DNA of 64,000 bases from Escherichia coli. GTDB lineage: Bacteria; Pseudomonadota; Gammaproteobacteria; Enterobacterales; Enterobacteriaceae. How positions within the stretch are numbered: the first letter of the stretch is position 1; each line of letters begins with the position of its first letter. The stretch is from assembly GCF_003018255.1 (NCBI RefSeq), contig NZ_CP027440.1; one strand, written 5' to 3'. Both the position numbers and the translations under genes were made by a program. The notes beneath the pieces were generated by a model that saw nothing but the letters and a program-made list of their open reading frames with translations, was not told where the DNA came from and searched no databases. Positions 1-64,000 of this stretch are shown here, piece by piece.

Positions 1-312
1 CCTGAACAACTGGCACCTGCTGCGTCACCGGAGAACCCGATGGCGCAACATATAAAATCCCACAATTCTGAAGTCGATCCGGCCATTAAGCGGGGGCGGC
101 GTTCGCACGTATTTAAAACTGACTGGTACCAGCATCCCCCATGCACTGAAGAACAGGCCGAATGGCTGATCCAGTGTTACCGCAGGCGCGGATATGAGTT
201 TGAGAAAGCCCTCAGCCTCGATTATCGTCACTGGATAATCTCCGTCAGGCTCCCTTATTCCGAACGCCCACCGCGTCCGTCCCGCACATTCCAGCAGCGC
301 ATCTGGAGGTAA
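1..312 (+). CDS. hypothetical nin-region protein (either 5'-truncated by the window edge or starting at ATG 40)
   Basis: Frame 1 is open from base 1 to TAA 310-312 and abuts the next gene. No family recognised. Confidence 0.35.
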   Translation, partial: PEQLAPAASPENPMAQHIKSHNSEVDPAIKRGRRSHVFKTDWYQHPPCTEEQAEWLIQCYRRRGYEFEKALSLDYRHWIISVRLPYSERPPRPSRTFQQRIWR

Positions 313-313
313 C

Positions 314-1363
314 GTGCGGGTATTACTTCGACCTGTTCTGGTACCGGAACTCGGTCTGGTTATCGTTAAGCCAGGCCGTGAATCAATGTCAGCATTCCAT
401 AACGGCAGAATATTGGTGGAGGCGGAACCGAAAAACATGCGCGATCTGCCGTCCGGAGTCGTTCCTGCCGTTCGCCAGCCGCTGGCAGAGGATAAAACAT
501 TACTGCCATTTTTCAGCGATGAGCGGGTTATTCGTGCAGCAGGTGGTGCAGGTGCACTGTCTGACTGGTTATTACGTCACGTGAAATCCTGCCAGTGGCC
601 ACACGGCGATTATCATCACAGCGAAACAGCCATTCACCGTTATGGTACCGGCGCGATGGTGTTGTGCTGGCACTGTGACAACCAGCTGCGCGACCAGACA
701 TCAGAATCACTCGATCAACTTGCTCAGCAGAATCTGGTTGCCTGGATGATTGATGTCATCCGTCACGCAATAAGCGGTACGCAGGAGAGGGAGTTATCGC
801 TGGCCGAATTATCCTGGTGGGCGGCCTGCAATCAGGTGGTGGATGCACTACCTGAGGCAGTAGCGCGTCGTTCGCTGGGATTACCAGCGGAAAAAATCCG
901 CTCCGTATACCGTGAGAGTGACATCGTACCGGGAGAACAGACAGCCATCAGCATACTGAAGCAGCGCACAAAAAATATTGCGCTGCCACTTCACGTCCAC
1001 CAGCAACAAAATCCACCACAGAAAAAAACGGTTGTCAGTATCGCCGTTGATCCGGAGTCTCCTGAATCGTTCATGAGGCGGCCTAAACGTCGCCGTTGGG
1101 TTAATGAGAAATACACGCGCTGGGTAAAGACACAGCCGTGTGCGTGTTGTGGTAAGCCAGCTGACGATCCGCATCACCTGATTGGTCATGGTCAGGGGGG
1201 AGTGGGAACAAAGGCCCACGATATTTTCACGCTACCGTTGTGCCGGGAGCACCACAACGAACTTCATGCAGACCCGCTGAAGTTTGAGAAAAAGTACGGC
1301 TCTCAGATTGAGTTAATTTTTCGTTTTCTTGATCACGCCTTTGCGACTGGCGTGCTCGGGTAA
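314..1363 (+). CDS. DUF968 / YdfU-like prophage protein with a C-terminal Cys/His HNH-like motif
   Basis: 349 aa, GTG start. Near-colinear with my recollection of Qin prophage YdfU (MRVLLRPVLVPELGL...CACCG...DPHHLIGHG...CREHHNELH). Confidence 0.8.
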   Translation: MRVLLRPVLVPELGLVIVKPGRESMSAFHNGRILVEAEPKNMRDLPSGVVPAVRQPLAEDKTLLPFFSDERVIRAAGGAGALSDWLLRHVKSCQWPHGDYHHSETAIHRYGTGAMVLCWHCDNQLRDQTSESLDQLAQQNLVAWMIDVIRHAISGTQERELSLAELSWWAACNQVVDALPEAVARRSLGLPAEKIRSVYRESDIVPGEQTAISILKQRTKNIALPLHVHQQQNPPQKKTVVSIAVDPESPESFMRRPKRRRWVNEKYTRWVKTQPCACCGKPADDPHHLIGHGQGGVGTKAHDIFTLPLCREHHNELHADPLKFEKKYGSQIELIFRFLDHAFATGVLG

Positions 1364-1375
1364 AAGAGGTGACTG

Positions 1376-1738
1376 ATGCTCATAGATTTGGTTTTACCTT
1401 ACCCGCCGACGGTGAACACTTACTGGCGACGCCGTGGCAGCACATATTTTGTATCAAAAGCCGGGGAGCGTTATCGCCGGGCAGTGGCGCTTATTGTTCG
1501 CCAGCAGCGACTGAAATTAAGCCTGTCCGGACGGCTGGCAATAAAAATTATTGCAGAGCCACCGGATAAGCGCCGCCGTGACCTGGACAATATTCTGAAA
1601 GCACCGCTGGATGCGCTGACGCACGCGGGGTTGTTAATGGACGATGAGCAGTTTGATGAAATCAATATTGTACGTGGCAAGCCAGTATCTGGTGGACGGC
1701 TGGAGATAAGAATTACAGAGGTGGGTGTGCATGAATAA
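1376..1738 (+). CDS. rusA: RusA Holliday-junction resolvase
   Basis: 120 aa with RusA hallmarks (PPxxNxYxR..., DRRRRDLDNxxKAxxDALTxAG, GGRLEIxITE). It sits just before Q, as in lambdoid phages. Confidence 0.9.
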   Translation: MLIDLVLPYPPTVNTYWRRRGSTYFVSKAGERYRRAVALIVRQQRLKLSLSGRLAIKIIAEPPDKRRRDLDNILKAPLDALTHAGLLMDDEQFDEINIVRGKPVSGGRLEIRITEVGVHE

Positions 1739-2396
1739 CCAGTATTTACAGTTTGTTCGTGAGCAACTCATGATTGCCACTGCGGATCTTAGTGGGTCGA
1801 CAAAAGGCCAGCTGGAAGTCTGGCAGGAAAATGCCCTGTTCGATACAGGGCGTTACAGACGCAAAAAAATTCGTTACCGCGATGAGGTAACCGGAAAAAT
1901 GATCACGCGGGATAATCCCCCGATCCCGGGCAAACAATCACTGGCGAAAGGCTCATCAATTGCCCTGGTCAGTCCGGTTGAGTTTTCGACATCATCATGG
2001 CGACGCGCCGTTCTGTCTCTTGAAGAACATCATAAAGCCTGGCTGCTGTGGTGTTACAGCGGTAGCATTTGCTGGGAGCGTCAGATCGCGATAACGCAGT
2101 GGGCGTGGACTGAATTTAATGCTCAATCCGGTACCAGAAAAATTGCAGGAAAAACTCTGGTGCGCCTGAAGACGTTGATCTGGTTGGCGGCGCAGGCGGT
2201 AAAAGCTGAGTTTTTTGGTGGGGAAGGCTACGAATACCAGGAACTGGCGTTACTGGTGGGAGTAACAACCAAAAACTGGTCCAAGACATTTACTGGTCAC
2301 TGGGTTGCAATGAAACACATTTTTCATCGGCTGGATAGTGAAGCTTTATTGTTGGTGGAGGGAACACGTTCAAAACAAAAGGCGGCATTTTCATAG
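1731..2396 (+). CDS. late-gene antiterminator Q
   Basis: 221 aa from ATG 1731, SD GAGGTGGGTG upstream, 4-8 nt overlap with the rusA stop. Position is rusA-Q-pR'-tR'. The family call rests on synteny plus a remembered MNNQYLQFVREQL-type Q of EHEC prophages. Confidence 0.7.
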   Translation: MNNQYLQFVREQLMIATADLSGSTKGQLEVWQENALFDTGRYRRKKIRYRDEVTGKMITRDNPPIPGKQSLAKGSSIALVSPVEFSTSSWRRAVLSLEEHHKAWLLWCYSGSICWERQIAITQWAWTEFNAQSGTRKIAGKTLVRLKTLIWLAAQAVKAEFFGGEGYEYQELALLVGVTTKNWSKTFTGHWVAMKHIFHRLDSEALLLVEGTRSKQKAAFS

Positions 2397-2403
2397 CAAA
2401 GTA

Positions 2404-2432
2404 TTGCAAAAGTAGATAAAAAGGCATATATT
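2404..2432 (+). promoter_or_regulatory. pR'-like late promoter
   Basis: TTGCAA (2404-2409), 17-bp spacer, TATATT (2427-2432), 8 bp after the Q stop codon. Confidence 0.6.
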
Positions 2433-2484
2433 TCGTGTAAATCTGATATTTTGCCGTTATTATACGTGATGGCAAAGCCACTAA

Positions 2485-2508
2485 AACCCGTGACCGAGCG
2501 GGTTTTTT
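2485..2508 (+). terminator. tR'-like intrinsic terminator (would give a ~65-70 nt pR' short transcript)
   Basis: AACCCG-TGACCGAG-CGGGTT hairpin followed by T6. Confidence 0.7.
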
Positions 2509-2581
2509 ACCCCCCAAAAAATGGCATAGACATTAAACGTGATGACGATTGTGCCAATACTTTCTCCATCAATGACGCCCC

Positions 2582-2611
2582 TTGACTGCATGGAATCCAA
2601 TTTGTTATGTA
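2582..2611 (+). promoter_or_regulatory. candidate moron promoter for the membrane-protein gene
   Basis: TTGACT (2582-2587), 18-bp spacer, extended -10 TGtTATGTA (2603-2611). Confidence 0.35.
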
Positions 2612-2649
2612 ATGTGTGTTGATATTTTTGAGTTGTTAATGGTGTTACT

Positions 2650-3363
2650 ATGGATGACAGTGCTCTGCTCAGAAACTCTTCACTTTTTGTTGCTTATATG
2701 GGCTGTCTCGGATGGGGGAGCGCTTATTTCTATGGATGGGGTACTTCATTTTACTATGGCTTTCCATGGTGGGTTGTCGGGGCTGGTGTCGATGATGTAG
2801 CACGAAGTTTGTTTTATGCTGTGACAGTTATTGTTATATTCCTTATTGGATGGGGAGTTGGTATTGTTTTCTTTTTGGGCATAAAACAAAAGCGCAATAT
2901 ACAAAATTTGAGTTTTATCCGGCTTTTTCTCGCGATATTGCTGCTTTTTATTCCACCTGTTCTGGAGTTTTCTGTAATTCATCAGCATGTTGAGCCAGAT
3001 GTACTGATTTTCTGCGTTCTTGCTGCCTTTGCAATCACGCTTTTTGTCAGGTCTGGAAGAAGACTTGTTTCAGTCAAATGTTTTTCGGAAATGTCTGTTA
3101 TTCGCCATCACCGAATTGAGTTCATGATGGCTGGGTTTATGATTTATTTCTGGGCATTCTCTCTTATTGCCGGTTGGTACAAACCACAGTTTAAGAGGGA
3201 ATATCAGGCGGTCCACTATGAGAATGTATGGTATTACATTATTGCGCGCTATGATGATCGTCTGGTGTTATCGAAATCATACAGGAGTGGGGGTAAGAAA
3301 TTCGTTATATTTAATAGCGGAAATATTAATGATTTTGAAATTAATACTGTCAGAGTACGTTAA
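2650..3363 (+). CDS. multi-pass inner-membrane protein, unknown function (moron)
   Basis: 237 aa with about five hydrophobic Trp/Phe/Gly-rich segments followed by a ~60-aa soluble tail. AT-rich relative to neighbours. No family recognised. Confidence 0.6.
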   Translation: MDDSALLRNSSLFVAYMGCLGWGSAYFYGWGTSFYYGFPWWVVGAGVDDVARSLFYAVTVIVIFLIGWGVGIVFFLGIKQKRNIQNLSFIRLFLAILLLFIPPVLEFSVIHQHVEPDVLIFCVLAAFAITLFVRSGRRLVSVKCFSEMSVIRHHRIEFMMAGFMIYFWAFSLIAGWYKPQFKREYQAVHYENVWYYIIARYDDRLVLSKSYRSGGKKFVIFNSGNINDFEINTVRVR

Positions 3364-3536
3364 AATTTCCTGAGTAATAAAGATTTTACTGCCCGGCATT
3401 GAGCGGCTTTTTTATGCCAGAAAAATGGTGCAGTACATAAAATGTGCAGGTGGTTATTAATACCGGTCTTTCAGCTTGCTGGCTTTTTTGACAAGAGTTA
3501 TTGGTGTGTCACGTTAACCGGAAAAGGGAAAAAGAC

Positions 3537-3734
3537 ATGCTGAAACAGCAGGATATGACAGAAACCGCCAGAGCAGTTTTTAATGAATTAAGTGCCACCG
3601 AACCGGCGACAGTCGGGGAGATTGCACAGAATACGTACCTTTCACGCGAACGCTGCCAGCTAATACTGACCCAGCTTGTTATGGCGGGTCTGGCAGACTA
3701 TCAGTTCGGTTGTTACAGACGCCTTCAGTCCTGA
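3537..3734 (+). CDS. small winged-helix-like protein, unknown function
   Basis: 65 aa from ATG 3537 (the ORF-track start 3501 lacks an RBS). The segment ATVGEIAQNTYLSRERCQLILTQLVMAGL resembles an HTH. The stop codon lies inside the terminator hairpin. Confidence 0.5.
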   Translation: MLKQQDMTETARAVFNELSATEPATVGEIAQNTYLSRERCQLILTQLVMAGLADYQFGCYRRLQS

Positions 3735-3744
3735 AGGCTTTTTT
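3721..3744 (+). terminator. intrinsic terminator
   Basis: GCCTTCAG-TC-CTGAAGGC hairpin followed by T6. Confidence 0.7.
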
Positions 3745-3884
3745 ATTTGTGGTAAATGGGCGGCTGGTGGGGGTTAGGGGCACTCACCAGCCATCTGCTC
3801 ATGCGTCCGGATCACAAGCAAACCTCAGGCCCACTGCTTTGCGCAAAAGCAGAATGAGCCTATCAGAGACAGGCTTAATGATCC

Positions 3885-4943
3885 ATGTTTAATACTGTAA
3901 AAATATCCAGTTGTGAGTTAATCAACGCTGACTGCCTGGAATTTATCCGGTCGTTACCCGAAAATTCTGTTGACCTGATAGTCACGGACCCGCCGTACTT
4001 TAAAGTGAAGCCTGAGGGCTGGGATAACCAGTGGAAGGGCGACGATGACTACCTGAAGTGGCTGGACCTGTGTCTGGCGCAGTTCTGGCGGGTGCTGAAA
4101 CCTGCCGGAAGTCTTTACCTGTTCTGTGGCCATCGCCTGGCATCTGACATTGAAATCATGATGCGTGAACGCTTCAGTGTGCTGAACCATATTATCTGGG
4201 CAAAGCCGTCCGGACGCTGGAACGGGTGCAACAAGGAAAGCCTGCGGGCGTATTTCCCCGCCACAGAGCGCATTCTGTTCGCGGAACATTATCAGGGGCC
4301 GTATCGCCCGAAAGATGCCGGGTATGAGGCGAAGGGCAGGGCACTGAAACAGCATGTGATGGCCCCGCTGATTTCTTACTTTCGTGATGCGCGTGCTGCC
4401 CTGGGGATAACGGCAAAACAGATAGTGGATGCCACAGGAAAGAAAAACATGGTGTCGCACTGGTTCAGTGCCAGTCAGTGGCAGCTACCGAACGAAAGCG
4501 ATTATCTGAAATTACAGGCGCTGTTTGCCCGGGTGGCAGAAGAGAAGCATCAGCGGGGGGAACTGGAGAAGCCCCACCACCAGCTGCTGGAGACGTATAC
4601 TTCACTGAACCGGCAGTATGCGGAACTGCAGAGTGAATATAAGCATCTGCGGCGGTATTTTGGCGTGACGGCGCAGGTGCCGTACACGGATGTGTGGACG
4701 CATAAACCGGTGCAGTACTATCCCGGGAAACATCCGTGCGAAAAACCGGCAGAAATGCTGCAGCAGATAATCAGCGCGAGCAGTCGTCCGGGTGACCTGG
4801 TTGCAGATTTTTTCATGGGGTCGGGTTCGACAGTCAAAGCCGCGATGGCGCTGGGGCGTCGTGCAACTGGCGTTGAGCTGGAGACTGAACGTTTTGAGCA
4901 GACGGTCAGGGAAGTTCAGGATTTAGTCAGTCAGAACGGATGA
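3885..4943 (+). CDS. orphan DNA N6-adenine/N4-cytosine methyltransferase (beta-class, N6_N4_Mtase type)
   Basis: 352 aa. DPPY catalytic motif near the N-terminus (VTDPPYF) and the AdoMet motif FMGSGST near the C-terminus. No adjacent restriction gene. Confidence 0.9.
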   Translation: MFNTVKISSCELINADCLEFIRSLPENSVDLIVTDPPYFKVKPEGWDNQWKGDDDYLKWLDLCLAQFWRVLKPAGSLYLFCGHRLASDIEIMMRERFSVLNHIIWAKPSGRWNGCNKESLRAYFPATERILFAEHYQGPYRPKDAGYEAKGRALKQHVMAPLISYFRDARAALGITAKQIVDATGKKNMVSHWFSASQWQLPNESDYLKLQALFARVAEEKHQRGELEKPHHQLLETYTSLNRQYAELQSEYKHLRRYFGVTAQVPYTDVWTHKPVQYYPGKHPCEKPAEMLQQIISASSRPGDLVADFFMGSGSTVKAAMALGRRATGVELETERFEQTVREVQDLVSQNG

Positions 4944-4945
4944 TA

Positions 4946-4974
4946 TTGCAGGATTAGTTACGTACCGTTATTAT
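4946..4974 (+). promoter_or_regulatory. promoter of the phage tRNA genes
   Basis: TTGCAG, 17-bp spacer, TATTAT; ends 9 bp before the first tRNA. Confidence 0.6.
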
Positions 4975-4983
4975 CCTGCGACC

Positions 4984-5059
4984 GGCCCTTTAGCTCAGTG
5001 GTGAGAGCGAGCGACTCATAATCGCCAGGTCGCTGGTTCAAATCCAGCAAGGGCCACCA
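4984..5059 (+). tRNA. tRNA with CAU anticodon, ileX/ileZ-like (Ile2 lysidine type; Met cannot be excluded)
   Basis: Hand-folded cloverleaf: acceptor GGCCCTT/AAGGGCC, D arm GCTC..GAGC, anticodon loop CTCATAA, T arm GCTGG-TTCAAAT-CCAGC, encoded CCA. Closely resembles my recollection of E. coli ileX. Confidence 0.85.
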
Positions 5060-5068
5060 TATCACATA

Positions 5069-5145
5069 CCGCCATTAGCTCATCGGGATAGAGCGCCAGC
5101 CTTCGAAGCTGGCTGCGCGGGGTTCGAGTCCTCGATGGCGGTCCA
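5069..5145 (+). tRNA. tRNA-Arg (UCG anticodon)
   Basis: Hand-folded cloverleaf: acceptor CCGCCAT/ATGGCGG, D arm GCTC..GAGC, anticodon stem CCAGC/GCTGG with loop CTTCGAA, T loop GGTTCGAGTCC, encoded CCA. Confidence 0.8.
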
Positions 5146-5423
5146 TTATCTGCATTATGCGTTGTTGGTTCTGATGAGTGAATCATTGTCTTTTGAGCAA
5201 CAGGCTATCATATAAGATAGCCTCAGACTTCCTTGTTTATTCTCGCCGGATGCTTCGTAGATATTTGCAGGCATCTGTATGCAGGGGTATTATTGCGGCA
5301 TATATCATCCGGAAAAATAAAAACTACATGCTGATCCGGAGATGATAGTTACAAGTCCTCCCGGATCCCGCATATTTACTATATTTTATAGATAATTGTT
5401 CTTGTTAATATGGAGATGGATAA

Positions 5424-5852
5424 ATGTATTGCCGTGCTGTACCTGTTCTTGTTTTGATATTAGCCAGTCTGACAACTGGCTGCACAAAAGATGTATCGAC
5501 AAATAATCATGATGCTTCTCTGTATCACTCAGATAAATTAATAACGTCGCAAAAATTGAGCTCATCGGAACGTACCCCTGATGCCAGTGAAGAAATCCGG
5601 CAGTATGCCATTCAGGTCAGGAAAGCCATAGAAGAACAGTTAAAGGATGCGAGTAAGTATTCAGGAAAAGAGTGTTCACTGAGAATGTATATGGCCCCGA
5701 ATGGTCTTCTGCTACGGGTTAAAAGAGAAAGCGGTGATCCCGATTTATGTCGTGAAGCGATGAATGCAGTAAAGAATGCTGATATACCATCACCACCGTC
5801 TTCAGGAGTATATAAAGCATTTAGAAATGGCGTGCTGGATTTTAAACTCTGA
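5424..5852 (+). CDS. lipoprotein carrying a TolA C-terminal (domain III)-like domain
   Basis: 142 aa. Signal peptide plus lipobox LTTG|C. The C-terminal ~85 aa align with the remembered E. coli TolA C-terminus (YSGKECSLRMYMAPNGLLLRV..GDPDLCREAMNAV...PSPPSSGVYKAFRNGVLDFKL vs YAGKTCTLRIKLAPDGMLLDI..GDPALCQAALAAA...PKPPSQAVYEVFKNAPLDFKP). Confidence 0.8.
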   Translation: MYCRAVPVLVLILASLTTGCTKDVSTNNHDASLYHSDKLITSQKLSSSERTPDASEEIRQYAIQVRKAIEEQLKDASKYSGKECSLRMYMAPNGLLLRVKRESGDPDLCREAMNAVKNADIPSPPSSGVYKAFRNGVLDFKL

Positions 5853-5906
5853 CAGGGGGAGAAGATTTTCTCCTGTCCTGATGATTTTGGGGCGCTGGAA
5901 AGATAT

Positions 5907-6164
5907 TGTGCTGTGAAGTGTTAAATCCCTCACAATTCAGTAAGTTGACAGTTGCCTGTCAGACTGAGCATTTGTTAAAAAAATTTCGCATGGTGAATCC
6001 CCCTGTGCGGAGGGGCGACTGGTGAACGGTATGATCTCTTTGATGATCGTAAGCGAGAATACGCGGGTTTGGTGTCACCGGGCTGAACTCACCGGGAGGC
6101 ACCCGGCACCATGCTCATGGTGATACAGAAATGCGGCTTCAGCCCCTCTCCGGAGGGGCTTTCT
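5907..6164 (+). ncRNA. solitary copy (unit A) of the ~250-bp structured-RNA unit
   Basis: Same four conserved boxes as the 7885-8904 array. Closing stem 5988-5995 GCATGGTG / 6107-6114 CACCATGC. Terminator GCCCCTC-TCCG-GAGGGGC at 6141-6157. Confidence 0.5.
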
Positions 6165-6170
6165 TATGGA

Positions 6171-6239
6171 CAAAAAAAGCCCGCGCTGGGAGACGCGGGC
6201 GGCAAGGAATAAACAATAAAACGTGAAGTAATACTTCAA
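6171..6239 (-). ncRNA. candidate small RNA, copy 1 (promoter to intrinsic terminator)
   Basis: Minus strand: TTGCGC (6275-6270), 18-bp spacer, TATTAT (6251-6246), then ~69 nt ending in GCCCGCG-TCTCCCAG-CGCGGGC plus U7. Paralogue at 8911-8989. Confidence 0.5.
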
Positions 6240-6320
6240 CTGGCGAATAATACCCGACAGTAATCACTCTGCGCAATAGCGTGGCCTTTTTCGAATTGCG
6301 GGCTGTAGTCTCCCTTCTGC

Positions 6321-6484
6321 CGGGTGTCCTGGTTGCAGATTTCTTCATGGGGTAGGGTTCGGCAGTTAAAGCAGCGATGGTGCTGGGGCGTCGTGCAACT
6401 GGCGTTGAGCTGGATACCGGGCGTTTTGAACAGACTGCGCAGGAAATCAGGGATGTATTTAGCGGGAGCGGTTTGCAGAAGTAA
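6321..6484 (+). pseudogene. 3'-terminal remnant of a second DNA methyltransferase gene
   Basis: Nucleotide-level similarity to 4789-4943 (CCTGGTTGCAGATTT..TTCATGGGGT.GGGTTCG...GGGGCGTCGTGCAACTGGCGTTGAGCTGGA). Has an in-frame TAG (ATG GGG TAG) and lacks the 5' ~900 bp. Confidence 0.8.
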
Positions 6485-6547
6485 TCTCCCAAAATGCCAT
6501 TTTTGGAATATACTGGTATTAAGTCTTTTTGCTCAGGTTAATTCAAA

Positions 6548-7273
6548 ATGGATGTTGCCTGCTCTGTGGTCCTGATTCGCTATCCGATAGATATTTTTCT
6601 TGAAAAAGAAAAAGTTTCACTCGATGCCGGAAGTGTTATGCTTGTTGCCAGAAATATAAGAGGGCTTTTCTGTGCTTATGCCGACAGAGTGAAAATGGCA
6701 GATATAAGTAACAGCGTCGTCAATCAGTATCTGGAAAGGGAGTGTGAACTGACGGAGTATACACCGACAAAAATGCCTCTTTATTTGATGTCTGATATTT
6801 ACAATACGGAACTGGCGGAGGCTTTAATAACCCAGCATAGTGAATCCAGTGATACTTTGAAGGATTTCTCTGTTATAACCGCATTTTCATGTATCTCCTT
6901 ATTTGCAACAGACAGACGTCTGCCATTATTTTTGTCCGGTGCTGTAAATAATATCAGCTGTAAAGTAAGGGCTATAATTCAGACCGACATATCGGCAGGC
7001 TGGATGCTTGGTGTGATTGCATTACAATTGCATATGAGCGAAAGCTTGTTGAAGCGAAAACTTAAGGATGAAGGTTATAGCTTTAGTCGGTTGTTGCTGG
7101 AGGAGCGAATGCGTGTTGCTGTTAATCTTGTATGTTTCCAGCGAGAGTGTGGACAAGCGATAGCGGAAAAATGTGGTTACTCAAGTAAGTCCTACTTCAT
7201 TTCTGTATTTCACCAGTATTATGGTGCACCACCTGAGAGCTATGCATATTTGCAGAAAGCAGACGTTATCTGA
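6548..7273 (+). CDS. AraC/XylS-family transcriptional regulator (prophage Psr/PatE-like)
   Basis: 241 aa. The C-terminal double HTH is typical of AraC (LLKRKLKDEGYSFSRLLLEERMRVAVNLV...IAEKCGYSSKSYFISVFHQYYGAPP). AT-rich moron. Confidence 0.8.
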   Translation: MDVACSVVLIRYPIDIFLEKEKVSLDAGSVMLVARNIRGLFCAYADRVKMADISNSVVNQYLERECELTEYTPTKMPLYLMSDIYNTELAEALITQHSESSDTLKDFSVITAFSCISLFATDRRLPLFLSGAVNNISCKVRAIIQTDISAGWMLGVIALQLHMSESLLKRKLKDEGYSFSRLLLEERMRVAVNLVCFQRECGQAIAEKCGYSSKSYFISVFHQYYGAPPESYAYLQKADVI

Positions 7274-7362
7274 TGTTTTTTCATCAGGCATATATTGATT
7301 GACTGTATTAGATATAGTCTGAATGTGTTCAGCATAAAAAGTTATAATCATTTGGTGTTTGC

Positions 7363-7641
7363 GTGAATATTGATGAGAAAATCAGATGTAGCCAACTGTT
7401 ACAGCGTATTGAAGCCGTCAATGTGGAACGAACAAAGGTCTTCAGTCGTCTGACAGTTTTATTTTGTACCCCTGATCGACGTTCAGGTCAGGAGATGGTT
7501 CTTCTGGATGTAGATGCACTTCGGAACGTCTGTGAGGAGTTCACCGCGGCTAATTCGGAGTTACTGAGTCTTGTTCAGGAGTACAACAGAATTGCAGGTA
7601 GTAACGGTTTTGATGAAATCAAAATTATATCCCGTGGATAA
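7363..7641 (+). CDS. hypothetical protein
   Basis: 92 aa, GTG start. Followed by the CCTGTAT...ATACAGG hairpin plus T-run (7651-7680). No family recognised. Confidence 0.4.
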   Translation: MNIDEKIRCSQLLQRIEAVNVERTKVFSRLTVLFCTPDRRSGQEMVLLDVDALRNVCEEFTAANSELLSLVQEYNRIAGSNGFDEIKIISRG

Positions 7642-7884
7642 AACATATCCTGTATATTTATGTTGTTACATACAGGCGCTTTTAGTATCTGCCGCACGGC
7701 AGTTGTACTTCAGAATAAGATGCTTTTGTGACTGGTGGTGTTGTATCTGGGGTTAGCCAGTAGGCAGGTTCAGAGAGTCCGGTGGTAATTATGTGTATGC
7801 AGTGGTTGTTGCTGTACCGTGGGCAAGTTCTGGAACTGGCTTCGTCCATTGTAGATGATTGTTAGCTGGATATCAGTTACCTCA

Positions 7885-8904
7885 TGGAAATGTTAAATGA
7901 CTCACAATTCGGTTGATGGGCTATTGTCTGATCGATGGAAGTCTTGTAAAAACGAGCCAGCATAGTGAATCCCCCTGTGCGGAGGGGCGTCTGACATGGT
8001 CTCCATAGCGATGGTCACAATACGCAGATTCAGTAGTCAGGCTGAATCTACCGGGAGGCACCCGGCACTATGCTGCTTATGGTGTATACATAGCGATCGG
8101 CCCCTCTCCGGAGGGGCTTTTTTTGTGCGGGAAAAGGCTGTGTTGTTAAGTGTTAAATTCCTCACAGTTCGGATGGTTGATGCTTGCCTGTCTGAGGGGG
8201 AGTTGTTAAAAAAGTTCTGCATGGTGAATCCCCCTGTGCGGAGGGGCGACTGGTGTGATTTGCATCTTTTCTGTTGTAGGCAATGCAAACGCGGGTTCAG
8301 GGACGCCAGACTGGACTCACCGGGAGGCACCCGGCACCATGTTCATGATGATACAGATACGCAGTGTCAGCCCCTCTCCTGAGGGGCTTTTTTATGCAGG
8401 AAAAACGCTGTGTTGTGAAATGTTAAATTCCTCACAGTTCAGATGGTTGATGCTTGCCTGTCTGAGGGGGAGTTGTTAAAAAAGTTCTGCATGGTGAATC
8501 CCCCTGAGCGGAGGGGCATATCAGCGCAGGTGTTTCTACTCTATCCTTTCTGTGCGGGTTCAGGTGCTGATACTGAACTCACCGGGAGGCACCCGGCATC
8601 ATGCATATGGTTAACAGACACGTAGCGAAGCCCCTCTCCGGAGGGGCTTTTTTATGCAGGGAAAAGGCTGTGTTGTGAAATGTTAAATTCCTCACAATTC
8701 ATGAGGTTGATGATTGTCTGATTGATGAGGAGTTTGTTAAAAAAAACGGGCATGGTGAATCCCCCTGTGCGGAGGGGTGATATCGTATCATTTCCTGTGT
8801 GGCCGACTGATATCACGGACATTTGTTCACCGGGAGGCACCCGGCACCATGCAGTATACAGAGATTAGGCATACATCCAGGCTCCTCATCGCAGGAGCCT
8901 TTTT
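7885..8904 (+). repeat. tandem array of four ~240-270-bp structured-RNA units (B 7885-8124, C 8125-8393, D 8394-8653, E 8654-8904)
   Basis: Each unit has box 1 TGTTAAAT.CCTCACA(A/G)TTC, box 2 TTGTTAAAAAA..GCATGGTGAATCCCCCTGTGCGGAGGGGC, box 3 CACCGGGAGGCACCCGGCACCATG, and an intrinsic terminator with a T-run. The ORFs crossing the units differ in frame and length. Confidence 0.85.
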
Positions 8905-8910
8905 ACATGT

Positions 8911-8989
8911 AAAAAAAAACCGCTCCTGGGAAGAGCGGTTGGCAAGGAAGCAAGGAATAAATAACAAAACGTGAAGTAATTTATTCAGC
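8911..8989 (-). ncRNA. candidate small RNA, copy 2 (promoter to intrinsic terminator)
   Basis: Minus strand: TTGCGC (9025-9020), 18-bp spacer, TATTAT (9001-8996), then ~79 nt ending in AACCGCTC-TTCCCAG-GAGCGGTT plus U9. Shares the core TTACTTCACGTTTT.TT.TTTATTCCTTGC with copy 1. Confidence 0.55.
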
Positions 8990-9137
8990 ACCCTAATAAT
9001 ACCTTAGAGTAATCACCTTGCGCAACTGTAAGGGCGTATTTCTTTTTTGCGGGCTGTTTTTCTGTGTGACTTTTGTGTTTCCGGTGGTCAGCCCGTGCCT
9101 TCTCTGACTCAGAACATTATCCCGGCCGGGAGGATTC

Positions 9138-11102
9138 ATGGCATTTAAACACTACGATGTGGTCAGGGCGGCATCGCCGTCAGACCTTGCTGAACGACTG
9201 ACACAAAAACTGAAGGAGGGCTGGCAGCCATTTGGCAGTCCGGTGGCCATCACGCCTTATACCCTGATGCAGGCCATTGCGGCGGAAGGTGATGTCACCA
9301 CACCAGTGGCGGTGACCGGTAATGAGGGTAAGGTGGTGGCTGTCAGTGCCACCAGCGACCCGGAGTATTACTTTGTTGTGGTTCTGGCAGGGCAGTCAAA
9401 TGGCATGTCGTATGGTGAAGGTCTTCCGCTGCCGGAGACATATGACCGTCCGGACCCGCGCATTAAGCAGCTGGCGCGCCGCAGTACGGTGACACCGGGC
9501 GGTGTTGCCTGTAAATATAACGACATCATTCCGGCGGACCATTGTCTGCATGATGTGCAGGACATGAGCCGTCTTAACCATCCGAAAGCGGACCTGTCAA
9601 AGGGGCAGTACGGTACCGTGGGGCAGGGGCTGCATATCGCCAAAAAATTGCTGCCGTTTATACCGGCGAATGCGGGCATTCTGCTGGTTCCGTGCTGTCG
9701 TGGTGGTTCAGCGTTCACCACCGGAGCTGATGGCACATACAGTGACGCGAGTGGTGCCTCGGAGAATTCAACCCGCTGGGGTGTGGACAAGCCGCTGTAT
9801 AAGGACCTTATCGGTCGAACAAAAGCAGCACTGAAGAAGAACCCGAAAAATGTGCTGTTTGCCGTGGTGTGGATGCAGGGGGAATTTGATTTTGGCGGTA
9901 CGCCGGTAAATCACGCAGCACAGTTTGGTGCGCTGGTTGATAAATTCCGTGCAGACCTGGCGGATATGGCAGGCCAGTGCGTCAGTGGCTCTGCTGGCAG
10001 TGTTCCCTGGATATGCGGGGACACGACGTATTTCTGGAAGCAGAAGAACGAATCCACGTACCAGACGGTGTACGGCAGCTATAAAAACAAAACGGAAAAG
10101 AATATCCATTTCGTACCGTTCATGACGGATGAGAACGGGGTGAATGTGCCGACGAACAAACCGGAAGAAGACCCGGACATTCCGGGTATCGGGTATTACG
10201 GTTCGAAATGGCGTGACAGCTCAGCCACCTGGACGTCACAGGACAGGGCGAGCCATTTCAGCACCTGGGCACGCCGGGGGATTATTTCCGACCGTCTGGC
10301 AACGGCGATTCTGGTGCACGCCGGGAGAACCGCTGAATTCATTACCGGAAAACAGCCTGATATGGTGAAGCCCACCGTACCTTCCGGTGAAGGTCCGGAG
10401 AGAGAGGCGGAAGCCCCGGTCAGTAACCGAACCCTGATGAGTCTGCTGGCATCCGGCGAAGACCTGGCATCACAGGGCTGGCGCTATTATCACAAACCGG
10501 CGGGCGGAGACAGTGTTAACAAAAACATTGCTGAAGCGGTGGTCAGTGATGCGGGGGCTACGGGAGGTAAGGCCCTGCAACTGAACAAACCGGAAAACCA
10601 CATCTGGTTTCTGGAGCATGATGCAGCCGGACAGGGTGCGGAGTTACTGAAGAAGGGCGGACGTGTGAGCGTACGGTTTAAGTTGCCGGGTTCACTGGTG
10701 CCGAATCAGTTTGCCCTGGGCATTTACTGGCAGTTGTCGTCCCTGCCGGAGGGGGTGACGCTGTCAGGAGAAGGTAACGATATGCTGATGTCTTTCTTCC
10801 TGCAGACGGATACGACGAACCTGAACGCGATGCATCACAGGAAGCCGAATGCGAAGCTGGATACATTCGGGGTCTTTGATAACGGATGGCACACGCTGGC
10901 TTTTGAGTTTGCCGGAAACAACAGCATTCAGGTGACACCAGTACTGGATGAGAAACGGGGAGCGGCGTTCACACTGGTGAAGTCACCGGCATCGGGGGCG
11001 GCGGACAAACTGCAACTGACCGATATATCAAAATCGGCGACGTATACGCTGCTGATTGACAGCATTGCGGTGGAAGTGAACAGCACAGACACTGCGGCAT
11101 GA
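9138..11102 (+). CDS. NanS-p-type prophage sialate O-acetylesterase (DUF1737 + SASA esterase + C-terminal lectin-like domain)
   Basis: 654 aa. The N-terminus MAFKHYDVV...GWQPFGSP is DUF1737-like. The block VVLAGQSNGMSYG is a GDSL/SASA-type catalytic motif. It sits upstream of the lysis genes, as for nanS-p genes of EHEC lambdoid prophages. Confidence 0.8.
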   Translation: MAFKHYDVVRAASPSDLAERLTQKLKEGWQPFGSPVAITPYTLMQAIAAEGDVTTPVAVTGNEGKVVAVSATSDPEYYFVVVLAGQSNGMSYGEGLPLPETYDRPDPRIKQLARRSTVTPGGVACKYNDIIPADHCLHDVQDMSRLNHPKADLSKGQYGTVGQGLHIAKKLLPFIPANAGILLVPCCRGGSAFTTGADGTYSDASGASENSTRWGVDKPLYKDLIGRTKAALKKNPKNVLFAVVWMQGEFDFGGTPVNHAAQFGALVDKFRADLADMAGQCVSGSAGSVPWICGDTTYFWKQKNESTYQTVYGSYKNKTEKNIHFVPFMTDENGVNVPTNKPEEDPDIPGIGYYGSKWRDSSATWTSQDRASHFSTWARRGIISDRLATAILVHAGRTAEFITGKQPDMVKPTVPSGEGPEREAEAPVSNRTLMSLLASGEDLASQGWRYYHKPAGGDSVNKNIAEAVVSDAGATGGKALQLNKPENHIWFLEHDAAGQGAELLKKGGRVSVRFKLPGSLVPNQFALGIYWQLSSLPEGVTLSGEGNDMLMSFFLQTDTTNLNAMHHRKPNAKLDTFGVFDNGWHTLAFEFAGNNSIQVTPVLDEKRGAAFTLVKSPASGAADKLQLTDISKSATYTLLIDSIAVEVNSTDTAA

Positions 11103-11236
11103 TAAAAAAAGCCGCCAGTTACCGGAATGGACTGGCGGTGGTAATACCCATGGAGAAATATAAAGGAACGATACTTTCGTGCTCTGTTTTTTTAAATGAA
11201 AACAGTTCTTATTGTCAACAATAACGGTAAGAAATT

Positions 11237-11416
11237 ATGACTTTTATTCATCAGGTGATGCTGTACTTCTGTACGGCAGTCTGTGTGCTGTATCTCCTTT
11301 CGGGTGGATACCGGGCCATGCGTGACTTCTGGCGCAGACAGATTGACAAAAGGGCCGCTGAGAAAATCAGCGCCAGTCAGTCAGCCGGAAGCAAACCCGA
11401 AGAGCCGCTCATTTAG
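11237..11416 (+). CDS. small single-pass membrane protein (59 aa, below the ORF-track cutoff)
   Basis: Read by hand: MTFIHQVMLYFCTAVCVLYLLSGGYRAMRDFWRRQIDKRAAEKISASQSAGSKPEEPLI. N-terminal TM helix followed by a basic tail. Confidence 0.45.
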   Translation: MTFIHQVMLYFCTAVCVLYLLSGGYRAMRDFWRRQIDKRAAEKISASQSAGSKPEEPLI

Positions 11417-11456
11417 CGGCAACTTTCTTAATCACACCTTTCGACGAGAAAATCCC

Positions 11457-11702
11457 ATGTCAGAAATTACATCCCTGGTCACTGCTGAAGCAGTGAAGGA
11501 CGTCCTGCGCTCTGAAGAAGTCCTGAGCGCACTGAAACAGAAACTGCGCCATAAGCTGGAAGCGCGTCTTGATGCAGAAGTGGATGCCATTCTGGATGAA
11601 CTGCTGGGCGCACCGGCAGCTCCGGAGCCGGAAGGCATCGCGGGTGAGGGGAGTGCTTCAGATAGCGGTGACCCCACACCTGACAGCGACATGATGATGT
11701 AA
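11457..11702 (+). CDS. DUF826-like small acidic protein
   Basis: 81 aa from ATG 11457 (internal to ORF 11283..11702): [51 protein letters not shown]... Sits immediately upstream of the holin, as in Stx-type phages. Confidence 0.6.
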
Positions 11703-11779
11703 GCATGCGTCAGGGACCATCGGTGTGTGCCGGTGGTCTTTTTTATTGTTGTGAGCTTCCGGATTGCGGGAGACGGGGT

Positions 11780-11995
11780 ATGTACCAGATGGAAAAAATC
11801 ACAACAGGTGTGTCATACACCACGTCAGCGGTGGGAACGGGCTACTGGTTCCTGCAGTTGCTGGACAGGGTTTCCCCGTCTCAGTGGGCGGCAATAGGCG
11901 TGCTGGGGAGTCTGCTGTTTGGGCTGCTGACATATCTGACGAACCTGTATTTCAAAATTAAAGAAGACCGGCGTAAGGCGGCGCGGGGAGAGTAG
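11780..11995 (+). CDS. class II holin, phage-21 S21 pinholin type, with dual-start motif
   Basis: 71 aa: [71 protein letters not shown]. Very close to the remembered S21 sequence. Met1/Met4 form the dual start. Confidence 0.9.
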
Positions 11996-11998
11996 ACG

Positions 11999-12790
11999 AT
12001 GAATAAACAATACGAACTGGTTGTTAAAGGGATAAATATTTACCCGGATAAGATTACTGTTACTGTGGCGCTGGAAACGGGTGGGTATACGTCACTGTTG
12101 TTGCCAAATGTGGTGATTGATCTTGATCGTGTTGAAGGTGCCCCGCTGGAGTTTTACGAAGCTGAGGCGAAAAAGAAGGCGAAGCAGTTTTTCATGGATA
12201 TTGCTGCCGGGTTATGTGAAGGGAACGAACCGTTGCCGGAAAAGCGCCTCTGTTCAGAAGAGCGGTATACCATACAAATTAACAATGCATATAACACGAT
12301 ACAGTCAGAAAAAGATGATATCGAATCACGCATTGAAAAACTGGAGAACAGCGTCGTTGAACTGAATAAAAAACTGTCGGTGCAGATCCCTTCCGAAGGT
12401 GAAAAAAAACGCCGTGATGAGCAGTTCGCGGCGTTTTACGATTATTGCCGGAAAGTGATGAGCAGAAATCTCGCAGAGTGTTTCCGTATTCAAAAAAACA
12501 GAGAGCGCTCTGCAAATAGTGAGATTCTGGATAATTTTTTAAAGGGGACGCATCTCGCCAGTGATTGTTTCATTGCTCATTCTTTTGGTGGCTTTCATGA
12601 GGCCATCAAACATGATGTTGAGAGAAGTCCAGGTATCCTCTGTTCCATTCCCGTAAGCATCGAAATAGACACAAATACGATAACCGGTGAACTCGTTACC
12701 GCCGGAGTCGGTATATTCCGTCATGAGGGGAACGATGCCAAAGGTTCCTTTACAAAAATCGGGCCGTTCTTTCTGAAGGTAGAGCGATAG
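11999..12790 (+). CDS. hypothetical protein with central coiled coil (cassette gene A between holin and endolysin)
   Basis: 263 aa. SD GGGAGAG; ATG lies 3 nt after the holin stop. The last 84 codons are codon-aligned antisense to gene B, so the true 3' end and function are uncertain. Confidence 0.5.
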   Translation: MNKQYELVVKGINIYPDKITVTVALETGGYTSLLLPNVVIDLDRVEGAPLEFYEAEAKKKAKQFFMDIAAGLCEGNEPLPEKRLCSEERYTIQINNAYNTIQSEKDDIESRIEKLENSVVELNKKLSVQIPSEGEKKRRDEQFAAFYDYCRKVMSRNLAECFRIQKNRERSANSEILDNFLKGTHLASDCFIAHSFGGFHEAIKHDVERSPGILCSIPVSIEIDTNTITGELVTAGVGIFRHEGNDAKGSFTKIGPFFLKVER

Positions 12791-13171
12791 TTTGTTAAGT
12801 ACCCATCCGACAGCTCGCTCATTTTGGTTTATTTTCGTATCGCGAAACAAAAATTCGAAGCGGCCAGATGACGCATGGGTGCAACCAAATACCGGGGCGT
12901 ATTCATCAACCTTTGGTGTTCCTGAAAACATGCAGTCCGTGCTCTCGAATGCAGATGAATTGCTGTTGATCCACTTAACAAAAGAAAAAAAGGTCTGAAT
13001 CGCTTGTCTGTCTGAATATTCAACAAAATCCTCAAGGTGTGTCTCGATCAGTTCCGGGTGTTTACGAAAGTCATAATATTGACCGGGACGATATTTATGA
13101 GTGGTTGTTTTATCCCATGGTTGTGCTCTGCGTCCCTGTAAACGGAGGTCTGCCGCTGGATAGATAAGCAT
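12539..13171 (-). CDS. hypothetical protein (cassette gene B, convergent with gene A)
   Basis: 210 aa from ATG 13171, with SD AGGAG 7 nt upstream (the ORF-track start 13240 lacks an RBS). No family recognised. AT-rich. Confidence 0.6.
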   Translation of the reverse strand: MLIYPAADLRLQGRRAQPWDKTTTHKYRPGQYYDFRKHPELIETHLEDFVEYSDRQAIQTFFSFVKWINSNSSAFESTDCMFSGTPKVDEYAPVFGCTHASSGRFEFLFRDTKINQNERAVGWVLNKLSLYLQKERPDFCKGTFGIVPLMTEYTDSGGNEFTGYRICVYFDAYGNGTEDTWTSLNIMFDGLMKATKRMSNETITGEMRPL

Positions 13172-13301
13172 AAGTAATCTCCTGGTGGAATGTAATCCAC
13201 GATCATCCGGGGAAATTAAGAACCCGCCAGTGCCCACCACTGGTGGGGTGAAGGCTTAACATATCCAGGGATTCGGAACCGATAAATCCTGATAAATATC
13301 C

Positions 13302-13835
13302 ATGAACACCAAAATCAAATACGGCCTGTCGGCTGCCGTTCTGGCGCTGATTGCCGCAGGGGCGCCTGCGCCTGATATTCTCGACCAGTTTCTGGATGAA
13401 AAAGAAGGTAACCACACCACGGCATACCGTGATGGTGCGGGTATCTGGACCATTTGTCGTGGTGCCACCAGGGTGGATGGCAAACCTGTCGTCCCGGGCA
13501 TGAAGTTGTCGAAGAAAAAATGCGACCAGGTTAACGCCATTGAGCGTGATAAGGCGCTGGCATGGGTGGAGAAAAACATCAAAGTGCCACTGACTGAACC
13601 CCAGAAAGCGGGTATTGCGTCATTCTGTCCTTACAACATTGGCCCCGGTAAGTGTTTCAGCTCAACGTTTTACCGGAAACTGAACGCCGGAGACCGTAAA
13701 GGCGCATGTGCTGAAATTCGTCGCTGGATATATGACGGTGGTCAGGACTGCCGTATTCGTTCAAACAACTGTTACGGTCAGGTATCCCGTCGTGACCAGG
13801 AGAGCGCGCTGGCGTGCTGGGGAATCGACAGATAA
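13302..13835 (+). CDS. SAR endolysin (GH24 T4-lysozyme family, phage-21 R type)
   Basis: 177 aa. N-terminal signal-anchor-release segment GLSAAVLALIAAGAPA. Catalytic E-x8-D-x5-T in EGNHTTAYRDGAGIWT. Matches a pinholin partner. Confidence 0.9.
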   Translation: MNTKIKYGLSAAVLALIAAGAPAPDILDQFLDEKEGNHTTAYRDGAGIWTICRGATRVDGKPVVPGMKLSKKKCDQVNAIERDKALAWVEKNIKVPLTEPQKAGIASFCPYNIGPGKCFSSTFYRKLNAGDRKGACAEIRRWIYDGGQDCRIRSNNCYGQVSRRDQESALACWGIDR

Positions 13836-14108
13836 GCAGAATATTTTGCTGAAAAATGATGTTGGCCAACGCGGGTGGATAACACGAAATCCTGCGAACT
13901 GGCAAAACCTAAGTGAATAAAGTCAGGAACATTGTTTCACGCAGAGGCACCGTAATGGTGCCTTTGTCATTTCTGCGCTTCGCACAAGCGTAAATAAACC
14001 AAAGAACCTTTCAGGATGAGCCCTGGTGGATAACCGGCAGTGGTCTGGTTAACCCTCTTTGGGCTGGTTATTCCTGTGCGCAGGGTTCATTACTAAAAGG
14101 AATCAACC

Positions 14109-14804
14109 ATGAAAGAGATGATTTCTGTCGATCATGAAATATCCATGAGTAGTCTGGATTTTCTGAATAACATTATTAATCCAGCCCGGGCAGAAGCCGG
14201 AGAAGTCCCTCATGAACCGCGTAAGTTTCTTGCAAAAATTGAGGATGAACTTGAGCTTGATGGAACCGGAAAAAAATTCCGGTTAAACAATAACCAGACA
14301 AGAACGGCATACTATGATCTGGATTTTGACCAGATGATGCTCGTTGGCATGAGGGAGTCAAAGGCCGTTCGTCGTTCTGTGCTGGCAAGACTCAAAGCGA
14401 TGCATGGTATTCAGATCCCCCGGACTTTACCTGAGGCGTTGCGATTTGCGGCAAAACTGGCAGAACAGAAAGCAGTGCTGGAAAATCAACTGGCAATAGC
14501 AGCGCCGAAGGCTGAATTTGTTGATAACTATGTTGAAGCATCTGGTCTGATGGGATTCCGGGAAGTTGCTAAGTTACTCGGTATCAAAGAAACCGATTTC
14601 CGGCTGTTTTTGTTGGAGAACGGAATAATGTATCGCCTCGCTGGAAAAATGACGCCTTACTCGCATCACCTGGATGCGGGGCGGTTTAGCGTGAAAACGG
14701 GCGAGGCGGGCAATGGTCATGCTTTTACGCAGGTTAAATTCACCCCAAAAGGTGTTCAGTGGATTGCTGGTCTGCTTGCTGCATGGAGAGCTACCGCAGC
14801 ATGA
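14109..14804 (+). CDS. antirepressor-like protein (KilAC/Ant C-terminal domain) inserted between R and Rz
   Basis: 231 aa. The C-terminal half (AAPKAEFVDNYVEASGLMGFREVAKLLGIKETDFRLFLLENGIMYR) is KilAC-like. Stx-type phages carry an Ant-like gene at this position. Confidence 0.7.
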   Translation: MKEMISVDHEISMSSLDFLNNIINPARAEAGEVPHEPRKFLAKIEDELELDGTGKKFRLNNNQTRTAYYDLDFDQMMLVGMRESKAVRRSVLARLKAMHGIQIPRTLPEALRFAAKLAEQKAVLENQLAIAAPKAEFVDNYVEASGLMGFREVAKLLGIKETDFRLFLLENGIMYRLAGKMTPYSHHLDAGRFSVKTGEAGNGHAFTQVKFTPKGVQWIAGLLAAWRATAA

Positions 14805-14896
14805 AGATGATAAAAATGGACTGGAAATTTTTGCTGGTCTGGCTGATTCCGTTTTTATGGGTGGTTGCCCGGTTAATTACTGCTATTAAGGGGTAA
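14801..14896 (+). CDS. 31-aa hydrophobic micro-ORF
   Basis: Read by hand: [35 protein letters not shown] overlap with the ant stop. Confidence 0.3.
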
Positions 14897-14898
14897 AG

Positions 14899-15030
14899 AT
14901 GTCAGACAAACTCATAACGCTGGCGAAGGGCCTTTGTGTAATCGTCGGTATTTCATTTTCACTAATGCTGGTTGTTCTTTTTCTTTCCATAACCTGGATG
15001 GCGTTGACTTCGGCAGGGCTGGTGGGGTGA
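14899..15030 (+). CDS. 43-aa hydrophobic micro-ORF
   Basis: Read by hand: [43 protein letters not shown]. Its stop overlaps the Rz GTG start (GTGA). Confidence 0.3.
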
Positions 15031-15500
15031 GCATAAACCGAATGCTTTCCGCGTTTACCGTTATTCTGCTGGTGGTCTGTGGTGCGCTTAGTCTGGGGCT
15101 GAATCATTACCGCGATAACGCCATCACCTACAAAGCGCAGCGCGATAAAAAAGCCAGAGAGCTGGAGCTGGCAAACGCAACCATTACTGATATGCAGGTG
15201 CGCCAGCGCGATGTTGCTGCGCTCGATGCAAAATACTCGAGGGAATTAGCCGATGCGAGAGCTGAAAATGAAACTCTGCGCGCTGATGTTGCCGCTGGTC
15301 GTAAGCGCCTGCGGATCAACGCCACCTGCTCCGGTACCGTGCGTGAAGCCACCGGCACCTCCGGCGTGGGCAATGATGCCGCCGTCGAACTCTCTCCGGT
15401 TGCTGGACGAAACGTTCTCGGTATCAGAGACGGAATCATCAGCGACCAGGCTGCATTGAGAATGCTTCAGGAATATATTCGCACTCAGTGTATTAACTAG
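15027..15500 (+). CDS. Rz i-spanin
   Basis: GTG start chosen by alignment to remembered lambda Rz (…[42 protein letters not shown]). N-terminal TM helix. Confidence 0.85.
15253..15459 (+). CDS. Rz1 o-spanin lipoprotein, embedded in the +1 frame of Rz
   Basis: [20 protein letters not shown]... with lipobox VSA|C and the proline-rich [10 protein letters not shown], as in lambda Rz1. Confidence 0.85.
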
Positions 15501-15523
15501 TATTTTTGTTATCCGGAGAATGC

Positions 15524-15748
15524 ATGAAGAAATTACTGGTAACCGTAAAGCCTTTTCAGGGAACAATTCCGTTCCGTATTTTGCAGCGTGGTCGTGTTCT
15601 TGTTGAAGGTTCGTTCAGTGGTAAATGTACGCAATTACGCTCCCGGACCTTTCAGGTGAATGCCACGAATGAAGAGCTAACCGTTGAGTGTACGATGAAT
15701 GCCGCTAAATGCCGTATGGTATCGGCTGCATTACAGCCAGTGTGTTGA
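15524..15748 (+). CDS. hypothetical 74-aa protein
   Basis: ATG 15524 with SD GGAG 7 nt upstream. No family recognised. Confidence 0.4.
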   Translation: MKKLLVTVKPFQGTIPFRILQRGRVLVEGSFSGKCTQLRSRTFQVNATNEELTVECTMNAAKCRMVSAALQPVC

Positions 15749-16086
15749 GCGACCTTATTATCCATGCGCGGTATTGTCGCCGTATTCCCGTATTAACAGA
15801 GACCGCAGCCCGACAGGGAGACTCCTCTGCGCGAGTGTGCGGGGATAATCAAAAACGATACACACCGGGGTTTACCGCGTTAACGGAGCGCGGCGTTGTC
15901 CCCTCATGGTCGCTGGTCCGGTGCGATGGTGGAAGAAACCGGACGATGTGTTACCTCGCAAGACCTGTTATGTCATGTGTCTGATTTGTGATTTAAGTCG
16001 GATAATTGTCGTTGCCATTAAGCAGAGGATTGATGGCCGACAGGGTGGCATTGTTAGAATAAGACTTATTCTTATCTGTGCCGGGA

Positions 16087-16419
16087 ATGAAAATGAAAAG
16101 AAATCTTCCGTTAATTATTTTGTTGTCTTCTCTGGTTATGGGCTGTACGCAACATAAAACAGATATGCCCCGACAGTTGGTTAAGGCATTACCACAATAT
16201 CCGGCCTATGCAGCGGCAAATTATATAAAGGGACGGGTTGATGTGAAGTTTGATATTGGTGCTGATGGTACTGTCACCCGAATTGAGTTTATCCGTTCAG
16301 AGCCGCACCATCTGTTTGATGAGCAGGTTGTAAAGGCGATGGCAAAATGGCGATTTGAGAAGGACAGGCCGCGTAAAGGCGTGAAGAAAACGTTTATCTT
16401 TAGTCCTTCTGCACCCTGA
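16087..16419 (+). CDS. lipoprotein carrying a TonB C-terminal-like domain
   Basis: Signal peptide plus lipobox LVMG|C. LPQYPAYAAANYIKGRVDVKFDIGADGTVTRIEFIRSEPHHLFDEQVVKAMAKWRFE matches the remembered TonB C-terminal pattern [56 protein letters not shown]. Confidence 0.8.
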   Translation: MKMKRNLPLIILLSSLVMGCTQHKTDMPRQLVKALPQYPAYAAANYIKGRVDVKFDIGADGTVTRIEFIRSEPHHLFDEQVVKAMAKWRFEKDRPRKGVKKTFIFSPSAP

Positions 16420-16550
16420 TTATTTCATCAGAAATTAATTATCACTCTGTTGTTATTCTGTACATCCCGGCTGGGTAAGTCTTGTTCCGCCGGGTATGAA
16501 GATGAAATATTGTTGGAGGACAGTGGGTACCTGCTCCTGTAACCGAACGT

Positions 16551-16751
16551 TCATTTCTCGTTATTTGTCATGCTGGCCGGACGCAGATGCGTTGCATCTG
16601 TTGCCAGCCTTCTCCTGCAGGCTTCAATAACCCACGCTGAAAAGTTACCGGACCCTTTATGCTCAAGGGCGATGTTGATCTGTTCAATCATGTGATTGGG
16701 GAAACGGATATTGCGGGTTGTGGTTCTGCGGGTCCGGTTTTTCGATGACAT
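16551..16751 (-). CDS. YlcI/YnfO-family (DUF3950) small protein
   Basis: 66 aa from the internal ATG: MSSKNRTRRTTTRNIRFPNHMIEQINIALEHKGSGNFSAWVIEACRRRL. Near-identical N-terminal 50 aa to the remembered DLP12 YlcI. Confidence 0.8.
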   Translation of the reverse strand: MSSKNRTRRTTTRNIRFPNHMIEQINIALEHKGSGNFSAWVIEACRRRLATDATHLRPASMTNNEK

Positions 16752-16792
16752 ATTTATTTCCTTTACTGATTGCCATATGACGGGGATTTTAC

Positions 16793-17158
16793 ATGGCTCA
16801 GCTTCGTACACTCCAGAGCAGAATCAAAACACTGAATACCCGACGGGTGAATATTCTGAAGGGTGAACAGCGTCGTGTCAGTGGCAGTGCACGTGTTTCC
16901 CTCAAGCGTCATATCTGGCTCAGGGACGCCGGGCAGTGCTGTCTCTGTGGTCGTGTGGTTGACCTCTGTGACAGTGAACTCGATCACCGAATTGCACTTC
17001 AGTTCGGTGGTGGTAATGAGGAGACGAATCTCTGGACGCTCTGTACCGAATGCCATCGACAAAAGTCTGCTCGTGAAGCGGCGGGTGGTATGCCGGACCC
17101 GACGCTGCCGGAGGTGTCCGGAGGTAGTGACAGAGCGGACGACATCATCGGACTGTAA
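16793..17158 (+). CDS. HNH endonuclease (terminase-associated)
   Basis: CCLCG...LDHRIAL..GG.N...NLWTLCTECHRQK is an HNH motif. It lies directly upstream of terS/terL, as in HK97-like packaging modules. Confidence 0.85.
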   Translation: MAQLRTLQSRIKTLNTRRVNILKGEQRRVSGSARVSLKRHIWLRDAGQCCLCGRVVDLCDSELDHRIALQFGGGNEETNLWTLCTECHRQKSAREAAGGMPDPTLPEVSGGSDRADDIIGL

Positions 17159-17251
17159 CCCGACCCGGGGGGGTATCATCCGGCGTAAAAAACGATCGCT
17201 TTGGACACCGCGCCCCCTCTCACGCAGAGAAAAAATTCCCGTTTCAGGGCA

Positions 17252-17373
17252 GTTAACATGTTAACTGGCTGTCCGGGCATTTTTGCGGTTTTTATCTTTA
17301 TTATTCAGTTTGTTGCGTGGAAAAAATGTTAACAGGCTTTTTCAGCAAATGTTAACCAGGCAGCAGTTAACAT
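17252..17373. promoter_or_regulatory. cluster of five ATGTTAAC octamers (candidate terminase small-subunit / cosB-like binding sites)
   Basis: GTTAACAT 17252-17259, ATGTTAAC 17258-17265, 17326-17333 and 17349-17356, GTTAACAT 17366-17373. Located between the HNH gene and terS. Confidence 0.45.
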
Positions 17374-17446
17374 TTGCGGCATGAGACGCCGGGAAAAATG
17401 GCTGAACCATACCCGGCTGAGTGCGTTCTGGACCCGGGAGGAGGCT

Positions 17447-18010
17447 GTGCTGACAACGCAAAAACGAAAATTTGCGCTGGCGCTCATGTCCGGGAAAAAC
17501 AAAACAGCGTCAGCCATTGCCGCCGGTTATTCGGCGAAGACAGCCAGGGTTAAAGGCTCGCAGCTGGCAAAAGATCCGGAGGTGCTTGCGTTTATAGCCC
17601 GTAAACAGTGCGAGACGGTGGAGGTGGATGAGGTTCCTGTTTACCGGCAGAAAAAATCAGAGCAGGAGGATAAACCCCGTCGCCGTGAGGCGGCTGCAAT
17701 ACCACAGCCGGACGAAACAAATCCGGAGATGCCACCGCCCGTGGTGATATCTCCTGGTATTGAGTATATGGAGGACGGTCTTCCCGATCCGGTGAAAGCG
17801 ATGGGGCGTCTTCTGGTGGAGAACATTAATACCGACCCCAGGCTGGCGCTGGATGCGGCTTATAAGCTGGCGCAGTTCACGCACCACAAAAAAGGGGATG
17901 CCGGTAAAAAATCGGCAAAAGGTGACGCGGCGAAAAAAGCGGCTAACCGTTTTGCGGTGCCACCACCACCCCGACTGGTGGTGAATAATGATAATGAGGG
18001 CAACGGATGA
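17447..18010 (+). CDS. terminase small subunit (P27 / Terminase_2 type)
   Basis: GTG 17447 with SD GGAGGAGG upstream. LTTQKRKFALALMSGKNKTASAIAAGYSAKTARVKGSQLAKDPEV is typical of TerS N-termini. The ORF-track ATG 17381 is an alternative start. Confidence 0.75.
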   Translation: MLTTQKRKFALALMSGKNKTASAIAAGYSAKTARVKGSQLAKDPEVLAFIARKQCETVEVDEVPVYRQKKSEQEDKPRRREAAAIPQPDETNPEMPPPVVISPGIEYMEDGLPDPVKAMGRLLVENINTDPRLALDAAYKLAQFTHHKKGDAGKKSAKGDAAKKAANRFAVPPPPRLVVNNDNEGNG

Positions 18011-19668
18011 TACCTGTGTGGAGCACGGCCTGCCCGGACTGGGCAGAGCGCCTGAAAAAGGGGCTGTCGATTATTCCGGCCCCGATTTATTCGGATCAGG
18101 CTGCACATGCACTGGCGATTTTTAAACAACTGCGGATTGTGGATGCACCGGGCAGCCCGACGTTCGGGGAGTCCTGCGCACAGTGGGTGTTTGACCTGGT
18201 GGCGGCCCTGTTTGGCTCCTACGATGCGCAGACCGGTGTACGCCATATCAAGGAAGTTTTTATCCTTATCCCCAAGAAAAACAGCAAGTCCACGCTGGCT
18301 GCCGGGATCATGATGACGGCGCTGTTACTGAACTGGCGGCAGGCGGCGGGCTACACCATTCTGGCCCCGACCGTGGAGGTGGCGGCTAACGCCTTTAATC
18401 CTGCGCGGGATATGGTACGACGGGACGATGATCTGGATGACCTCTGCCAGGTGCAGACACATATCCGGACCATCACCCACAGGGTGACGGACACCACCCT
18501 TAAGGTGGTGGCTGCCGACCCGAATACGGTATCCGGTATCAAGTCCGTGGGGACGCTGATTGATGAACTGTGGTTATTTGGCAAGCAGTACAAAGCGGAG
18601 GACATGTTACGTGAAGCCATAGGCGGCCTTGCCTCCCGCCCGGAAGGGTTTGTGGTGTATACGACCACCCAGTCGAATGAGCCGCCAGCCGGGGTGTTCA
18701 GACAGAAACTGCAGTACGCCCGGGATGTCCGTGACGGCAAAATTCATGATCCGCACTTTCTGCCGGTGATATTTGAGCATCCGCCGGAGATGGTGGAGCG
18801 CGGTGAGCACCTGCTGATGGAAAACCTCGCCATGGTCAATCCGAATCTCGGTTATTCGGTGGATGAGGCTTTTCTGTACCGGGAGTACCGTAAAGCCCGG
18901 GAGGCTGGTGAGGAAGCATTTCGTGGCTTCATGTCAAAACATGCCAATGTGGAAATTGGTCTTGCCCTGCGTTCTGACCGCTGGACGGGTGCGGATTTCT
19001 GGGAGCAGCAGGGCAGGCGCGTCAGCCTGGACGATATCCTGCAGCGCGCTGATGTGGTGACGGTGGGGATTGACGGCGGGGGCCTGGATGATCTGCTGGG
19101 AATGTACGTGATTGGCCGTGACAGGGAAACCCGCGAATGGCTGGGCTGGGGCCATGCCTGGGCGCATGAAACCGCGGTGGTCAGACGGAAGAGTGAGGCA
19201 TCCCGGTTTCAGGATTTTGTGGCCTGTGGAGATATGACGATTGTCCGTCGGGTCGGGGATGACACGGCGGAAGTGGCGGAGTATGTGCGTCGTATTCATG
19301 AGGCTGAGTTACTGGAGCATATCGGTATTGACCCGTCAGGTGTGGGGCAGATTCTGGATTCACTGGCGGAAGCCGGGATCCCCGACGGAATTGTTGTGGG
19401 GATAAGCCAGGGCTGGAAGCTGGGCGGGGCCATAAAAACCACCGAGCGCAAACTGGCTGAGGGAGTGCTGGTGCATGGTGGTCAGCCACTGATGGCCTGG
19501 TGCGTTGGCAATGCCCGGGTGGAGCCGAAAGGTAACGCCATCCTTATTACCAAACAGGCCAGCGGACGGGGGAAAATTGACCCGCTGATGGCGCTCTTCA
19601 ATGCGGTATCCCTGATGTCCCTGAATCCGGAGCCGAAAAAGAAAGAATATGCGGTTTTTTTCATATAA
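18007..19668 (+). CDS. terminase large subunit (Terminase_1 / HK97 type)
   Basis: 553 aa. 4-nt overlap with terS. Walker-A-like PKKNSKST. Typical size and position. Confidence 0.85.
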   Translation: MIPVWSTACPDWAERLKKGLSIIPAPIYSDQAAHALAIFKQLRIVDAPGSPTFGESCAQWVFDLVAALFGSYDAQTGVRHIKEVFILIPKKNSKSTLAAGIMMTALLLNWRQAAGYTILAPTVEVAANAFNPARDMVRRDDDLDDLCQVQTHIRTITHRVTDTTLKVVAADPNTVSGIKSVGTLIDELWLFGKQYKAEDMLREAIGGLASRPEGFVVYTTTQSNEPPAGVFRQKLQYARDVRDGKIHDPHFLPVIFEHPPEMVERGEHLLMENLAMVNPNLGYSVDEAFLYREYRKAREAGEEAFRGFMSKHANVEIGLALRSDRWTGADFWEQQGRRVSLDDILQRADVVTVGIDGGGLDDLLGMYVIGRDRETREWLGWGHAWAHETAVVRRKSEASRFQDFVACGDMTIVRRVGDDTAEVAEYVRRIHEAELLEHIGIDPSGVGQILDSLAEAGIPDGIVVGISQGWKLGGAIKTTERKLAEGVLVHGGQPLMAWCVGNARVEPKGNAILITKQASGRGKIDPLMALFNAVSLMSLNPEPKKKEYAVFFI

Positions 19669-19731
19669 CCCTGTTCACCCTGTAACCATCATGGACCGCT
19701 GCGGCGGTTTTTTTATTTTCAGGAGGCTGAT

Positions 19732-21669
19732 GTGACTCTTAAACGGGCCTGCTCCCTGCTGACGGTGAAATCCTTCAGTGAGGATGAGAGGGTGATCACC
19801 GGGATTGCGTCAACGCCTTCTCCGGATCGGGATGGTGACATCCTGGAGCCGGAGGGCGCGGAGTTTGGCAGTGCGATCCCGTTTCTCTGGCAGCATGACC
19901 ATTCCCGCCCGGTGGGGCAGTGTACGGTGCGCCGGGTCAGCGAAGGGCTGGAAATCACGGCAACACTGGCGAAGCCCGTGCCGGATATGCCATCGCAACT
20001 GGCTGCCAGGCTGGATGAGGCCTGGGCGGCCATTAAGACCGGGCTGGTCAGGGGGCTGTCCGTGGGCTTCCGTCCTCATGAATACACCTTTCTGGACGGA
20101 GGCGGACTGCATTTTCTGCGCTGGGAGCTGATGGAGGTGTCTGCCGTCACCGTGCCCGCGAATGCGGAATGCACCATCCGGACCATTAAATCTTACGACC
20201 GCCAGTTTTCTGCCGCGTCCGGCAACCGGAAACCGGTGGTGAAAATCGCATCTTCTGCCGGCGCTGCGGCACAGTCAACAACCGTTTTTCATAAGGAAAA
20301 GACCATAATGAATATTGGCGAACAGATTAAAAGTTTTGAAAACAAGCGTGCAGCACTGGCAGCCTCCCTTGAGGAGGTCATGACCAAAGCCGCAGAGGAA
20401 GGGCGCACGCTGGATGTGGAGGAGGAAGAGCATTACGACAACACCGCAGCGGAAATACGTCAGGTGGATGCGCACCTGAAGCGCCTGCGTGAACTGGAAG
20501 CCGGTAAGGCCGCCACGGCGCAGCCGGTGAAACAGGCCGGTAACGGGAATGTGGCCGCGGTGGCTTCTGCGCCTGTGATCCGTGTGGAGCAGAAACTGGA
20601 TAAGGGGATTGGTTTCGCACGTTTTGCCAAATCGCTGGCTGCGGCTAAAGGTGTCCGCTCTGAAGCCCTGGAAGTGGCCCGTCGTCAGTATCCGGATGAC
20701 AGTCGTCTGCATCATGTCCTGAAATCGGCAGTGGGCGCGGGGACCACCACGGATCCGCAGTGGGCAGGCAGCCTGTCTGAATATCAGGAATACGCACAGG
20801 ACTTTATTGATTACCTGCGTCCTCAGACCATTATCGGGCGATTTGGTCAGGGCGGGATCCCTGCACTTCGTCAGGTGCCGTTCAATATCCGTGTGCACGC
20901 CCAGGTGTCGGGCGGTGCTGCCGGCTGGGTGGGGGAGGGTAAGGCAAAACCCCTGACGAAGTTTGATTTTGAATCCATCACCTTCAGTCATGCGAAGGTG
21001 TCGGCCATTGCGGTACTGACGGAAGAATTGATCCGTTTTTCCAGTCCGGCTGCTGATGCACTGGTCCGTAATGCGCTGGCGGAAGCGGTGGTGGCGCGTC
21101 TGGATACAGACTTTGTGGACCCGAAAAAAGCGGCGGTGGCAGATGTCTCCCCGGCGTCCATCACCCATGATGTGAAGGGCACGGCCTCAAGCGGTAACCC
21201 GGATGCGGATGCAGAGGCGGCGTTTGGACAGTTTGTTGCAGCAAACCTGCAGCCCACCGGTGCGGTCTGGCTGATGTCCAGCACCAATGCTCTGGCGCTG
21301 TCCATGCGTAAAAATGCGCTGGGTCAGAAAGAATACCCGGACATGACCCTGCTGGGTGGCTCCTTCCAGGGGCTGCCGGTGATTGTCTCCCAGTACGTGG
21401 GTGACCAGCTGGTGCTGGTGAATGCCCCGGATATTTATCTGGCGGATGACGGCGGCGTGGCAGTGGATATGTCCCGCGAGGCATCACTGGAAATGCAGTC
21501 TGAGCCGACCGGCGACAGTACCACGCCGTCGCCGGTGGAGCTGGTTTCCATGTTCCAGACAGGCAGCGTGGCCATCCGTGCGGAGCGCTGGATCAACTGG
21601 CGTCGTCGCCGTACCGCGGCGGTGGCGGTGATCACCGGAGTGAACTATGGCAGTGCGTCCGGCGGCTGA
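19732..21669 (+). CDS. fused prohead protease (S78/U35) - scaffold-like delta domain - HK97-fold major capsid protein
   Basis: 645 aa. The N-terminal ~170 aa are protease-like (ITGIASTPSPDRDGDILEPEGAEF). A coiled-coil segment follows (MNIGEQIKSFENKRAALAASLEEV...), then the capsid domain. Confidence 0.75.
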   Translation: MTLKRACSLLTVKSFSEDERVITGIASTPSPDRDGDILEPEGAEFGSAIPFLWQHDHSRPVGQCTVRRVSEGLEITATLAKPVPDMPSQLAARLDEAWAAIKTGLVRGLSVGFRPHEYTFLDGGGLHFLRWELMEVSAVTVPANAECTIRTIKSYDRQFSAASGNRKPVVKIASSAGAAAQSTTVFHKEKTIMNIGEQIKSFENKRAALAASLEEVMTKAAEEGRTLDVEEEEHYDNTAAEIRQVDAHLKRLRELEAGKAATAQPVKQAGNGNVAAVASAPVIRVEQKLDKGIGFARFAKSLAAAKGVRSEALEVARRQYPDDSRLHHVLKSAVGAGTTTDPQWAGSLSEYQEYAQDFIDYLRPQTIIGRFGQGGIPALRQVPFNIRVHAQVSGGAAGWVGEGKAKPLTKFDFESITFSHAKVSAIAVLTEELIRFSSPAADALVRNALAEAVVARLDTDFVDPKKAAVADVSPASITHDVKGTASSGNPDADAEAAFGQFVAANLQPTGAVWLMSSTNALALSMRKNALGQKEYPDMTLLGGSFQGLPVIVSQYVGDQLVLVNAPDIYLADDGGVAVDMSREASLEMQSEPTGDSTTPSPVELVSMFQTGSVAIRAERWINWRRRRTAAVAVITGVNYGSASGG

Positions 21670-21713
21670 GTCTGATAAGGAGGACGGGAGGCGTGCGCCT
21701 CCCGTAACAGGTT

Positions 21714-21935
21714 ATGGCAAAGATCCGATATCTGCAGGGCACGCATGATGCCCGGGCCGGGGATATCCGTGATGTGGCACAGCCGTGTGCGGAGGTGCTG
21801 GTTCGCCTGGGAAAGGCGGAGTACATCACGGTGCGACGTCCGGCAGGTCAGAAAAAGAAACGTGATGCGGAGCATGGCGAATGTGGAACCTTTTACGGCG
21901 AACCCGAAAAAACCAGAAATCAGGACGTGACGTAA
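21714..21935 (+). CDS. hypothetical small head-module protein
   Basis: 73 aa; overlaps the portal start by 55 nt. No family recognised. Confidence 0.3.
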   Translation: MAKIRYLQGTHDARAGDIRDVAQPCAEVLVRLGKAEYITVRRPAGQKKKRDAEHGECGTFYGEPEKTRNQDVT

Positions 21936-24466
21936 GAGAGGAGGGCTGGACCAGCCTGTTTCAGGCGGTGGCTGAGCCCTTTTCCGGCGCCTGGCAGCAG
22001 GGCGTGAAAGCCGATCCTGAAGCCGTCCTCTCCTTTCATGCGGTGTTTGCATGTATTTCGCTGATATCCCAGGATATCGCCAAAATGCGGCTGCGTCTTA
22101 TGCAGACGGATGCGCATGGGATACGCAGGGAAACGCGCCGGGGGGATATTGCCCGCCTCTGTCGTCGCCCCAATGCGCAGCAGAACCGCATTCAGTTTTT
22201 TGAACTGTGGCTGAACGCCAAACTGCGTCACGGCAATACGGTGGTGCTGAAAATCCGTAATGCCCGGGGGCAGATCAAAGAACTGCGTATTCTGGACTGG
22301 AACCGGGTTGAACCTCTGGTGGCGGATGACGGCGAGGTGTTCTACCGCATCACGCCGGACCGGAACTGCGGGATCACTGAGGCGGTGACGGTGCCTGCCC
22401 GGGAAGTGATCCATGATCGGTTTAACTGTTTTTTTCATCCGCTTATAGGGTTGCCGCCGGTGTATGCCGCCGGGCTGGCGGCCACGCAGGGGCATCATAT
22501 TCAGGAAAATTCGACGTCTTTTTTCAGAAATGGCGGCAGGCCGTCCGGGGTGATTGAGATCCCCGGCAGTATTACGGAAGAAAATGCGAAAAAACTGAAG
22601 AGCAACTGGGACAGCGGGTATACAGGCGAAAATGCGGGGAAAACGGCCATTCTGAGCAACGGGGCAAAATACAACCCCACGACGTTTTCACCGGTGGATG
22701 CGCAGACGGTGGAACAACTGAAGATGACCGCTGAAATTGTCTGTTCGGTGTTCCGTGTTCCGGCCTACAAGATTGGCGTGGGACAACCGCCTTCCAGTGA
22801 CAATGTGGAGGCGCTGGAGCAGCAGTATTATTCCCAGTGCCTGCAGACGCTGATTGAGTCCATTGAACTGTTACTGGATGAGGCGCTGGAAACGGGGGAA
22901 AACGAGAGTACGGAATTTGATGTCACCACGCTGCTGAGAATGGACAGTGAGCGGCGCATGAAAACGCTGGGGGATGCGGTGAAAAATACGCTTCTCACGC
23001 CCAATGAGGCCCGTAAACGGGAGAACCTGCCGCCCCTGGCCGGCGGAGATGCACTGTATCTTCAGCAGCAGAACTACAGTCTGGAGGCGCTGTCCCGTCG
23101 TGATGCCCGTGAGGATCCGTTCGCGTCGACCGGGAAAACGGCCTTAGCGCAACCGCCTGACGGCGCATCTGACGGTAATAAGGCAATCACTGAAACAGAG
23201 CATGATGCGGTGAAGGCGATGTTCAGGGGGGATACTGCGAAAATGACGGAACGGGAACTGTCCATTATCCGTGCGCTGGGTGAAGAATTTTCCGCAGTGC
23301 TGGCGGATTTACAGCGCACATTTGAGGGGAAAATAGCCGCGCAGGCACAAACGTTTGAAGAAAAACTGGCGTCCCTGTCTGTGGTATTACAGAAGTGCGT
23401 GACGGGCGATGATGTGCGTCCGATGCTTGAGCAGATGGTGAAGGAGGCGGTAAGCCATATCCCTGTTCCGCGTGATGGTCGTGATTACGATCCGGAAGTA
23501 CTGCAGAAGGCGGTGAATGATGCGGTCGCAAATATTCCGCAGCCGGCGGACGGTAAAAGTCTCACCCCGGATGATGTGCGTCCGATGCTTGAACAGATGG
23601 TGACAGAGGCAGTGAGCCATATTCCTGTTCCGCGTGATGGTCGTGACTACGATCCGGATGTTCTGCAGAAGGCGGTGAATGATGCGGTCGCAAATATTCC
23701 GCAGCCGGCGGACGGTAAAAGTCTCACCCCGGATGATGTGCGTCCGATGCTTGAACAGATGGTGAAGGAGGCGGTAAGCCATATCCCTGTTCCGCGTGAT
23801 GGTCGTGACTACGATCCGGATGTTCTGCAGAAGGCGGTGAATGATGCGGTCGCAAATATTCCGCAGCCGGCAGACGGTAAAAGTATCACCCCGGATGATG
23901 TGCGTCCGATGCTTGAACAGATGGTGAAGGAGGCGGTAAGCCATATTCCTGTTCCGCGTGATGGTCGTGACTATGATCCCGATGTTCTGCAGAAGGCTGT
24001 TCTGGATGCGGTGAGTGCCCTGCCGGCTCCGCAGGATGGGCGTGATGCCACTGCACTGGAAATACTCCCTGCCATTGACGATCAAAAATCCTTTCCCCGG
24101 GGCACGTATGCCACACACCAGGGCGGACTCTGGCGGGCGTATGAAAAAACGCACGGGATGCGGGGATGGGAATGCCTGGTTGACGGGGTGGCGGATATTG
24201 ACGTCAGCATTACGGGGGAACGGTCGTTCTCTGTGGTGATCCGGCAGAGCAGTGGTCAGTGTACGGAAAAAACATTTTCCCTGCCGGTGATGCTCTACCG
24301 CGGTGTGTTCAGAGCCGGTGAAACCTACCACCCCGGCGATACGGTAACGTGGGGCGGCTCGTTGTGGCACTGCAACAGTATGACCGGTGATAAACCCGGA
24401 GAAGCTCATTCATCAGGCTGGACCCTGGCTGCAAAACGTGGGCGGGATGCAGGAGGTGGAAAGTGA
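21881..24466 (+). CDS. portal protein (HK97 family) with a ~440-aa C-terminal extension (coiled coil, 54-aa repeats, beta-rich terminal domain)
   Basis: 861 aa. The N-terminal ~420 aa are portal-like (size, position, FHPLIGLPPVYAAGLAA..., ENAGKTAILSNGAKY). The remainder is atypical for portals. Confidence 0.7.
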   Translation: MWNLLRRTRKNQKSGRDVREEGWTSLFQAVAEPFSGAWQQGVKADPEAVLSFHAVFACISLISQDIAKMRLRLMQTDAHGIRRETRRGDIARLCRRPNAQQNRIQFFELWLNAKLRHGNTVVLKIRNARGQIKELRILDWNRVEPLVADDGEVFYRITPDRNCGITEAVTVPAREVIHDRFNCFFHPLIGLPPVYAAGLAATQGHHIQENSTSFFRNGGRPSGVIEIPGSITEENAKKLKSNWDSGYTGENAGKTAILSNGAKYNPTTFSPVDAQTVEQLKMTAEIVCSVFRVPAYKIGVGQPPSSDNVEALEQQYYSQCLQTLIESIELLLDEALETGENESTEFDVTTLLRMDSERRMKTLGDAVKNTLLTPNEARKRENLPPLAGGDALYLQQQNYSLEALSRRDAREDPFASTGKTALAQPPDGASDGNKAITETEHDAVKAMFRGDTAKMTERELSIIRALGEEFSAVLADLQRTFEGKIAAQAQTFEEKLASLSVVLQKCVTGDDVRPMLEQMVKEAVSHIPVPRDGRDYDPEVLQKAVNDAVANIPQPADGKSLTPDDVRPMLEQMVTEAVSHIPVPRDGRDYDPDVLQKAVNDAVANIPQPADGKSLTPDDVRPMLEQMVKEAVSHIPVPRDGRDYDPDVLQKAVNDAVANIPQPADGKSITPDDVRPMLEQMVKEAVSHIPVPRDGRDYDPDVLQKAVLDAVSALPAPQDGRDATALEILPAIDDQKSFPRGTYATHQGGLWRAYEKTHGMRGWECLVDGVADIDVSITGERSFSVVIRQSSGQCTEKTFSLPVMLYRGVFRAGETYHPGDTVTWGGSLWHCNSMTGDKPGEAHSSGWTLAAKRGRDAGGGK
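23408..23995 (+). repeat. in-frame 162-bp tandem repeats inside the portal gene (3 full copies plus ~100 bp of a fourth)
   Basis: Units start at 23408, 23570, 23732 and 23894, each beginning GATGATGTGCGTCCGATGCTTGA. Each encodes DDVRPMLEQMVKEAVSHIPVPRDGRDYDP(E/D)VLQKAVNDAVANIPQPADGKS(L/I)TP. Confidence 0.95.
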
Positions 24467-24789
24467 CGGCATTACTGACACTGGAAGAGATCAAGGCACA
24501 TCTGCGTGTTGACCATGACGAGGACGATGAGATGCTGATGGACAAGGTTCGTCAGGCTACCGCCGTGCTGCTGGCCTACATTCAGGGCAGCCGGGATAAG
24601 GTGATTCGTGAGGACGGTGAACTGATCCCGGGTGAGGCATTAATCCGGATGAAGGGGGCTGCCATGCGACTGACCGGGATGCTGTACCGGAATCCGGATC
24701 TTGCAGAGCGGGAAGAACTGATTCAGGGGGAGCTGCCGTTTTCTGTGTCCGTGCTGATTTACGATTTGCGTTGTCCGACGGTGTTATGA
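24463..24789 (+). CDS. head-tail connector (gp6-like DNA-packaging/adaptor protein)
   Basis: 108 aa. GTGA overlap with the portal stop; SD AGGAGGTGG. LTLEEIKAHLRVDHDEDDEMLMDKVRQA is typical of Phage_connect_1. Confidence 0.7.
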   Translation: MTALLTLEEIKAHLRVDHDEDDEMLMDKVRQATAVLLAYIQGSRDKVIREDGELIPGEALIRMKGAAMRLTGMLYRNPDLAEREELIQGELPFSVSVLIYDLRCPTVL

Positions 24790-24799
24790 GGAGGGGGGA

Positions 24800-25150
24800 A
24801 TGGCAATATCTGCAGGTCGTCTGACACAGATGATAAGTGTTCTGAACCCGGTGTTAACCCGTAATGCTGCCGGAGAAATGACGGAAGAATGGGTGTCATG
24901 CGGGAAAATTCATGCGGATATCCGTGGCAGGAGCAGCCGGGAGCGGATGCAGTCCGGTGCGGAAATGGCGCAGGCGGAAATCCGCATCTGGGTGCGCGGT
25001 CAGTCTGGTCGTGAAATCACGGCGGCGTCACGACTTCATGTGCTGAGTGGTCCCTGGCGTGACCATGTCCTGAATGTCGTCGGCGTCCCGGTGCCGGATA
25101 CGACCGGCGGGCGTCTGGAAATTCTCTGTCGGCTGGGAGGGGAAAAATGA
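24800..25150 (+). CDS. head closure / head-tail adaptor protein
   Basis: 116 aa; position and size fit the HK97-type connector set. Confidence 0.6.
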   Translation: MAISAGRLTQMISVLNPVLTRNAAGEMTEEWVSCGKIHADIRGRSSRERMQSGAEMAQAEIRIWVRGQSGREITAASRLHVLSGPWRDHVLNVVGVPVPDTTGGRLEILCRLGGEK

Positions 25151-25593
25151 TCGAAACCCTGCTGGATTTTTCGGGGCTGGAGGACATCAGCCGCGATTTG
25201 CAGCTTCTGAGTGGTGCGGAAAACAACCGGGTGCTGCGTGAGGCAACCCGGGAGGGGGCGAATGTACTGAAGGAGGAAGTTGTGTCACGGGCACCGGTGC
25301 GCAGGGGAAAACTGCGCCGTAATGTGGTGGTCCTTTCCCGGCGTTCCCGCGACGGAGGGATGGAATCCGGCGTACATATCCGCGGTGTCAATCCGGACAC
25401 CGGCAACAGCGATAACACCATGAAGGCGGATAACCCCCGCAATGCGTTTTACTGGCGGTTTGTGGAAATGGGAACCGTGAATATGCCACCGCACCCGTTT
25501 GTGCGCCCGGCGTTTGATGTGCGCAGTGAACAGGCAGCGCAGGAGGCGATTGCGCGGATGAACCGGGCCATTGATGAGGTACTGAGACGATGA
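25147..25593 (+). CDS. HK97 gp10-family tail-to-head joining protein
   Basis: 148 aa. 4-nt overlaps on both sides. C-terminal PPHPFVRPAFD motif. Confidence 0.65.
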   Translation: MIETLLDFSGLEDISRDLQLLSGAENNRVLREATREGANVLKEEVVSRAPVRRGKLRRNVVVLSRRSRDGGMESGVHIRGVNPDTGNSDNTMKADNPRNAFYWRFVEMGTVNMPPHPFVRPAFDVRSEQAAQEAIARMNRAIDEVLRR

Positions 25594-25934
25594 CGGAGGC
25601 GGATTTGTATCCTCATCTGGCGCATCTTGCCGGCGGGCAGGTGTACCCGTATGTGGTCCCCCTGCTGGATGGCAGGCCGTCGGTGGCGCTTCCGTGGGTG
25701 GTTTTCAGCCTGATTTCATCGGTGTCTGCGGACGTGATGGGCGGGCAGGCGGAGTCCTCAGTGTCGGTGCAGATAGACGTTTATGCCGGGACTGTGACGC
25801 AGGCGCGTCAGATACGTCAGGACGCCCGTGAAGCCATAATGCTGCTGGCCCCGGGAGCCGTCAGTGAAATGCAGGACTATATTCCGGAAAACCGCTGTTA
25901 CCGTGCAACCCTGGAGTTTCAGGTCACGGTGTGA
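25590..25934 (+). CDS. tail completion protein (DUF3168-like)
   Basis: 114 aa; position immediately before the major tail protein. Confidence 0.55.
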   Translation: MTEADLYPHLAHLAGGQVYPYVVPLLDGRPSVALPWVVFSLISSVSADVMGGQAESSVSVQIDVYAGTVTQARQIRQDAREAIMLLAPGAVSEMQDYIPENRCYRATLEFQVTV

Positions 25935-26000
25935 CTTTTTCTTTTTTCCCACAAAACCCATACCCCGCCGCGTGCGGGTTTTTTATTATCAGGAGGCAGA

Positions 26001-26717
26001 ATGTCTGCTTTGTATGAACGCTCACAGCTGACGCAGGTGATGATTTCATCTGCCCCGGCGACTGCTGAAATTATGGATAAGGCGGAATATCTGCGCCTGG
26101 ACTGCACCATCAAGGAAGTCCAGTTCACCGCCGGTCAGAAACAGGATATTGATGTGACCACGCTCTGCTCCACAGAGCAGGAGAACATCAACGGTCTGGG
26201 GGCGTCGTCCGAGATTTCCATGTCGGGTAATTTTTATCTGAATCAGGCCCAGAACGCCCTGCGTGATGCTTATGACAATGACGCGTTGTATGCGTTTAAG
26301 GTGCAGTTTCCGTCCGGTAAGGGCTTTAAATTCCTGGCGGAAGTGCGTCAGCACACCTGGTCATCCGGTACCAACGGCGTGGTGGCTGCAACGTTCTCAC
26401 TGCGTCTGAAAGGCAAACCGGTGTCCTTTGTGGTACCGCTGGCGTTTGTGAAAAATCTGGATAAGACACTTACCGTGAATACCGGTGCGCTGCTGACAAT
26501 GTCAGTCAGTGCCAACGGGGGAATGCCGCCGTATAAATACGCCTGGAAGAAGGATGGTCAGCCGGTTGACGGGCAGACGACAGACACCTTCAGTAAGCCC
26601 GGTGCGCAGTCCGCTGATGCGGGGAAATATACCTGCGTGGTGACCGATTCGGCAGAGAAAGCACAGAGTGTGACGTCTGTTGAATGCACCGTGACAGTGA
26701 GCGCAGCCGCCGGATAA
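26001..26717 (+). CDS. major tail protein with C-terminal Ig-like domain
   Basis: 238 aa. The C-terminal PPYKYAWKKDGQPVDGQTTDTFSKPGAQSADAGKYTCVVTDS is an I-set Ig signature. Confidence 0.75.
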   Translation: MSALYERSQLTQVMISSAPATAEIMDKAEYLRLDCTIKEVQFTAGQKQDIDVTTLCSTEQENINGLGASSEISMSGNFYLNQAQNALRDAYDNDALYAFKVQFPSGKGFKFLAEVRQHTWSSGTNGVVAATFSLRLKGKPVSFVVPLAFVKNLDKTLTVNTGALLTMSVSANGGMPPYKYAWKKDGQPVDGQTTDTFSKPGAQSADAGKYTCVVTDSAEKAQSVTSVECTVTVSAAAG

Positions 26718-26731
26718 GGGGATGGGGCATC

Positions 26732-27106
26732 ATGAAAAAGGATCTGAAAACGCTGGCGCTGGCCAGACTGTCAGGGTTTCGTCATAAAACGGTGAAGGTG
26801 CCGGAATGGGGTAATGTCAGCGTGGTGCTGCGGGAGCCTTCGGCAGAGGCCTGGTATCTGTGGCAGGACGTGCTCAATGGTGATGGAGAGGATGACGATA
26901 CCCTGTCGGTGGTGGCGAAAACCCGCCGTAACCTGGAAGCGGATGTGACGCTGTTCTGCGATGTCCTGTGTGATACGGACCTGCAGCGGGTGTTCACTCC
27001 GGACGACCGTGAGCAGGTGCTGGCCGTCTATGGTCCGGTACATGCCCGGTTGCTGCGTCAGGCACTGGAACTGATCGCTGATGCAGGGTCGGCCAGAAAA
27101 AAGTAG
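26732..27106 (+). CDS. tail assembly chaperone (G-like)
   Basis: 124 aa from ATG 26732; ends at TAG directly after the slippery A AAA AAG. Confidence 0.7.
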   Translation: MKKDLKTLALARLSGFRHKTVKVPEWGNVSVVLREPSAEAWYLWQDVLNGDGEDDDTLSVVAKTRRNLEADVTLFCDVLCDTDLQRVFTPDDREQVLAVYGPVHARLLRQALELIADAGSARKK

Positions 27107-27411
27107 CCCGCCCGGAAATTCGCTTTCTGATGCGACTTGCGCTCCGTCTGGGGCGCACCTTATCCGAACTGCGCCACAGCCTGAGTGCGAGCGAGGCGAT
27201 GATGTGGATGGAGTTCGACAGGATATCCCCGCTGGGTGATGAGCGCGGGGATATCCGTAATGCACAGATCGTGAAAGCGGTTTTCGGGGCACAGGGGATG
27301 AATGTTGCACTGAAGGACGCCATGCTCTGCTGGGGCGAGGATGAGGATAAACCGGAGGTGGATCCGTTTGCGGCGCTGGAAGACGCGCTGAGCTTTGCAG
27401 CACAGTCATGA
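26732..27411 (+). CDS. tail assembly chaperone G-T-like fusion made by programmed -1 frameshift
   Basis: The -1 frame is open from 27103 through the ORF 27130..27411, with no intervening stop. Placement before the tape-measure gene is conserved. Confidence 0.65.
27097..27103 (+). promoter_or_regulatory. -1 ribosomal frameshift slippery heptamer A AAA AAG
   Basis: Zero-frame codons are AGA AAA AAG TAG. The heptamer fits the X XXY YYZ rule. Confidence 0.65.
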
Positions 27412-27459
27412 ATGATGAGAACCGCTGAGGCGGTTTTTTTTACGCCCGGAGAAAGGTGA

Positions 27460-30400
27460 ATGGCGACGTTACGTGAACTGATTATCAAAATTTCGGCAAA
27501 TTCACAGTCATTCCAGTCGGAGATCCAGCGGGCGTCCCGTATGGGCAGTGAATATTACCGGACCCTGCAGAATGGCGGACGTCAGGCTGCTGCGGCAGCC
27601 AGGGAGCAGCGCCGGGCTCTGGCTGAGCTGAACAGCCAGTTGACGGAAATCCGCGCTTCGGCTGTCGGAATGACCGGTGCGTTTGCCGGTGCCTTTGCCA
27701 CCGGACACCTGATTTCGCTGGCGGATGAATGGAGCTCCGTGAATGCCCGTCTGAAACAGGCGTCGCAGTCATCGGATGAATTTTCGTCATCACAGAAAGT
27801 GCTGATGGATATCAGCCAGCGGACAGGCACCGCATTTTCGGATAATGCGGCCCTGTTTGCTCGTTCTGCCGCCTCAATGCGTGAATATGGTTACAGTGCT
27901 GATGATGTGCTGAAGGTGACGGAGGCCATTTCGACAGGGCTGAAAATTTCCGGTGCCAGTGCGGCAGAGGCGGGTTCGGTGATCACCCAGTTCAGCCAGG
28001 CGCTGGCACAGGGGGTATTGCGCGGCGAGGAATTTAATTCGGTCAATGAAAGTGGGGACCGGATCATTCGCGCACTGGCTGCAGGCATGGGTGTGGCCCG
28101 TAAGGATCTGAAGGCGATGGCGGACGATGGTCAACTGACGGCGGATAAAGTCGTTCCCGCGTTAATCAGCCAGCTGGGGATATTGCGTGATGAATATGCA
28201 GCCATGCCGGAAACGGTGTCTGACGGGATCACGAAGGTGGAAAACGCCTTTATGGCCTGGGTGGGCGGCGCGAATGAGGCCAGCGGAGCGACGAAAACGC
28301 TCTCCGGCGCGCTGAACGGTGTGGCCGGAAATATTGATACCGTGGCAACAGCTGCGGGTGTGCTGGTTGCTGTCGGGGTGGCCCGGTACTTTGGTAATCT
28401 GGCTTCCGGAGCGATGTCTGCCACGGCAGGACTTGTGACCGCTGCACGTAATGAAGTGGCACTGGCTGAGGCCCAGTTAAGGGGAACGCAGATTGCTACG
28501 GCGCGGGCAAGGGCAGCCGTGTACCGGGCTCAGCAGGCTGTGGCGGCAGCCCGCGGGACTGAGATGCAGATTGCGGCAGAGGCCCGTCTGGCGGTCACAC
28601 AGGAACGCCTGAACAGAAATATTGCTGCCAGAACCGCCGCCCAGAATGCGCTGAACAGTACAACGGCAGTGGGTTCTCGTCTGATGAGCGGTGCGCTGGG
28701 ACTGGTTGGAGGCGTACCCGGACTGGTGATGCTGGGAGCTGCCGCATGGTACACGCTGTACCAGAGTCAGGAACAGGCCAGGGAGTCTGCGCGCCAGTAT
28801 GCACTGACGATTGATGAAATCGCGCATAAAACGCCATCAATGTCTCTGCCTGAAGCTTCAGATAATGAAGGGCGAACACGGGAGGCGCTGACAGAGCAGA
28901 ACCGGCTGATTGATGAGCAGGCCAGCCGGGTGAAATCCCTGCAGGAAAAAATCGCCGGGTATCAGTATGTGCTGGCTAATCCGGGCTGGACGACCGGTAA
29001 CGGCTTCATGATAAACCATCTGACATCGGTGAAAACTGTAACGGAAGAGCTTGCTCAGGCAACAGAGCAGTTTGCTGTTGAGCAGTCCCGCCTGGCACAG
29101 ATGCAGGAAAAAGCGCAGTCCATTCAGGATGTGCTTGCCGGACTGGAAGAGCGCCGTGTTGTGTTAATTCGTCAGCAGGCAGCAGAGCAGAATAAAGCGT
29201 ATCAGTCACTGCTGGTCATGAACGGTCAGCATACGGAATTCAACCGCCTGCTGGGGCTGGGTAATGAACTGCTGCAACAGCGTCAGGGACTGGCGAGTGT
29301 ACCGCTGCGACTGTCACAGGCCACTCTGGATGATAAACAGCAGAGCGCCCTGAATAACACAGAGCGTCAACTGGCCCTCTCCCGGCTGAAAGGGGAAGAA
29401 AAAGAGCGTGCCCGGCTGGGGTATGCGGCGGATGACCTTGGTCTGGTGGGGGATATGTATCAGGAGGCGAGGCAGCGTTACATCCGTAATTCGATGGAAG
29501 CCTGGCGCAATAATGAGGCGAATAAACCCAAATCCCGGGGCGAAAAATCTGAGACGGAAAAAGCGGAAGACAGTTTTTCCCGTCTGCTGAAGCAGCAGAA
29601 GGAACAACTGGCACTGGCCGGGAAGAATACAGAACTGGCAAAACTGAAATACCAGACCTCGCAGGGCGAGCTGAAAACCCTGACGGAGATTCAGAAGCAG
29701 GAGCTGCTGCGCAATGCTGCCCTGATTGACCAGAAGAAAATCCGGGAGCAGTTACGGGCCCGGGAGGAGACCCTGAAAAATGATAATGCAGACGCAAGGG
29801 CATCAAATGACGCAGAGCTGCTGGGGTACGGGCAGGGTGAGCGGATCCGTGAACGGATGAGGGAGCTGCAGCAGATTCGTGACAGCTACCGCCAGAAAGA
29901 TGCGGACCTTCAGTCTCAGTATCAGGCAGGGGATATCAGTGAGGATTTTTACAGGCAGGCGCTGGCGCAGAATGCGCAGTATCTGAGTGAACGACTGAAA
30001 GAGCAGGAAGCTTTTTATGCCAGGTCGGATGAACAACGTGCGGACTGGCAGAAAGGACTGCAGGAGGGGGGCAGCAACTGGGTGGACAGCGCATCAGATT
30101 ACGCTTCACAGGCAGCACAGCTTGCGACAGACGGTATCTCAGGGATGGTAAATAACATCACGGAGATGCTGAACGGAAATAAAGTGGAATGGCGCAGCTG
30201 GGCAGCATCAATCCTGCAGGAAATATCAAAAGTTCTTATGAATGCGGCCATTGTCAACGGCATTAAGATGGCGGCAAACAGTATGTCCGGTGCAGGAGGA
30301 TTTTTCGGCAGTATAGGCAACTGGCTGGGTGGCGCGGTGGCAAATGCAAAAGGCGGCGTTTATACCTCGGCAAACCTGAGTGCATACAGTAACAGTATTG

Positions 30401-30702
30401 TGGACACGCCCACGTACTTTGCCTTTGCAAAAGGGGCAGGGCTGATGGGGGAGGCCGGACCTGAAGCCATAATGCCCCTGACCCGGGCAGCGGATGGTTC
30501 ACTCGGCGTGCGTGCGGTGGGCCGCATGAACGGCAGTGCGGGTCTGGTGTATTCTCCGGTGTACCACATCGCCATTCAGAATGACGGCGCTAACGGGCAG
30601 ATAGGGCCGGAAGCGGCGGGCACCCTTGTGCAACTGATTGACCAGCGGGTACAGGCGGTGATGTTATCCATGCGTCGTGACGGAGGAATGCTGAGTGGAT
30701 GA
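27460..30702 (+). CDS. tape measure protein (H-like)
   Basis: 1080 aa. Ala/Gln-rich helical protein downstream of the G/GT pair. Confidence 0.9.
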   Translation: MATLRELIIKISANSQSFQSEIQRASRMGSEYYRTLQNGGRQAAAAAREQRRALAELNSQLTEIRASAVGMTGAFAGAFATGHLISLADEWSSVNARLKQASQSSDEFSSSQKVLMDISQRTGTAFSDNAALFARSAASMREYGYSADDVLKVTEAISTGLKISGASAAEAGSVITQFSQALAQGVLRGEEFNSVNESGDRIIRALAAGMGVARKDLKAMADDGQLTADKVVPALISQLGILRDEYAAMPETVSDGITKVENAFMAWVGGANEASGATKTLSGALNGVAGNIDTVATAAGVLVAVGVARYFGNLASGAMSATAGLVTAARNEVALAEAQLRGTQIATARARAAVYRAQQAVAAARGTEMQIAAEARLAVTQERLNRNIAARTAAQNALNSTTAVGSRLMSGALGLVGGVPGLVMLGAAAWYTLYQSQEQARESARQYALTIDEIAHKTPSMSLPEASDNEGRTREALTEQNRLIDEQASRVKSLQEKIAGYQYVLANPGWTTGNGFMINHLTSVKTVTEELAQATEQFAVEQSRLAQMQEKAQSIQDVLAGLEERRVVLIRQQAAEQNKAYQSLLVMNGQHTEFNRLLGLGNELLQQRQGLASVPLRLSQATLDDKQQSALNNTERQLALSRLKGEEKERARLGYAADDLGLVGDMYQEARQRYIRNSMEAWRNNEANKPKSRGEKSETEKAEDSFSRLLKQQKEQLALAGKNTELAKLKYQTSQGELKTLTEIQKQELLRNAALIDQKKIREQLRAREETLKNDNADARASNDAELLGYGQGERIRERMRELQQIRDSYRQKDADLQSQYQAGDISEDFYRQALAQNAQYLSERLKEQEAFYARSDEQRADWQKGLQEGGSNWVDSASDYASQAAQLATDGISGMVNNITEMLNGNKVEWRSWAASILQEISKVLMNAAIVNGIKMAANSMSGAGGFFGSIGNWLGGAVANAKGGVYTSANLSAYSNSIVDTPTYFAFAKGAGLMGEAGPEAIMPLTRAADGSLGVRAVGRMNGSAGLVYSPVYHIAIQNDGANGQIGPEAAGTLVQLIDQRVQAVMLSMRRDGGMLSG

Positions 30703-31036
30703 GATTAAGACCCTTCACTGGTGTCCCCGGGAAGGGATGCAGGTGACGGAGAAACCGTCGGTGATGACGGTGAAGTTTGGCGACGGTTATCAGCAGCGTC
30801 GTCCGGCAGGACTGAATGCGCAACTGAAGACCTTTCAGGTGGTTTTTCGGGTGACAACGGATGCTGAGCGGGAGGCACTGTCCGCGTTTCTGTCATGGCA
30901 TGGTGGTTACCGGGCTTTTTTGTGGAAGCCCCCGAAACATAACCGGACGGTCAGGGTGGTGTGCCGGGAGTGGAGTATTACGGATAACGCCCGGTACAGT
31001 GATTTCAGTTGCACGATAGAGCAGGTAGTTAGATGA
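30695..31036 (+). CDS. minor tail protein M
   Basis: 113 aa, GTG start overlapping the H stop. VKFGDGYQQRRPAGLNAQLKTFQV and FLSWHGGYRAFLWKPP match remembered lambda gpM. Confidence 0.9.
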   Translation: MDEIKTLHWCPREGMQVTEKPSVMTVKFGDGYQQRRPAGLNAQLKTFQVVFRVTTDAEREALSAFLSWHGGYRAFLWKPPKHNRTVRVVCREWSITDNARYSDFSCTIEQVVR

Positions 31037-31116
31037 GAATTATCCTATAAATCATTCTTTAGTGTTTAGTTGTTAATTATTTTTAATCTGTCTTGTCAGA
31101 AAGTGCGAAATCGATC

Positions 31117-31146
31117 TTGCATTTACATTTTGTTACGTAATATAAA
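31117..31146 (+). promoter_or_regulatory. candidate promoter of the porin moron
   Basis: TTGCAT, 18-bp spacer, TATAAA, in a very AT-rich 200-bp leader. Confidence 0.4.
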
Positions 31147-31234
31147 TTGAACTAAGAATTTGTATTAAAATATTTTAATTTTTGTTCATGACATCTGAAT
31201 GCATGAATAGTTCAGTTTAAATAAGGATTAAATC

Positions 31235-32398
31235 ATGAAAAAAATGACAGTGGCACTTTCTGCTGTAGCAGTTGCAGTGATGTTTGCTGCGGGGGCGCAG
31301 GCAGCAGAAGTTTATAATAAAGATGGTAATAAACTGGATCTTTACGGGCGTGCAACCGCTCTGCATTACTTCTCGGATGATAAAGGTAATGACGGAGATC
31401 AGACTTATGCTCGTCTCGGCTTTAAAGGCGAAACGCAGATTAATGATCAACTGACCGGATTTGGTCAGTGGGAATACCAGTTCTCTGGTAACAAAACGGA
31501 ATCTGAAGGTTCCGCGGGAAATAAAACCCGTCTGGCATTTGCAGGTCTGAGATTTGCTGATGTTGGTAGCATTGATTACGGACGTAACTACGGTATTGCT
31601 TACGATGTCGGATCATATACTGACGTACTGCCAGAGTTTGGTGGTGATGGCTGGACTCAGACCGATAACTTTATGACTGCCCGAACTTCCGGAGTTCTGA
31701 CTTACCGTAATACAGATTTCTTTGGGCTGGTTGATGGTCTGAATTTTGCGGCGCAGTATCAGGGCAAAAATGAGCGCGATGACCTCCAGAAGGCCAATGG
31801 TGATGGGTATGGTTTCTCAGCCAGCTATGAGTTTGATGGTTTTGGTTTTGTGGCTGCGTATACCAAGTCAGATCGTACCAATAAGCAGGTTCAGGGACTG
31901 AATGGTAGCAAAACTATTGAAATCAAAGATCCTTTAACTGGGGATGTGACTGAAAAAGAAGTGGTCGTTGATTCCGGCAGCGTTGCAAAAGGTAAACATG
32001 CTGAATTCTGGGGAACTGGTCTTAAATATGATGCCAATAACCTGTATCTGGCAGCAGTGTATTCAGAAACCCAGAATATGACGACCTTTGGTGATCAAGG
32101 TGTTGCGGATAAAGCTCAGAATATCGAAGCCGTTGTTCAGTATCAGTTTGATTTTGGTCTGCGTCCGTCTCTGGCCTACCTTCAGTCCCGAGGACAGGAT
32201 GTTATGGTTGGTGGTGTGAACCATGGCGATCAGGATCTGGTTAAATATATTGATGTCGGTGCGACTTATTACTTTAACAAGAATATGTCCACCCATGTTG
32301 ATTATAAAATTAACCTGATTGAGGAAAGTGAATTTACCCGGAAAGCCGGTGTTGCGACAGATAATATCGTTGCTGTGGGTATGACTTATCAGTTCTGA
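31235..32398 (+). CDS. general-diffusion porin of the OmpC/OmpF/PhoE/NmpC family
   Basis: 387 aa. Signal peptide ...AQA|[15 protein letters not shown], then [21 protein letters not shown], and the C-terminal ...VAVGMTYQF typical of enterobacterial porins. Confidence 0.9.
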
Positions 32399-32572
32399 TT
32401 ATTGCTGATAAGTATAATAAATACGGGCCGTCAGCCCTTACTGGCGGCCTGTATCAATGAAAACACAGTTTTCATTGGTCACTGCGATCAGCAATTGCCA
32501 TCTGGCATGTGTTGATTTAACTTTCTGTTATTACCTTTATTGGTTTTATTTTAAATTGGACTTTTATTGTTC

Positions 32573-32596
32573 GGGGCGCGGTTGCGCCCCTTTTTT
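32573..32596 (+). terminator. strong intrinsic terminator 12 bp upstream of tail gene L
   Basis: GGGGCGC-GGTT-GCGCCCC hairpin followed by T6. Confidence 0.8.
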
Positions 32597-32608
32597 ATGG
32601 GCGGATAT

Positions 32609-33307
32609 ATGCAGGATATTCACGAAGAAAGCCTGAACGAGTCGGTTAAGTCAGAGCAGTCACCGCGGGTGGTGCTCTGGGAAATCGACCTGACGGTGCA
32701 GGGCGGTGAGCGGTATTTTTTCTGCAATGAGCTGAATGAAAAAGGGGAGCCGGTGACCTGGCAGGGGCGTGAATATCAGGCGTACCCGATTGAGGGGAGT
32801 GGCTTTGAGATGAACGGAAAGGGCAGCAGTGCCCGCCCGTCGCTGACAGTGTCCAATCTTTTCGGCCTTGTCACCGGGATGGCGGAGGATTTGCAGAGCC
32901 TGGTGGGGGCCACGGTGGTCCGTCGCCGGGTGTATGCGCGTTTTCTGGATGCGGTGAACTTTGTGGCAGGCAATCCTGAGGCAGACCCGGAGCAGGAGCT
33001 GACGGACCGCTGGGTGGTGGAGCAGATGTCAGCGCTGACGGCCATGACGGCCTCGTTTGTGCTGGCGACACCGACGGAGACGGACGGTGCGCTGTTTCCC
33101 GGTCGCATCATGCTGGCGAACACCTGTATGTGGGATTACCGGGGCGATGAATGCGGGTATAACGGTCCGGCAGTGGCGGATGAGTTCGACAACCCCACCA
33201 CGGATATCCGGAAGGACAGATGCAGTAAATGCATGCGCGGGTGTGAGATGCGCGGCATGGTGGCTAATTTCGGCGGTTTCCTTTCCATTAATAAACTTTC
33301 GCAGTAA
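32609..33307 (+). CDS. minor tail protein L
   Basis: 232 aa from ATG 32609 (MQDIHEESLNE...). Near-colinear with remembered lambda gpL, including the terminal FGGFLSINKLSQ. Confidence 0.92.
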   Translation: MQDIHEESLNESVKSEQSPRVVLWEIDLTVQGGERYFFCNELNEKGEPVTWQGREYQAYPIEGSGFEMNGKGSSARPSLTVSNLFGLVTGMAEDLQSLVGATVVRRRVYARFLDAVNFVAGNPEADPEQELTDRWVVEQMSALTAMTASFVLATPTETDGALFPGRIMLANTCMWDYRGDECGYNGPAVADEFDNPTTDIRKDRCSKCMRGCEMRGMVANFGGFLSINKLSQ

Positions 33308-33317
33308 ATCCCGTTTT

Positions 33318-34061
33318 ATGACACAGACTGAATCAGCGATTCTGGCGCATGCCCGGCGGTGTGCGCCAGCGGAGTCGTGCGGCTTCGTGATAAGCACCCC
33401 GGAGGGGGAGCGGTACCAGCCCTGCGTGAATATCTCCGCAGAGCCGGAGGCGTATTTTCGTATTGCACCGGAAGACTGGCTGCAGGCACAGATGCAGGGG
33501 GAGATTGTGGCGCTGGTCCACAGTCATCCCGGTGGTCTGCCCTGGCTGAGCGAGGCGGACCGGCGGCTGCAGATAAAGAGTGCCCTGCCCTGGTGGCTGG
33601 TCTGTCGGGGTGAAATTCACCGGTTCCGCTGTGTGCCGCACCTGACCGGACGGCGCTTTGAACACGGTGTGACGGACTGTTACACCCTGTTCCGGGATGC
33701 ATACCATCTGGCGGGGATAACGCTGCCGGATTTTCATCGCGAGGATGACTGGTGGCGCAACGGCCAGAACCTGTACCTGGACAATATGGAGGCCACTGGC
33801 TTTTGCCGGGTGTCCCTGTCCTCTGCACAGGCAGGCGATATCCTGCTGTGCTGCTTTGGCGCATCGGTGCCGAATCATGCCGCCATTTACTGTGGCAACG
33901 GTGAGCTGCTTCACCATATACCTGAACAACTGAGTAAACGGGAGAGGTATTCTGAAAAATGGCAACGACGAACGCATTCTGTCTGGCGTCACCGCCACTG
34001 GTCCGCATCTGCCTTCACGGGGATTTACAACGATTTGGTCGCCGCATCAGTCTGTATGTGA
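33318..34061 (+). CDS. tail tip assembly protein K (MPN/JAB + NlpC/P60)
   Basis: 247 aa from ATG 33318 (MTQTESAILAHARRCAPAESCGFV...). Matches remembered lambda gpK. Confidence 0.92.
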   Translation: MTQTESAILAHARRCAPAESCGFVISTPEGERYQPCVNISAEPEAYFRIAPEDWLQAQMQGEIVALVHSHPGGLPWLSEADRRLQIKSALPWWLVCRGEIHRFRCVPHLTGRRFEHGVTDCYTLFRDAYHLAGITLPDFHREDDWWRNGQNLYLDNMEATGFCRVSLSSAQAGDILLCCFGASVPNHAAIYCGNGELLHHIPEQLSKRERYSEKWQRRTHSVWRHRHWSASAFTGIYNDLVAASVCM

Positions 34062-34603
34062 ACACGGCAGCGGAGGCCATCCGTGCCCTGTCGCAGCAGG
34101 TGCCGGGATTCCGCTGTCAGATGAACGAAGGCTGGTACCAGATACGTATTGCCGGTGAGGATACCGCGCCGGACCAGATATCGCCCCGACTGCATGAGCC
34201 ACTGAACCCGGGGGATGTCATTCATCTGGTTCCCCGGGCAGAAGGTGCCAAAAGTGGCGGAGTGTTTCAGGCCGTGCTTGGCGTTGCGCTGGTTGCGGCA
34301 GCTATCTGGATGCCGGGTATCGGTATTGCAGCCAGCAACATCATGTTTTCCATGGGCTCTGCAATGGCACTGGGTGGTGTGGCCCAGATGCTGGCCCCGA
34401 AGGCAAAGACGCCGGAGTACAAAAGCACGGATAACGGCAGACAGAACACGTATTTTTCGTCACTGGACAACATGATTGCTCAGGGGAATCCGGTGCCGGT
34501 GCCTTACGGTGAAATGCTGGTTGGTTCACGACGGATATCCCAGGACATCAGCACCCGTGATGAGGGCGGTGACGGGAAAGTGGTGGTTATCGGGCGGGGA
34601 TGA
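33959..34603 (+). CDS. tail tip assembly protein I
   Basis: 214 aa. ICLHGDLQRFGRRISL...GAKSGGVFQ...DNGRQNTYFSSLDNMIAQGNPVPVPYGEM matches remembered lambda gpI. Overlaps K, as in lambda. Confidence 0.9.
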   Translation: MATTNAFCLASPPLVRICLHGDLQRFGRRISLYVNTAAEAIRALSQQVPGFRCQMNEGWYQIRIAGEDTAPDQISPRLHEPLNPGDVIHLVPRAEGAKSGGVFQAVLGVALVAAAIWMPGIGIAASNIMFSMGSAMALGGVAQMLAPKAKTPEYKSTDNGRQNTYFSSLDNMIAQGNPVPVPYGEMLVGSRRISQDISTRDEGGDGKVVVIGRG

Positions 34604-35440
34604 AAAAAAATCCCGCAGTGTTCGGCGCCTGCGGGAAGAGATACGAAGATTAACTTTAAGGAATTTTTCATTATTCTGGCAGATGAACTGTAACGCAGCG
34701 TGATTATGAGCACTACAGTCAGTGTGCGGAAATGTGAATAAACTCAGAATTTTTATTCACCGGAAGAGGATTGCCGGATATCGGTGGCAGAGGACAGAAG
34801 GCATCATGCCGGGTTCAGGGGATAAAAAAATCCCGCAGAACTCCGTGCTGCGGGAAGAGAACGATGTTGACTAACCTGTTGGCGTTTTATTTTTATTGAC
34901 CCGCAGAAACTGTAACCTGCCGGAATGCACTCTGCCACGGAGAATGACGGAAAATGTGAAGAAAATCAGAGTTTTTATTTATCCCGTGCATTCGTCTCTG
35001 GCGACAGAGTGGCGTCAGTAATGTCCGTGATACTGAGGGGGGAATTAAAAAATCTCCCGTAATACACCTGGATATTGACGGGAGAAACGAATAGTCACCT
35101 TAAGGAGTAGTTTTGATTATTGCCTGTAATCAGCGGGCGAATTGTAACGTATGGTGATTATGAGTGCCACAGGTAATTTGCAGAAATGTGAATAAATTCA
35201 GAATTTTTATTCACAGGAAGGGGCTGCGGGATATTGGTGGCAGAGGACAGAAAATATCAGGCCGGGTTTAAGGGATAAAAAAATCCCGCAGAGTTAGCGG
35301 AGCTGCGGGAAATAAACGATGAAGATTAACGTTATGGAGTTATTTTTCAGGCATCAAAAAAGTAACGCAGCGTCATTATTGCGGCTACAGGCAATTTGCA
35401 GAAATGTGAAGAATTTCAGAAATTTTATTCCGTCATGACA
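34604..35440 (-). repeat. four tandem ~190-230-bp non-coding repeat units between I and J, each ending in a minus-strand intrinsic terminator
   Basis: Units at ~34604-34823, 34824-35045, 35046-35273 and 35274-35440. Terminator hairpins at 34611-34636, 34831-34856, 35053-35085 and 35284-35310, each with 6-8 A on the plus strand just upstream (a U-run on the minus strand). The shared core on the minus strand is TTCACATTT..GCA....CATAAT..CG.TGCGTTAC. Confidence 0.8.
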
Positions 35441-35470
35441 CAGGCACCCTCCGGGGTGCCTGTTGTTTTT
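35441..35470 (+). terminator. plus-strand intrinsic terminator 44 bp upstream of J
   Basis: CAGGCACCC-TCCG-GGGTGCCTG hairpin followed by TTGTTTTT. Confidence 0.7.
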
Positions 35471-35513
35471 GGGCATAAACAGATTCAGACATCAGACAGG
35501 AGAGGGGGACAGA

Positions 35514-38500
35514 GTGGGTAAAGGGGGCGGCAAGGGGCACACACCGCGTGAGGCGAAGGACAATCTCAAATCCACGCAGATGATGAGCGTGATTGATGCC
35601 ATCGGTGAGGGACCGGTGGAAGGCCCGGTGAAGGGACTGCAGAGTATTCTGGTGAACAAAACCCCGCTGACGGACACGGACGGTAATCCCGTGATACACG
35701 GTGTGACCGCCGTCTGGCGTGCCGGGGAGCAGGAGCAGACACCGCCGGAAGGCTTTGAGTCCTCCGGGGCGGAAACCGCACTGGGTGTGGAGGTGACGAA
35801 GGCAAAGCCGGTGACGCGCACCATCACGTCAGCGAACATTGACCGTCTGCGGGTCACCTTCGGGGTGCAGTCACTGGTGGAGACCAGCTCAAAGGGTGAC
35901 CGTAATCCCTCTTCTGTCCGGCTGCTGATTCAGCTTGAGCGTAACGGTAACTGGGGGACGGAGAAGGATGTCACCATTAACGGCAAGACCACCTCGCAGT
36001 ACCTGACGTCGGTGATTCTGAATAATCTCCCTGAGCGCCCCTTTAACATCCGGATGGTCAGGGTGACGGCGGACAGTACCACGGACCAGCTGCAGAACAG
36101 AACGCTGTGGTCGTCATACACCGAAATCATCGATGTGAAACAGTGCTACCCGAACACGGCCATTGTGGGGCTGCAGGTGGATGCGGAGCAGTTCGGTGGC
36201 CAGCAGATGGTGGTGAACTACCATATCCGCGGCCGCATCATTCAGGTGCCGTCAAACTATGACCCGGAAAAACGCACCTACAGCGGTATCTGGGACGGGA
36301 GTCTGAAACCGGCATACAGCAATAACCCGGCCTGGTGCCTGTGGGACATGCTGACCCACCCGCGCTACGGCATGGGAAAACGCCTGGGGGCGGCGGATGT
36401 GGACAAGTGGGCACTGTATGCCATCGGGCAGTACTGTGACCAGACGGTCCCGGATGGTTTCGGGGGCACAGAGCCGCGGATGACTTTCAATGCGTACCTG
36501 TCACAGCAGCGTAAGGTCTGGGATGTCCTGGGGGATTTCTGCTCGGCGATGCGCTGTATGCCGGTATGGAACGGCCAGACGCTGACGTTCGTTCAGGACC
36601 GTCCGTCGGATGTGGTGTGGCCGTACACCAACAGCGATGTGGTGGTGGATGATAACGGCGTGGGGTTCCGCTACAGCTTCAGTGCCCTGAAGGACCGGCA
36701 CACGGCGGTGGAGGTGAATTACACCGACCCGCAGAACGGCTGGCAGACTTCCACGGAACTGGTGGAAGACCCGGACGCCATCCTGCGCTACGGGCGCAAC
36801 CTGCTGAAGATGGACGCGTTCGGCTGTACCAGCCGCGGTCAGGCTCACCGTGCCGGACTGTGGGTGATAAAGACCGAACTGCTGGAAACGCAGACGGTGG
36901 ATTTCACGCTCGGGTCTCAGGGGCTGCGGCACACGCCCGGTGACATCATTGAAATCTGTGATAACGACTATGCCGGGACCCTGACCGGCGGACGCATCCT
37001 GTCCATTGATGCCGCCAGCCGCACACTGACGCTGGACCGTGAGGTGACACTGCCTGAGACAGGTACATCGACGGTGAACCTGATTAACGGCAGCGGTAAG
37101 CCGGTGCGCGTGGACATCACTGCACACCCCGCCCCTGACCGGATACAGGTCAGCGTCCTGCCTGATGGCGTGGCGACATACGGTGTGTGGGGACTCTCCC
37201 TGCCGTCACTGCGTCGTCGCCTGTTCCGCTGTGTTTCCATCCGGGAAAACACGGACGGCACCTTTGCCATCACGGCGGTGCAGCACGTACCGGAAAAAGA
37301 AGCCATTGTGGATAACGGGGCCCGCTTTGAGCCTATGTCCGGTTCACTGAACAGCGTCATCCCGCCGGCGGTGCAGCACCTCACGCTGGAGGTGAGCGCC
37401 TCAGACGGCCAGTATCTGGCGCTGGCGAAATGGGACACGCCGCGGGTGGTGAAGGGCGTGCGCTTCAGTCTGCGCCTGACCAGCGGAAACGGTGAAAACA
37501 GCCGCCTGGTGACCAGCGCCATCACGGCGGACACGGAGTACCGTTTCAGTGGCCTGCCGCTCGGGGAATACACCCTGACGGTCAGGGCGATAAACAGCTA
37601 CGGCCAGCAGGGCGAACCTGCCACCACCACATTCCGGATTAATGCACCGGCGGCACCGGCCAGCATTGAACTGACGCCGGGGTATTTTCAGATAACGGTG
37701 GTCCCGCATCCTGCGGTGTATGACCCGACGGTACAGTCTGAATTCTGGTTCTCAGAAAAACGCATCACGGACACGGCACAGGTGGAAACCTCTGCCCGTT
37801 ATCTGGGGACAGGCAGTCAGTGGAGTGTCTCCGGCCCGCACATTAAGCCCGGGAAGGATTTCTGGTTTTATGTGCGCAGCGTCAACCTGGTGGGGAAATC
37901 TGCGTTTGTGGAGGCCAGCGGGCAGGCCAGCAATGATGGTGAAGGGTATCTGGAAATTTTCCGTGGGCTGATAGATGAGGCGCAGCTGGGGAAGGCACTG
38001 AAAGAGCGTATTGATGCGTCAGCCCTGCGTACTGATGTCACGCAACTGGAAGAAGATATCCGCCAGCGACTGGAGACGGATGTTGCGGAAGTGACCCGAA
38101 AAATCGGGGAGGCGGAAAACAGCCTCACGCAGCTGGTTGCGAAAAAGAATGAGGACCAGACGCTGGCCATCGCGCAGGTGAGTCAGCAGGTGGACCGGGT
38201 GAGCAGTGAAATCACACAGACAGTCAGCCAGAGCACGGAGGAAAACGCCAGGCAGATAGCGCAGGTCCGCCAGTACGTGGATGACAAAGGGAGTGAAATC
38301 ACCTCGACCACGGATAAAAAGCTGGAAGACCAGAGCGCGACCATACAGCAGATACAGCAGGTCCAGTCAGACACGAATGATGAGCTGGCTGCGCTGTACA
38401 TGCTGAAGGTGCAGAAAACGAAAAACGGCATTCCGTATGTTGCCGGTATTGGTGCGGGGATTGAGGATGCTGATGGCCAGACGCTGAGCAATATTCTGCT

Positions 38501-39200
38501 GCAGGCGGACCGTATCGCAATGATTACCCCGGAGAACGGCAACACCACGCCGCTGTTTGTGGCACAGGGGAATCAGCTGTTCATGAACGACGTGTTCCTG
38601 AAGCGACTGTTTGCGGTGAGTATCACGTCATCCGGCAATCCCCCGACGTTTTCCCTGACGCCGGACGGCAGGCTGACGGCCCGCAATGCGGATATCAGCG
38701 GACATATCAGTGCGAACTCGGGCACGCTCAATAATGTCGTGATAGCGGAGAACTGTACGATAAATGGCACGCTGAAAGCGGAGAACATTATTGGTGATCT
38801 GGTGAAATGTGCAGGGGTGGCTTTTCCGGTGGATGGTAGTTACCTTGCGAACGGTACACGGACGCTGACGGTGTATGACGATCACAGCTTTGACCGGCAG
38901 ATTATAATCCCGCCGATAATCTATGTCGGGTCAAAACAGGAATCCCGCACCAGTAATGACATCTGGACAGAGTGCTTCCTGCATGTTGATCAGAACGGAC
39001 GCCGGATTTATTCAGGCAGGTCAGTGGCAGAGCCGGGAATTTTCAGCGGGATCATCGATATGCCAGCTGGCGGTGGTCATATCACCCTGAGTTTTACCGT
39101 GAGCTCACGGCGTCAGAATAACAGTTGGGGCAGTTCACGAATCAGTAACCTTCAGGCGATAGTGGTGAAGAAAAACAGCGCGGGGATCAGCATCCGCTGA
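35514..39200 (+). CDS. tail tip / host-specificity protein J
   Basis: 1228 aa from GTG 35514 ([22 protein letters not shown]..., SD GGAGAGGGGGA). Colinear with remembered lambda gpJ for ~1000 aa. The C-terminal receptor-binding part is divergent. Confidence 0.92.
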
Positions 39201-39299
39201 ACATCGCGCCCCGGGATTGCCGGAAGGAGACAAAAACCGTACAGTATGCGCGGGTGCCTTTGGCTGATGGCCGGAGGGAACACCTGAAGGCCGGATGTG

Positions 39300-39358
39300 A
39301 AAAGGCCCCGGACAAAACATTCATGTTTAACCCGAGGCCTGACCATTCATCCTAAGCA
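39300..39358 (-). ncRNA. Sok-like antisense RNA candidate
   Basis: Minus strand: TTGCTC (39393-39388), 17-bp spacer, TAACCT (39370-39365), then a ~59-nt RNA ending in the GGCCTCGG...CCGGGGCC hairpin (39339-39304) plus U4. Antisense to the hok leader. Confidence 0.35.
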
Positions 39359-39398
39359 AGTGAAAGGTTAGCGCCTCTCCGTAAAAGGAGCAAGCGTT

Positions 39399-39539
39399 AT
39401 GTCGCAAAAACCGTTAAAAACCACCGTGATTTGTATCACGGTAGTGCTCATTATCTGGATCACCCACACTTCACTGTGCGAGTTCCGGTTCCGGATAGCG
39501 GGCGCGGAGATTGCGGCGTTCTTACAGTGTAAGCGGTAA
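39399..39539 (+). CDS. Hok/Gef-family type I toxin (46 aa, below the ORF-track cutoff)
   Basis: Read by hand: MSQKPLKTTVICITVVLIIWITHTSLCEFRFRIAGAEIAAFLQCKR. TM helix plus the family motif SLCE(I/F)R(Y/F)R..G..E(V/I)AAF. SD GGAG 8 nt upstream. Confidence 0.8.
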   Translation: MSQKPLKTTVICITVVLIIWITHTSLCEFRFRIAGAEIAAFLQCKR

Positions 39540-39635
39540 GAAACCGTGGCGGGGGAGTGTACCTTCCCCGCCGACCGGTTGCTGAGGGTGATCAGCCGGA
39601 TGGCACCTTTTTAACATCAATAAATCACAAATTTT

Positions 39636-39670
39636 ACCGCAGGCCGGGAAACCGGTCCTGCGGTTTTTTT
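39636..39670 (+). terminator. intrinsic terminator (hok mRNA 3' end) 14 bp upstream of the tail-fibre gene
   Basis: ACCGCAGGCCGG-GAAA-CCGGTCCTGCGGT hairpin followed by T7. Confidence 0.75.
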
Positions 39671-39683
39671 ATGGAGGAAATCC

Positions 39684-40952
39684 ATGGCAGTCAGAATATC
39701 GGGTGTGCTGAAGGACGGGGCCGGTAAGCCGGTACCGGGATGCACGATAGAGCTGAAAGCGCGACGCACAACGGAGACGGTGATTGTCACCACGGTGGCG
39801 TATGGTCAGCCGGGGGAAACCGGCAGTTACAGTATGGATGTTGAGCCGGGTCTGTACCGGGTGACGCTGAACACGGAAGGGTACGCGCCGTCATATGTGG
39901 GTGACATTCTGGTGAAGGCGGACTCTGCACCGGGAACGCTGAATAAATTTCTGATGGACCTGGAGGACGCACAGTATTACCCGAAAGCCCTTGCAGAGCT
40001 GGAAGCGGTGGCCGCGGAAATCCTGAAACGTGCGGAAGCGTCAGCGGCGAGTGCAGAGGAAGCGAAGAAACGGGCAGAGAATGCGCGGGGACCGAAGGGG
40101 GATAAGGGAGACACCGGGCCACAGGGTATTCCCGGGCCAAAAGGCGATACCGGCGAGCGTGGGCCAAAGGGTGAGCGTGGTGAGGCAGGCCCACAGGGGG
40201 TACAGGGGCCACGGGGTGAAACCGGACCCGTGGGACCGCAAGGAGAGGCGGGTATTCAGGGGCCTGCTGGTCCTGCGGGCCCGCGAGGTGAAACCGGAGC
40301 CAGAGGCGAAAAAGGAGAGCCGGGAGATCCCGGAGGACCTCCGGGACCAAAAGGTGACACTGGCCCCAGAGGGGAGCCGGGGCCTCAGGGCCCGGCAGGT
40401 CCGAGGGGACCTGCCGGAGAGAGAGGGCCGCAAGGATTGCAGGGTGTGGCAGGGGAGAGAGGCGATACAGGTCCGGCTGGCCCACAGGGTATACCTGGAC
40501 CTCCGGGGCCAACAGGTAGCGTCGGTCCTAAGGGGGAAAAAGGCGAGCCTGGTGATCGAGGTCCACAGGGTGCTACCGGCCCCAGAGGACCACAAGGGGA
40601 AAAAGGGGATAAAGGTGACCCCGGCCCGGCAGGCCCTGCCGGTGAGCGGGGGCCGAAAGGTGATACCGGGCCGACGGGCCCCGCAGGGAAGGATGGCGCA
40701 GATTCACAGGCGAACAGAGTGCGTATCAGCGAGAAAACAGAAGTCACCTCCAGCACAGTCGTTTTCCCCTCTTTTTATGGCGGTGCGCAGGGGGAAAATG
40801 CAGCCCCTGAGGGCGCTGTGATTCTGAATATCAGGACGGCTCCGGTATCACTGACGAACGGCAATTTAGGGGCAGCCTGTGTCACCGCTGTCACTTACGG
40901 CTTCCTTCAGGTTCATGATGGCAGCCAGTGGGTTACGGTGGAACATGAATAA
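39684..40952 (+). CDS. side tail fibre with lambda Stf-like N-terminus and a ~200-aa collagen-like Gly-X-Y region
   Basis: 422 aa. The N-terminus [26 protein letters not shown] is of the prophage tail-fibre N-terminal type. About 67 G-X-Y triplets (nt ~40089-40697) with one single-residue interruption. Confidence 0.85.
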
Positions 40953-41020
40953 CATGATTTTTCCGGGTGCGGAAAGCTTAAACGGGTACCCCGTCCTGAA
41001 TATTCGTATGAGGAGAAGAA

Positions 41021-41692
41021 ATGAATCTTAAAAATCTGCAACGTTATACTCCTGAGAAGTCGGATGTTCCGGGGGCAATGTACCTGAAGGCAGAGGATGG
41101 CCGTGACTGGTATGAAAGCCAGTCGTCATTTAAGGCGGATACGCTGAAGCTGGTTTATGACAGCGAAGGCATAATCACGAGTATCAGTAAGGATGTGTCG
41201 ATGCTGTGGCCAGTGGGACAGAGTGTGGTGGAGGTTGAGGATACAGAAGAAAACCGCAAAGCTGATATCTCCGGGCGCTGGAAGTTTGACGGGGAAAAAG
41301 TCGTTGATACTCTGACCGCGGAGAAAGCGCGCGGGATGAAGGGCGATGAAATAAACGCGTGGCGTAATGCGATGGAGGCGGCGAACTACACGTTTGAGCA
41401 CAATGGCCGGAAATGGGACTACGGAAAGTCAACGCAGACGCGTCTTGAGCCATCGGTGGCGGCAGCGAAAGCGGGGAAACTGCCGGAGGCGTTTTTCTGG
41501 ACGGATGCGGAAAACAATGATGTACAGGTGACAGCAGAAGAGCTTATTGCGCTGAGTGAAGCGGCAGAGCAGGCGATGTTCAGCAAAGGGATGGAAATCC
41601 ACATTCGCCAGCGCACCATGAAGAAGGACCTGGAATCGCTGAGCAGTGCGGATGAGATCCTGGTATACAGGGTTGGCTGGGCACAGGAATAA
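41021..41692 (+). CDS. tail fibre assembly / DUF4376-like protein
   Basis: 223 aa immediately downstream of the fibre gene. The call rests on position and loose resemblance only. Confidence 0.5.
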   Translation: MNLKNLQRYTPEKSDVPGAMYLKAEDGRDWYESQSSFKADTLKLVYDSEGIITSISKDVSMLWPVGQSVVEVEDTEENRKADISGRWKFDGEKVVDTLTAEKARGMKGDEINAWRNAMEAANYTFEHNGRKWDYGKSTQTRLEPSVAAAKAGKLPEAFFWTDAENNDVQVTAEELIALSEAAEQAMFSKGMEIHIRQRTMKKDLESLSSADEILVYRVGWAQE

Positions 41693-41739
41693 CAGACAAA
41701 AAGATGGGGGACCATCACCTCCCCCATGAACTGCGTTGA

Positions 41740-42003
41740 TTATGTCATTATTGTGAAGATATACACTATGCCGGGTAAATAGTGCCACGGAAAAGTTAAT
41801 TCCGGAAGTGACGGAACTCTCATTTTTCGTGCATCCTGTTGATATGGATGATTTTTCAGATTTTCGGAAGTCCGTATTTTTTCCCAGACATTTTGAAGCG
41901 TTTGCTTAATGAACGTATGTGCAGGCTCTTTATCTACGGCTCTTAAAATTGAGAGTCTATCATTGCTGGAGCCTGTGACAATTACGTCCAGGAAGAACTG
42001 CAT
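41740..42003 (-). CDS. hypothetical 87-aa protein (possibly a gene remnant)
   Basis: AT-rich, weak RBS. Lies downstream of, and could be co-transcribed with, the ORF6N gene. Confidence 0.25.
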   Translation of the reverse strand: MQFFLDVIVTGSSNDRLSILRAVDKEPAHTFIKQTLQNVWEKIRTSENLKNHPYQQDARKMRVPSLPELTFPWHYLPGIVYIFTIMT

Positions 42004-42099
42004 AACCTGGATGATTTACGCTCAATCAGAGAGAGGGCGATTAGCGGCAATCACGCTTGATAAAATTAACCCCAGTGATCATCCGGGGTTTTGCAATCA

Positions 42100-42660
42100 T
42101 TAAAACCGCATCAACCGTTCTACCAGTTGTTCTTTACGGGCAACGATCCAGCCGTGTTGCTCCAGATAAAATTTAAACCGCTCCAGAGTGCATACCATCG
42201 CATCGGCGGGGACTTTTTCTGTGAACTCTACCTGACCGTGTTTATCAAAGTGGATCAGTAATGCGCATCCATCATTTGGGGTGGGGGAGTTTTGTGTTGC
42301 TGGTGGTTGTTTATGGCTGAAATAACAGTCTTCCAGTTTTTCGAACACTTCCCACGCCTGATCGGTTTCGAGCATTTTTGCATGGCGGGCAGCGCCACGT
42401 TCTGTCCAGAGGATAAGGGAGCGGGCATTTTTACCAACTAACCCGATTGTTTCGGGTCTGTTCTTAAACTCGCGTAATTCGTTTTTTTCAATTTTAAAGT
42501 AATGCTTTCCTACCACGAATCGCGTCGTGTTGTTCAGAAAGTTATCAGAAATGTTTTTGATTTTTGTTCCGTATAACTGCGCCAGAAGTTCAGTTGTAAT
42601 AACGGGGATCTGGTTGTGGGTGATTGCAGGAAGAGTGTCGACAGAAATTTGAGTGGTCAT
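42100..42660 (-). CDS. ORF6N / KilA-N(Bro-N)-superfamily antirepressor-like protein
   Basis: 186 aa from ATG 42660 (SD GGAG 8 nt upstream). NQIPVITTELLAQLYGTKIKNISDNFLNNTTRFVVGKHYFKIEKNELREFKN is typical of the ORF6N DNA-binding domain. Confidence 0.7.
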   Translation of the reverse strand: MTTQISVDTLPAITHNQIPVITTELLAQLYGTKIKNISDNFLNNTTRFVVGKHYFKIEKNELREFKNRPETIGLVGKNARSLILWTERGAARHAKMLETDQAWEVFEKLEDCYFSHKQPPATQNSPTPNDGCALLIHFDKHGQVEFTEKVPADAMVCTLERFKFYLEQHGWIVARKEQLVERLMRF

Positions 42661-42714
42661 AACGATAACTCCGTACATTTGAAAATTATCGCCACCTTCA
42701 GGTTCCAATCATCA

Positions 42715-42791
42715 TGGTGGCGAACTGTGCGGGGTTGGAACTACCGGGTACGGAAACCGGCGAGCCTTTCGGCTCCCCCACACAGCCCGCC
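42715..42791 (-). ncRNA. C4-type antisense RNA (P1/P7 immI-like), 77 nt
   Basis: 16-bp closing stem GGCGGGCUGUGUGGGG/CCCCGCACAGUUCGCC followed by ACCA. Inner hairpins are GAGCC-GAAA-GGCUC and CCGG-UUUCCGUAC-CCGG. Single-stranded AGUUCCAA and the loop are complementary to sites flanking the element on both sides. Confidence 0.65.
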
Positions 42792-42824
42792 ATAAATCGC
42801 GAATGTGACTGTGCAAACGATATG

Positions 42825-42901
42825 AAAAAAGACGCGGGCGCGTCTCATATCGCTCCGTAAACATCCGGGGTTCCAATCCCGACGCCAGATTTTGCTGACG
42901 C
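42825..42901 (-). ncRNA. short terminated leader RNA carrying the a1/b1 decoy sites
   Basis: From the predicted TSS (~42901) to the terminator GACGC-GCCC-GCGUC plus U6 (42846-42825). Contains GAUUGGAACC (42878-42869) and UUACGGAG (42860-42853). Confidence 0.5.
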
Positions 42902-42907
42902 GTTGGA

Positions 42908-42937
42908 AATATAGCCCCGGAGGATAAAAACTGTCAA
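42908..42937 (-). promoter_or_regulatory. strong sigma70 promoter of the immI-like operon
   Basis: Minus strand: TTGACA (42937-42932), 18-bp spacer, TATATT (42913-42908). Confidence 0.65.
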
Positions 42938-43130
42938 CGGGTAAAAAAATTTCCGTTATCAGGAATGTATAAAATTAAAGCAATCGAGCAAAAAAACTCT
43001 CTGCAAAACTAAAAAAGATCTCAATAAAATCAGGCAGTTAAAAACACGGAAAAACGGTATAAAAAAGCATCTCAAAATCCTGTTTTTTCTTTCAGATACA
43101 ATATGTTATTGCATTTTTTAAAACCTGCCA

Positions 43131-43247
43131 GTCTGGTACATGGATATTGATACCACTGCCAATTATAAACTGGGCGGTGCACAGCAACACGATAGCGTAC
43201 GCCTCGATCCGTGGGTGTTTATGTTCTCAGCAGGATATCGTTTTTAA
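43131..43247 (+). pseudogene. ompW: 3' fragment of ompW (last 38 codons), separated from the rest of the gene by the prophage
   Basis: Translates to VWYMDIDTTANYKLGGAQQHDSVRLDPWVFMFSAGYRF*, the remembered K-12 OmpW C-terminus. The upstream in-frame sequence hits TAA at 43119-43121. Confidence 0.85.
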
Positions 43248-43261
43248 TTCCGCACAAAAAT

Positions 43262-43281
43262 GACCCCGTAATTACGGGGTC
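43262..43281. terminator. bidirectional terminator between ompW and yciE
   Basis: Perfect palindrome GACCCCGTAATTACGGGGTC. Confidence 0.7.
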
Positions 43282-43305
43282 AATAAGGACATGGTATAAA
43301 GGGTA

Positions 43306-43812
43306 TTATTTCTTCGCTTCTACGCCATCAGTTTCAGAGCGAATTAAGAATTTCTCAGTTGTTTGCGGAATATGCTGAATTAGCCAGTCGGCCATGTGCT
43401 TTTCATCATTTAAAATCGCTTCGATAATCGGAATTGAGGCTGTATCACCGGCATTTTTTGCTGCTGCTAAGAGTGAGGTATAACAGGCGATTTCAAATTG
43501 CTCGAAGACATATCCGCTAATAGAGCCTTTGACTATTTCATCAGAAGGGAATATACCACCGATTGACTGCCCAAGTGCAGCCATTTTACTCATGGAATCT
43601 TTAATGACTGAACGTGAAATGTCATTACGATCAAGAATAGTTTCCAGTTGAACAATCTGGTTTTTGGTTTCACTAAGATGTTGTTCAATACGAGCGCGTA
43701 GTTCAGGATAATTATCTATACGACTGGCCATGGATTCAAGCATTGATTCGGCTTGCTTTTCCATTGCGTGGGCGTCACGTAACCAGTCATGATAATGTTC
43801 AATACGATTCAT
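43306..43812 (-). CDS. yciE: YciE (ferritin-like, DUF892)
   Basis: 168 aa; matches remembered K-12 YciE and the ompW-yciE-yciF-yciG-trpA synteny. Confidence 0.9.
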   Translation of the reverse strand: MNRIEHYHDWLRDAHAMEKQAESMLESMASRIDNYPELRARIEQHLSETKNQIVQLETILDRNDISRSVIKDSMSKMAALGQSIGGIFPSDEIVKGSISGYVFEQFEIACYTSLLAAAKNAGDTASIPIIEAILNDEKHMADWLIQHIPQTTEKFLIRSETDGVEAKK

Positions 43813-43857
43813 GAAAATGTCCTCTTTATAAAATGACTAAAAGTTAAAGTTCATATT

Positions 43858-44358
43858 TCAGGCTTTATTTTCGGCTTTCTTATTTACGTTATTAAGGGCC
43901 AGATCAGTCAATTTGATGTCGGTGGCCTTTTCTTCTTCCAGGGGCTCTTTCAGAAGCTTCGCTGCTTTACGATAACCTAATTGTTCAGCCAGCGTCGCTA
44001 ATGTCCCGTAACTGGCAATCTCATAATGCTCGACTTTCTGTGCTGCGGCAATCAGTGCGGCATCACGCACTTCGTTTTTCTCGGTACTTTCGATGACCTC
44101 ATTAGCTTCTTCAATAAGACCTTCCATTGCCACACATTTCATGCGCTTAATTTTCAGATTCGATTCTGATTCCACAACTTGATCAATACGTTCAATCTGT
44201 CCATATGTTTCCTCGAGGTGCGCATGAAAAGCCTGACTTAATTTTTCGTTTGATGTTGCTCTTGCGAGTTTTGCCAGTGCCCGGGTTAATTGTTTTTCTG
44301 CGCTGTAGGTATCTGAAAGCAGGTGAATAAATACATCTTCAATGGTCTTCATATTCAT
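43858..44358 (-). CDS. yciF: YciF (ferritin-like, DUF892)
   Basis: 166 aa from the internal ATG (MNMKTIEDVFIHLLSDTYSAEKQL...), as in K-12. Confidence 0.9.
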   Translation of the reverse strand: MNMKTIEDVFIHLLSDTYSAEKQLTRALAKLARATSNEKLSQAFHAHLEETYGQIERIDQVVESESNLKIKRMKCVAMEGLIEEANEVIESTEKNEVRDAALIAAAQKVEHYEIASYGTLATLAEQLGYRKAAKLLKEPLEEEKATDIKLTDLALNNVNKKAENKA

Positions 44359-44443
44359 ATTTTTCTCCAGTGAAATCACTGCGAGCCATACGGCCCGCAG
44401 ATGCAATTATCTTTATCAGCTGATATTAATAATTAACGGTGAA

Positions 44444-44623
44444 TCAGGATTTGCCTGATTTATTACCACCGCTTTGTTGACCGCCTTTTTTACCCGCTTC
44501 AGATGCGCGTTGCGGATCATTTTTAAAATTACCGCCGCTATGCTGACCGCCTTTACGGCCAGCGTCGGATGCCTTTTCACGGTCTTCGGCGAAATTTCCT
44601 GAACCACCACGATGTTCGGCCAT
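44444..44623 (-). CDS. yciG: YciG (KGG-repeat stress protein)
   Basis: 59 aa from the internal ATG (MAEHRGGSGNFAEDREKASDAGRKGGQHSGGN...), as in K-12. Confidence 0.9.
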   Translation of the reverse strand: MAEHRGGSGNFAEDREKASDAGRKGGQHSGGNFKNDPQRASEAGKKGGQQSGGNKSGKS

Positions 44624-45003
44624 GTTATTTCTCCCGTTGCGTTGCATTGTTTCATTAATATGAGTGTTGTGTGTCGACACTCATTAAAATTAGTCGCTAA
44701 TGAAAATTAGTCAAATTAAGCGCAACGAGAAAAAAGAGGGAAAATATATTATGAGGAACATTCTGGATATATTAACAATTGCCTGAGGAATAAGTGACTT
44801 AGAGAAAATTATTGATTTTACTGGTGTTATGTTGCGGGATTAATTTGTTTGATTATATTACTGTTGGGCGGAAAAAAGACGTAAGTTGACGTTCGACAGG
44901 GGCAAGCGAAACGGTAAAAAGATAAATAATAAATGAATTTAGGATTTTTCCAGCTTCGTTAAAGAAAGTTAAAATGCCGCCAGCGGAACTGGCGGCTGTG
45001 GGA

Positions 45004-45810
45004 TTAACTGCGCGTCGCCGCTTTCATCGGTTGTACAAAAGCTTTCAGTGCCGCCAGCATTTTCTCTGGCTCATTAATATGTTGCTCGATGATTTTAACA
45101 ATGGCTGAACCTGAAATCGCGCCTGCAGCTCCTGCATCAATCGCTGCTTTGACCTGATCCGGGGCGGAAATACCAAATCCCTGCAATGGAGGTGCAGCGT
45201 TGTACTCTTTCAGCTTCGCAACCAGATGATCGAGGGGTAACGCGGCGCGGTTTTCTGCGCCGGTCACGCCCGCACGTGACAATAAATAGGTGTATCCACG
45301 ACCGTAGGAGGCTATCTGGCGCAGCAAATCATCGTCGGCATTCGGCGGGCAAATAAAGATAGGTGCGACATTATGACGCAACGCGGCCTGGCGGAAGGGA
45401 GCGGACTCTTCCACTGGCACATCGGCAACCAGCACCGAATCGACGCCGACTTTCTCGCACTGGGCATAAAACTCATCAATGCCTTTGTTAAACACCAGGT
45501 TGGCATACATCAAAAGGCCGATGGGAATGGTCGGGTGCTTCTGGCGAATCAGTGCCAGCATCTCAAAGCACTGTGCCGGGGTCACACCTGCCGCAAAGGC
45601 ACGCAGTGTGGCGTTTTGAATCGTCGGGCCATCCGCCAGTGGGTCGGAGAAGGGGATACCTAACTCCAGCGCGTCAGCACCGGCTTCAATTAGCGTGTCG
45701 ATAATTTTCAGCGACTGCTCAATGCCCGGATCACCGAGCGTGACGAAAGGAACGAATGCGCCTTCTTTGCGCTCCTTCAACTGGGCAAACAGAGATTCGT
45801 AGCGTTCCAT
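45004..45810 (-). CDS. trpA: tryptophan synthase alpha chain
   Basis: 268 aa, [28 protein letters not shown]... Confidence 0.98.
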
Positions 45811-47003
45811 CAGATTTCCCCTCGTGCTTTCAAAATATCGTGAACGGTGAAGATGTCTTTATCGCCGCGACCGGAAAGGTTAACCACCAGTAGCTGCTCT
45901 TTTTCCGGGTTTTCGCGCATCATTTTCAGCGCATGGGCCAGGGCGTGGGAGGACTCCAGCGCCGGGATAATCCCTTCGTGCAGGCAGAGCGTTTTGAAGG
46001 CTTCCAGTGCTTCATCATCGGTAATTGACACGTAATCAGCGCGTCCAGTGCTGTTAAGATACGCGTGTTGTGGGCCGACAGACGGGAAATCCAGTCCGGC
46101 GGAGATGGAGTAAGATTCTTCAATCTGTCCGTCTTCGGTTTGCATCATCGGCGCTTTCATACCGAAATAGATGCCCACGCGACCGTGTTTTAACGGTGCG
46201 CCGTGCTCGCCAGTTTCGATACCGTGACCGCCTGGTTCGACACCAATCAGGCCGACGTTGGTTTCATTGATGAAATCAGCAAACATGCCGATGGCATTCG
46301 AACCGCCGCCAACACAGGCGATAACCGCATCCGGCAGGCGACCTTCTCTTTCCAGAATCTGCGCTTTCGTTTCTTCGCCAATCATTCGCTGAAACTCACG
46401 CACAATGGTCGGGTAAGGATGCGGGCCAGCCGCGGTGCCCAGCATATAGTGCGCGGTTTCATAACTGCCGGACCAGTCGCGTAGCGCCTCATTACAGGCA
46501 TCTTTCAGCGTCGCGGAACCGCTATGCACCGGGATCACTTCCGCACCCATTAAGCGCATACGAAAAACGTTAGGCGACTGGCGCTCGACGTCTTTGGCAC
46601 CCATATAAATGCGACATTTCAGGCCGAGCAGGGCGCTGGCAAGGGCCGACGCCACGCCATGCTGACCGGCTCCGGTTTCGGCGATGATTTCCGTTTTTCC
46701 CATCCGCTTCGCCAGCAACGCCTGGCCGAGCACCTGGTTGGTTTTATGCGCGCCGCCGTGCAGCAAATCTTCGCGCTTCAGATACAGCGTGGTGTTCGTG
46801 CCAGCCGTAATGTTCTGGCATTTGGTCAGTGCGGTTGGACGCCCGGCATAGTTTTTCAGCAGGTCGTTGAACTGGGCCTGAAATTCAGGATCTTTTTGCG
46901 CGCTGACAAAAGCTTCTTCCAGCTGGCGCAGAGCAGGCATCAGGATTTGTGGCACGTACATGCCGCCAAACTCACCAAAATACGGGTTAAGTAATGTTGT
47001 CAT
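45810..47003 (-). CDS. trpB: tryptophan synthase beta chain
   Basis: 397 aa, [25 protein letters not shown]...; 1-nt overlap with trpA. Confidence 0.98.
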
Positions 47004-47014
47004 TGTTCCTTTCC

Positions 47015-48376
47015 TTAATATGCGCGCAGCGTCTGGAAAACCGAGGCCAAAAGACGTGCGTCTTTGATGCCCGGTTGCGACTCTACAGCAGAATTAAAAT
47101 CAAGTCCGGCGCAGCCGGTTTGTGCCGCTTCCACGCAGTTATCTGCGCCTAAGCCCCCCGCCAGCAGAACGTTGCCAAGCGATTGACCGTTTAACAGTGA
47201 CCAGTCGAAACGTTGCCCGCTTCCACCCTGGCCGTTGTCGAAAACATATTTATCAACGTGCTGAAGCTCGCGGGCGGGCAGGGTTTCACCGACGCTTAAT
47301 GCTTTCCAGATGGCAACGTTTTCAGGCAGCGCACCACGCAGCGTATCGATATACAGCTGATCTTCATTACCATGCAGTTGCACTGCTGCCAGCGATAACA
47401 CCTTAGCTTTGTCCACCACATCGGCAATATCGTGATTGCGGAACACGCCAACATACTGCAACGGTGCCGCAGCCATCACTTCCTGCGCCTGTTCAACGTT
47501 GACGCAACGCGGTGATGTCGCAACAAAAATCAACCCACCGTAAATCGCGCCCGCGTCATAAGCTGCTTTAGCATCTTGCCCACGCGTCAGGCCACATACT
47601 TTATTCTCACCCAGCAACACCCGGCGCACGGCGGCGTTCAAATCGTCATGGGCCATCAACGCCGAACCAATCAGAAAACCGTTAGCGAAGTGGCTTAACT
47701 CGCGCACCTGAGCGTAAGTATTGATGCCGGATTCGCTGATTACCGTCACGTTGTGCCCCAGTTTCGGCGCAAGCTCGCGGGTACGGTTGAGATCAATCGA
47801 CAAATCACGCAGATCGCGGTTGTTGATGCCAACGACCTTTGCCCCCAATGCAATGGCACGCTCCAGTTCCTCTTCATTACTGACTTCGGTCAGCACACCC
47901 ATCTCCAGACTGTGGGCGACGGCAGCAAGCTGGCGATATTGTTCGTCATCCAGTACTGAAAGCATTAATAAGCAGGCATCGGCCTGGTAATAGCGCGCCA
48001 GATAGATCTGGTAAGGATCGATAATGAAGTCTTTACATAAAATCGGCTGCGGGGCGATTTGGCTGACGATGGGGAGGAAATCAAAGCTCCCCTGAAAATA
48101 TTTCTCATCAGTCAGCACCGAAATTGCCGAAGCGTAATGTTTATAAATGGCGGCAATGCGTGCCGGATCGAAATCATCACGGATCACGCCTTTTGACGGC
48201 GACGCTTTTTTACACTCCAGAATAAACGCCGTGCGTGCGCCCTGAAGTGCATCATAAAAATGTCGCGTGCTCGGCTGAACCTCATTCTGAAAACTGGCCA
48301 GCGGTTGCTGCTGTTTGCGGGTTTCTACCCAAATCGCCTTGTCTGCGACGATTTTCGCTAAAACGGTTTGCATCAT
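47015..48376 (-). CDS. trpC: bifunctional indole-3-glycerol-phosphate synthase / PRA isomerase
   Basis: 453 aa, [18 protein letters not shown]... Confidence 0.98.
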
Positions 48377-49972
48377 TTACCCTCGTGCCGCCAGTGCGGT
48401 GACTCTGTCGTAAGCGGAACCACTGCGCAGTACCTCAAGAACGGTTTGCGCATTGGCTTGCAGATCTTCATGGCCATGCAGGCGCATTAACATGGCGACA
48501 TTCGCCGCGACGGCTGCTTCGTGAGCGGCGTCGCCTTTACCTTGTAACAAGCGTGTTAAAATGTCACGGTTTTCTTCCGGTGTTCCGCCTGCCAGTTGCT
48601 CCTGGTGGTAGGGTGTCAGGCCAAAATCTTCAGCGGTCAATTGATAGCTCTTAATTTCACCGTCATGCAGTTCGGCAACGATTGTCGGCGCGTGTAATGA
48701 AACTTCATCCATCCCGCCACTGTGCACTACCGCAGCGCGTTGATACCCCAGCACGCGCAAGGTTTCGGCAATCGGTAGCACCAGTTCCGGACTATAAACA
48801 CCAATTAACGCCAGCGGCGGATGCGCCGGGTTAATCAATGGCCCCAGCACATTGAACAGGGTGCGGGTTTTCAGTTGCTGGCGAACCGGCATCGCGTGGC
48901 GGAATCCGGTGTGATATTTCGGCGCAAAGAGGAAACAGACGCCTAACTCATCCAGCGCCTGGCGCGATTTATCGGCGTTCATATCAAGATTAATACCGAA
49001 TGCCGCCAGCAGATCCGACGAACCGGATTTACTGGAGACGCTACGGTTGCCGTGTTTCGCCACTTTCAGCCCACAGGCCGCGGCGACAAACGCACTGGCG
49101 GTAGAAATATTGATACTGTTACTGCCGTCACCACCGGTACCGACGATATCGGCAAACAGATAATCAGGGCGCGGGAACGGCGCAGCATTTTCCAGAAGGG
49201 CAGTTGCTGCCCCGGCGATTTCGTTCGGGTGCTCGCCACGAATTTTCATGCTTACCAGAGCCGCCGCGAGCTGTTCTGGCTTCAGCTCGCCACGCACCAC
49301 CGCTGAAAACAGCTGGTGGCTTTCTTGCTGGCTAAGCGTCTGCGCCTGATACAGTTTTTCCAGAATCGGTTGCAGCGTGTTAGTCGGTTCCAGTTTCTGC
49401 TGCGCCCAGGCCAATGTTTGTTCCAGCAGGCGAGCGCCCTGGGTAGTAAGAATGGATTCCGGATGGAACTGGAATCCACAAACGCGATCTGCATCGTGAC
49501 GCACCGCCATCACCATGCCATTAAAATGGGCGTTGATGGTTAAACCGGCCGGAATGTTACTGCCAACCAGCGAGTGATAACGCGCCACTGGCAGCGGGTT
49601 TGTTAATCCGGCAAACATCGCCTGACCGTCATGTTCAATGCTGGAGGCTTTACCGTGAAGAATTTCGCCCGCCTGACCGACATAGCCCCCGTAAGCTTCG
49701 ACAATTGCCTGATGTCCGAGGCAAATGCCAATAATTGGCAGCTTGCCACGCAAGCGGGTGAGGAGTTCCGGCATACAACCGGCTTCGCTCGGCACACCGG
49801 GGCCAGGAGAAAGCATCAGCACCGGATTGCTCATCGTCGCCAGGCGTTCAATTAAGGTCTGCGCCGGAACATGGTTGCGGTAAATCACCACGTTATGACC
49901 ATTGCTGCGCAACTGATCTGCCAGGTTGTACGTAAAAGAGTCGATATTATCGAGCAGCAGAATGTCAGCCAT
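48377..49972 (-). CDS. trpD: anthranilate synthase component II / anthranilate phosphoribosyltransferase
   Basis: 531 aa, [22 protein letters not shown]... Confidence 0.98.
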
Positions 49973-51534
49973 CAGAACGTCTCCTGTGCATGATGCGCGG
50001 TGGCAATAGCGCGCAGTACAGCGCGGGCTTTATTACGGGTTTCGTCGGCTTCCGACTGCGGAACAGAATCAAGGACTACGCCAGCACCGGCTTGCACGGT
50101 GGCGATACCGTTTTCCACCAGCGCCGAGCGGATCACAATGCAGGTGTCGAGATCGCCATGCGCGGTAAAATAACCTACCGCGCCGCCGTAGCTGCCGCGT
50201 CGACGACCTTCTGCTTCGGCAATTAACTGCATAGCGCGCACTTTCGGCGCACCGCTTAATGTCCCCATATTCATACAGGCGCGGTAAGCGTGCAGGGCGT
50301 CGAGATCGTGGCGCAGCTCACCGACCACGCGGGAGACGAGGTGCATCACATAAGAATAACGGTCAACTTTGGTGAGATCGGCGACGTAGCGACTACCGGG
50401 AGTGCAAATACGCGCCAGGTCATTACGGGCGAGATCCACTAGCATCAGATGTTCAGAAAGCTCTTTATGATCGGTACGCATTTCCAGTTCGATGCGGCTG
50501 TCGAGGTCTCTGTCCAGTGAACCATCGGCACGACGACCGCGTGGACGTGTTCCGGCAATCGGGTAGATCTCAATCTGGCGGCTGGTGGCGTCATACTTGA
50601 GCGAACTTTCCGGCGACGCGCCAAACAGGGTGAAATCATTATCCTGCATAAAAAACATGTACGGGCTGGGATTACTCTTTTTCAGCACGTAATAGGCCGC
50701 CAGCGGTGACGGGCAGGGCAGAGAGAAACGGCGAGATGGCACCACCTGGAAAATTTCTCCGGCGCGAATCGCTTTTTGCAGCGAACGCACTACGCCACCG
50801 AACTCTTCATCACTCTGGTTACATTCACAACGCATATGCGGCACGGAAACCACCGGCAGCGGCGGCGCGGCTTCGGTCAGTTGCTGACGTAGTTCGTTCA
50901 GGCGAGCAGTGAGACGTTGTTTTTCTTCTTCATTCGGAGCAAACAGGCTGGCCTGAATACGGGTGCTTTTTTTCTGATGGTCAATCACCATCAGCGTTTC
51001 AGCGAGATAAAAACAGAAATCAGGACAGTTATTTTCCGCTGCCAGTTGTGGTAAATCTTCAAATCCCGCCACAAGGTCATAAGAGAACAGACCGCCGAAG
51101 AACATTGCTTCTCGTTCTTCATTCGGTACATTCAACAGACTCTGCAATAAGCGGAAAGCGTCAAAAACCGAAAGGGAGCATAAGCGAGCGTCTTCATCCA
51201 GCAGTGGACTGACAGGGGGGAAGCGCAGCACACGGCAGTTTGGTGATTGTTCATTTTCCACACCCGCAGGCAGGGCGTTATCCAGTAGTGCCAGCAGGGC
51301 TTCGCCATTGCCGGAAAGTGCCTGGATTGTGACAGTGTCACCTAAAGCTGTAATGCGCAGCGCACTGTCTACCAGCAGCAGGCTTTTTAAATCATCTTTG
51401 CTGTCGATATCTGCGGATTCCAGTAGCAGCGTTGCTGGACGATCCTCACACAACTGGTGAAAAAGCGCGGTGGGATTGTCGCGATAAGCGCCTTCGCAGG
51501 TTAGCAGTTCGAGAGTCGGTTTTTGTGTTTGCAT
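49972..51534 (-). CDS. trpE: anthranilate synthase component I
   Basis: 520 aa, [29 protein letters not shown]... Confidence 0.98.
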
Positions 51535-51555
51535 TGTTATTCTCTAATTTTGTTC

Positions 51556-51583
51556 AAAAAAAAGCCCGCTCATTAGGCGGGCT
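51556..51583 (-). terminator. trp attenuator (3:4 terminator hairpin)
   Basis: Minus strand: AGCCCGCCTAATGAGCGGGCT followed by U8. Confidence 0.95.
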
Positions 51584-51625
51584 GGGTATCTGATTGCTTT
51601 ACGCATGGTGAATACACTGCCCGTT

Positions 51626-51670
51626 TCAGGAAGTGCGCCACCAACCTTTCAGTACGAAAATTGCTTTCAT
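51626..51670 (-). CDS. trpL: trp operon leader peptide
   Basis: Minus strand ATGAAAGCAATTTTCGTACTGAAAGGTTGGTGGCGCACTTCCTGA = [14 protein letters not shown], with the tandem Trp codons. Confidence 0.97.
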
Positions 51671-51694
51671 TGTCGATACCCTTTTTACGTGAAC

Positions 51695-51735
51695 TTGCGT
51701 ACTAGTTAACTAGTTCGATGATTAATTGTCAACAG
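51695..51735 (-). promoter_or_regulatory. trp promoter and TrpR operator
   Basis: Minus strand TTGACAATTAATCATCGAACTAGTTAACTAGTACGCAAG: -35 TTGACA at 51732-51727 and the palindromic operator around GTACTAGTTAACTAGTTC. Confidence 0.95.
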
Positions 51736-51807
51736 CTCATTTCAGAATATTTGCCAGAACCGTTATGATGTCGGCGCAAAAAACATTATCCAGAACGGGA
51801 GTGCGCC

Positions 51808-52689
51808 TTGAGCGACACGAATTACGCAGTGATTTACGACCTGCACAGCCATACCACAGCTTCCGATGGCTGCCTGACGCCAGAAGCATTGGTGCACCGT
51901 GCAGTCGAGATGCGCGTCGGCACCCTGGCGATCACCGACCATGACACCACAGCTGCAATCGCGCCAGCAAGAGAGGAAATTTCACGTTCGGGACTGGCGC
52001 TGAATCTTATACCCGGCGTGGAAATTTCCACGGTCTGGGAAAATCATGAAATTCATATTGTCGGGCTGAATATTGATATTACTCATCCGCTAATGTGTGA
52101 GTTCCTCGCGCAGCAGACAGAACGGCGCAATCAGCGGGCGCAGGTGATTGCCGAAAGACTTGAAAAAGCGCAAATACCTGGGGCGCTGGAAGGCGCACAA
52201 CGACTGGCGCAGGGCGGCGCAGTGACGCGCGGTCATTTTGCGCGTTTCCTTGTTGAGTGCGGCAAAGCCAGTTCAATGGCGGATGTCTTTAAAAAGTATC
52301 TGGCGCGCGGGAAAACCGGATACGTTCCGCCACAGTGGTGTACAATAGAACAAGCTATTGATGTCATTCATCATTCTGGCGGTAAGGCGGTGCTAGCTCA
52401 TCCTGGGCGGTACAATCTTAGTGCTAAATGGCTGAAAAGATTGGTTGCGCATTTTGCCGAACACCACGGCGACGCGATGGAAGTCGCGCAGTGCCAGCAA
52501 TCGCCCAATGAACGCACCCAGCTGGCGACACTTGCGCGTCAGCATCATTTATGGGCATCACAAGGATCTGATTTTCATCAGCCATGCCCGTGGATCGAAC
52601 TGGGTCGTAAACTCTGGCTGCCCGCAGGCGTTGAAGGCGTCTGGCAGCTATGGGAACAGCCGCAGAACACCACAGAGAGGGAATTATGA
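51808..52689 (+). CDS. yciV: PHP-domain 5'-3' exoribonuclease YciV (TrpH / RNase AM)
   Basis: 293 aa, TTG start, MSDTNYAVIYDLHSHTTASDG... Confidence 0.95.
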   Translation: MSDTNYAVIYDLHSHTTASDGCLTPEALVHRAVEMRVGTLAITDHDTTAAIAPAREEISRSGLALNLIPGVEISTVWENHEIHIVGLNIDITHPLMCEFLAQQTERRNQRAQVIAERLEKAQIPGALEGAQRLAQGGAVTRGHFARFLVECGKASSMADVFKKYLARGKTGYVPPQWCTIEQAIDVIHHSGGKAVLAHPGRYNLSAKWLKRLVAHFAEHHGDAMEVAQCQQSPNERTQLATLARQHHLWASQGSDFHQPCPWIELGRKLWLPAGVEGVWQLWEQPQNTTEREL

Positions 52690-53306
52690 GCCAGTTTTTT
52701 TATATTCATCCTGATAATCCGCAGCAACGTCTGATCAACCAAGCGGTGGAGATCGTGCGTAAAGGCGGGGTGATTGTTTATCCAACCGATTCCGGCTATG
52801 CGCTCGGCTGTAAAATTGAAGATAAAAACGCCATGGAGCGTATTTGTCGAATTCGCCAGCTGCCGGACGGTCACAACTTTACCCTGATGTGTCGCGATCT
52901 TTCTGAGCTCTCGACCTATTCATTCGTGGATAACGTTGCGTTTCGTTTGATGAAAAACAACACGCCGGGCAACTACACCTTCATCCTGAAAGGGACGAAG
53001 GAGGTGCCACGCCGTCTGTTGCAGGAAAAACGCAAAACCATCGGTATGCGTGTGCCTTCTAACCCGATTGCGCAGGCGTTGCTTGAAGCACTGGGCGAAC
53101 CGATGCTTTCCACTTCGCTAATGCTGCCAGGCAGCGAATTTACCGAATCCGATCCGGAAGAAATTAAAGACCGTCTGGAAAAACAGGTGGACTTGATTAT
53201 TCACGGCGGCTATCTCGGGCAGAAACCAACAACGGTTATTGATCTTACTGATGATACGCCGGTCGTGGTGCGTGAAGGCGTAGGTGATGTGAAGCCTTTC
53301 TTATAA
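52686..53306 (+). CDS. yciO: YciO (Sua5/YrdC/YciO family)
   Basis: 206 aa from the internal ATG (MSQFFYIHPDNPQQRLINQAVEIVRKGG...), as in K-12. Confidence 0.95.
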   Translation: MSQFFYIHPDNPQQRLINQAVEIVRKGGVIVYPTDSGYALGCKIEDKNAMERICRIRQLPDGHNFTLMCRDLSELSTYSFVDNVAFRLMKNNTPGNYTFILKGTKEVPRRLLQEKRKTIGMRVPSNPIAQALLEALGEPMLSTSLMLPGSEFTESDPEEIKDRLEKQVDLIIHGGYLGQKPTTVIDLTDDTPVVVREGVGDVKPFL

Positions 53307-53333
53307 CAAATTGCGTTCCACGGATGGAAGACT

Positions 53334-55229
53334 ATGGCAGGGATATATCGCTGCATTTTGCTGTTGATAGTTGGGCTTTTTTTCTCTTCGTTGAGTTATC
53401 CGAAAAACACGGAGATCCCTTTTTATGAAGAAGGGATCTCGCTCTTTGATGTTGAAGCCACTCTGCAACTGGATGGGGTGCTCGACATCAAAGAAAATAT
53501 TCATTTTCAGGCGCGAAATCAGCAGATTAAGCATGGATTTTATCGTGATTTACCACGACTCTGGATGCAGCCTGATGGGGACGCTGCACTGCTGAACTAT
53601 CATATTGTTGGCGTCACCCGTGATGGTGTTCCTGAACCCTGGCATCTTGACTGGCATATCGGTTTAATGAGTATCGTCGTGGGCGATAAACAACGTTTCT
53701 TGCCTCAAGGTGACTATCATTATCAAATTCATTATCAGGTTAAAAATGCTTTCCTGCGTGAGGGAGATTCTGATCTGTTAATCTGGAACGTGACCGGTAA
53801 CAAGTGGCCGTTTGAAATCTATAAGACCCGATTTTCTCTCCAGTTGCCTGATATTGCGGGTAATCCATTTAGCGAAATTGATCTCTTTACTGGAGAAGAG
53901 GGCGACACATATCGAAATGGCCGCATCCTTGAGGACGGAAGAATTGAATCCCGCGATCCGTTTTATCGTGAAGACTTCACGGTCCTCTATCGCTGGCCTC
54001 ACGCTTTACTTGGTAATGCCCCGGCACCACAAACGACGAATATTTTCAGCCATCTTCTTTTACCCTCCACGTCATCGTTGTTAATTTGGTTTCCGTGTCT
54101 ATTCCTGGTTTGTGGATGGTTATATCTCTGGAAGCGCAGGCCGCAATTTACGCCGGTAGATGTGATTGAAACCGATGTCATTCCGCCAGATTACACGCCC
54201 GGCATGTTACGTCTCGATGCGAAGCTGGTTTACGACGATAAAGGTTTTTGTGCCGATATCGTAAATCTGATTGTGAAAGGAAAAGTTCATCTGGAAGATC
54301 AGTATGACAAGAACCAGCAAATCCTGATTCGTGTTAATGAAGGCGCGACCAGAAATAATGCGGTATTACTGCCCGCAGAGCAGTTATTACTGGAAGCGTT
54401 ATTTCGTAAAGGCGATAAGGTCGTTCTTACGGGGAGACGCAACAGAGTCTTACGCAGTGCATTTTTACGGATGCAGAAATTTTATCTGCCGCGTAAAAAG
54501 TCTTCGTTTTACCGACCTGATACGTTTTTGCAATGGGGCGGAATGGCAATATTGGCGGTCATTCTCTACGGTAACCTGAGTCCCGTAGGCTGGGCAGGAA
54601 TGAGTCTGGTGGGCGATATGTTTATTATGATCTGCTGGCTTCTTCCTTTTTTATTTTGTTCCCTTGAGCTTTTGTTTGCCCGCGATGATGACAAGCCTTG
54701 CGTTAATCGTGTAATCATCACTTTGTTTTTACCACTGATTTGTTCAGGTGTGGCCTTCTATTCTCTCTATATCAATGTCGGAGATGTATTCTTTTACTGG
54801 TATATGCCAGCGGGTTATTTTAGCGCTGTTTTCCTGACCGGTTATCTCACTGGCATAGGGTATATTTTTCTGCCAAAGTTTACCCAAACTGGGCAGCAAC
54901 GTTATGCCCACGGTGAAGCTATCGTTAACTATCTTGCGCGTAAAGAGGCGGCAACACACAGTGGGCGGCGGCGGAAAGGGGAAACACGGAAACTGGATTA
55001 CGCGTTGTTAGGTTGGGCGGTCTCGGCAAACCTTGGCAGAGAATGGGCAGCACGTATCACCCCATCACTCACAGCGGCTGTTAGCGACCCGGAAATTGCC
55101 CGTAGTGGCGTTTTATTCTCATTGCAGACGCACCTGAGTTGCGGGGCCTATACCAGTTTGTTGGGGCGGAGCTATTCCGGTGGTGGTGCTGGTGGCGGTG
55201 CAGGTGGCGGAGGCGGCGGTGGCTGGTAA
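53334..55229 (+). CDS. yciQ: YciQ (DUF2207 membrane protein)
   Basis: 631 aa with a Gly-rich C-terminus; synteny with yciO/rluB. Confidence 0.9.
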   Translation: MAGIYRCILLLIVGLFFSSLSYPKNTEIPFYEEGISLFDVEATLQLDGVLDIKENIHFQARNQQIKHGFYRDLPRLWMQPDGDAALLNYHIVGVTRDGVPEPWHLDWHIGLMSIVVGDKQRFLPQGDYHYQIHYQVKNAFLREGDSDLLIWNVTGNKWPFEIYKTRFSLQLPDIAGNPFSEIDLFTGEEGDTYRNGRILEDGRIESRDPFYREDFTVLYRWPHALLGNAPAPQTTNIFSHLLLPSTSSLLIWFPCLFLVCGWLYLWKRRPQFTPVDVIETDVIPPDYTPGMLRLDAKLVYDDKGFCADIVNLIVKGKVHLEDQYDKNQQILIRVNEGATRNNAVLLPAEQLLLEALFRKGDKVVLTGRRNRVLRSAFLRMQKFYLPRKKSSFYRPDTFLQWGGMAILAVILYGNLSPVGWAGMSLVGDMFIMICWLLPFLFCSLELLFARDDDKPCVNRVIITLFLPLICSGVAFYSLYINVGDVFFYWYMPAGYFSAVFLTGYLTGIGYIFLPKFTQTGQQRYAHGEAIVNYLARKEAATHSGRRRKGETRKLDYALLGWAVSANLGREWAARITPSLTAAVSDPEIARSGVLFSLQTHLSCGAYTSLLGRSYSGGGAGGGAGGGGGGGW

Positions 55230-55439
55230 TCAAGCTGATGTTAATCGAAACAAGCTTTAACCATAAAGATAGTGTAGTATGTTGCGCCTCAAAGCCAGGC
55301 CGATAAACGTCGAGTCGTTTACTTAAGGCCTGAAGAGTTCAAACAGACTTTACTATCAGTGAGTCAGATGTAGGTTCTGACTCACTGTTGCACAAAAGCA
55401 TATCAGACGCCTGGGAAGGCGACACCAAAAGGAAGCTCT

Positions 55440-56315
55440 ATGAGCGAAAAGCTACAGAAAGTGCTGGCGCGTGCCGGCCACGGTTCTCGCCGTGAAATCG
55501 AATCTATTATTGAAGCCGGTCGTGTGAGTGTTGATGGCAAAATTGCTAAACTCGGCGATCGTGTTGAAATTACCCCTGGATTGAAAATCCGTATCGATGG
55601 TCACCTGATTTCGGTACGTGAGTCCGCTGAACAAATTTGTCGCGTTCTGGCCTATTACAAACCGGAAGGTGAGTTGTGTACCCGTAACGATCCGGAAGGG
55701 CGTCCAACGGTGTTTGACCGTCTGCCAAAGCTGCGTGGCGCACGCTGGATTGCCGTAGGTCGTCTGGACGTTAACACCTGTGGTCTGCTGCTGTTCACCA
55801 CCGACGGTGAACTGGCAAACCGTTTAATGCATCCAAGCCGTGAAGTTGAACGTGAATATGCCGTGCGTGTATTTGGTCAGGTTGACGACGCGAAACTGCG
55901 TGATTTGAGTCGTGGCGTGCAGCTGGAAGATGGTCCGGCAGCCTTTAAAACCATCAAGTTCAGCGGCGGCGAAGGGATCAACCAGTGGTACAACGTAACT
56001 CTGACCGAAGGCCGTAACCGTGAAGTTCGTCGTCTTTGGGAAGCGGTTGGTGTGCAGGTAAGCCGCCTGATCCGTGTTCGTTACGGTGATATCCCACTGC
56101 CGAAAGGTCTGCCACGCGGTGGCTGGACGGAGCTGGATCTCGCCCAGACTAACTATCTGCGCGAACTGGTGGAGCTACCGCCAGAAACCAGCTCTAAAGT
56201 CGCTGTAGAAAAAGACCGTCGTCGTATGAAGGCGAATCAGATTCGTCGAGCGGTTAAGCGTCACAGTCAGGTGAGCGGCGGTCGTCGTTCTGGCGGACGT
56301 AATAATAACGGTTAA
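55440..56315 (+). CDS. rluB: 23S rRNA pseudouridine-2605 synthase
   Basis: 291 aa, [33 protein letters not shown]... Confidence 0.97.
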
Positions 56316-56337
56316 TTTAAGATAAGTATAAAATAAA

Positions 56338-56356
56338 GGCCCTGCGGGGCCTTTTC
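56338..56356 (+). terminator. rluB terminator
   Basis: GGCCC-TGCG-GGGCC hairpin followed by TTTT. Confidence 0.7.
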
Positions 56357-56484
56357 TTCATTTGAAGCATGATAAATAGTCGCAGTATTTTAATTTAATT
56401 TCATACTTGCTTATGAATAATACCCGGAAATAGCCACATTACTATTTAATTATCTGAGATAAACTCAACGTCAAGAGGTGGGTT

Positions 56485-57486
56485 ATGATTAGATATAGTG
56501 GAATATTTCTATCGCTGTTAATGCTTTCAGGTTGTGCAACCGAAGCATTGAAAAACGAACAAGCTGAAACTGTTATTACTGCGGGTAACAAAGCAGTAGC
56601 GGCGAATGCAAGTTTCTTTAAACAATACTATGCTTCTCGTGAAAACTTCCTTGTTAATTTCTACGCGACTAATCCGGATTGTGCCCTGCGACCTGATTAT
56701 ACCATTGATATAGGCGGTGATGGGAATGGCGGAAAATTATGCCAGCGTTCAGGGCCAAATACAAAACAAGTACAATTAGTCCCTTTCGAGAAAGAAAAAT
56801 TACTGGCTTCAATGGAAGTCATTAATAGCATGAGCGCTTATGTGGAACTTCTGACAAAGGATATGGCAACTACGGAAAGTCAGCAAGTGGCATTACTTAA
56901 ACAGGCTCTGGATCACGCAAACAACGCACAAACACTACTTGGTGTTTCACATAGCAAAGATTTAGCTCAATCTGCAGCAGCGGTTAAAGATTTGGTAAAT
57001 TATTTCAATGAGTTATATATAATTAAAGTCAATTCTGGAAAAATAGGCAAAACGGTAGATGAAAACTGGGTAAGACTTATAAAAAACATGACTGTTTTGC
57101 GTAATGATATTTATACAAAAGGCGATAAGATTGAAAATTATACCTTTGCGAATGTACATAATAATATGATTTATTATAATGCGGTATCTAAAAACTCTAA
57201 GAATACAGAGTTTAACACTCTGAAAAACAGGAAGGAGTTTCTAAGTTCAGTAATCAATGTGAATGAAACCAGACTACAGGCATCGGCACCTGCCATGCCT
57301 GCGATTGAGGCTTTGAATGCCTTTATAGATAAGGGTGATTATCTGAAAAGCTTATACGTTAATAAAACACGCACGGCAGCTGAACAAAAAAGATTAAATG
57401 AAATATTACGCGCACAGGTCATTAGTGGGTTAAAGGCGTCTGAGGGGCTGGCAAAATTACTTATTGCCAGCGGAATAATGTTATAG
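56485..57486 (+). CDS. hypothetical lipoprotein (islet gene 1)
   Basis: 333 aa. Lipobox LLMLSG|C. Asn/Lys-rich and strongly AT-rich. No family recognised. As far as I recall, absent from K-12 between rluB and btuR. Confidence 0.65.
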   Translation: MIRYSGIFLSLLMLSGCATEALKNEQAETVITAGNKAVAANASFFKQYYASRENFLVNFYATNPDCALRPDYTIDIGGDGNGGKLCQRSGPNTKQVQLVPFEKEKLLASMEVINSMSAYVELLTKDMATTESQQVALLKQALDHANNAQTLLGVSHSKDLAQSAAAVKDLVNYFNELYIIKVNSGKIGKTVDENWVRLIKNMTVLRNDIYTKGDKIENYTFANVHNNMIYYNAVSKNSKNTEFNTLKNRKEFLSSVINVNETRLQASAPAMPAIEALNAFIDKGDYLKSLYVNKTRTAAEQKRLNEILRAQVISGLKASEGLAKLLIASGIML

Positions 57487-57496
57487 GAGGCTTTTT

Positions 57497-57805
57497 ATGA
57501 ACGATGTGCAAAACCGTAGAATACTGGCATTACTTGATATGCTGTATAATACTTTGGGTAATAAAACCACATGTAATGTTTGTCATAAATATTTTATCCT
57601 TATCCTCACGGTGATGAACAATCTGACGATTAACTACGGTACTGAAACTTCGCCAGAGTTAAGCGGAATCAGTTATGAAGATGCCAATGCGTTAATTACT
57701 GAACTGATATTATTTATTGAAGATGTTGACGCTGAGAATCATGAAGCATATCAGGGACATTTGAATGAGATTACACGTATTCTGAATTTCGCTATTGCCG
57801 CTTGA
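57497..57805 (+). CDS. hypothetical 102-aa protein (islet gene 2)
   Basis: SD AGGAGG; starts 10 nt after gene 1. No family recognised. Confidence 0.55.
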   Translation: MNDVQNRRILALLDMLYNTLGNKTTCNVCHKYFILILTVMNNLTINYGTETSPELSGISYEDANALITELILFIEDVDAENHEAYQGHLNEITRILNFAIAA

Positions 57806-57819
57806 ATATAATCATGATT

Positions 57820-57853
57820 AAAGCACCTCAAGAGGCTTCTTTTGAGGTGCTTT
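57820..57853. terminator. bidirectional terminator between the islet and btuR
   Basis: AAGCACCTCAA-gaggcttctt-TTGAGGTGCTT hairpin, flanked by A/T runs. Confidence 0.7.
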
Positions 57854-57856
57854 CAC

Positions 57857-58447
57857 TTAGTAGTCAATCCCTATCTGCGCTTTTACACCGGCATCAAACG
57901 CATGTTTCACGGGGCGTAATTCACTCACCGTATCCGCCAGTTCAAGAATATCCCGATGACAGCCTCGACCCGTGATAATCACCGTCTGTTGATGTGGACG
58001 TTCATTTAACGCCTGCACCACTTCTTCCAGTGGCAAATAGTCATACGCCACCATATACGTCAGTTCATCGAGCAAAACCATATCCAGTGAAGGATCGGCC
58101 AGCATTCGTTTGGCATGTTGCCAGACTTCACGGCAGGCCGCGGTATCAGATTCGCGATTTTGTGTATCCCAGGTAAAGCCCGTTGCCATCACCTGAAACT
58201 CAACGCCATGTGGCTCCAGTAGATTGCGCTCGCCATTAGGCCAGGTGCCTTTAATAAACTGCACGATACCCACTTTTTTGCCATGGCCTACTGCACGAGT
58301 TGCCGTACCAAATGCCGCGGTGGTTTTGCCTTTTCCATTGCCGGTAAAGACGATGATAATACCGCGCTCATCCTGGGCCTGGGCCACACGAGCATCGACT
58401 TTTTCTTTCACTCGCTGCTGACGCTGTTGGTAGCGTTCATCACTCAT
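57857..58447 (-). CDS. btuR: cob(I)yrinic acid a,c-diamide adenosyltransferase
   Basis: 196 aa, MSDERYQQRQQRVKEKVDARVAQAQDERGIIIVFTGNGKGKTTAAFG... Confidence 0.95.
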   Translation of the reverse strand: MSDERYQQRQQRVKEKVDARVAQAQDERGIIIVFTGNGKGKTTAAFGTATRAVGHGKKVGIVQFIKGTWPNGERNLLEPHGVEFQVMATGFTWDTQNRESDTAACREVWQHAKRMLADPSLDMVLLDELTYMVAYDYLPLEEVVQALNERPHQQTVIITGRGCHRDILELADTVSELRPVKHAFDAGVKAQIGIDY

Positions 58448-59202
58448 TGGGAAATTCCTGGTTTACGGCCCGGTTGGGCGTCAAAGGTCATGCCGGTTTT
58501 ACGGCGGCTGTCATCGCCCATCAGCCAGAGGTAGAGCGGCATGATATCAGCGGGTGTTTTAAGTTTCTGTGGATCTTCGGTCGGGAAGGCGCTGGCACGC
58601 ATTGCGGTGCGCGTACCGCCTGGGTTAATGCAGTTGACGCGCAGGCGCTGCTGATATTCATCGGCCAGTACCTGCATCATCCCTTCGGTGGCAAATTTCG
58701 ACGCTGCATATGCGCCCCAGTTGGCTCGTCCCTGACGTCCAACGCTTGATGAAGTAAAGACCAGTGAACCGGCGTCCGATTTGAGTAATAAAGGAAGCAG
58801 TGCCTGGGTGAGCATAAAGGTGGCATTAACGTTGACCTGCATGACGTCCTGCCAGACCTGCGGATTTTGTTCGCTCATAGGGCAAACATCGCCGAGCAAT
58901 CCGGCATTATGCAAAACACCATCCAGACGCGGATAATTAACGGCAATGCGCTGTGCCAGTTGTTGGCAATCTTCGGACGTGCAGGTCAGCAAATCGAGAA
59001 TAAACCACTGTGGCTGACGTCCAGTTTCTTCGTTTATGTGGCTGGCTACCTGACGTAATTTTTCTTCATTACGGCCCAACAGAATCACTGTCGCACCATA
59101 GCGTGCATACGTCATCGCGGCTTCACGGCCAATACCATCGCTGGCTCCCGTCACCAGGATAATGCGATCATTGAGTAAATCTTGTTTTGGCTGGTAATGC
59201 AT
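58444..59202 (-). CDS. yciK: short-chain dehydrogenase/reductase YciK
   Basis: 252 aa. SDR motifs TGASDGIG and YAASK. 4-nt overlap with btuR. Confidence 0.95.
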   Translation of the reverse strand: MHYQPKQDLLNDRIILVTGASDGIGREAAMTYARYGATVILLGRNEEKLRQVASHINEETGRQPQWFILDLLTCTSEDCQQLAQRIAVNYPRLDGVLHNAGLLGDVCPMSEQNPQVWQDVMQVNVNATFMLTQALLPLLLKSDAGSLVFTSSSVGRQGRANWGAYAASKFATEGMMQVLADEYQQRLRVNCINPGGTRTAMRASAFPTEDPQKLKTPADIMPLYLWLMGDDSRRKTGMTFDAQPGRKPGISQ

Positions 59203-59421
59203 GGCTACTCCTCAACGACGTTGTCTGTCGCGCTGCCAGTGTACTTTATGACTTTGGGGCTTTATGCCTGAAACAGAAGGGCATTTCAATCAGCCTGGGG
59301 CGATAACACCGCAAAATGGATACTTTGTCATACTTTCGCTGCAATAACATCTCTGCGAGACGGCTTAACATGCCTGTTGTAAACTGTGAGCCAAAGCGTT
59401 GTTTAACCAAGGTGGGGACTC

Positions 59422-60471
59422 GTGGAATTGTTGTCTGAATATGGTTTGTTTTTGGCGAAAATCGTTACCGTTGTGCTAGCGATTGCGGCGATTGCCGCCA
59501 TTATTGTCAATGTTGCTCAACGTAATAAACGCCAGCGTGGCGAGTTACGGGTCAACAATCTCAGCGAACAGTATAAGGAGATGAAAGAAGAACTGGCCGC
59601 GGCGCTGATGGACACTCATCAGCAAAAACAGTGGCATAAAGCGCAGAAGAAAAAGCACAAGCAAGAAGCGAAAGCAGCAAAAGCGAAAGCCAAACTGGGC
59701 GAGGTGGCAACTGACAGTAAACCCCGCGTCTGGGTGCTGGATTTTAAAGGCAGCATGGACGCCCATGAAGTGAACTCGCTACGTGAAGAGATAACGGCGG
59801 TACTCGCAGCATTCAAACCGCAGGATCAGGTTGTGCTACGTCTGGAAAGCCCTGGTGGCATGGTGCATGGTTACGGGTTGGCGGCTTCGCAGTTGCAGCG
59901 TCTGCGTGATAAAAACATTCCTTTAACTGTTACGGTAGACAAAGTCGCTGCCAGCGGCGGTTACATGATGGCCTGTGTGGCGGACAAAATTGTTTCCGCA
60001 CCGTTTGCTATTGTGGGTTCCATTGGCGTGGTGGCGCAAATGCCCAACTTTAACCGCTTCCTGAAAAGCAAAGATATTGATATCGAACTGCACACCGCTG
60101 GGCAGTATAAGCGCACGCTGACCTTGCTGGGTGAAAACACCGAAGAAGGGCGGGAGAAATTCCGCGAAGAGCTGAACGAAACGCATCAGTTATTTAAAGA
60201 TTTTGTGAAGCGTATGCGTCCGTCTCTGAATATTGATCAGGTGGCAACGGGTGAACACTGGTACGGACAACAGGCGGTAGAGAAAGGCTTGGTTGATGAA
60301 ATCAACACCAGTGATGAAGTTATTCTTAGCCTGATGGAAGGCCGTGAAGTGGTCAATGTACGCTATATGCAGCGTAAACGACTCATTGACCGATTCACCG
60401 GCAGCGCGGCAGAGAGCGCCGATCGATTGTTGTTACGCTGGTGGCAGCGGGGGCAAAAGCCATTGATGTAA
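59422..60471 (+). CDS. sohB: S49-family periplasmic protease SohB
   Basis: 349 aa, GTG start, (M)ELLSEYGLFLAKIVTVVLAIAA... Confidence 0.95.
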   Translation: MELLSEYGLFLAKIVTVVLAIAAIAAIIVNVAQRNKRQRGELRVNNLSEQYKEMKEELAAALMDTHQQKQWHKAQKKKHKQEAKAAKAKAKLGEVATDSKPRVWVLDFKGSMDAHEVNSLREEITAVLAAFKPQDQVVLRLESPGGMVHGYGLAASQLQRLRDKNIPLTVTVDKVAASGGYMMACVADKIVSAPFAIVGSIGVVAQMPNFNRFLKSKDIDIELHTAGQYKRTLTLLGENTEEGREKFREELNETHQLFKDFVKRMRPSLNIDQVATGEHWYGQQAVEKGLVDEINTSDEVILSLMEGREVVNVRYMQRKRLIDRFTGSAAESADRLLLRWWQRGQKPLM

Positions 60472-60506
60472 AAGACAAACGCGAGGGTAAGACCTCGCGT
60501 TTTGCT

Positions 60507-60758
60507 TTAATCAACCAGGTGATATTTTTCTGAAAGCACATGGGCCAGGTGTTTGAACATATTAAACACCGCGGTGCTTTTGGCTGTTGGCAATCCTTGT
60601 TCATCTAAAAAGTAGTCGCCGGTAAATACCAGCACGCCATTACGCTGCGTGACGCCGGTGGCTTCAATCCCTGCGAGCGTATCCTCATGCTCACGAATGA
60701 TTTTGTTGGCCTCTTTCAACAGCGTCTCGCGGTCGATGGGTTGTGTCTCTTTGTTCAT
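60507..60758 (-). CDS. yciN: YciN (DUF2498)
   Basis: 83 aa, [32 protein letters not shown]... Confidence 0.95.
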
Positions 60759-61137
60759 TATTTACTCCTTAAACAAGGACATTAGTCTACGCCAGGCATG
60801 GCTTGCAGACAAATATACCACGCTGGTGGCAAGAGCGCCTTACTGGCAACTTTGGATTTTGCATGCTAATAAAGTTGCGTATCGGATTTTATCAGGTACA
60901 GTGTGACGCTTTCGTCAATCTGGCAATAGATTTGCTTGACATTCGACCAAAATTCCGTCGTGCTATAGCGCCTGTAGGCCAAGACCTGTTAACTCAGTCA
61001 CCTGAATTTTCGTGAACAGAGTCACGACAAGGGGTTGATATCCGCAGAGAGCGAGTCCATATCGGTAACTCGTTGCCAGTGGAAGGTTTATCAACGTGCG
61101 ACGCATTCCTGGAAGAATCAAATTAGGTAAGGTGAAT

Positions 61138-63735
61138 ATGGGTAAAGCTCTTGTCATCGTTGAGTCCCCGGCAAAAGCCAAAACGATCAACAAGTATCTG
61201 GGTAGTGACTACGTGGTGAAATCCAGCGTCGGTCACATCCGCGATTTGCCGACCAGTGGCTCAGCTGCCAAAAAGAGTGCCGACTCTACCTCCACCAAGA
61301 CGGCTAAAAAGCCTAAAAAGGATGAACGTGGCGCTCTCGTCAACCGTATGGGGGTTGACCCGTGGCACAATTGGGAGGCGCACTATGAAGTGTTGCCTGG
61401 TAAAGAGAAGGTCGTCTCTGAACTGAAACAACTGGCTGAAAAAGCCGACCACATCTATCTCGCAACCGACCTTGACCGCGAAGGGGAAGCCATTGCATGG
61501 CACCTGCGGGAAGTGATTGGTGGTGATGATGCGCGCTATAGCCGAGTGGTGTTTAACGAAATTACTAAAAACGCGATCCGCCAGGCATTTAACAAACCGG
61601 GTGAGCTGAATATTGATCGTGTTAATGCCCAGCAGGCGCGTCGCTTTATGGACCGCGTGGTGGGGTATATGGTTTCGCCGCTTCTATGGAAAAAGATCGC
61701 TCGTGGTCTGTCTGCCGGTCGTGTGCAGTCGGTGGCGGTCCGCCTGGTGGTCGAGCGTGAGCGTGAAATTAAAGCGTTCGTACCGGAAGAGTTCTGGGAA
61801 GTCGATGCCAGCACGACCACGCCATCTGGTGAAGCGTTGGCGTTGCAGGTGACTCATCAGAACGACAAACCGTTCCGTCCGGTCAACAAAGAACAAACTC
61901 AGGCTGCGGTAAGTCTGCTGGAAAAAGCGCGCTACAGCGTGCTGGAACGTGAAGACAAACCGACAACCAGTAAACCTGGCGCTCCTTTTATTACCTCTAC
62001 GCTGCAACAAGCTGCCAGCACCCGTCTTGGTTTTGGCGTGAAAAAAACCATGATGATGGCGCAGCGTTTGTATGAAGCAGGCTATATCACTTACATGCGT
62101 ACCGACTCCACCAACCTGAGTCAGGACGCGGTAAATATGGTTCGCGGTTATATCAGCGATAATTTTGGTAAGAAATATCTGCCGGAAAGTCCGAATCAGT
62201 ACGCCAGCAAAGAAAACTCACAGGAAGCGCACGAAGCGATTCGTCCTTCTGACGTCAATGTGATGGCGGAATCGTTGAAGGATATGGAAGCAGATGCGCA
62301 GAAACTGTACCAGTTAATCTGGCGTCAGTTCGTAGCCTGCCAGATGACCCCAGCGAAATATGACTCCACGACGCTGACCGTTGGTGCGGGCGATTTCCGC
62401 CTGAAAGCACGCGGTCGTATTTTGCGCTTTGATGGCTGGACGAAAGTGATGCCTGCACTGCGTAAAGGCGATGAAGATCGTATCTTACCGGCAGTCGATA
62501 AAGGCGATGCTCTGACGCTCGTTGAACTGACACCAGCTCAGCACTTTACTAAGCCGCCAGCCCGTTTCAGTGAAGCATCGCTGGTTAAAGAACTGGAAAA
62601 ACGTGGTATCGGTCGTCCGTCTACCTATGCGTCGATCATTTCGACCATTCAGGATCGTGGCTATGTGCGAGTAGAAAATCGTCGTTTCTATGCGGAAAAA
62701 ATGGGCGAAATCGTCACCGATCGCCTTGAAGAAAATTTCCGTGAGTTAATGAACTACGACTTCACCGCGCAGATGGAAAACAGCCTCGACCAGGTGGCAA
62801 ATCACGAAGCAGAGTGGAAAACTGTACTGGATCACTTCTTCTCGGATTTCACCCAGCAGTTAGATAAAGCTGAAAAAGATCCGGAAGAGGGTGGTATGCG
62901 CCCGAACCAGATGGTTCTGACCAGCATTGACTGCCCGACTTGTGGTCGCAAAATGGGGATTCGCACAGCGAGCACCGGGGTATTCCTTGGCTGTTCTGGC
63001 TATGCGCTGCCGCCGAAAGAGCGTTGCAAAACCACCATTAACCTGGTGCCGGAAAACGAAGTGCTGAACGTGCTGGAAGGCGAAGACGCTGAAACCAATG
63101 CGCTGCGCGCAAAACGTCGTTGCCCGAAATGCGGCACGGCGATGGACAGCTATCTCATCGATCCGAAACGTAAGTTGCATGTCTGTGGTAATAACCCAAC
63201 CTGCGACGGTTACGAGATCGAAGAGGGCGAATTCCGCATTAAAGGTTATGACGGCCCGATCGTTGAGTGTGAAAAATGTGGCTCTGAAATGCACCTGAAA
63301 ATGGGGCGTTTCGGTAAATACATGGCCTGCACTAACGAAGAGTGTAAAAACACACGTAAGATTTTACGTAACGGCGAAGTGGCACCACCGAAGGAAGATC
63401 CGGTGCCATTACCGGAGCTGCCGTGCGAAAAATCAGATGCCTATTTCGTGCTGCGTGACGGTGCTGCCGGTGTGTTCCTGGCGGCCAATACCTTCCCGAA
63501 ATCGCGTGAAACACGTGCGCCATTGGTGGAAGAACTTTATCGCTTCCGCGACCGTCTGCCGGAAAAACTGCGTTATCTGGCCGATGCGCCACAGCAGGAT
63601 CCGGAAGGTAATAAGACCATGGTTCGCTTTAGCCGTAAAACCAAACAGCAATATGTCTCTTCGGAAAAAGACGGAAAGGCGACTGGCTGGTCAGCATTTT
63701 ATGTTGATGGCAAATGGGTTGAAGGGAAAAAATAA
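61138..63735 (+). CDS. topA: DNA topoisomerase I
   Basis: 865 aa from the internal ATG ([22 protein letters not shown]...). C-terminal zinc-ribbon repeats. Confidence 0.98.
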
Positions 63736-63944
63736 CCTTTAATTCTGTCAGGTTTTTATAAACAAAGGGTCGCGAAAGCGGCCCTTTTTTATTGCATATT
63801 ATTTTTTCTTCACACCTATACACTAAGGCTATAAATGATATAGTGGTTATAGTTAGCACCTTTTTTATTATTAAATCGTATTAGTCACCCGCCAGGTGTG
63901 ACGAAAAAACGATGTTCTGATGGCGTCTAAGTGGATGGTTTAAC

Positions 63945-64000
63945 ATGAAATTACAACAACTTCGCTATATTGTTGAGGTGGTCAATCATAACCTGAATGT
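63945..64000 (+). CDS. cysB: LysR-family regulator CysB (5' end only)
   Basis: MKLQQLRYIVEVVNHNLNV...; runs off the window. Confidence 0.9.
   Translation, partial: MKLQQLRYIVEVVNHNLN

Follow-up and report, generated by a model that had tools for sequence, protein, structure and literature searches.

A putative porin-replacement cassette between the minor tail genes M and L of an Escherichia coli prophage

Introduction

What does a porin gene do inside the tail operon of a prophage? In an Escherichia coli prophage, such a gene lies between M and L, two minor tail protein genes that are adjacent in relatives. It could be a passive capture, a late accessory, an additional porin or part of a device acting on the porins of the host. 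Many antibiotics enter the cell mainly through porins, which are also receptors for many phages and colicins and dominant surface antigens. Tail-region morons of lambdoid phages include lom of lambda and the superinfection-exclusion gene gp15 of HK97. The locus was analysed in a stretch of 64,000 nucleotides (contig NZ_CP027440.1), referred to as the window. All positions are those of the window.

Results

Extent and composition of the insert

The initial annotation described a self-contained, AT-rich porin gene inserted between M and L, with a signal peptide and a strong terminator. All of these features were recovered (Table 1). The porin ORF is intact and the flanking genes match the Pfam profiles of gpM and gpL; the gpL-like gene is also annotated by RefSeq in an identical prophage. 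The cassette consists of a regulatory region, the porin gene, a structured 3'UTR, a terminator and a new Shine-Dalgarno sequence for L. In PPompW, an insert-free relative found at the same integration site, the stop codon of M and the start codon of L overlap (TGATG). Comparison with this junction gives the bounds of the insert, which therefore supplies the last three codons and the stop codon of M (31027-31036) as well as the Shine-Dalgarno sequence of L. The GC content is 0.32-0.48 over positions ~30900-32700 versus 0.53-0.63 in the flanks. Neither transposon-like ends nor target duplications were seen when the insert junctions were inspected. The insert has several features of a moron: it interrupts a gene pair that is contiguous in relatives, brings a terminator with it and deviates in base composition.

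Two further features of the prophage were recorded. Tandem Repeats Finder returned nothing in the I-J spacer. The C-terminal domain of J resembles lambda J and a J variant whose structure was solved in complex with OmpC to about the same degree, so that it favours no particular receptor.

Table 1. Features of the cassette and of its flanking genes (a)
Feature	Position	Strand	Basis or remark
gpM-like minor tail protein gene	30695..31036	+	Pfam PF05939, E=3.2e-33
Inserted cassette (moron)	31027..32608	+	1.58 kb; ends from alignment with contiguous M-L junction and GC dip
Conserved upstream block TGTCTTGTCAGAAAGTG	31089..31105	+	Invariant columns in six-allele alignment A2
OmpR-box-like site	31116..31141	+	Identity to ompC upstream region
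Candidate core promoter	31147..31176	+	-35 TTGAAC (31147-31152), N18, -10 TATTTT (31171-31176)
5'UTR segment AGTTCAGTTTAAA	31209..31221	+	Complementary to 3'UTR 32550-32562
SD of porin, AAGGA	31223-31227	+	After 5'UTR segment 31209..31221
Porin gene	31235..32398	+	387 aa, intact; ORF, Pfam Porin_1
Signal peptide of porin	31235-31303	+	Sequence (…AQA/AEVYNKDG) (b)
Extended hypervariable loop L5 (residues ~219-251)	31889..31987	+	Gap versus all solved porins
Three conserved 3'UTR hairpins	32421-32454, 32455-32477, 32486-32517	+	Fold, covariation
Single-stranded anti-porin element AACUUUCUGUUAUUACCUUUAUU	32519..32541	+	Complementarity to ompC leader
3'UTR segment TTTAAATTGGACT	32550..32562	+	Complementary to the cassette's own 5'UTR 31209-31221
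Intrinsic terminator, GGGGCGC GGTT GCGCCCC + T6	32573..32596	+	Conserved in alleles; 7-bp all-GC stem (32573-32590), then T6
SD of L, GGGCGGA	32599-32605	+	After terminator
gpL-like minor tail protein gene	32609..33307	+	Pfam PF05100, E=1.1e-92
a SD, Shine-Dalgarno sequence. The features are sorted according to their position.
b The slash marks the end of the signal peptide.

Distribution and position

The cassette is recurrent, old and diversified, and is no one-off. It was found in ~101 of 5,426 complete E. coli genomes (at least 80% coverage) and on 31 IMG/VR contigs. L flanks the porin gene on all 31 contigs and M on 30; the remaining contig begins at the porin. The order is M-porin-L in all inspected loci, which belong to at least three tail-module types (HK97-TLTM-type, lambda-type with a tape measure of 853-860 aa, TMP_2+TMP_4-type) and include Citrobacter farmeri. 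Carriers are mainly cattle- or human-derived Shiga-toxin-type E. coli; mouse and human commensals are also found.

The cassette is not a fixed component of the tail module. Among 80 IMG/VR loci with an L of 95% identity or more, 74 have M and L contiguous, and the insert is missing from all phage records matching the tail module (260/260). More generally, the cassette is absent from 50,697 deposited phage records. No other cargo was found in the M-L slot in the sample of 80 loci, and a full-text literature search retrieved no account of a porin gene in this slot. The location had been called unusual. This holds with respect to NmpC/Lc-type porins, which lie elsewhere (M or L within 3 kb in 0 of 49 IMG/VR loci; non-tail positions in phage records), but the location is that of a recurrent cassette and is not unique.

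A decayed prophage remnant (M'-porin-L') still holds an intact porin ORF. Copies in apparent non-phage islands were considered as the source of the gene and rejected: remains of both tail genes (the M 3' end and L fragments) show that they derive from the phage cassette.

Family and lineage of the porin

By profile, fold model and hallmark motifs, the encoded protein is a general bacterial porin (OmpC/OmpF/PhoE type). The Pfam profile Porin_1 (PF00267) is matched at positions 1-337 of 337 (E=5e-143), and porins of the PDB are matched with E values of 1e-131 to 1e-97. The AF2 model (mean pLDDT 71.5) predicts a 16-stranded beta-barrel, with a Foldseek TM score of 0.85 to OmpF (1opf) and OmpC (2j1n). 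Hallmarks of porins are the N-terminal MKK…AQA/AEVYNKDG, the terminal …YQF (here TYQF) and the L3 constriction motif LPEFGGD; basic pore arginines are found in YARLGF, KTRLAF and TYRN. The export signal, the C-terminal aromatic residue, LPEFGGD and the pore arginines are invariant in a 37-sequence alignment.

The protein passes the NCBIfam cut-off of the 'porin OmpC' subfamily (504.9 vs 484 bits) and scores below the PhoE and OmpF equivalog cut-offs. In a phylogeny, as suggested in the initial annotation, the cassette porins are found on a separate branch of the neighbour-joining tree, as a clade of their own that is sister to NmpC/Lc/OmpD (~67-72% identity) and not part of it. Identity is 67-68% to all 42 porins of phage records and to those of 49 NmpC/Lc-type IMG/VR loci. 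Identity to K-12 OmpC is 64% on ungapped columns. The cassette porins are not OmpC orthologues: they are encoded in a tail operon, not at the micF-ompC locus, and lie outside the OmpC/OmpN branch.

Selection on the barrel and exchange of loop L5

Outside L5, strong purifying selection acts on the barrel (dN/dS 0.03-0.07, dS at least 1). The ORF is intact in all alleles examined, with a synonymous divergence that reaches saturation. The gene could be an inert hitch-hiker, i.e. a host porin gene caught by illegitimate recombination and now passive or decaying. This would fit its AT-rich foreign composition and its absence from all deposited phage records, but it is effectively refuted by the selection data. 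The conservation of the promoter region, 5'UTR and 3'UTR, with covariation, and the identical position across tail-module lineages and genera also argue against it.

A divergent segment had been noticed in the protein and assigned by position to a surface loop, which is supported here. Residues ~219-251 align where residues ~200-208 of OmpC/OmpF lie and are taken, by OmpF numbering, to be loop L5. The barrel and the constriction loop are conserved; L4 has the short form seen in PhoE and OmpF, and L5 is extended. The 41 loci compared carry 13 length and sequence types of L5 (7-32 residues). In the AF2 model, L5 forms a predicted beta-hairpin (strands 223-231 and 238-246, pLDDT 60-80). Its dN/dS is 0.1-0.7. 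Between the window and locus L017, dS is 0.93 in L5 versus 0.11 in the barrel. Judging from these sequences, L5 is exchanged by recombination.

Upstream region and expression

About 200 nt of upstream DNA are conserved along with the porin gene. The first conserved block, TGTCTTGTCAGAAAGTG, reads TTGACA in some alleles and is a candidate site for a further regulator or a candidate alternative -35. Downstream, 17 nt (CTTGCATTTACATTTTG, 31116-31132) are identical to the upstream region of K-12 ompC, in a stretch taken here to be the OmpR C1 box. This stretch matches the upstream box of ompF at 15 of 18 positions. The local alignment with the ompC upstream region has a score of 34, versus a shuffle mean of 20.7, and this score is reached in 0.2% of shuffles. 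With up to two mismatches, TTTACATTTTGWWACA has a sole match in the 64 kb (0.16 expected). TTTACAT is invariant in all alleles.

The predicted OmpR-like box lies directly 5' of a conserved -35. The candidate promoter TTGAAC-N18-TATTTT has 8 of 12 consensus positions, below the call threshold of the consensus scan, which gave no site on the + strand at that threshold. Its pattern is present in 35 of 41 loci of the clade; TTGAA and AATATTTT are invariant in alignment A2. Another promoter, TTGCAT-18-TATAAA, had been proposed initially. Both hexamers exist (TTGCAT 31118-31123, TATAAA 31142-31147), but TTGCAT is not conserved among alleles, and it is part of the 17-nt identity to the ompC OmpR-box region. 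A TATAAT at 32413-32418, considered as an internal promoter for a 3'UTR RNA, was rejected: it lacks a -35, and other alleles do not share it.

The porin could instead be a lytic-cycle accessory, made mainly late, when the Q-dependent late promoter drives it together with the tail genes. Its role would then lie outside the lysogenic state: flooding of the envelope or of vesicles, masking of receptors on debris and protection of released progeny, or help in lysis. The cassette does form part of the late tail operon and has its orientation, and a Q antiterminator gene is present in the window. Moreover, the insert gives L its own Shine-Dalgarno sequence, so that read-through transcription stays productive. 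A mainly lytic role is nevertheless improbable. A terminator and a conserved regulatory region with a putative OmpR-type box belong to the cassette itself. Even where a remnant has lost the tail genes, the porin gene has stayed intact and shows purifying selection. In addition, expression in lysogens is described for the sister porins Lc/NmpC (PMC9928086, Table 1; PMC12197685).

Structure and complementarities of the 3'UTR

The 3'UTR (200 nt) is structured (fold z=-7.0) and ends in the strong terminator. In its hairpins, 12 pairs show compensatory changes, a level reached by none of 500 shuffles. A single-stranded invariant GGTCACTGC separates the second and third hairpins. No Rfam family was found in the cassette, with the whole window searched at the gathering threshold and the region at E<=10.

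The anti-porin element follows the third hairpin. Its invariant core, UUAUUACCUU (32528-32537), is single-stranded, of anti-Shine-Dalgarno type and exactly the longest invariant run of the 3'UTR. It is kept in the decayed remnant and in 40 of 40 clade 3'UTRs that retain the terminator; these 3'UTRs were delimited by the terminator pattern before duplex energies were computed. By hand alignment, the element is complementary to the ompC mRNA from ~-31 to -8, ahead of the start codon and including the Shine-Dalgarno sequence (13 bp, a small internal loop, 8 bp). It ranks first of 31,984 windows of the 64 kb for its duplex with the ompC leader (-28.3 kcal/mol; background mean -9.7, sd 3.2 kcal/mol). 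The same scan against the ompF leader was dominated by GC-rich pairings and was uninformative.

Two groups of alleles fit ompC or ompF, as MicC and MicF do. With Hfq and accessibility ignored, the predicted duplexes have energies of -25 to -30 kcal/mol for group 1 with ompC and, with the same factors ignored, of -19 to -24 kcal/mol for group 2 with ompF. These values are comparable to those of MicF-ompF (-23.4) and of the MicC core in the same computation. In cofolding, the hairpins are kept and the element pairs with ompC (ddG -18). Nearly all E. coli genomes examined (5,361 of 5,426) have the predicted target, the ompC leader, at 99% identity or more. By this complementarity, the 3'UTR would presumably repress ompC, and it offers a concrete candidate mechanism for the OmpC/OmpF repression that had been a guess in the initial annotation.

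The 3'UTR is also complementary to the cassette's own 5'UTR, just upstream of the porin Shine-Dalgarno sequence. This pairing is 13/13 in the window. Over 7 allele types, 81 of 91 cells are paired, versus 13-56% when the segments are slid, and a compensatory U-A/A-U change is found. Cofolding predicts it as well (ddG -19.4). The target of the RNA may thus be its own message and not a host mRNA.

The cassette could therefore also be regarded as a moron whose only active product is the porin. The benefit of this extra porin would lie in permeability, in a varied antigen or in the uptake of nutrients. The hairpins of the 3'UTR would have no role beyond mRNA stability and transcription termination, and the complementarity to ompC would be a relic, of porin-leader ancestry or of a MicC-like sequence, without regulation. 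The evidence for the porin itself is solid, the covariation backs the hairpins and not the pairing in trans, and the similarity to MicC is modest (reached by local alignment in 1.5% of shuffles). According to reviews, IpeX, the 3'UTR RNA of lc/nmpC, acts without base pairing and without complementarity to ompC (PMC3617542, PMC10690425); if this is right, the complementarity seen here may not be the operative feature. A porin without regulatory RNA is nonetheless considered unlikely, given the three observations above: the anti-Shine-Dalgarno core is the longest invariant run, the element is the top ompC-complementary site in the 64 kb, and two allele groups match ompC and ompF as MicC and MicF do.

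Discussion

Proposed function

The cassette is probably a self-contained lysogenic-conversion moron that swaps the major porin of the host for a phage-encoded one. In the lysogen, it would be transcribed from its own weak promoter, TTGAAC-N18-TATTTT, assisted by OmpR bound at the ompC-type box abutting the -35; the cassette would thus be active in gut-like, high-osmolarity conditions. During lytic growth, Q-modified polymerase would read through it. The 3'UTR, in the mRNA or after processing, would pair through its MicC-like element with the leader and ribosome-binding site of ompC; in the second allele group, the MicF-like element would fit the start region of ompF. Translation of the host porin would drop while the phage porin is made. 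The dominant porin of the resulting outer membrane would show a different exposed surface. Receptors for OmpC/OmpF-dependent phages and colicins would be removed or changed, antigenicity would change, and permeability could possibly be altered too.

A more specific version is advanced tentatively. The cassette might be a two-component porin-replacement device, whose 3'UTR-derived RNA silences ompC or, in the second allele group, ompF by direct base pairing at the sites used by MicC and MicF, respectively, and whose mRNA supplies a porin with a single exposed loop, L5, diversified by recombination. By extension, IpeX might be a MicC mimic (15+9 bp), and the 5'UTR-3'UTR pairing an autoregulatory or seed-masking switch.

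Implications

If the porin swap is real, a single transfer of the cassette alters antibiotic entry, receptors and antigenicity together, and a prophage may re-surface its cattle-associated E. coli host. The natural alleles (two seed types, 13 L5 types) are suited to the study of co-evolution between a 3'UTR regulator and a receptor loop. The cassette also suggests a testable re-reading of the action of IpeX. The annotation label 'porin OmpC' hides both the prophage origin and the distinct lineage of the gene.

Comparison with known systems

Lc of phage PA-2 and NmpC of DLP12 are likewise general porins borne by phages as transcription units of their own. They belong to the sister clade, with an identity of 67% over the full length and of 72% on ungapped columns, and have the 5'UTR motif AATAGTTCA in common with the cassette. 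The 3'UTR of lc/nmpC, IpeX, has the same layout: three hairpins, a U-rich single-stranded element and a terminator. Motifs found in both 3'UTRs are …CUGUUAU..UUACC(C)UUUAUU… and the GGGGCG…CGCCCC-U terminator, whereas the hairpin sequences are unrelated. IpeX carries a putatively homologous element with 15+9 bp to ompC. This shared element was spotted by eye, then tested by local alignment and duplex energies; the alignment covers the distal element only, with a score of 25 that is reached in 0.9% of shuffles. Comparison of the cassette flanks with the PA-2 lc region by blastn gave only short words at chance level. Lc/IpeX lowers OmpC/OmpF (PMC8065619, PMC3333887, PMC12197685). CRP sites are annotated upstream of lc. 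Unlike the cassette, which always lies between M and L, Lc/NmpC are located in the Q-lysis region (DLP12 layout). The extended and hypervariable L5 and the two seed variants (ompC-type, ompF-type) also distinguish the cassette from Lc/NmpC.

A porin gene with an antisense RNA at its side is also known from MicC (beside ompN) and MicF (beside ompC), which pair with the leader or the ribosome-binding site of a second porin mRNA. The cassette element covers the same ompC site as the 5' end of MicC and aligns with MicC nt 1-33; in group 2, it is similar to the MicF seed UUAUUACCGUCAU. Whereas MicC and MicF have genes of their own, with divergent transcription, the putative regulatory element of the cassette is located in cis, within the porin 3'UTR.

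Chromosomal OmpC, whose name RefSeq gives to the cassette gene, has the same fold and family and shares the 17-nt OmpR-box stretch. Its gene sits at the micF-ompC locus, whereas the cassette porin is encoded in a prophage tail operon.

Like lom of lambda and gp15 of HK97, the cassette is an extra gene of foreign composition between tail genes that are adjacent in relatives; for all of them, expression in the lysogen and an effect on the surface or on phage entry are presumed. The cargo differs: a small 8-stranded Ail/Lom protein for the lom type, an inner-membrane exclusion protein for the HK97 gp15 type, and a 16-stranded porin of trimeric type plus a regulatory RNA, as predicted, for the cassette. 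A phage porin with a regulatory 3'UTR is already known (Lc/NmpC-IpeX).

Proposed role of the cassette

The best-supported reading of the cassette, an AT-rich insert between gpM-like and gpL-like tail genes, is a porin-swap moron. OmpR-responsive production of a phage-encoded porin with a distinct exposed loop would be accompanied by reduced translation of host OmpC or OmpF, through a MicC/MicF-like element of the 3′UTR. Phage and colicin receptors and antigenicity would then be altered, and perhaps permeability too.

Insert and junctions

The window includes a lambdoid prophage adjoining the trp operon. The query region has 100% identity to E. coli OkiPb01682, a bovine isolate from Okinawa whose RefSeq annotation names the gene 'porin OmpC'. 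A tape-measure gene (1,080-aa product) lies upstream of M-porin-L. In PPompW, a prophage which shares the integration site but lacks the insert, M stop and L start overlap (TGATG); the limits of the insert were set from this junction. Compared with PPompW, the last codons of M are replaced by insert sequence, and a new Shine-Dalgarno for L is supplied directly 3′ of the terminator. GC is 0.32-0.48 in the insert vs 0.53-0.63 outside. The initial annotation of an AT-rich insert carrying a complete porin gene (Pfam Porin_1 matched over the whole profile, E=5e-143) and a strong terminator (7-bp all-GC hairpin, T6), which closes the unit, is borne out.

Features of the cassette, the prophage and compared loci. 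Positions refer to the window unless a locus is named.
Feature	Position	Strand	Remark
gpM-like gene	30695-31036		5′ neighbour of porin ORF
Insert	31027-32608	+	
ompC-like site	31116-31132		
TTGAA	31147-31151		
AATATTTT	31169-31176		
5′UTR segment	31209-31221		just 5′ of Shine-Dalgarno
Porin ORF	31235-32398		387 aa; between gpM-like and gpL-like genes
AACUUUCUGUUAUUACCUUUAUU	32519-32541		between third hairpin and terminator
3′UTR segment	32550-32562		just 5′ of terminator
gpL-like gene	32609-33307		3′ neighbour of porin ORF
Q gene	1725-2396		
Two tRNA genes	4984-5142		
STnc100 sRNA, five copies	5959-6171; four at 7931-8910		
AraC-family regulator gene	6548-7273		stx position, 4984-8910
Sialate-esterase-like gene	9138-11102		
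I-J spacer	34604-35462		~860 nt
Hok/Gef-type toxin ORF	39399-39539		46 aa
isrK RNA	42100-42708	-	Hfq-binding
C4 antisense RNA	42713-42901	-	
Truncated OmpW fragment	~43150-43290		L001 32558-32683
ORF in tail-module relatives	L002-L005 1742-2155		137 aa
Remnant porin	L006 6001-7113		
IpeX 3′UTR, PA-2	L018 2690-2735		15+9 bp ompC complement
IpeX 3′UTR, K-12 DLP12	L030 3366-3440	-	15+9 bp ompC complement

Porin and selection

The cassette porin matches all solved enterobacterial porins, and superposition of its AlphaFold model (mean pLDDT 71.5) on OmpF/OmpC gives a TM of 0.85. Signal peptide, terminal Phe, L3 PEFGGD motif and pore arginines are all found. In a neighbour-joining tree (343 ungapped columns), cassette porins form their own clade, sister to OmpD/NmpC/Lc (72-75% identity) and more distant from K-12 OmpC, OmpN, PhoE and OmpF (63-65%); so the RefSeq name goes no further than a match to a broad subfamily model.

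Alleles hardly differ in the barrel, L1-L4 and L7-L8, and some have up to 8 extra residues in L6. The divergent segment, predicted from the start to be a surface loop, maps to L5 (7 to 32 residues, 13 types). The long L5 of the window is modelled as a beta-hairpin (strands 223-231 and 238-246); its retention in alleles at only 80-88% DNA identity argues that it is not junk. dN/dS is 0.1-0.7 in L5 vs 0.03-0.07 outside it, at dS up to saturation. The latter contradicts a reading of the cassette as an inert hitch-hiker, which is essentially excluded. Between the window and a 95% relative, dS is 0.11 in the barrel and 0.93 in L5, a disparity that indicates exchange of L5 by recombination.

In its C-terminal domain, the prophage J protein resembles lambda J and a J variant whose structure was solved with OmpC to about the same degree; this comparison gave no link between the cassette and the prophage's own receptor.

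Distribution and position

The full M-porin-L stretch is found in 90 of 5,426 complete E. coli genomes and the cassette alone (at least 80% coverage) in 101, with alleles at 100, 95, 92, 88 and 80% nucleotide identity. Shiga-toxin-type strains of bovine or human origin account for many carriers, and further ones come from mice and healthy people. The porin lies between M and L at every locus inspected, in modules with an HK97-TLTM-type tape measure, in lambda-type modules with U/V/G/T and an 853-860-aa tape measure, in a third type with TMP_2+TMP_4, and also in Citrobacter farmeri. Among IMG/VR clade loci, L flanks the porin in 31/31 and M in 30/31, the remaining contig starting at the porin.

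None of 50,697 deposited phage records has the insert (M and L are adjacent in all 260 matching records). In the 80 IMG/VR loci with an L of at least 95% identity, M and L are contiguous in 74 and separated by the porin in six; no other cargo turned up between them. The porin is thus a presence/absence polymorphism of the tail module, which answers the earlier question of whether it is a common fixed feature.

Copies in 'non-phage islands' keep ~55 nt of the M 3′ end and L fragments; they are therefore what is left of decayed prophages, with the porin alone intact. One such M′-porin-L′ remnant (L006-L009, E. coli draft genomes) is domesticated in a genomic island, adjoining Rop, a Tle1-like lipase gene and IS elements. 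Its porin (protein P0020) has 78% identity and a different L5; its terminator is decayed and the candidate anti-porin element of the 3′UTR is kept.

Candidate promoter region

Conservation among alleles extends through the 200 nt upstream of the gene, which form a unit with it. They include 17 nt identical to the K-12 ompC upstream region (score reached in 0.2% of shuffles), a stretch which we take to be the OmpR C1 box. This site occurs once in the 64 kb; it is also the best alignment with the ompF upstream box (15/18 positions, not significant). A candidate promoter is present, as first proposed, but not in the form TTGCAT-18-TATAAA: TTGCAT falls inside the ompC-identical stretch and varies among alleles, whereas neither TTGAA nor AATATTTT varies, and 35/41 loci contain TTGAA[CT]-N-AWTATTTT. 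We therefore prefer, as an inference, a weak, activator-dependent promoter with an OmpR-like box abutting the -35. A consensus scan called no promoter on the + strand. Alternatively, the cassette would be a lytic accessory, expressed late.

Untranslated regions

Compared with shuffled sequences, the 200 nt 3′ of the stop codon form a much more stable fold (z=-7.0). Three hairpins and the terminator are supported by nine diverse alleles, with compensatory double changes at 12 base pairs; this covariation was reached by 0/500 shuffles, and pairing is lost when partners are slid. The 5′UTR and 3′UTR segments (Table) are complementary at 13/13 pairs in the window and in 81/91 cells over seven allele types, and a U-A/A-U change between types is compensatory. 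Such complementarity could correspond to mRNA 5′-3′ pairing, autoregulation or masking of the RNA until processed.

The longest invariant 3′UTR run, UUAUUACCUU, lies inside AACUUUCUGUUAUUACCUUUAUU. The latter is predicted to pair (13 bp, small internal loop, 8 bp) with a part of the ompC leader that includes the Shine-Dalgarno and that hand alignment places at ~-31 to -8 relative to the start codon. Among all 31,984 32-nt windows on both strands of the 64 kb, scanned against the ompC leader, this site ranked first despite AT-richness (-28.3 kcal/mol; mean -9.7, sd 3.2). In a cofold of the whole 3′UTR with the ompC leader, the hairpins are kept and the element is paired (ddG -18). The leader is at least 99% identical in 5,361/5,426 genomes. 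Of 40 clade loci keeping the terminator, 22 have this 'MicC-like' form, which aligns with MicC nt 1-33, and 17 have UUUUCAUUUUAUUACCUUCAU, whose best predicted partner is the ompF start region (-19 to -24 kcal/mol vs -23.4 for MicF-ompF in the same computation). These predictions are consistent with repression of host porins; in the rival reading, the cassette is a porin-only moron and its 3′UTR is merely stabilising.

Other features of the prophage

The prophage site is ompW, a truncated fragment of which is annotated by RefSeq at the right junction. Tail genes I and J are adjacent in lambda; here, an unannotated, low-GC spacer contains three or four diverged copies of a ~220-nt unit, each with a AAAAAAATCCCGCAG…CTGCGGGAA hairpin and a GAAATGTGAAnAAAnTCAGAATTTTTATTCAC motif. 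Only its last 190 nt also occur in Stx phages. It has no Rfam match and no Tandem Repeats Finder call; the repeats may be small-RNA genes or regulatory repeats. Q is followed by a DNA methylase gene and two tRNA genes. In Stx phages, stx sits at this position; here, it holds the AraC-family gene, surrounded by STnc100 copies and followed by the sialate-esterase-like gene. J and the side-tail-fibre gene flank the toxin ORF. The C4 and isrK RNAs adjoin an ORF6N-domain gene at the distal prophage end. In some tail-module relatives, an ORF without Pfam match lies between the T and tape-measure genes, a gap that may be a further tail-operon moron slot.

Comparison with known systems

IpeX, the 3′UTR RNA of the sister porins Lc (PA-2) and NmpC (DLP12), is produced within the porin transcript and decreases OmpC and OmpF (PMC8065619, PMC3333887, PMC12197685). 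The lc/nmpC 3′UTR is identical between PA-2 and DLP12. It shares the architecture of the cassette 3′UTR and has a homologous element, AACCUUCUGUUAUAUAUUACCCUUUAUUUUU, kept in 48/49 NmpC-type IMG/VR loci and predicted to pair at the MicC site with the ompC leader, Shine-Dalgarno included (15+9 bp, -23 to -28 kcal/mol). Reviews describe IpeX as lacking complementarity to ompC (PMC3617542, PMC10690425), a discrepancy that makes the base-pairing step less certain: IpeX may act through a different part of the RNA, or the complementarity may have been overlooked. The cassette element is complementary to the ompC segment bound by the MicC 5′ end, and UUUUCAUUUUAUUACCUUCAU resembles the MicF seed. Unlike the cassette porin, always at M|L, NmpC-type porins have M or L within 3 kb at 0/49 IMG/VR loci, in agreement with the location having been noted as unusual. 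A full-text literature search found no description of an M|L porin cassette. Porins on phages, morons in tail operons and antisense RNAs linked to porins are all known separately; new here are a porin clade of its own, its confinement to the M|L position, an extended and hypervariable L5, and a 3′UTR with two seed types.

What the first reader, a model, noticed from the sequence alone, without database searches (positions are those of the whole stretch)
34604..35513. 910-bp non-coding insertion between tail genes I and J made of four tandem repeats, each with a minus-strand terminator
In lambda, I and J are adjacent. Here they are separated by four ~190-230-bp units. Read on the minus strand (antisense to the late operon), each unit contains:
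- A 9-bp perfect inverted repeat GTGAATAAA-N9-TTTATTCAC (units 1 and 3; degenerate in 2 and 4).
- A conserved block TTCACATTTCTGCAAAT..CCTGT.GC.CTCATAATCAC with a -10-like CATAAT.
- A conserved GCGTTACA.
- A semi-conserved CUCCUUAA(A/G)GUUAAUCUUC segment, which contains an anti-Shine-Dalgarno-like CUCCUU.
- A strong hairpin followed by U6-U8.
Three units use the stem CCCGCAG/CTGCGGG with unrelated loops. Unit 3 uses a completely different stem (TCTCCCGT/ACGGGAGA, 35053-35085) at the same place, so the terminator structure rather than its sequence is maintained. No ORF is conserved between units; I checked both strands by hand. A plus-strand terminator (35441-35470) closes the region just before J. 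This looks like an array of ~100-120-nt antisense-oriented sRNA genes embedded in the tail operon. The -35 elements are weak, so the promoter assignment is uncertain.
Basis: partly seen in the sequence, partly recalled or inferred. Interest (0 to 1): 0.7.

Follow-up and report, generated by a model that had tools for sequence, protein, structure and literature searches.

The report
Four tandem PasB-type prophage sRNA genes
The 910-bp gap between tail genes I and J of this Shiga-toxin-type E. coli prophage holds four diverged, head-to-tail copies of a known Hfq-dependent small-RNA gene (PasB in EPEC, EcOnc22-24 in EHEC), and this stacked arrangement was not found in the published surveys read here.

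Summary
The spacer 34604-35513 lies between tail assembly gene I and tip gene J. It consists of four ~220-bp units. On the minus strand, each unit has a conserved upstream block, a promoter and a strong hairpin followed by a U-tract.

The units are not a new kind of element. They are homologues of PasB (EPEC E2348/69) and EcOnc22/23/24 (EHEC Sakai). I mapped both to the same I-J spacer, antisense to the tail operon. Both were detected on northern blots at ~83-85 nt and lose stability without Hfq.

- The -10 element is most likely the TAnnnT hexamer inside the conserved "GTTACAGT" block, not CATAAT.
- The predicted RNAs are 76-88 nt, not 100-120 nt.
- The unit 3 terminator is a variant of the common stem with compensatory changes, not an unrelated stem.

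What appears new is the array. Most prophages carry one unit; a few carry two, three or four, drawn from at least 15 RNA classes. The four units here are only 62-74% identical, and their putative seed regions differ.

A CRP-like site sits at -60.5 in 67 of the 71 distinct units. This suggests an activator-dependent promoter, but that is untested.

The parts
33959..34603 (+). Tail assembly gene I (context). Its stop codon TGA is at 34601-34603. The U-tract of sRNA unit 1 abuts, and shares one base with, this stop codon.
   Evidence: ORF list. A 100% identical RefSeq record annotates it as 'tail assembly protein'.
34603..34680 (-). Unit 1 predicted sRNA (class A, 78 nt). +1 is the G at 34680. 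The terminator hairpin is at 34611-34636, followed by U8. The single-stranded region reads AAUUCCUUAAAGUUAAUCUUCGU.
   Evidence: hairpin in MFE and centroid; E = 7.4e-35 with the independent HMM.
34687..34748 (-). Unit 1 promoter region. The perfect inverted repeat GTGAATAAA-N9-TTTATTCAC spans 34734-34760.
34824..34902 (-). Unit 2 predicted sRNA (class B, 79 nt). +1 is the G at 34902. The terminator hairpin is at 34831-34855, followed by U7. The single-stranded region differs from the other units: AACGCCAACAGGUUAGUCAACAU.
   Evidence: (E = 5.2e-26).
34909..34970 (-). Unit 2 promoter region. It holds the -10 TACAGT (34914-34909) and the CRP-like site (34970-34955, centre -60.5). The upstream CATAAT-equivalent is degenerate (GTGCAT).
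35047..35134 (-). Unit 3 predicted sRNA (class C, 88 nt). +1 is the G at 35134. The terminator variant UCUCCCGU...ACGGGAGA is at 35053-35085, followed by U6. The single-stranded region reads ACUCCUUAAGGUGACUAUUCGU.
   Evidence: (E = 2.4e-23).
35141..35215 (-). Unit 3 promoter region. It holds GTGGCA-18-TACAAT, the only sigma-70-like match in the region found by the consensus scan, and the CRP-like site (35202-35187, centre -60.5). The perfect 10-bp inverted repeat has arms at 35187-35196 and 35206-35215.
   Evidence: (I10).
35277..35352 (-). Unit 4 predicted sRNA (class D, 76 nt). It is ~95% identical to a single-copy allele of the class that includes EHEC Sakai EcOnc22-24. +1 is the G at 35352. 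The terminator hairpin is at 35284-35310, followed by U7.
   Evidence: z = -3.3; E = 4.5e-47.
35359..35420 (-). Unit 4 promoter region. It holds the -10 TACTTT (35364-35359) and the CRP-like site (35420-35405, centre -60.5).
35440..35473 (+). Plus-strand (late-operon direction) intrinsic-terminator-like hairpin ACAGGCACCC-UCCG-GGGUGCCUGU followed by UGUUUUUGGG. It lies between the array and J. The same kind of element is the only content of the lambda I-J spacer.
   Evidence: It is conserved in E2348/69 and Sakai with loop changes.
35514..39200 (+). Tail tip / host-specificity gene J (context). It starts with GTG at 35514.

Best explanation
The I-J spacer of this lambdoid STEC prophage is a cargo ('moron') site. 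It carries four independent, tandem genes for PasB/EcOnc22-family small RNAs, all transcribed antisense to the late tail operon.

Each unit has the same fixed architecture:
- a strongly conserved upstream block with a CRP-like site (TCTGA-N6-TCACA) centred at -60.5;
- a weak -35;
- a TAnnnT -10;
- a G start;
- a 76-88-nt, largely unstructured, A/U-rich body;
- a Rho-independent terminator preceded by a U-rich stretch, which is the usual Hfq-binding 3' module.

By homology with PasB and EcOnc22, the RNAs are made in the lysogen, are stabilised by Hfq and act in trans by base-pairing with host and island mRNAs.

The four copies are old, diverged siblings (62-74% identical). Their single-stranded, putative seed regions differ: UUAAUCUUC in units 1 and 4, UUAGUCAAC in unit 2, and GUGACUAUUC in unit 3. 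The array therefore probably widens the target range rather than only raising dosage.

The array was most likely assembled by unequal recombination between prophages that carry different alleles at the same site. The conserved promoter block and terminator would serve as crossover anchors.

What is shown:
- homology, position, orientation and architecture;
- copy-number polymorphism across prophages;
- published expression and Hfq dependence of the single-copy homologues.

What is inferred:
- expression of units 1-3;
- trans-acting function;
- seed diversification as the benefit;
- control by CRP or another activator.
For: Homology:
- An HMM from 35 single-copy units of other prophages hits all four window units and nothing else in the window (E = 4.5e-47 to 2.4e-23).

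Same locus as validated sRNAs:
- PasB maps between I (ends 1466255) and J (starts 1466496) in E2348/69.
- EcOnc22/23/24 map to the I-J spacers of Sakai Sp15, Sp14 and Sp11. This holds after correcting a ~+137 to +143 coordinate offset, calibrated on AsxR and AgvB1.

Published experiments:
- PasB gives an ~83-nt northern band. Its log2 fold change in the hfq deletion strain is -6.8 and -2.4 in the two conditions. It has 37 RIL-seq interactions.
- EcOnc22 gives a ~85-nt band and is destabilised without hfq.

Architecture kept despite divergence:
- TAnnnT is present in 71/71 distinct units.
- xxTGA-N6-TCACA is present in 71/71, with its centre at -60.5 in 67/71.
- The sequence between these elements varies freely.
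- The predicted +1 equals the reported PasB 5' end.

RNA features:
- Terminator hairpins appear in the MFE and centroid folds of all four units.
- The terminator has an invariant CCCG/CGGG core and two compensated inner pairs.

Copy number and shuffling:
- In the I-protein-based sample, 64 sequences had one unit, 8 had two, 3 had three and 11 had four; the 11 include the window itself and one RefSeq copy of it.
- In a promoter-block-based sample of 120 contigs there were 112 single arrays, 4 double, 2 triple (both cut by contig ends) and 1 quadruple.
- Array compositions include D, F, E, K-J, D-J, B-D, M-N, K-M-N, D-M-N and A-B-C-D, drawn from at least 15 body classes.
- The same A-B-C-D array sits next to I genes only ~78-82% identical to the window's (L022 and L023).

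The array is not an assembly artefact: 78 complete E. coli genomes contain at least 80% of the 1-kb query.

The site takes other antisense cargo: sodC sits in the 855-bp spacers.
Against: - No transcript data exist for this strain or for units of classes A, B and C. Only class D (EcOnc22-24) and class F (PasB) have been seen on northern blots.
- The -35 elements are weak, so the promoters may need an activator or may be silent.
- Covariation support is modest. Most stem pairs never vary, and the sequences are closely related.
- No target or phenotype is published for any member. The review PMC7873438 lists EcOnc22 as function unknown.
- Overall folding z-scores of units 1-3 are unremarkable (-0.6 to -1.6). 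This is normal for Hfq sRNAs with unstructured bodies, but it gives no support either.
- The CRP reading rests on a 9/10 core match in which the first G of TGTGA is replaced by C. The predicted centre is one base pair off the canonical -61.5.
Confidence: 0.75

Rival explanations
1. Only the J-proximal unit (unit 4, the Sakai-type allele) is a working sRNA gene. Units 1-3 are passenger copies left by unequal recombination between prophages and are silent or decaying.
For: - Multi-unit arrays are a minority: about 6% of spacers in the promoter-block sample, and 78 of 807 matching genomes carry the 4-unit array.
- The strong upstream TATAAT-like element seen in PasB is degenerate in unit 2 (GTGCAT).
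- Only classes D and F have published northern blots.
- The -35 hexamers are poor.
Against: - All four units keep every architectural element at fixed spacing, despite 26-38% divergence from one another. These elements are TAnnnT, the G at +1, the CRP-like site at -60.5, an intact hairpin and at least six U residues.
- Decaying copies would be expected to lose terminators or spacing first.
- Classes A and C-like (H) also occur as the sole unit in other prophages. They can therefore be the only sRNA gene at the site.
Confidence: 0.15
2. The array acts mainly in cis on the phage late transcript. The RNAs are perfectly complementary to the I-J spacer of the late mRNA. They could direct RNase III or RNase E cleavage or block read-through, tuning J expression or silencing leaky tail-gene expression in the lysogen. 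Together with the plus-strand terminator they would insulate J.
For: - The genes are antisense to a transcribed operon spacer.
- A strong plus-strand terminator sits immediately upstream of J. It is ancestral at this site, because lambda has it alone.
- Pearl Mizrahi et al. mark PasB as overlapping, in antisense, the region assigned to the upstream gene (Table S6 notation).
Against: - The sRNAs stop exactly at the I stop codon. They do not overlap either coding region or the J ribosome-binding site.
- PasB has 37 trans partners in RIL-seq and is Hfq-dependent. This is typical of trans-acting sRNAs.
- Lambda and the sodC-carrying phages manage I-J expression without the units.
- The 1-4 copy variation and the different classes give no obvious cis logic.
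Confidence: 0.1
3. The transcripts start at the first reader's promoter (-10 CATAAT/TATAAT with -35 TTCACA-like). This would give ~92-104-nt primary RNAs that are then trimmed, or the two tandem promoters are both used.
For: - E2348/69 has a near-consensus TTCACA-16-TATAAT at this position.
- 62 of 71 units have a TATAAT-like hexamer there.
Against: - The hexamer is GTGCAT or AACCTT in 9 of 71 units, including window unit 2.
- The -35 is poor in the window units (TTCCGC, TTCTGC).
- The published 5' end and size of PasB (83 nt) and EcOnc22 (~85 nt) fit the downstream TAnnnT start, not a ~99-nt RNA.
Confidence: 0.15
4. The spacer is a degraded protein-coding moron or a generic repeat element (REP or MITE-like) with no RNA product of its own.
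For: Other prophages carry a real gene (sodC) at this site.
Against: - No ORF longer than 50 aa is present, none is conserved between units, and none matches Pfam.
- Indels between units are not in multiples of three.
- The units occur only at the I-J spacer.
- The homologues are experimentally detected sRNAs.
Confidence: 0.01

Closest known systems
PasB (pathogenicity-associated sRNA B) of EPEC O127:H6 E2348/69. Sources: Pearl Mizrahi et al. 2021, Sci Adv, PMC8550237; Zhu, Shabalina and Storz 2026, bioRxiv 10.64898/2026.05.13.724894.
   Same: - Same locus (I-J spacer), same antisense orientation, same promoter block and same CCCGCAG/CUGCGGG terminator with U7.
- The published northern probe AATCCCGCAGTGATCGCGGAGCT nearly matches the unit 4 terminator.
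- The profile built from single-copy members hits all four units.
   Different: - PasB proper (class F) is a single gene per prophage.
- The window has four diverged siblings (classes A-D), none of them class F.
- A word-size-28 BLAST with PasB finds nothing in the window.
- The 2026 survey reports a minimum distance of 28 kb between pasB copies. It states that PasA and PasD duplicates did not arise by tandem duplication.
EcOnc22/EcOnc23/EcOnc24 of EHEC O157:H7 Sakai (Tree et al. 2014, Mol Cell, PMC4104026, Table S2).
   Same: - They are Hfq-CRAC peaks in the I-J spacers of Sp15, Sp14 and Sp11, antisense to the tail genes.
- EcOnc22 is ~85 nt and is destabilised without hfq.
- They belong to the same RNA class (D) as window unit 4, which is ~95% identical to a single-copy class D allele.
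   Different: - There is one copy per prophage in Sakai.
- Function is listed as unknown.
- The papers read here do not link EcOnc22-24 to PasB: PasB's entry in the 2021 table carries no EHEC-homologue note, and the only indexed paper naming EcOnc22 is a review that lists it with no function.
Tandem 'sibling' sRNA genes: OmrA/OmrB (E. coli), PrrF1/PrrF2 (Pseudomonas), LhrC1-4 (Listeria). This comparison rests on my own knowledge. OmrA/B and PrrF1/2 are cited as examples in the 2026 preprint.
   Same: - Adjacent, same-orientation homologous sRNA genes.
- Each has its own promoter and terminator.
- They share 3' Hfq/terminator modules and have partly diverged pairing regions.
   Different: - Those arrays are chromosomal core genes with fixed copy number.
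- This one is prophage cargo inside a structural operon.
- It varies from 1 to 4 copies, and its composition is shuffled among at least 15 classes.
AgvB/AsxR anti-sRNAs and STnc100/PasD (other lambdoid-prophage sRNAs).
   Same: - They are prophage-encoded, Hfq-binding, and sited at cargo positions in conserved prophage locations.
- They have variable 5' and conserved 3' modules.
- STnc100 is itself present as a 4-copy tandem array in this window.
   Different: - They lie at a different locus, downstream of PR' and Q rather than in the tail operon.
- There is no sequence or structure match: the Rfam AgvB, AsxR and STnc100 models do not hit the I-J spacer.

Membership tests
PasB / EcOnc22-24 sRNA family (no Rfam model exists) | Located in the spacer between lambdoid tail genes I and J, on the strand opposite to the tail operon. 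| tested here: met
   Window. E2348/69 PasB. Sakai EcOnc22-24.
PasB / EcOnc22-24 sRNA family (no Rfam model exists) | Sequence homology to established members over the promoter plus the RNA. | tested here: met
   The HMM from 35 single-copy units (no array members) gives E = 4.5e-47, 7.4e-35, 5.2e-26 and 2.4e-23 for units 4, 1, 2 and 3, with no other hit in 64 kb.
PasB / EcOnc22-24 sRNA family (no Rfam model exists) | 3' Rho-independent terminator with a CCCG...CGGG stem core and at least six U residues, preceded by a U-rich single-stranded stretch. | tested here: met
   The core pairs are invariant in 31/31 aligned sequences. The unit 3 variant keeps the core.
PasB / EcOnc22-24 sRNA family (no Rfam model exists) | A stable transcript of about 80-85 nt is detected. 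| not testable with these tools
   Predicted lengths are 76-88 nt. There are no expression data for this strain.
PasB / EcOnc22-24 sRNA family (no Rfam model exists) | Hfq binding and Hfq-dependent stability. | not testable with these tools
   Shown for PasB and EcOnc22 only.
Any curated Rfam family | A covariance-model match at or near the gathering score. | tested here: not met
   No relevant hit at E <= 1 in 33500-36500, and none at gathering score in the whole window.
Tandem sibling sRNA arrays (OmrA/B, PrrF1/2, LhrC type) | Two or more homologous sRNA genes, adjacent and co-oriented, each with its own promoter and terminator. | tested here: met
   Four units, each with a -10, a +1 and a terminator by sequence. 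Independent transcription is inferred, not shown.
Class I CRP-dependent promoter | A 22-bp CRP site with the TGTGA-N6-TCACA core. | tested here: inconclusive
   TCTGA-N6-TCACATTT matches 9/10 core positions, with a perfect right half. It is present in 71/71 units (69 with TCTGA, 2 with TATGA). Only 9 such sites with at most one mismatch occur in the 64-kb window, against 2.0 expected, and all lie upstream of sRNA genes. The first G of the left half-site is replaced.
Class I CRP-dependent promoter | Site centred near -61.5 (or -71.5, -82.5 and so on) from the transcription start. | tested here: inconclusive
   The centre is at -60.5 from the predicted +1 in 67/71 units and at -61.5 in 3. The +1 is predicted. 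It is supported within about ±1-4 nt by the published PasB 5' end and the EcOnc22 peak.
Class I CRP-dependent promoter | Transcription depends on cAMP-CRP. | not testable with these tools
   Only indirect evidence exists. PasB is higher in overnight static LB than in exponential DMEM. That also fits stationary-phase or low-oxygen control.

The most novel reading that the evidence does not exclude
The I-J spacer of lambdoid prophages is a hypervariable sRNA cassette locus. Recombination between co-resident prophages stacks alleles of one Hfq-sRNA family into arrays of up to four siblings with different seeds. All are driven by one shared, rigidly spaced activator-dependent promoter, with cAMP-CRP as the leading candidate. 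A single nutritional signal would then release a strain-specific set of regulators into the host network.

A more speculative extension follows from the fact that each sibling is perfectly antisense to the late mRNA of any phage carrying that allele. A stacked array could then also interfere with tail production by related superinfecting or co-resident phages.
Probability: 0.25. Interest if true: 0.65.

Novelty: new variant of a known kind. Interest (0 to 1): 0.45.

Why it matters
- **It links two literatures.** EcOnc22-24 in EHEC and PasB in EPEC are one family at one fixed prophage position. The family has no Rfam model and no RefSeq annotation, so it goes unseen in genome annotation.

- **Copy number and diversity have probably been underestimated.** BLAST with the E2348/69 sequence at word size 28 finds none of the four genes here. 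The 4-gene array is present in at least 78 of 5,426 complete E. coli genomes. The best-matching genomes come largely from cattle and human stool and include serotypes such as O113:H21, O91 and O22:H8.

- **It offers a natural experiment in sRNA evolution.** The siblings share promoter and terminator modules but differ in pairing regions, and they are shuffled between prophages.

- **It gives a concrete regulatory hypothesis.** An invariant CRP-like site at fixed distance can be tested with simple promoter fusions.

- **The same prophage carries a second 4-copy sRNA array** (STnc100). Tandem amplification of regulatory RNAs may therefore be a recurrent feature of these phages.

Tried and rejected
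- **Rfam.** An E-value search of the region and a gathering-score search of the whole window gave no family for the spacer.
- **TRF.** It did not detect the array because the units are too diverged.
- **AgvB/AsxR anti-sRNAs.** This was my first guess from memory. I rejected it because they lie at a different locus (downstream of PR') and share no sequence match.
- **EcOnc candidates in Sakai Sp6, Sp9 and the Sp15 end.** EcOnc54, 49 and 47 were not at I-J junctions. In Sp6 the I-J region is replaced by espX7.
- **Tree 2014 coordinates.** Taken at face value, they put the EcOnc22 peak upstream of the promoter. Calibration with AsxR and AgvB1 showed a +137 to +143 offset relative to NC_002695.2.
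- **GTDB species representatives.** The scan with the I protein gave only E. albertii (contig cut at the I end) and two obvious contaminant contigs. It says little about host range.
- **Other upstream-block readings.** ArgR box, OmpR, Fur, FNR and sigma-S readings were considered by eye and dropped as poorer fits than CRP. None was tested.
- **Coding potential.** No Pfam match was found for the spacer ORFs.
- **Not attempted.** I did not read PasB's individual RIL-seq partners out of Table S3, because of look-up limits. I did not try target prediction for the four siblings, because no host genome was in hand.
Full report
**1. The observation**

The I open reading frame ends with TGA at 34601-34603, and J starts with GTG at 35514. 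A 100% identical RefSeq record annotates the flanking genes as 'tail assembly protein' and 'phage attachment tail tip protein J', with nothing annotated between them.

The 910-bp spacer consists of four units:
- The repeat finder reports 4-copy families spaced 222, 232 and 218 bp apart. It also reports a weaker two-unit periodicity of ~454 bp.
- Tandem Repeats Finder misses the array, because the units are only 62-74% identical.
- A profile built solely from 35 single-copy spacers of other prophages finds exactly four matches in the 64-kb window. All are on the minus strand, with E = 4.5e-47 to 2.4e-23.

The listed motifs, the four minus-strand hairpin-plus-U-tract terminators and the plus-strand terminator before J are all present. 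No ORF exceeds 50 aa, and none matches Pfam. The region is not an assembly artefact: 78 complete E. coli genomes carry at least 80% of the 1-kb query at 98.8-100% identity among the listed hits.

**2. What it is**

Rfam has no model that matches, but the literature does.

*PasB.* Pearl Mizrahi et al. 2021 (PMC8550237, Table S6) list PasB of EPEC E2348/69 at NC_011601 1466343..1466261 on the minus strand. It is 83 nt and lies in prophage PP6. The northern probe is AATCCCGCAGTGATCGCGGAGCT. In the RefSeq record, that interval lies between a tail assembly protein gene ending at 1466255 and gpJ starting at 1466496. The probe is almost the complement of the unit 4 terminator. The E2348/69 spacer aligns with each window unit from the upstream block to the U-tract.

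*EcOnc22/23/24.* Tree et al. 2014 (PMC4104026, Table S2) list these as homologous Hfq-CRAC peaks in Sakai prophages Sp15, Sp14 and Sp11. EcOnc22 gives a ~85-nt northern band that is destabilised without hfq.
- All three map to I-J spacers on the strand opposite the tail genes.
- Each spacer contains one unit of the class that also includes window unit 4.
- Their published coordinates are ~137-143 nt lower than NC_002695.2. I calibrated this with AsxR and AgvB1.
- After correction, the EcOnc22 peak runs from about the predicted +1 to the terminator.

PasB drops strongly in the hfq deletion strain (log2 fold change -6.8 and -2.4) and has 37 RIL-seq interactions. The family is already known under two names. 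Those names are not connected in the papers I read: PasB's table entry has no EHEC-homologue note, and the only indexed paper naming EcOnc22 is a review listing it as function unknown.

**3. Anatomy and corrections**

I compared 71 distinct units from 86 sequences.

*Upstream block.* The most conserved stretch is not the RNA but an upstream block, AATAAAAnTTCTGAnnTnnTTCACATTT.

*The -10 element.*
- The hexamer inside the conserved 'GTTACAGT' block is TAnnnT in 71 of 71 units: TACAGT 28, TACTTT 15, TAGTGT 6, and others.
- T1, A2 and T6 are the invariant columns, which is the signature of a sigma-70 -10 element.
- Seven nucleotides downstream lies a nearly invariant G. In E2348/69 this falls within one base of the published PasB 5' end.
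It is TATAAT-like in most units, but GTGCAT or AACCTT in 9 of 71, including window unit 2.
- An RNA started from CATAAT would be ~92-104 nt, which does not fit the 83-85-nt northern bands. It may be a second promoter, and I rate that at 0.15.

*Predicted RNAs on the minus strand.*

| Unit | Start | End | Length |
|---|---|---|---|
| 4 | 35352 | 35277 | 76 nt |
| 3 | 35134 | 35047 | 88 nt |
| 2 | 34902 | 34824 | 79 nt |
| 1 | 34680 | 34603 | 78 nt |

Each folds into a mostly open, A/U-rich body plus the terminator.

*Terminator.* The CCCG/CGGG core is invariant in 31 of 31 aligned sequences. The next two pairs show compensated changes: C-G 26, U-A 3 and U-G 2 at one; G-C 24 and A-U 5 at the other. 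The unit 3 stem is therefore a homologous variant, not an unrelated stem. Covariation support is real but modest.

**4. The upstream block as an activator site (inference)**

- TCTGA-N6-TCACATTT matches the CRP core at 9 of 10 positions, with a perfect right half-site.
- It is present in 71 of 71 units (69 with TCTGA, 2 with TATGA). Its centre lies 60.5 bp upstream of the predicted +1 in 67 of 71, although the intervening sequence varies freely.
- In the whole window, TGTGA-N6-TCACA with at most one mismatch occurs nine times against 2.0 expected. Four are in these units. The other five lie ~40 nt upstream of each STnc100 copy.
- The -35 hexamers are poor, as expected for an activator-dependent promoter.
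- PasB is higher in overnight static LB than in exponential DMEM. This fits catabolite control, but equally fits stationary-phase or oxygen effects.

I treat CRP as the leading candidate only, at about 0.35. The left half-site lacks the first G, and the canonical class I position is -61.5.

**5. The array is the new part**

*Copy number.*
- In the I-protein-based sample, 64 sequences had one unit, 8 had two, 3 had three and 11 had four. The 11 include the window itself and a RefSeq copy of it.
- In a second sample of 120 IMG/VR contigs, found through the promoter block, there were 112 single arrays, 4 double, 2 triple (both cut by contig ends) and 1 quadruple.
- No array had more than four units.

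*Composition.* Clustering the RNA bodies at 85% identity gives at least 15 classes. Observed compositions include D, F, E, A, H, K-J, D-J, B-D, M-N, E-J, K-M-N, D-M-N and A-B-C-D. The same class appears alone, I-proximal or J-proximal in different prophages.

*Mobility.* The A-B-C-D array also occurs next to I genes only ~78-82% identical to the window's (L022 and L023). This pattern suggests alleles stacked by unequal recombination between related prophages, not recent in-place duplication.

*Seed differences.* Zhu et al. propose the stretch just upstream of the terminator as the PasB seed. In the window it reads GUUAAUCUUC in units 1 and 4, GUUAGUCAAC in unit 2, and GUGACUAUUC in unit 3. A second conserved block, AACUCC(U/A)U, is CGCCAA in unit 2.

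*Why the published survey would miss the array.* The 2026 survey used BLAST with the E2348/69 sequence. It reports a minimum distance of 28 kb between pasB copies and states that PasA and PasD duplicates did not arise by tandem duplication. With word size 28, that query finds nothing in this window.

**6. Context of the site**

- Lambda has a 60-bp I-J spacer that holds only a plus-strand hairpin with a U-tract.
- In PasB-bearing phages, the sRNA units sit between the I stop codon and this ancestral plus-strand terminator.
- Other prophages carry an antisense Cu,Zn superoxide dismutase gene (sodC) plus a partial PasB-like unit at the same place. Still others carry an extra antisense terminator element.
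- The I-J spacer is therefore a general antisense cargo site.
- On the plus strand, the sRNA hairpins are preceded rather than followed by the A/T run. They should not terminate late transcription.

**7. Mechanism, rivals and verdict**

*Best explanation (0.75).* The spacer holds four independent PasB-family, Hfq-dependent, trans-acting sRNA genes. They share promoter architecture and have diverged pairing regions.

*Rivals.*
- Only unit 4 is active, and the other units are recombination passengers (0.15). The retention of every promoter and terminator element at fixed spacing despite 26-38% divergence argues against this.
- The array has a mainly cis-antisense or insulating role on the late transcript (0.10). 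This could coexist with the trans role.
- The upstream promoter is used instead of, or together with, the downstream one (0.15).
- The spacer is a degraded gene or generic repeat (0.01).

*Limits.* No function or target is published for any family member. No expression data exist for classes A-C.

*Verdict.* The finding is a correct call on a known but under-annotated sRNA family, in an apparently unreported tandem, seed-diversified arrangement. I rate it a new variant of a known kind, of moderate interest.

Noticed in passing
window 5959-6171 and 7931-8910 (+): There are five STnc100 (RF02076, the PasD-related family) copies. Four form a second tandem sRNA array with a period of ~265 bp: 7931-8126, 8190-8399, 8460-8659 and 8721-8910. 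Bit scores are 120-172 against a gathering score of 47.
   Followed up: partly
window 5919-5934, 7891-7906, 8151-8166, 8421-8436, 8681-8696 (+): A CRP-like motif, TGTTA-N6-TCACA, lies ~40 nt upstream of each STnc100 copy. Together with the four PasB-type units, these are the only matches with at most one mismatch in the 64-kb window (9 found, 2.0 expected).
   Followed up: no
window 31235-32398 (+): A 387-aa OmpC-like porin ORF sits just upstream of tail gene L. The identical RefSeq record annotates it as 'porin OmpC'. It looks like a cargo gene inside the tail operon.
   Followed up: no
window 42713-42797 and 42825-42901 (-): A C4 antisense RNA (RF01695) and isrK (RF01394) lie next to each other downstream of the tail genes.
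   Followed up: no
window 51556-51649 (-); tRNAs at 4984-5056 and 5069-5142 (+): A trp operon leader is present, so host chromosome begins before ~51.5 kb and the prophage lies near trp. Two tRNA genes lie near the STnc100 region.
   Followed up: no
L049 3678-4534 (also L045, L065, L075, L080, L082): In these prophages the I-J spacer is 855 bp. It carries an antisense Cu,Zn superoxide dismutase (sodC-like) ORF with its own terminator, followed by a partial PasB-like unit that keeps the -10 and terminator but lacks the upstream CRP-like block.
   Followed up: partly
L050 3678-4025 (also L051, L054, L064, L067, L071, L072): In these 345-bp spacers the plus-strand terminator is replaced by a different antisense-oriented hairpin with a U-tract (AAACCCCGGTATCAGCAGATACCGGGGTTTTCTTTC), upstream of a class F (PasB-type) unit. 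It may be another small transcript.
   Followed up: no
L005 (NZ_JBHTEB010000006.1, 'Streptomyces flavalbus') and L006 (NZ_FWPT01000051.1, 'Parendozoicomonas haliclonae'): Short contigs in these non-enterobacterial assemblies encode a lambdoid tail assembly protein I (72-86% identical) plus a PasB-type unit. They are almost certainly E. coli or phage contamination of the assemblies.
   Followed up: no
NC_002695.2 versus Tree et al. 2014 Table S2: The published EcOnc coordinates are ~137 nt (AsxR) to ~139-143 nt (AgvB1) lower than in the current RefSeq Sakai record. Anyone mapping EcOnc peaks onto NC_002695.2 must shift them.
   Followed up: yes
L090 (Sakai Sp6, NC_002695.2 1578200-1581500): In prophage Sp6, tail assembly gene I is truncated (186 bp). 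It is followed by the effector-like gene espX7 in place of J. No PasB-type unit is present.
   Followed up: no

What the first reader, a model, noticed from the sequence alone, without database searches (positions are those of the whole stretch)
42660..42937. P1 immI-like antisense switch: a 77-nt C4-type RNA with a1/b1 and a2/b2 sites controlling an ORF6N antirepressor-like gene at the prophage right end
Read on the minus strand, in order:
- Promoter TTGACA-18-TATATT (42937-42908).
- GAUUGGAACC (a1, 42878-42869) and UUACGGAG (b1, 42860-42853).
- An intrinsic terminator (42846-42825).
- A 77-nt element (42791-42715) closed by a 16-bp stem and ending ...CCACCA. It contains a GAAA-tetraloop hairpin, a CCGG-stem hairpin with loop UUUCCGUAC, and an unpaired AGUUCCAA.
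- An identical GAUUGGAACC (a2, 42710-42701) and GUACGGAG (b2, 42676-42669). The GGAG of b2 is the Shine-Dalgarno sequence 8 nt before ATG 42660.
AGUUCCAA can pair with UUGGAAC in a1 and a2 (7 bp). UUCCGUAC can pair with GUACGGAG in b2 (8 bp) or UACGGAG in b1. This reproduces the phage P1/P7 immunity-I circuit (c4-icd-ant). There, a ~77-nt RNase-P-processed C4 RNA uses two regions (a', b') to bind a2/b2 over the RBS of the first gene and block antirepressor synthesis, and a1/b1 copies lie upstream. Two things are unusual here. The module sits in a lambdoid prophage next to the attachment site. And a strong terminator separates a1/b1 from C4, so the promoter should make a free ~77-nt a1b1 RNA that could titrate C4, acting as a built-in sponge or timer.
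Basis: partly seen in the sequence, partly recalled or inferred. Interest (0 to 1): 0.72.

Follow-up and report, generated by a model that had tools for sequence, protein, structure and literature searches.

The report
IsrK/C4 antisense switch on prophage antirepressor
This is a real but ordinary member of a known family of phage RNA switches: a small C4 antisense RNA is predicted to block translation of an antirepressor gene, and a short upstream decoy RNA (the IsrK type) is predicted to relieve that block.

Summary
Rfam confirms the parts. C4 antisense RNA scores 78.9 bits (threshold 45) at 42713-42797(-). The isrK sRNA scores 72.7 bits (threshold 50) at 42825-42901(-). c4-a1b1 scores 44.6 bits, just under its threshold of 46.7.

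The layout matches the annotated P1 immI region almost base for base in spacing. The DNA is 82-86% identical to the ant region of Stx2 phages and to the Gifsy-1 isrK-orf45-anrP locus. The protein is 70% identical to AnrP.

In 63 related modules from viral contigs, the a' heptamer of C4 has a perfect complement at a2 in 61 and at a1 in 48. This never happens between non-cognate modules (0 of 3434). The b' loop behaves likewise, and b2 sits at the Shine-Dalgarno position.

Lambdoid hosts are common. 61 of 63 modules have the terminator, which defines the published IsrK sRNA. Citron and Schuster proposed a1/b1 competition in 1990.

The modest new points are a new a'/b' combination and a position at the attR (ompW) end. 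There is also sequence evidence that the Gifsy-1 "orf45"/STnc1160 is a C4 RNA.

The parts
42908..42937 (-). Sigma-70 promoter: TTGACA (42937-42932), 18-nt spacer, TATATT (42913-42908). The inferred transcription start is G 42901.
   Evidence: Matches 11 of 12 consensus positions. The GGGGCTATATT core is conserved in Gifsy-1 and phi24B, and P1 has the related GGCTTATAGTT. The start is inferred by alignment to the numbering of Gifsy-1 IsrK +1.
42825..42901 (-). 77-nt a1b1 RNA, a homologue of the IsrK sRNA. It has a 5' hairpin (42901-42882) and a second hairpin that presents a1 in its loop (42881-42866; a1 core UUGGAAC 42876-42870). These are followed by b1 (42860-42853) and an intrinsic terminator (42846-42825).
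   Evidence: Rfam isrK scores 72.7 bits against a threshold of 50. c4-a1b1 scores 44.6 bits against 46.7. Fold; terminator.
42715..42791 (-). C4-type antisense RNA, 76-77 nt. The b' loop UUUCCGUAC is at 42756-42748. The single-stranded a' GUUCCAA is at 42741-42735. The 3' end reads GCCACCA.
   Evidence: Rfam C4 scores 78.9 bits against a threshold of 45. Fold energy -48.5 kcal/mol, z = -6.1. In 33 relatives the closing stem has 9 of 16 pairs with changes on both sides.
42701..42710 (-). a2 target site GAUUGGAACC (core UUGGAAC 42708-42702). It is 7 bp complementary to a'.
   Evidence: Identical to a1. The a'-a2 helix is 97.4% paired in 33 modules, with changes on both sides at 6 of 7 pairs. Duplex energy -8.8 kcal/mol.
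42689..42723 (-). Conserved hairpin. UCGCCACC (42723-42716, the 3' end of C4) pairs with GGUGGCGA (42696-42689) and holds a2 in the loop.
   Evidence: 93.6% paired in 33 modules, with 2 pairs changed on both sides. It is also seen in the 262-nt fold. Its role is unknown.
42669..42676 (-). b2 target site GUACGGAG. Its GGAG is the Shine-Dalgarno sequence, 8 nt before the ATG.
   Evidence: Duplex with b' is -11.2 kcal/mol. In relatives the b2 duplex ends 8-13 nt before the start codon in 57 of 61 modules.
42100..42660 (-). Antirepressor-family gene of 186 aa (coordinates include the stop codon). It has an ORF6N N-terminal domain and a diverged C-terminal part.
   Evidence: Pfam ORF6N E = 1.6e-20. 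Full-length match to phrog_2379 anti-repressor, E = 3.6e-94. 70% identical to Gifsy-1 AnrP; residues 1-116 are nearly identical.
42068..42090 (-). Terminator-like hairpin that ends the operon.

Best explanation
This is a self-contained immI-type RNA switch on a prophage antirepressor gene.

**Transcripts.** A strong, apparently constitutive promoter starts transcription at about 42901. Most transcripts should stop at the terminator at 42846-42825. That would give a 77-nt RNA carrying a1 and b1, the IsrK homologue. Transcripts that read through carry three things: a tRNA-like C4 RNA of about 77 nt, the target sites a2 and b2, and the antirepressor open reading frame.

**Repression.** C4 acts either after processing or while still in the transcript. 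By analogy with P1, RNase P would make its 5' end. C4 pairs its single-stranded a' with a2 and its b' loop with b2. Because b2 contains the Shine-Dalgarno sequence, this pairing blocks ribosome binding and keeps the antirepressor off.

**Derepression.** The short a1b1 RNA carries slightly weaker copies of the same two sites. In excess it ties up a' and b' and lets the antirepressor be translated. The antirepressor would then inactivate a phage repressor.

**What is shown here:** the elements, their structures, the complementarities, and strong covariation linking a' to both a1 and a2, and b' to both b1 and b2.

**What is inferred from P1 and Gifsy-1 experiments:** processing of C4, the translational block, activation by the short RNA, and the antirepressor activity of the protein.
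For: - **Rfam.** C4 scores 78.9 bits and isrK 72.7 bits. The same two families hit Gifsy-1 at IsrK and at 'orf45'/STnc1160, and C4 hits the annotated c4 gene of P1.
- **Layout.** The order and spacing equal the annotated P1 immI features. Counting from the transcription start, a1 is at +24 here and +26 in P1, C4 at +111 and +114, a2 at +192 and +194, and the ATG at +242 and +241.
- **Four-way alignment.** The window, P1, Gifsy-1 and phi24B show complete compensatory changes at a'/a1/a2 and at b'/b1/b2.
- **63 unique modules with 15 a' and 23 b' variants (alleles).** The perfect 7-mer complement of a' is at the cognate a2 in 61 of 63 and at a1 in 48 of 63. It is found in 0 of 3434 non-cognate combinations. 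A b2 run of at least 7 bases occurs in 55 of 63 cognate modules and in 1.9% of non-cognate ones.
- **Formal pair counts.** a'-a2 is 97.4% paired and a'-a1 is 95.2% paired. Each has 6 of 7 pairs changed on both sides. Slid controls give 18-47%.
- **Position of b2.** The duplex ends 8-13 nt before the start codon in 57 of 61 modules.
- **Gifsy-1 experiments (PMC4825925).** IsrK in trans raises anrP translation 139-fold. The selected mutations G28 and G31 lie in a1, and C162 and C159 lie in a'. An RNA of about 80 nt (STnc1160) is processed from the read-through transcript.
- **Expression.** IsrK and STnc1160 are highly expressed in lysogens (PMC7067206).
Against: - There are no expression or processing data for this locus.
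- In Gifsy-1, a1 mutations in cis (G28A, G31A) raise basal anrP translation from 4 to 93 and 218 units. A pure decoy model predicts the opposite, so a1 also has a role in cis.
- The Gifsy-1 authors detected a tagged orf45 product. They also saw effects of orf45 start and stop mutations.
- RNAcofold does not predict the loop-loop contacts, because it cannot represent them.
- The repressor targeted by the protein is unknown. The prophage immunity region lies outside the window.
Confidence: 0.75

Rival explanations
1. The published Gifsy-1 model applies here. The region between the terminator and ant encodes a small protein (orf45). The read-through mRNA folds into an inactive structure A in which a1 pairs in cis with the 3' part of orf45. 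Short IsrK in trans displaces this pairing and opens the orf45 ribosome-binding site. The antirepressor gene is then translated only by coupling to orf45.
For: There are direct experiments in Gifsy-1: detection of orf45-SPA, start and stop codon mutants, native gels, and a1 mutants in cis that raise basal expression (PMC4825925).
Against: - Here the corresponding frame (ATG 42793) has 31 codons. It stops at 42698, 35 nt before the ant ATG, so there is no AUGA overlap.
- Across 61 modules this frame runs from 14 to 289 codons, and its phase relative to the downstream gene varies.
- The Gifsy-1 authors themselves note that the nucleotide sequence is conserved but the amino acid sequence is not.
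- The region is a high-scoring C4 RNA with covarying stems.
- The part of their helix outside a1-a' shows no covariation (77.7% paired against 77.9% in shuffles).
- Their double mutants did not restore repression (224 and 327 units against 4). This is expected if a' must also pair with an unchanged a2.
Confidence: 0.12
2. C4 acts mainly as a transcription termination factor, as the CI RNA of satellite phage P4 does. Pairing with a1/b1 and a2/b2 on the nascent RNA would promote termination, either at the IsrK terminator or through Rho. This would replace or add to the block on the ribosome-binding site.
For: - The Gifsy-1 authors point out the P4 CI/seqA precedent.
- IsrK in trans also raises a transcriptional fusion 8-fold.
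- b1 ends only 6 nt before the terminator stem.
- a1 mutants in cis raise expression.
- A conserved hairpin around a2 is followed by UAAUUUUC.
Against: The conserved position of b2 over the Shine-Dalgarno sequence points to translational control. In P1, as I recall it, the transcriptional effect is a consequence of blocked icd translation. No termination data exist for this locus.
Confidence: 0.1
3. The module is an inactive relic at the edge of a decaying prophage.
For: It lies in the last 900 bp of the prophage, away from the early region. RefSeq annotates nothing over the RNA part.
Against: The promoter, both RNAs, all four sites and the ORF are intact. 36 complete genomes carry it at 99% identity or more, and 91 share the junction. 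The specificity sites match each other perfectly.
Confidence: 0.03

Closest known systems
Gifsy-1 isrK-orf45(STnc1160)-anrP locus of Salmonella Typhimurium (Hershko-Shalev et al. 2016, PMC4825925)
   Same: - 81.6% DNA identity over the module.
- The same promoter core, the IsrK-type 77-nt RNA with its terminator, and a C4 hit over 'orf45'.
- The protein is 70% identical to AnrP.
- The published compensatory pairs G28-C162 and G31-C159 are a1-a' pairs.
   Different: - The specificity differs: a' is GUUCCAA here and ACGCCAA in Gifsy-1; b' is UUUCCGUAC here and UCGGUGAU there.
- The small frame does not overlap the ant start.
- There is no isrJ downstream.
- The module lies at the attR end beside the tail fibre genes, not downstream of the Q antiterminator.
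- The C-terminal third of the protein has diverged.
Phage P1/P7 immI operon (c4-icd-ant1/2; Citron and Schuster 1990)
   Same: The order P-a1-b1-C4-a2-b2-RBS is the same, with nearly the same spacing. The three-way-junction C4 has a' single-stranded and b' in a loop, and b2 lies over the ribosome-binding site.
   Different: - There is no icd-like leader gene, and Ant follows directly.
- I saw no C1 operator.
- The terminator after b1 is strong here. P1 has only a weak hairpin followed by UAUUUUUG.
- The host phage is lambdoid and integrated, not a plasmid prophage.
- The antirepressor here has an ORF6N domain. I did not compare it directly with P1 Ant1.
ant region of Stx2-converting phages (phi24B/933W type, between ninE and roi)
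   Same: About 85-86% DNA identity. isrK, C4 and c4-a1b1 all score above threshold, and an ORF6N Ant follows.
   Different: The a'/b' specificity differs (GUGCUAA / AUGUUUCGA). The Ant protein has a P22_AR_C C-terminal domain. The module sits in the nin region.
Satellite phage P4 immunity (CI RNA with seqA, seqB, seqC)
   Same: A processed small RNA made from the leader of the operon it controls. Complementary sites lie upstream and downstream of it (as described in PMC4825925).
   Different: P4 CI causes premature transcription termination. It does not cover a ribosome-binding site of an antirepressor gene. I did not compare sequences here.

Membership tests
Rfam RF01695 C4 antisense RNA | Covariance-model score at or above the gathering threshold (45 bits), full length | tested here: met
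   78.9 bits over model positions 1-87 at 42713-42797(-). This is higher than P1's own c4, which scores 68.8 bits.
Rfam RF01394 isrK | Covariance-model score at or above the gathering threshold (50 bits), including the terminator | tested here: met
   72.7 bits over model positions 1-77 at 42825-42901(-).
Rfam RF03163 c4-a1b1 | Covariance-model score at or above the gathering threshold (46.7 bits) | tested here: inconclusive
   44.6 bits, E = 6.4e-10, full length, 2 bits below threshold. P1, Gifsy-1 and phi24B score 48-51 bits.
P1-type immI switch | a' and b' of C4 are complementary to a2 and b2 downstream, with b2 over the ribosome-binding site | tested here: met
   7 bp for a'-a2 and 8 bp for b'-b2, including the GGAG 8 nt before the ATG. 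Covariation.
P1-type immI switch | A second copy of the sites (a1, b1) upstream of C4 in the same transcript | tested here: met
   An identical 10-mer at a1 and 7 bp at b1. Covariation.
P1-type immI switch | C4 is cut out of the precursor, with its 5' end made by RNase P | not testable with these tools
   There is only a tRNA-like acceptor stem and a 3' GCCACCA. An RNA of about 80 nt is processed in Gifsy-1.
P1-type immI switch | The first gene after b2 is icd, translationally coupled to ant | tested here: not met
   The ORF6N gene starts directly after b2, and no icd-like ORF is present.
Gifsy-1 IsrK locus | A small upstream ORF (orf45) whose stop overlaps the antirepressor start (AUGA) | tested here: not met
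   The frame from ATG 42793 stops at 42698, 35 nt before ATG 42660.
Gifsy-1 IsrK locus | The downstream gene is an AnrP orthologue | tested here: met
   70% identity over 185 aa, E = 4e-91.
Gifsy-1 IsrK locus | Located downstream of antQ and followed by isrJ | tested here: not met
   The module lies between the attR/ompW fragment and the tail fibre genes. There is no isrJ hit in the window.
Phage antirepressor (ORF6N / phrog_2379) | Binds and inactivates a phage repressor | not testable with these tools
   Only homology is available: Pfam ORF6N, phrog_2379, and induction of Gifsy-1 by AnrP.

The most novel reading that the evidence does not exclude
The Gifsy-1 IsrK system and the P1 c4 system are one and the same mechanism. 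'orf45'/STnc1160 is a C4 antisense RNA, and IsrK is its dedicated decoy, released by a leaky terminator. A 2025 review still lists the two systems separately.

On this reading the family uses a two-key code: a 7-nt a' and a b' loop of variable length (5-19 nt in this sample). The two keys reassort freely, giving at least 34 combinations among 63 modules. This would let several independent antirepressor switches coexist in one prophage or one cell. In 8 contigs that carry two modules, no pair shares both keys. The prophage in the closest strain carries a second module with different a' and b' in its nin region.
Probability: 0.55. Interest if true: 0.5.

Novelty: new member of a known kind. Interest (0 to 1): 0.3.

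Why it matters
For this locus, the result gives unannotated DNA a name and a testable wiring. RefSeq lists no feature over the RNA part. The wiring is two small RNAs and an antirepressor that may control induction of an E. coli prophage in ompW. That prophage is found in Shiga-toxin-type strain backgrounds.

More broadly, the comparison shows the following:
- The experimentally studied Salmonella IsrK locus is an immI-type C4 switch.
- Both the target sites and the decoy sites are under selection to match C4.
- The specificity determinants are modular.

This offers a simpler reading of the published IsrK data. It also points to a natural set of candidate orthogonal RNA repressor/decoy pairs. 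None of it is a new kind of system.

Tried and rejected
- RNAcofold of C4 with the a1b1 RNA or with the a2b2 leader gave no intermolecular a/b contacts. I set this aside because the method cannot represent loop-loop contacts, and used local duplex energies and covariation instead.
- Duplex-energy ranking separated cognate from non-cognate well for the a sites. It did so only weakly for the b sites (33-36 of 63), because many b' variants share a UCC/GGA core that pairs with any Shine-Dalgarno sequence. I replaced it with Watson-Crick run lengths.
- My first terminator detectors were too strict: 24 of 63, then 47 of 63. Allowing 4-bp GC stems gave 61 of 63.
- I tested the extended IsrK-C4 helix of the Gifsy-1 model for covariation and found none.
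- I looked for a LexA box or a P1 C1 operator at the promoter by eye and saw none. I did not test this formally.
- The P1 genome paper (PMC523184) is not held in the library. A search for C4 with RNase P found nothing useful. Statements about RNase P processing and about Rho-dependent polarity in P1 therefore rest on my own knowledge of Hartmann et al. 1995 and Biere et al. 1992.
- I did not align the b sites in register, because the loops differ in length. No formal pair count was made for b'-b1 or b'-b2; only variant tables are available.
Full report
**Observation**

I read the minus strand of 42000-43300.
- The promoter TTGACA-18-TATATT (42937-42908) matches 11 of 12 consensus positions. 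It is the only strong promoter-like site in 41900-43300.
- The 10-mer GATTGGAACC occurs at 42878-42869 and 42710-42701. These are its only two occurrences in the 64-kb window, where 0.25 are expected.
- The b1 and b2 octamers, the terminator at 42846-42825 and the ATG at 42660 are all present.
- The 77-nt element at 42791-42715 folds as described. It has a 16-bp closing stem, a GAAA hairpin, a CCGG hairpin with a 9-nt loop, and an unpaired AGUUCCAA. The energy is -48.5 kcal/mol, z = -6.1, and 0 of 200 shuffles fold as well.

**Identity of the parts**

Rfam at curated thresholds finds two families:
- C4 antisense RNA (RF01695) at 42713-42797(-), 78.9 bits against a threshold of 45.
- The isrK sRNA (RF01394) at 42825-42901(-), 72.7 bits against a threshold of 50.

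A permissive scan adds c4-a1b1 (RF03163) at 42862-42914(-). It scores 44.6 bits, 2 bits under its threshold.

The gene at 42660-42100 encodes 186 aa with an ORF6N domain (E = 1.6e-20). It matches the anti-repressor family phrog_2379 over its full length (E = 3.6e-94).

**Genomic context**

The window is E. coli chromosome. The order on the minus strand is trp operon, yciG, yciF, yciE, a 3' fragment of ompW (43122-43247), the module, and then the tail fibre, Lom and J genes on the other strand. The module therefore occupies the last 900 bp or so of a lambdoid prophage inserted in ompW.
- 91 of 5426 complete E. coli genomes share this junction.
- 337 genomes have a relative of the RNA part detectable by megablast, and 36 of these are at 99% identity or more.
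- RefSeq annotates nothing over the RNA part.

**Comparison with P1**

The annotated P1 immI region has this layout in locus L005:

| Feature | Position in L005 |
|---|---|
| -10 box | 519-524 |
| a1 | 556-562 |
| b1 | 570-577 |
| c4 | 644-720 |
| a2 | 724-730 |
| b2 | 753-760 |
| icd ATG | 771 |

Counting from the inferred transcription starts, the two loci compare as follows:

| Feature | Window | P1 |
|---|---|---|
| a1 | +24 | +26 |
| b1 | +42 | +40 |
| C4 | +111 to +187 | +114 to +190 |
| a2 | +192 | +194 |
| b2 | +226 | +223 |
| ATG | +242 | +241 |

The architecture is collinear almost to the base.

**Comparison with Gifsy-1 and Stx phages**

The module is 85-86% identical to the ant region of Stx2 phages such as phi24B, where it sits between ninE and roi. 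It is 81.6% identical to Gifsy-1 at the isrK locus. Rfam places isrK at Gifsy-1 L002:3021-3097 and C4 at 3123-3206. That C4 hit lies exactly over the published 'orf45' and the stable processed RNA STnc1160. The protein is 70% identical to AnrP. Residues 1-116 are nearly identical and the C-terminal third has diverged.

**Test of the pairing model by covariation**

A four-way alignment shows four different specificities. In each, a', a1 and a2 change together, and so do b', b1 and b2:

| Phage | a1/a2 core | a' |
|---|---|---|
| Window | UUGGAAC | GUUCCAA |
| Gifsy-1 | UUGGCGU | ACGCCAA |
| phi24B | UUAGCAC | GUGCUAA |
| P1 | UUGACAG | CUGUCAA |

To enlarge the sample, I scanned IMG/VR for the hairpin-1 17-mer. 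This gave 84 parsable C4 loci and 63 unique modules. They carry 15 a' variants (alleles), 23 b' variants and 34 combinations.

| Site | Criterion | Cognate | Non-cognate |
|---|---|---|---|
| a2 | perfect 7-mer complement of a' | 61 of 63 | 0 of 3434 |
| a1 | perfect 7-mer complement of a' | 48 of 63, plus 13 with 6 nt | 0 of 3434 |
| b2 | Watson-Crick run of at least 7 | 55 of 63 | 1.9% |
| b1 | Watson-Crick run of at least 6 | 56 of 63 | 7.9% |

I then made formal pair counts on an alignment of 33 modules:
- a'-a2 is 97.4% paired, with changes on both sides at 6 of 7 pairs.
- a'-a1 is 95.2% paired, again with 6 of 7 pairs changed on both sides.
- Slid controls give 18-47%.
- The C4 closing stem has 9 of 16 pairs changed on both sides.
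- The b2 duplex ends 8-13 nt before the start codon in 57 of 61 modules, which is the Shine-Dalgarno position.

Twenty of these loci were checked with Rfam. All have C4 above threshold. In 17 of the 20 an isrK hit lies about 25 nt upstream of it.

**The two supposedly unusual features**

The terminator between b1 and C4 is present in 61 of 63 modules. It is the hallmark of the isrK subfamily. P1 has only a weaker hairpin followed by UAUUUUUG at that place.

Lambdoid hosts are the norm in this sample. The downstream genes are mostly ORF6N antirepressors (32 modules) or Rha-like regulators (24 modules).

The competition idea for a1/b1 was proposed with the discovery of c4 (Citron and Schuster 1990). 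The Weinberg et al. 2010 supplement quotes it, and that paper also defined the c4 and c4-a1b1 motifs across Proteobacteria and phages.

**Relation to the published IsrK mechanism**

Hershko-Shalev et al. (PMC4825925) reported the following:
- The isrK promoter drives anrP.
- anrP is transcribed but not translated.
- IsrK in trans raises translation 139-fold and transcription 8-fold.
- An RNA of about 80 nt is processed from the read-through transcript.
- AnrP induces antQ and the prophage.

They explained this by a switch between two mRNA structures and by coupling to a small ORF. They mention P4 CI/seqA as a structural homologue but not P1 c4.

I mapped their numbering onto the sequence. G28 and G31 lie in a1 (UUGGCGU, +26 to +32). 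C162 and C159 lie in a' (ACGCCAA, +158 to +164). Their 'helix b-I' core is therefore the a1-a' pairing of the immI model.

Three points favour reading 'orf45' as a C4 RNA:
- The frame is not conserved. It runs from 14 to 289 codons, and its phase relative to the downstream gene varies. In this window it has 31 codons and stops 35 nt before the ant ATG.
- Their double mutants did not restore repression (224 and 327 units against 4). This is expected if a' must also match an unchanged a2.
- The part of their helix outside a1-a' shows no covariation (77.7% paired against 77.9% in shuffles).

One of their results does not fit a pure decoy model. The a1 mutants in cis raise basal expression to 93 and 218 units. 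a1/b1 therefore probably also acts in cis, perhaps on termination as in P4.

A 2025 review still lists IsrK and c4 as separate systems. I found no paper in the library that equates them.

**Most likely mechanism**

- Transcription from the promoter mostly ends at 42825 and gives the a1b1 RNA.
- Read-through gives C4, a2/b2 and ant.
- C4 pairs a' with a2 (-8.8 kcal/mol) and b' with b2 (-11.2 kcal/mol), and so covers the Shine-Dalgarno sequence.
- The a1b1 RNA offers a1 (-10.4 kcal/mol) and b1 (-8.7 kcal/mol) as competing sites.
- Across the family, the target sites are on average slightly better matched than the decoy sites: mean runs of 7.9 against 6.9 for b, with a similar but smaller difference at the a sites (a2 is a perfect 7-mer in 61 of 63 modules, a1 in 48 of 63). 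A decoy would therefore have to be in excess to win.
- The pairings and the selection on them are shown here. Processing, the translational block, derepression and antirepressor activity are inferred from P1 and Gifsy-1.

**Verdict**

The finding is real and correctly identified. It is an ordinary member of a known and widespread family.

What is particular to this locus:
- Its a'/b' combination was not seen in the other 62 modules.
- It has no overlapping small ORF and no icd-like gene.
- It sits at the attR end of the prophage.

The closest sequenced strain carries a second module with different a' and b' in the nin region of the same prophage. That region lies outside the window.

Noticed in passing
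window 4984-8910 (+): Two tRNA genes (4984-5056 and 5069-5142) are followed by five hits to Rfam STnc100 (119-172 bits) at 5959-6171 and at four sites in 7931-8910. This is in the prophage late-region leader. The same array is present in strain JNE120442.
   Followed up: no
L126:516-1306 (E. coli JNE120442, nin region of the same ompW prophage; outside the window): A second isrK + C4 + ORF6N module with different specificity: a' is GUCUCAA and b' is UUGGUUGAU. The protein is 44% identical to the window's. In 8 contigs with two modules, none share both a' and b'.
   Followed up: partly
window 42689-42723 (-): The 3' end of C4 (UCGCCACC) can pair with GGUGGCGA downstream. This forms a conserved hairpin with a2 in its loop. 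It is 93.6% paired in 33 modules, with 2 pairs changed on both sides. It competes with the bottom of the C4 closing stem. Its role is unknown.
   Followed up: partly
window 42698-42793 (-): A 31-codon frame starts at the conserved AUG 2 nt before C4. It corresponds to the Gifsy-1 'orf45', but it ends right after a2 and does not overlap the ant start. The frame is not conserved in the family.
   Followed up: yes
window 39684-41692 (+): The tail fibre region is read as two ORFs (422 aa and 223 aa; phrog_366 and phrog_11571). Strain JNE120442 has one 1959-nt coding sequence here. I did not determine whether this is a different allele or a disruption.
   Followed up: no
window 43122-43282: There is a 126-nt 3' fragment of ompW, left by the prophage insertion. 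The yciE terminator (43282-43261, minus strand) lies upstream of the module and points the same way. Read-through from the stress-induced yciGFE operon into the module is conceivable but untested.
   Followed up: no
window 51556-51649 (-): Tryptophan operon leader, Rfam 93.1 bits. An ordinary chromosomal feature.
   Followed up: no
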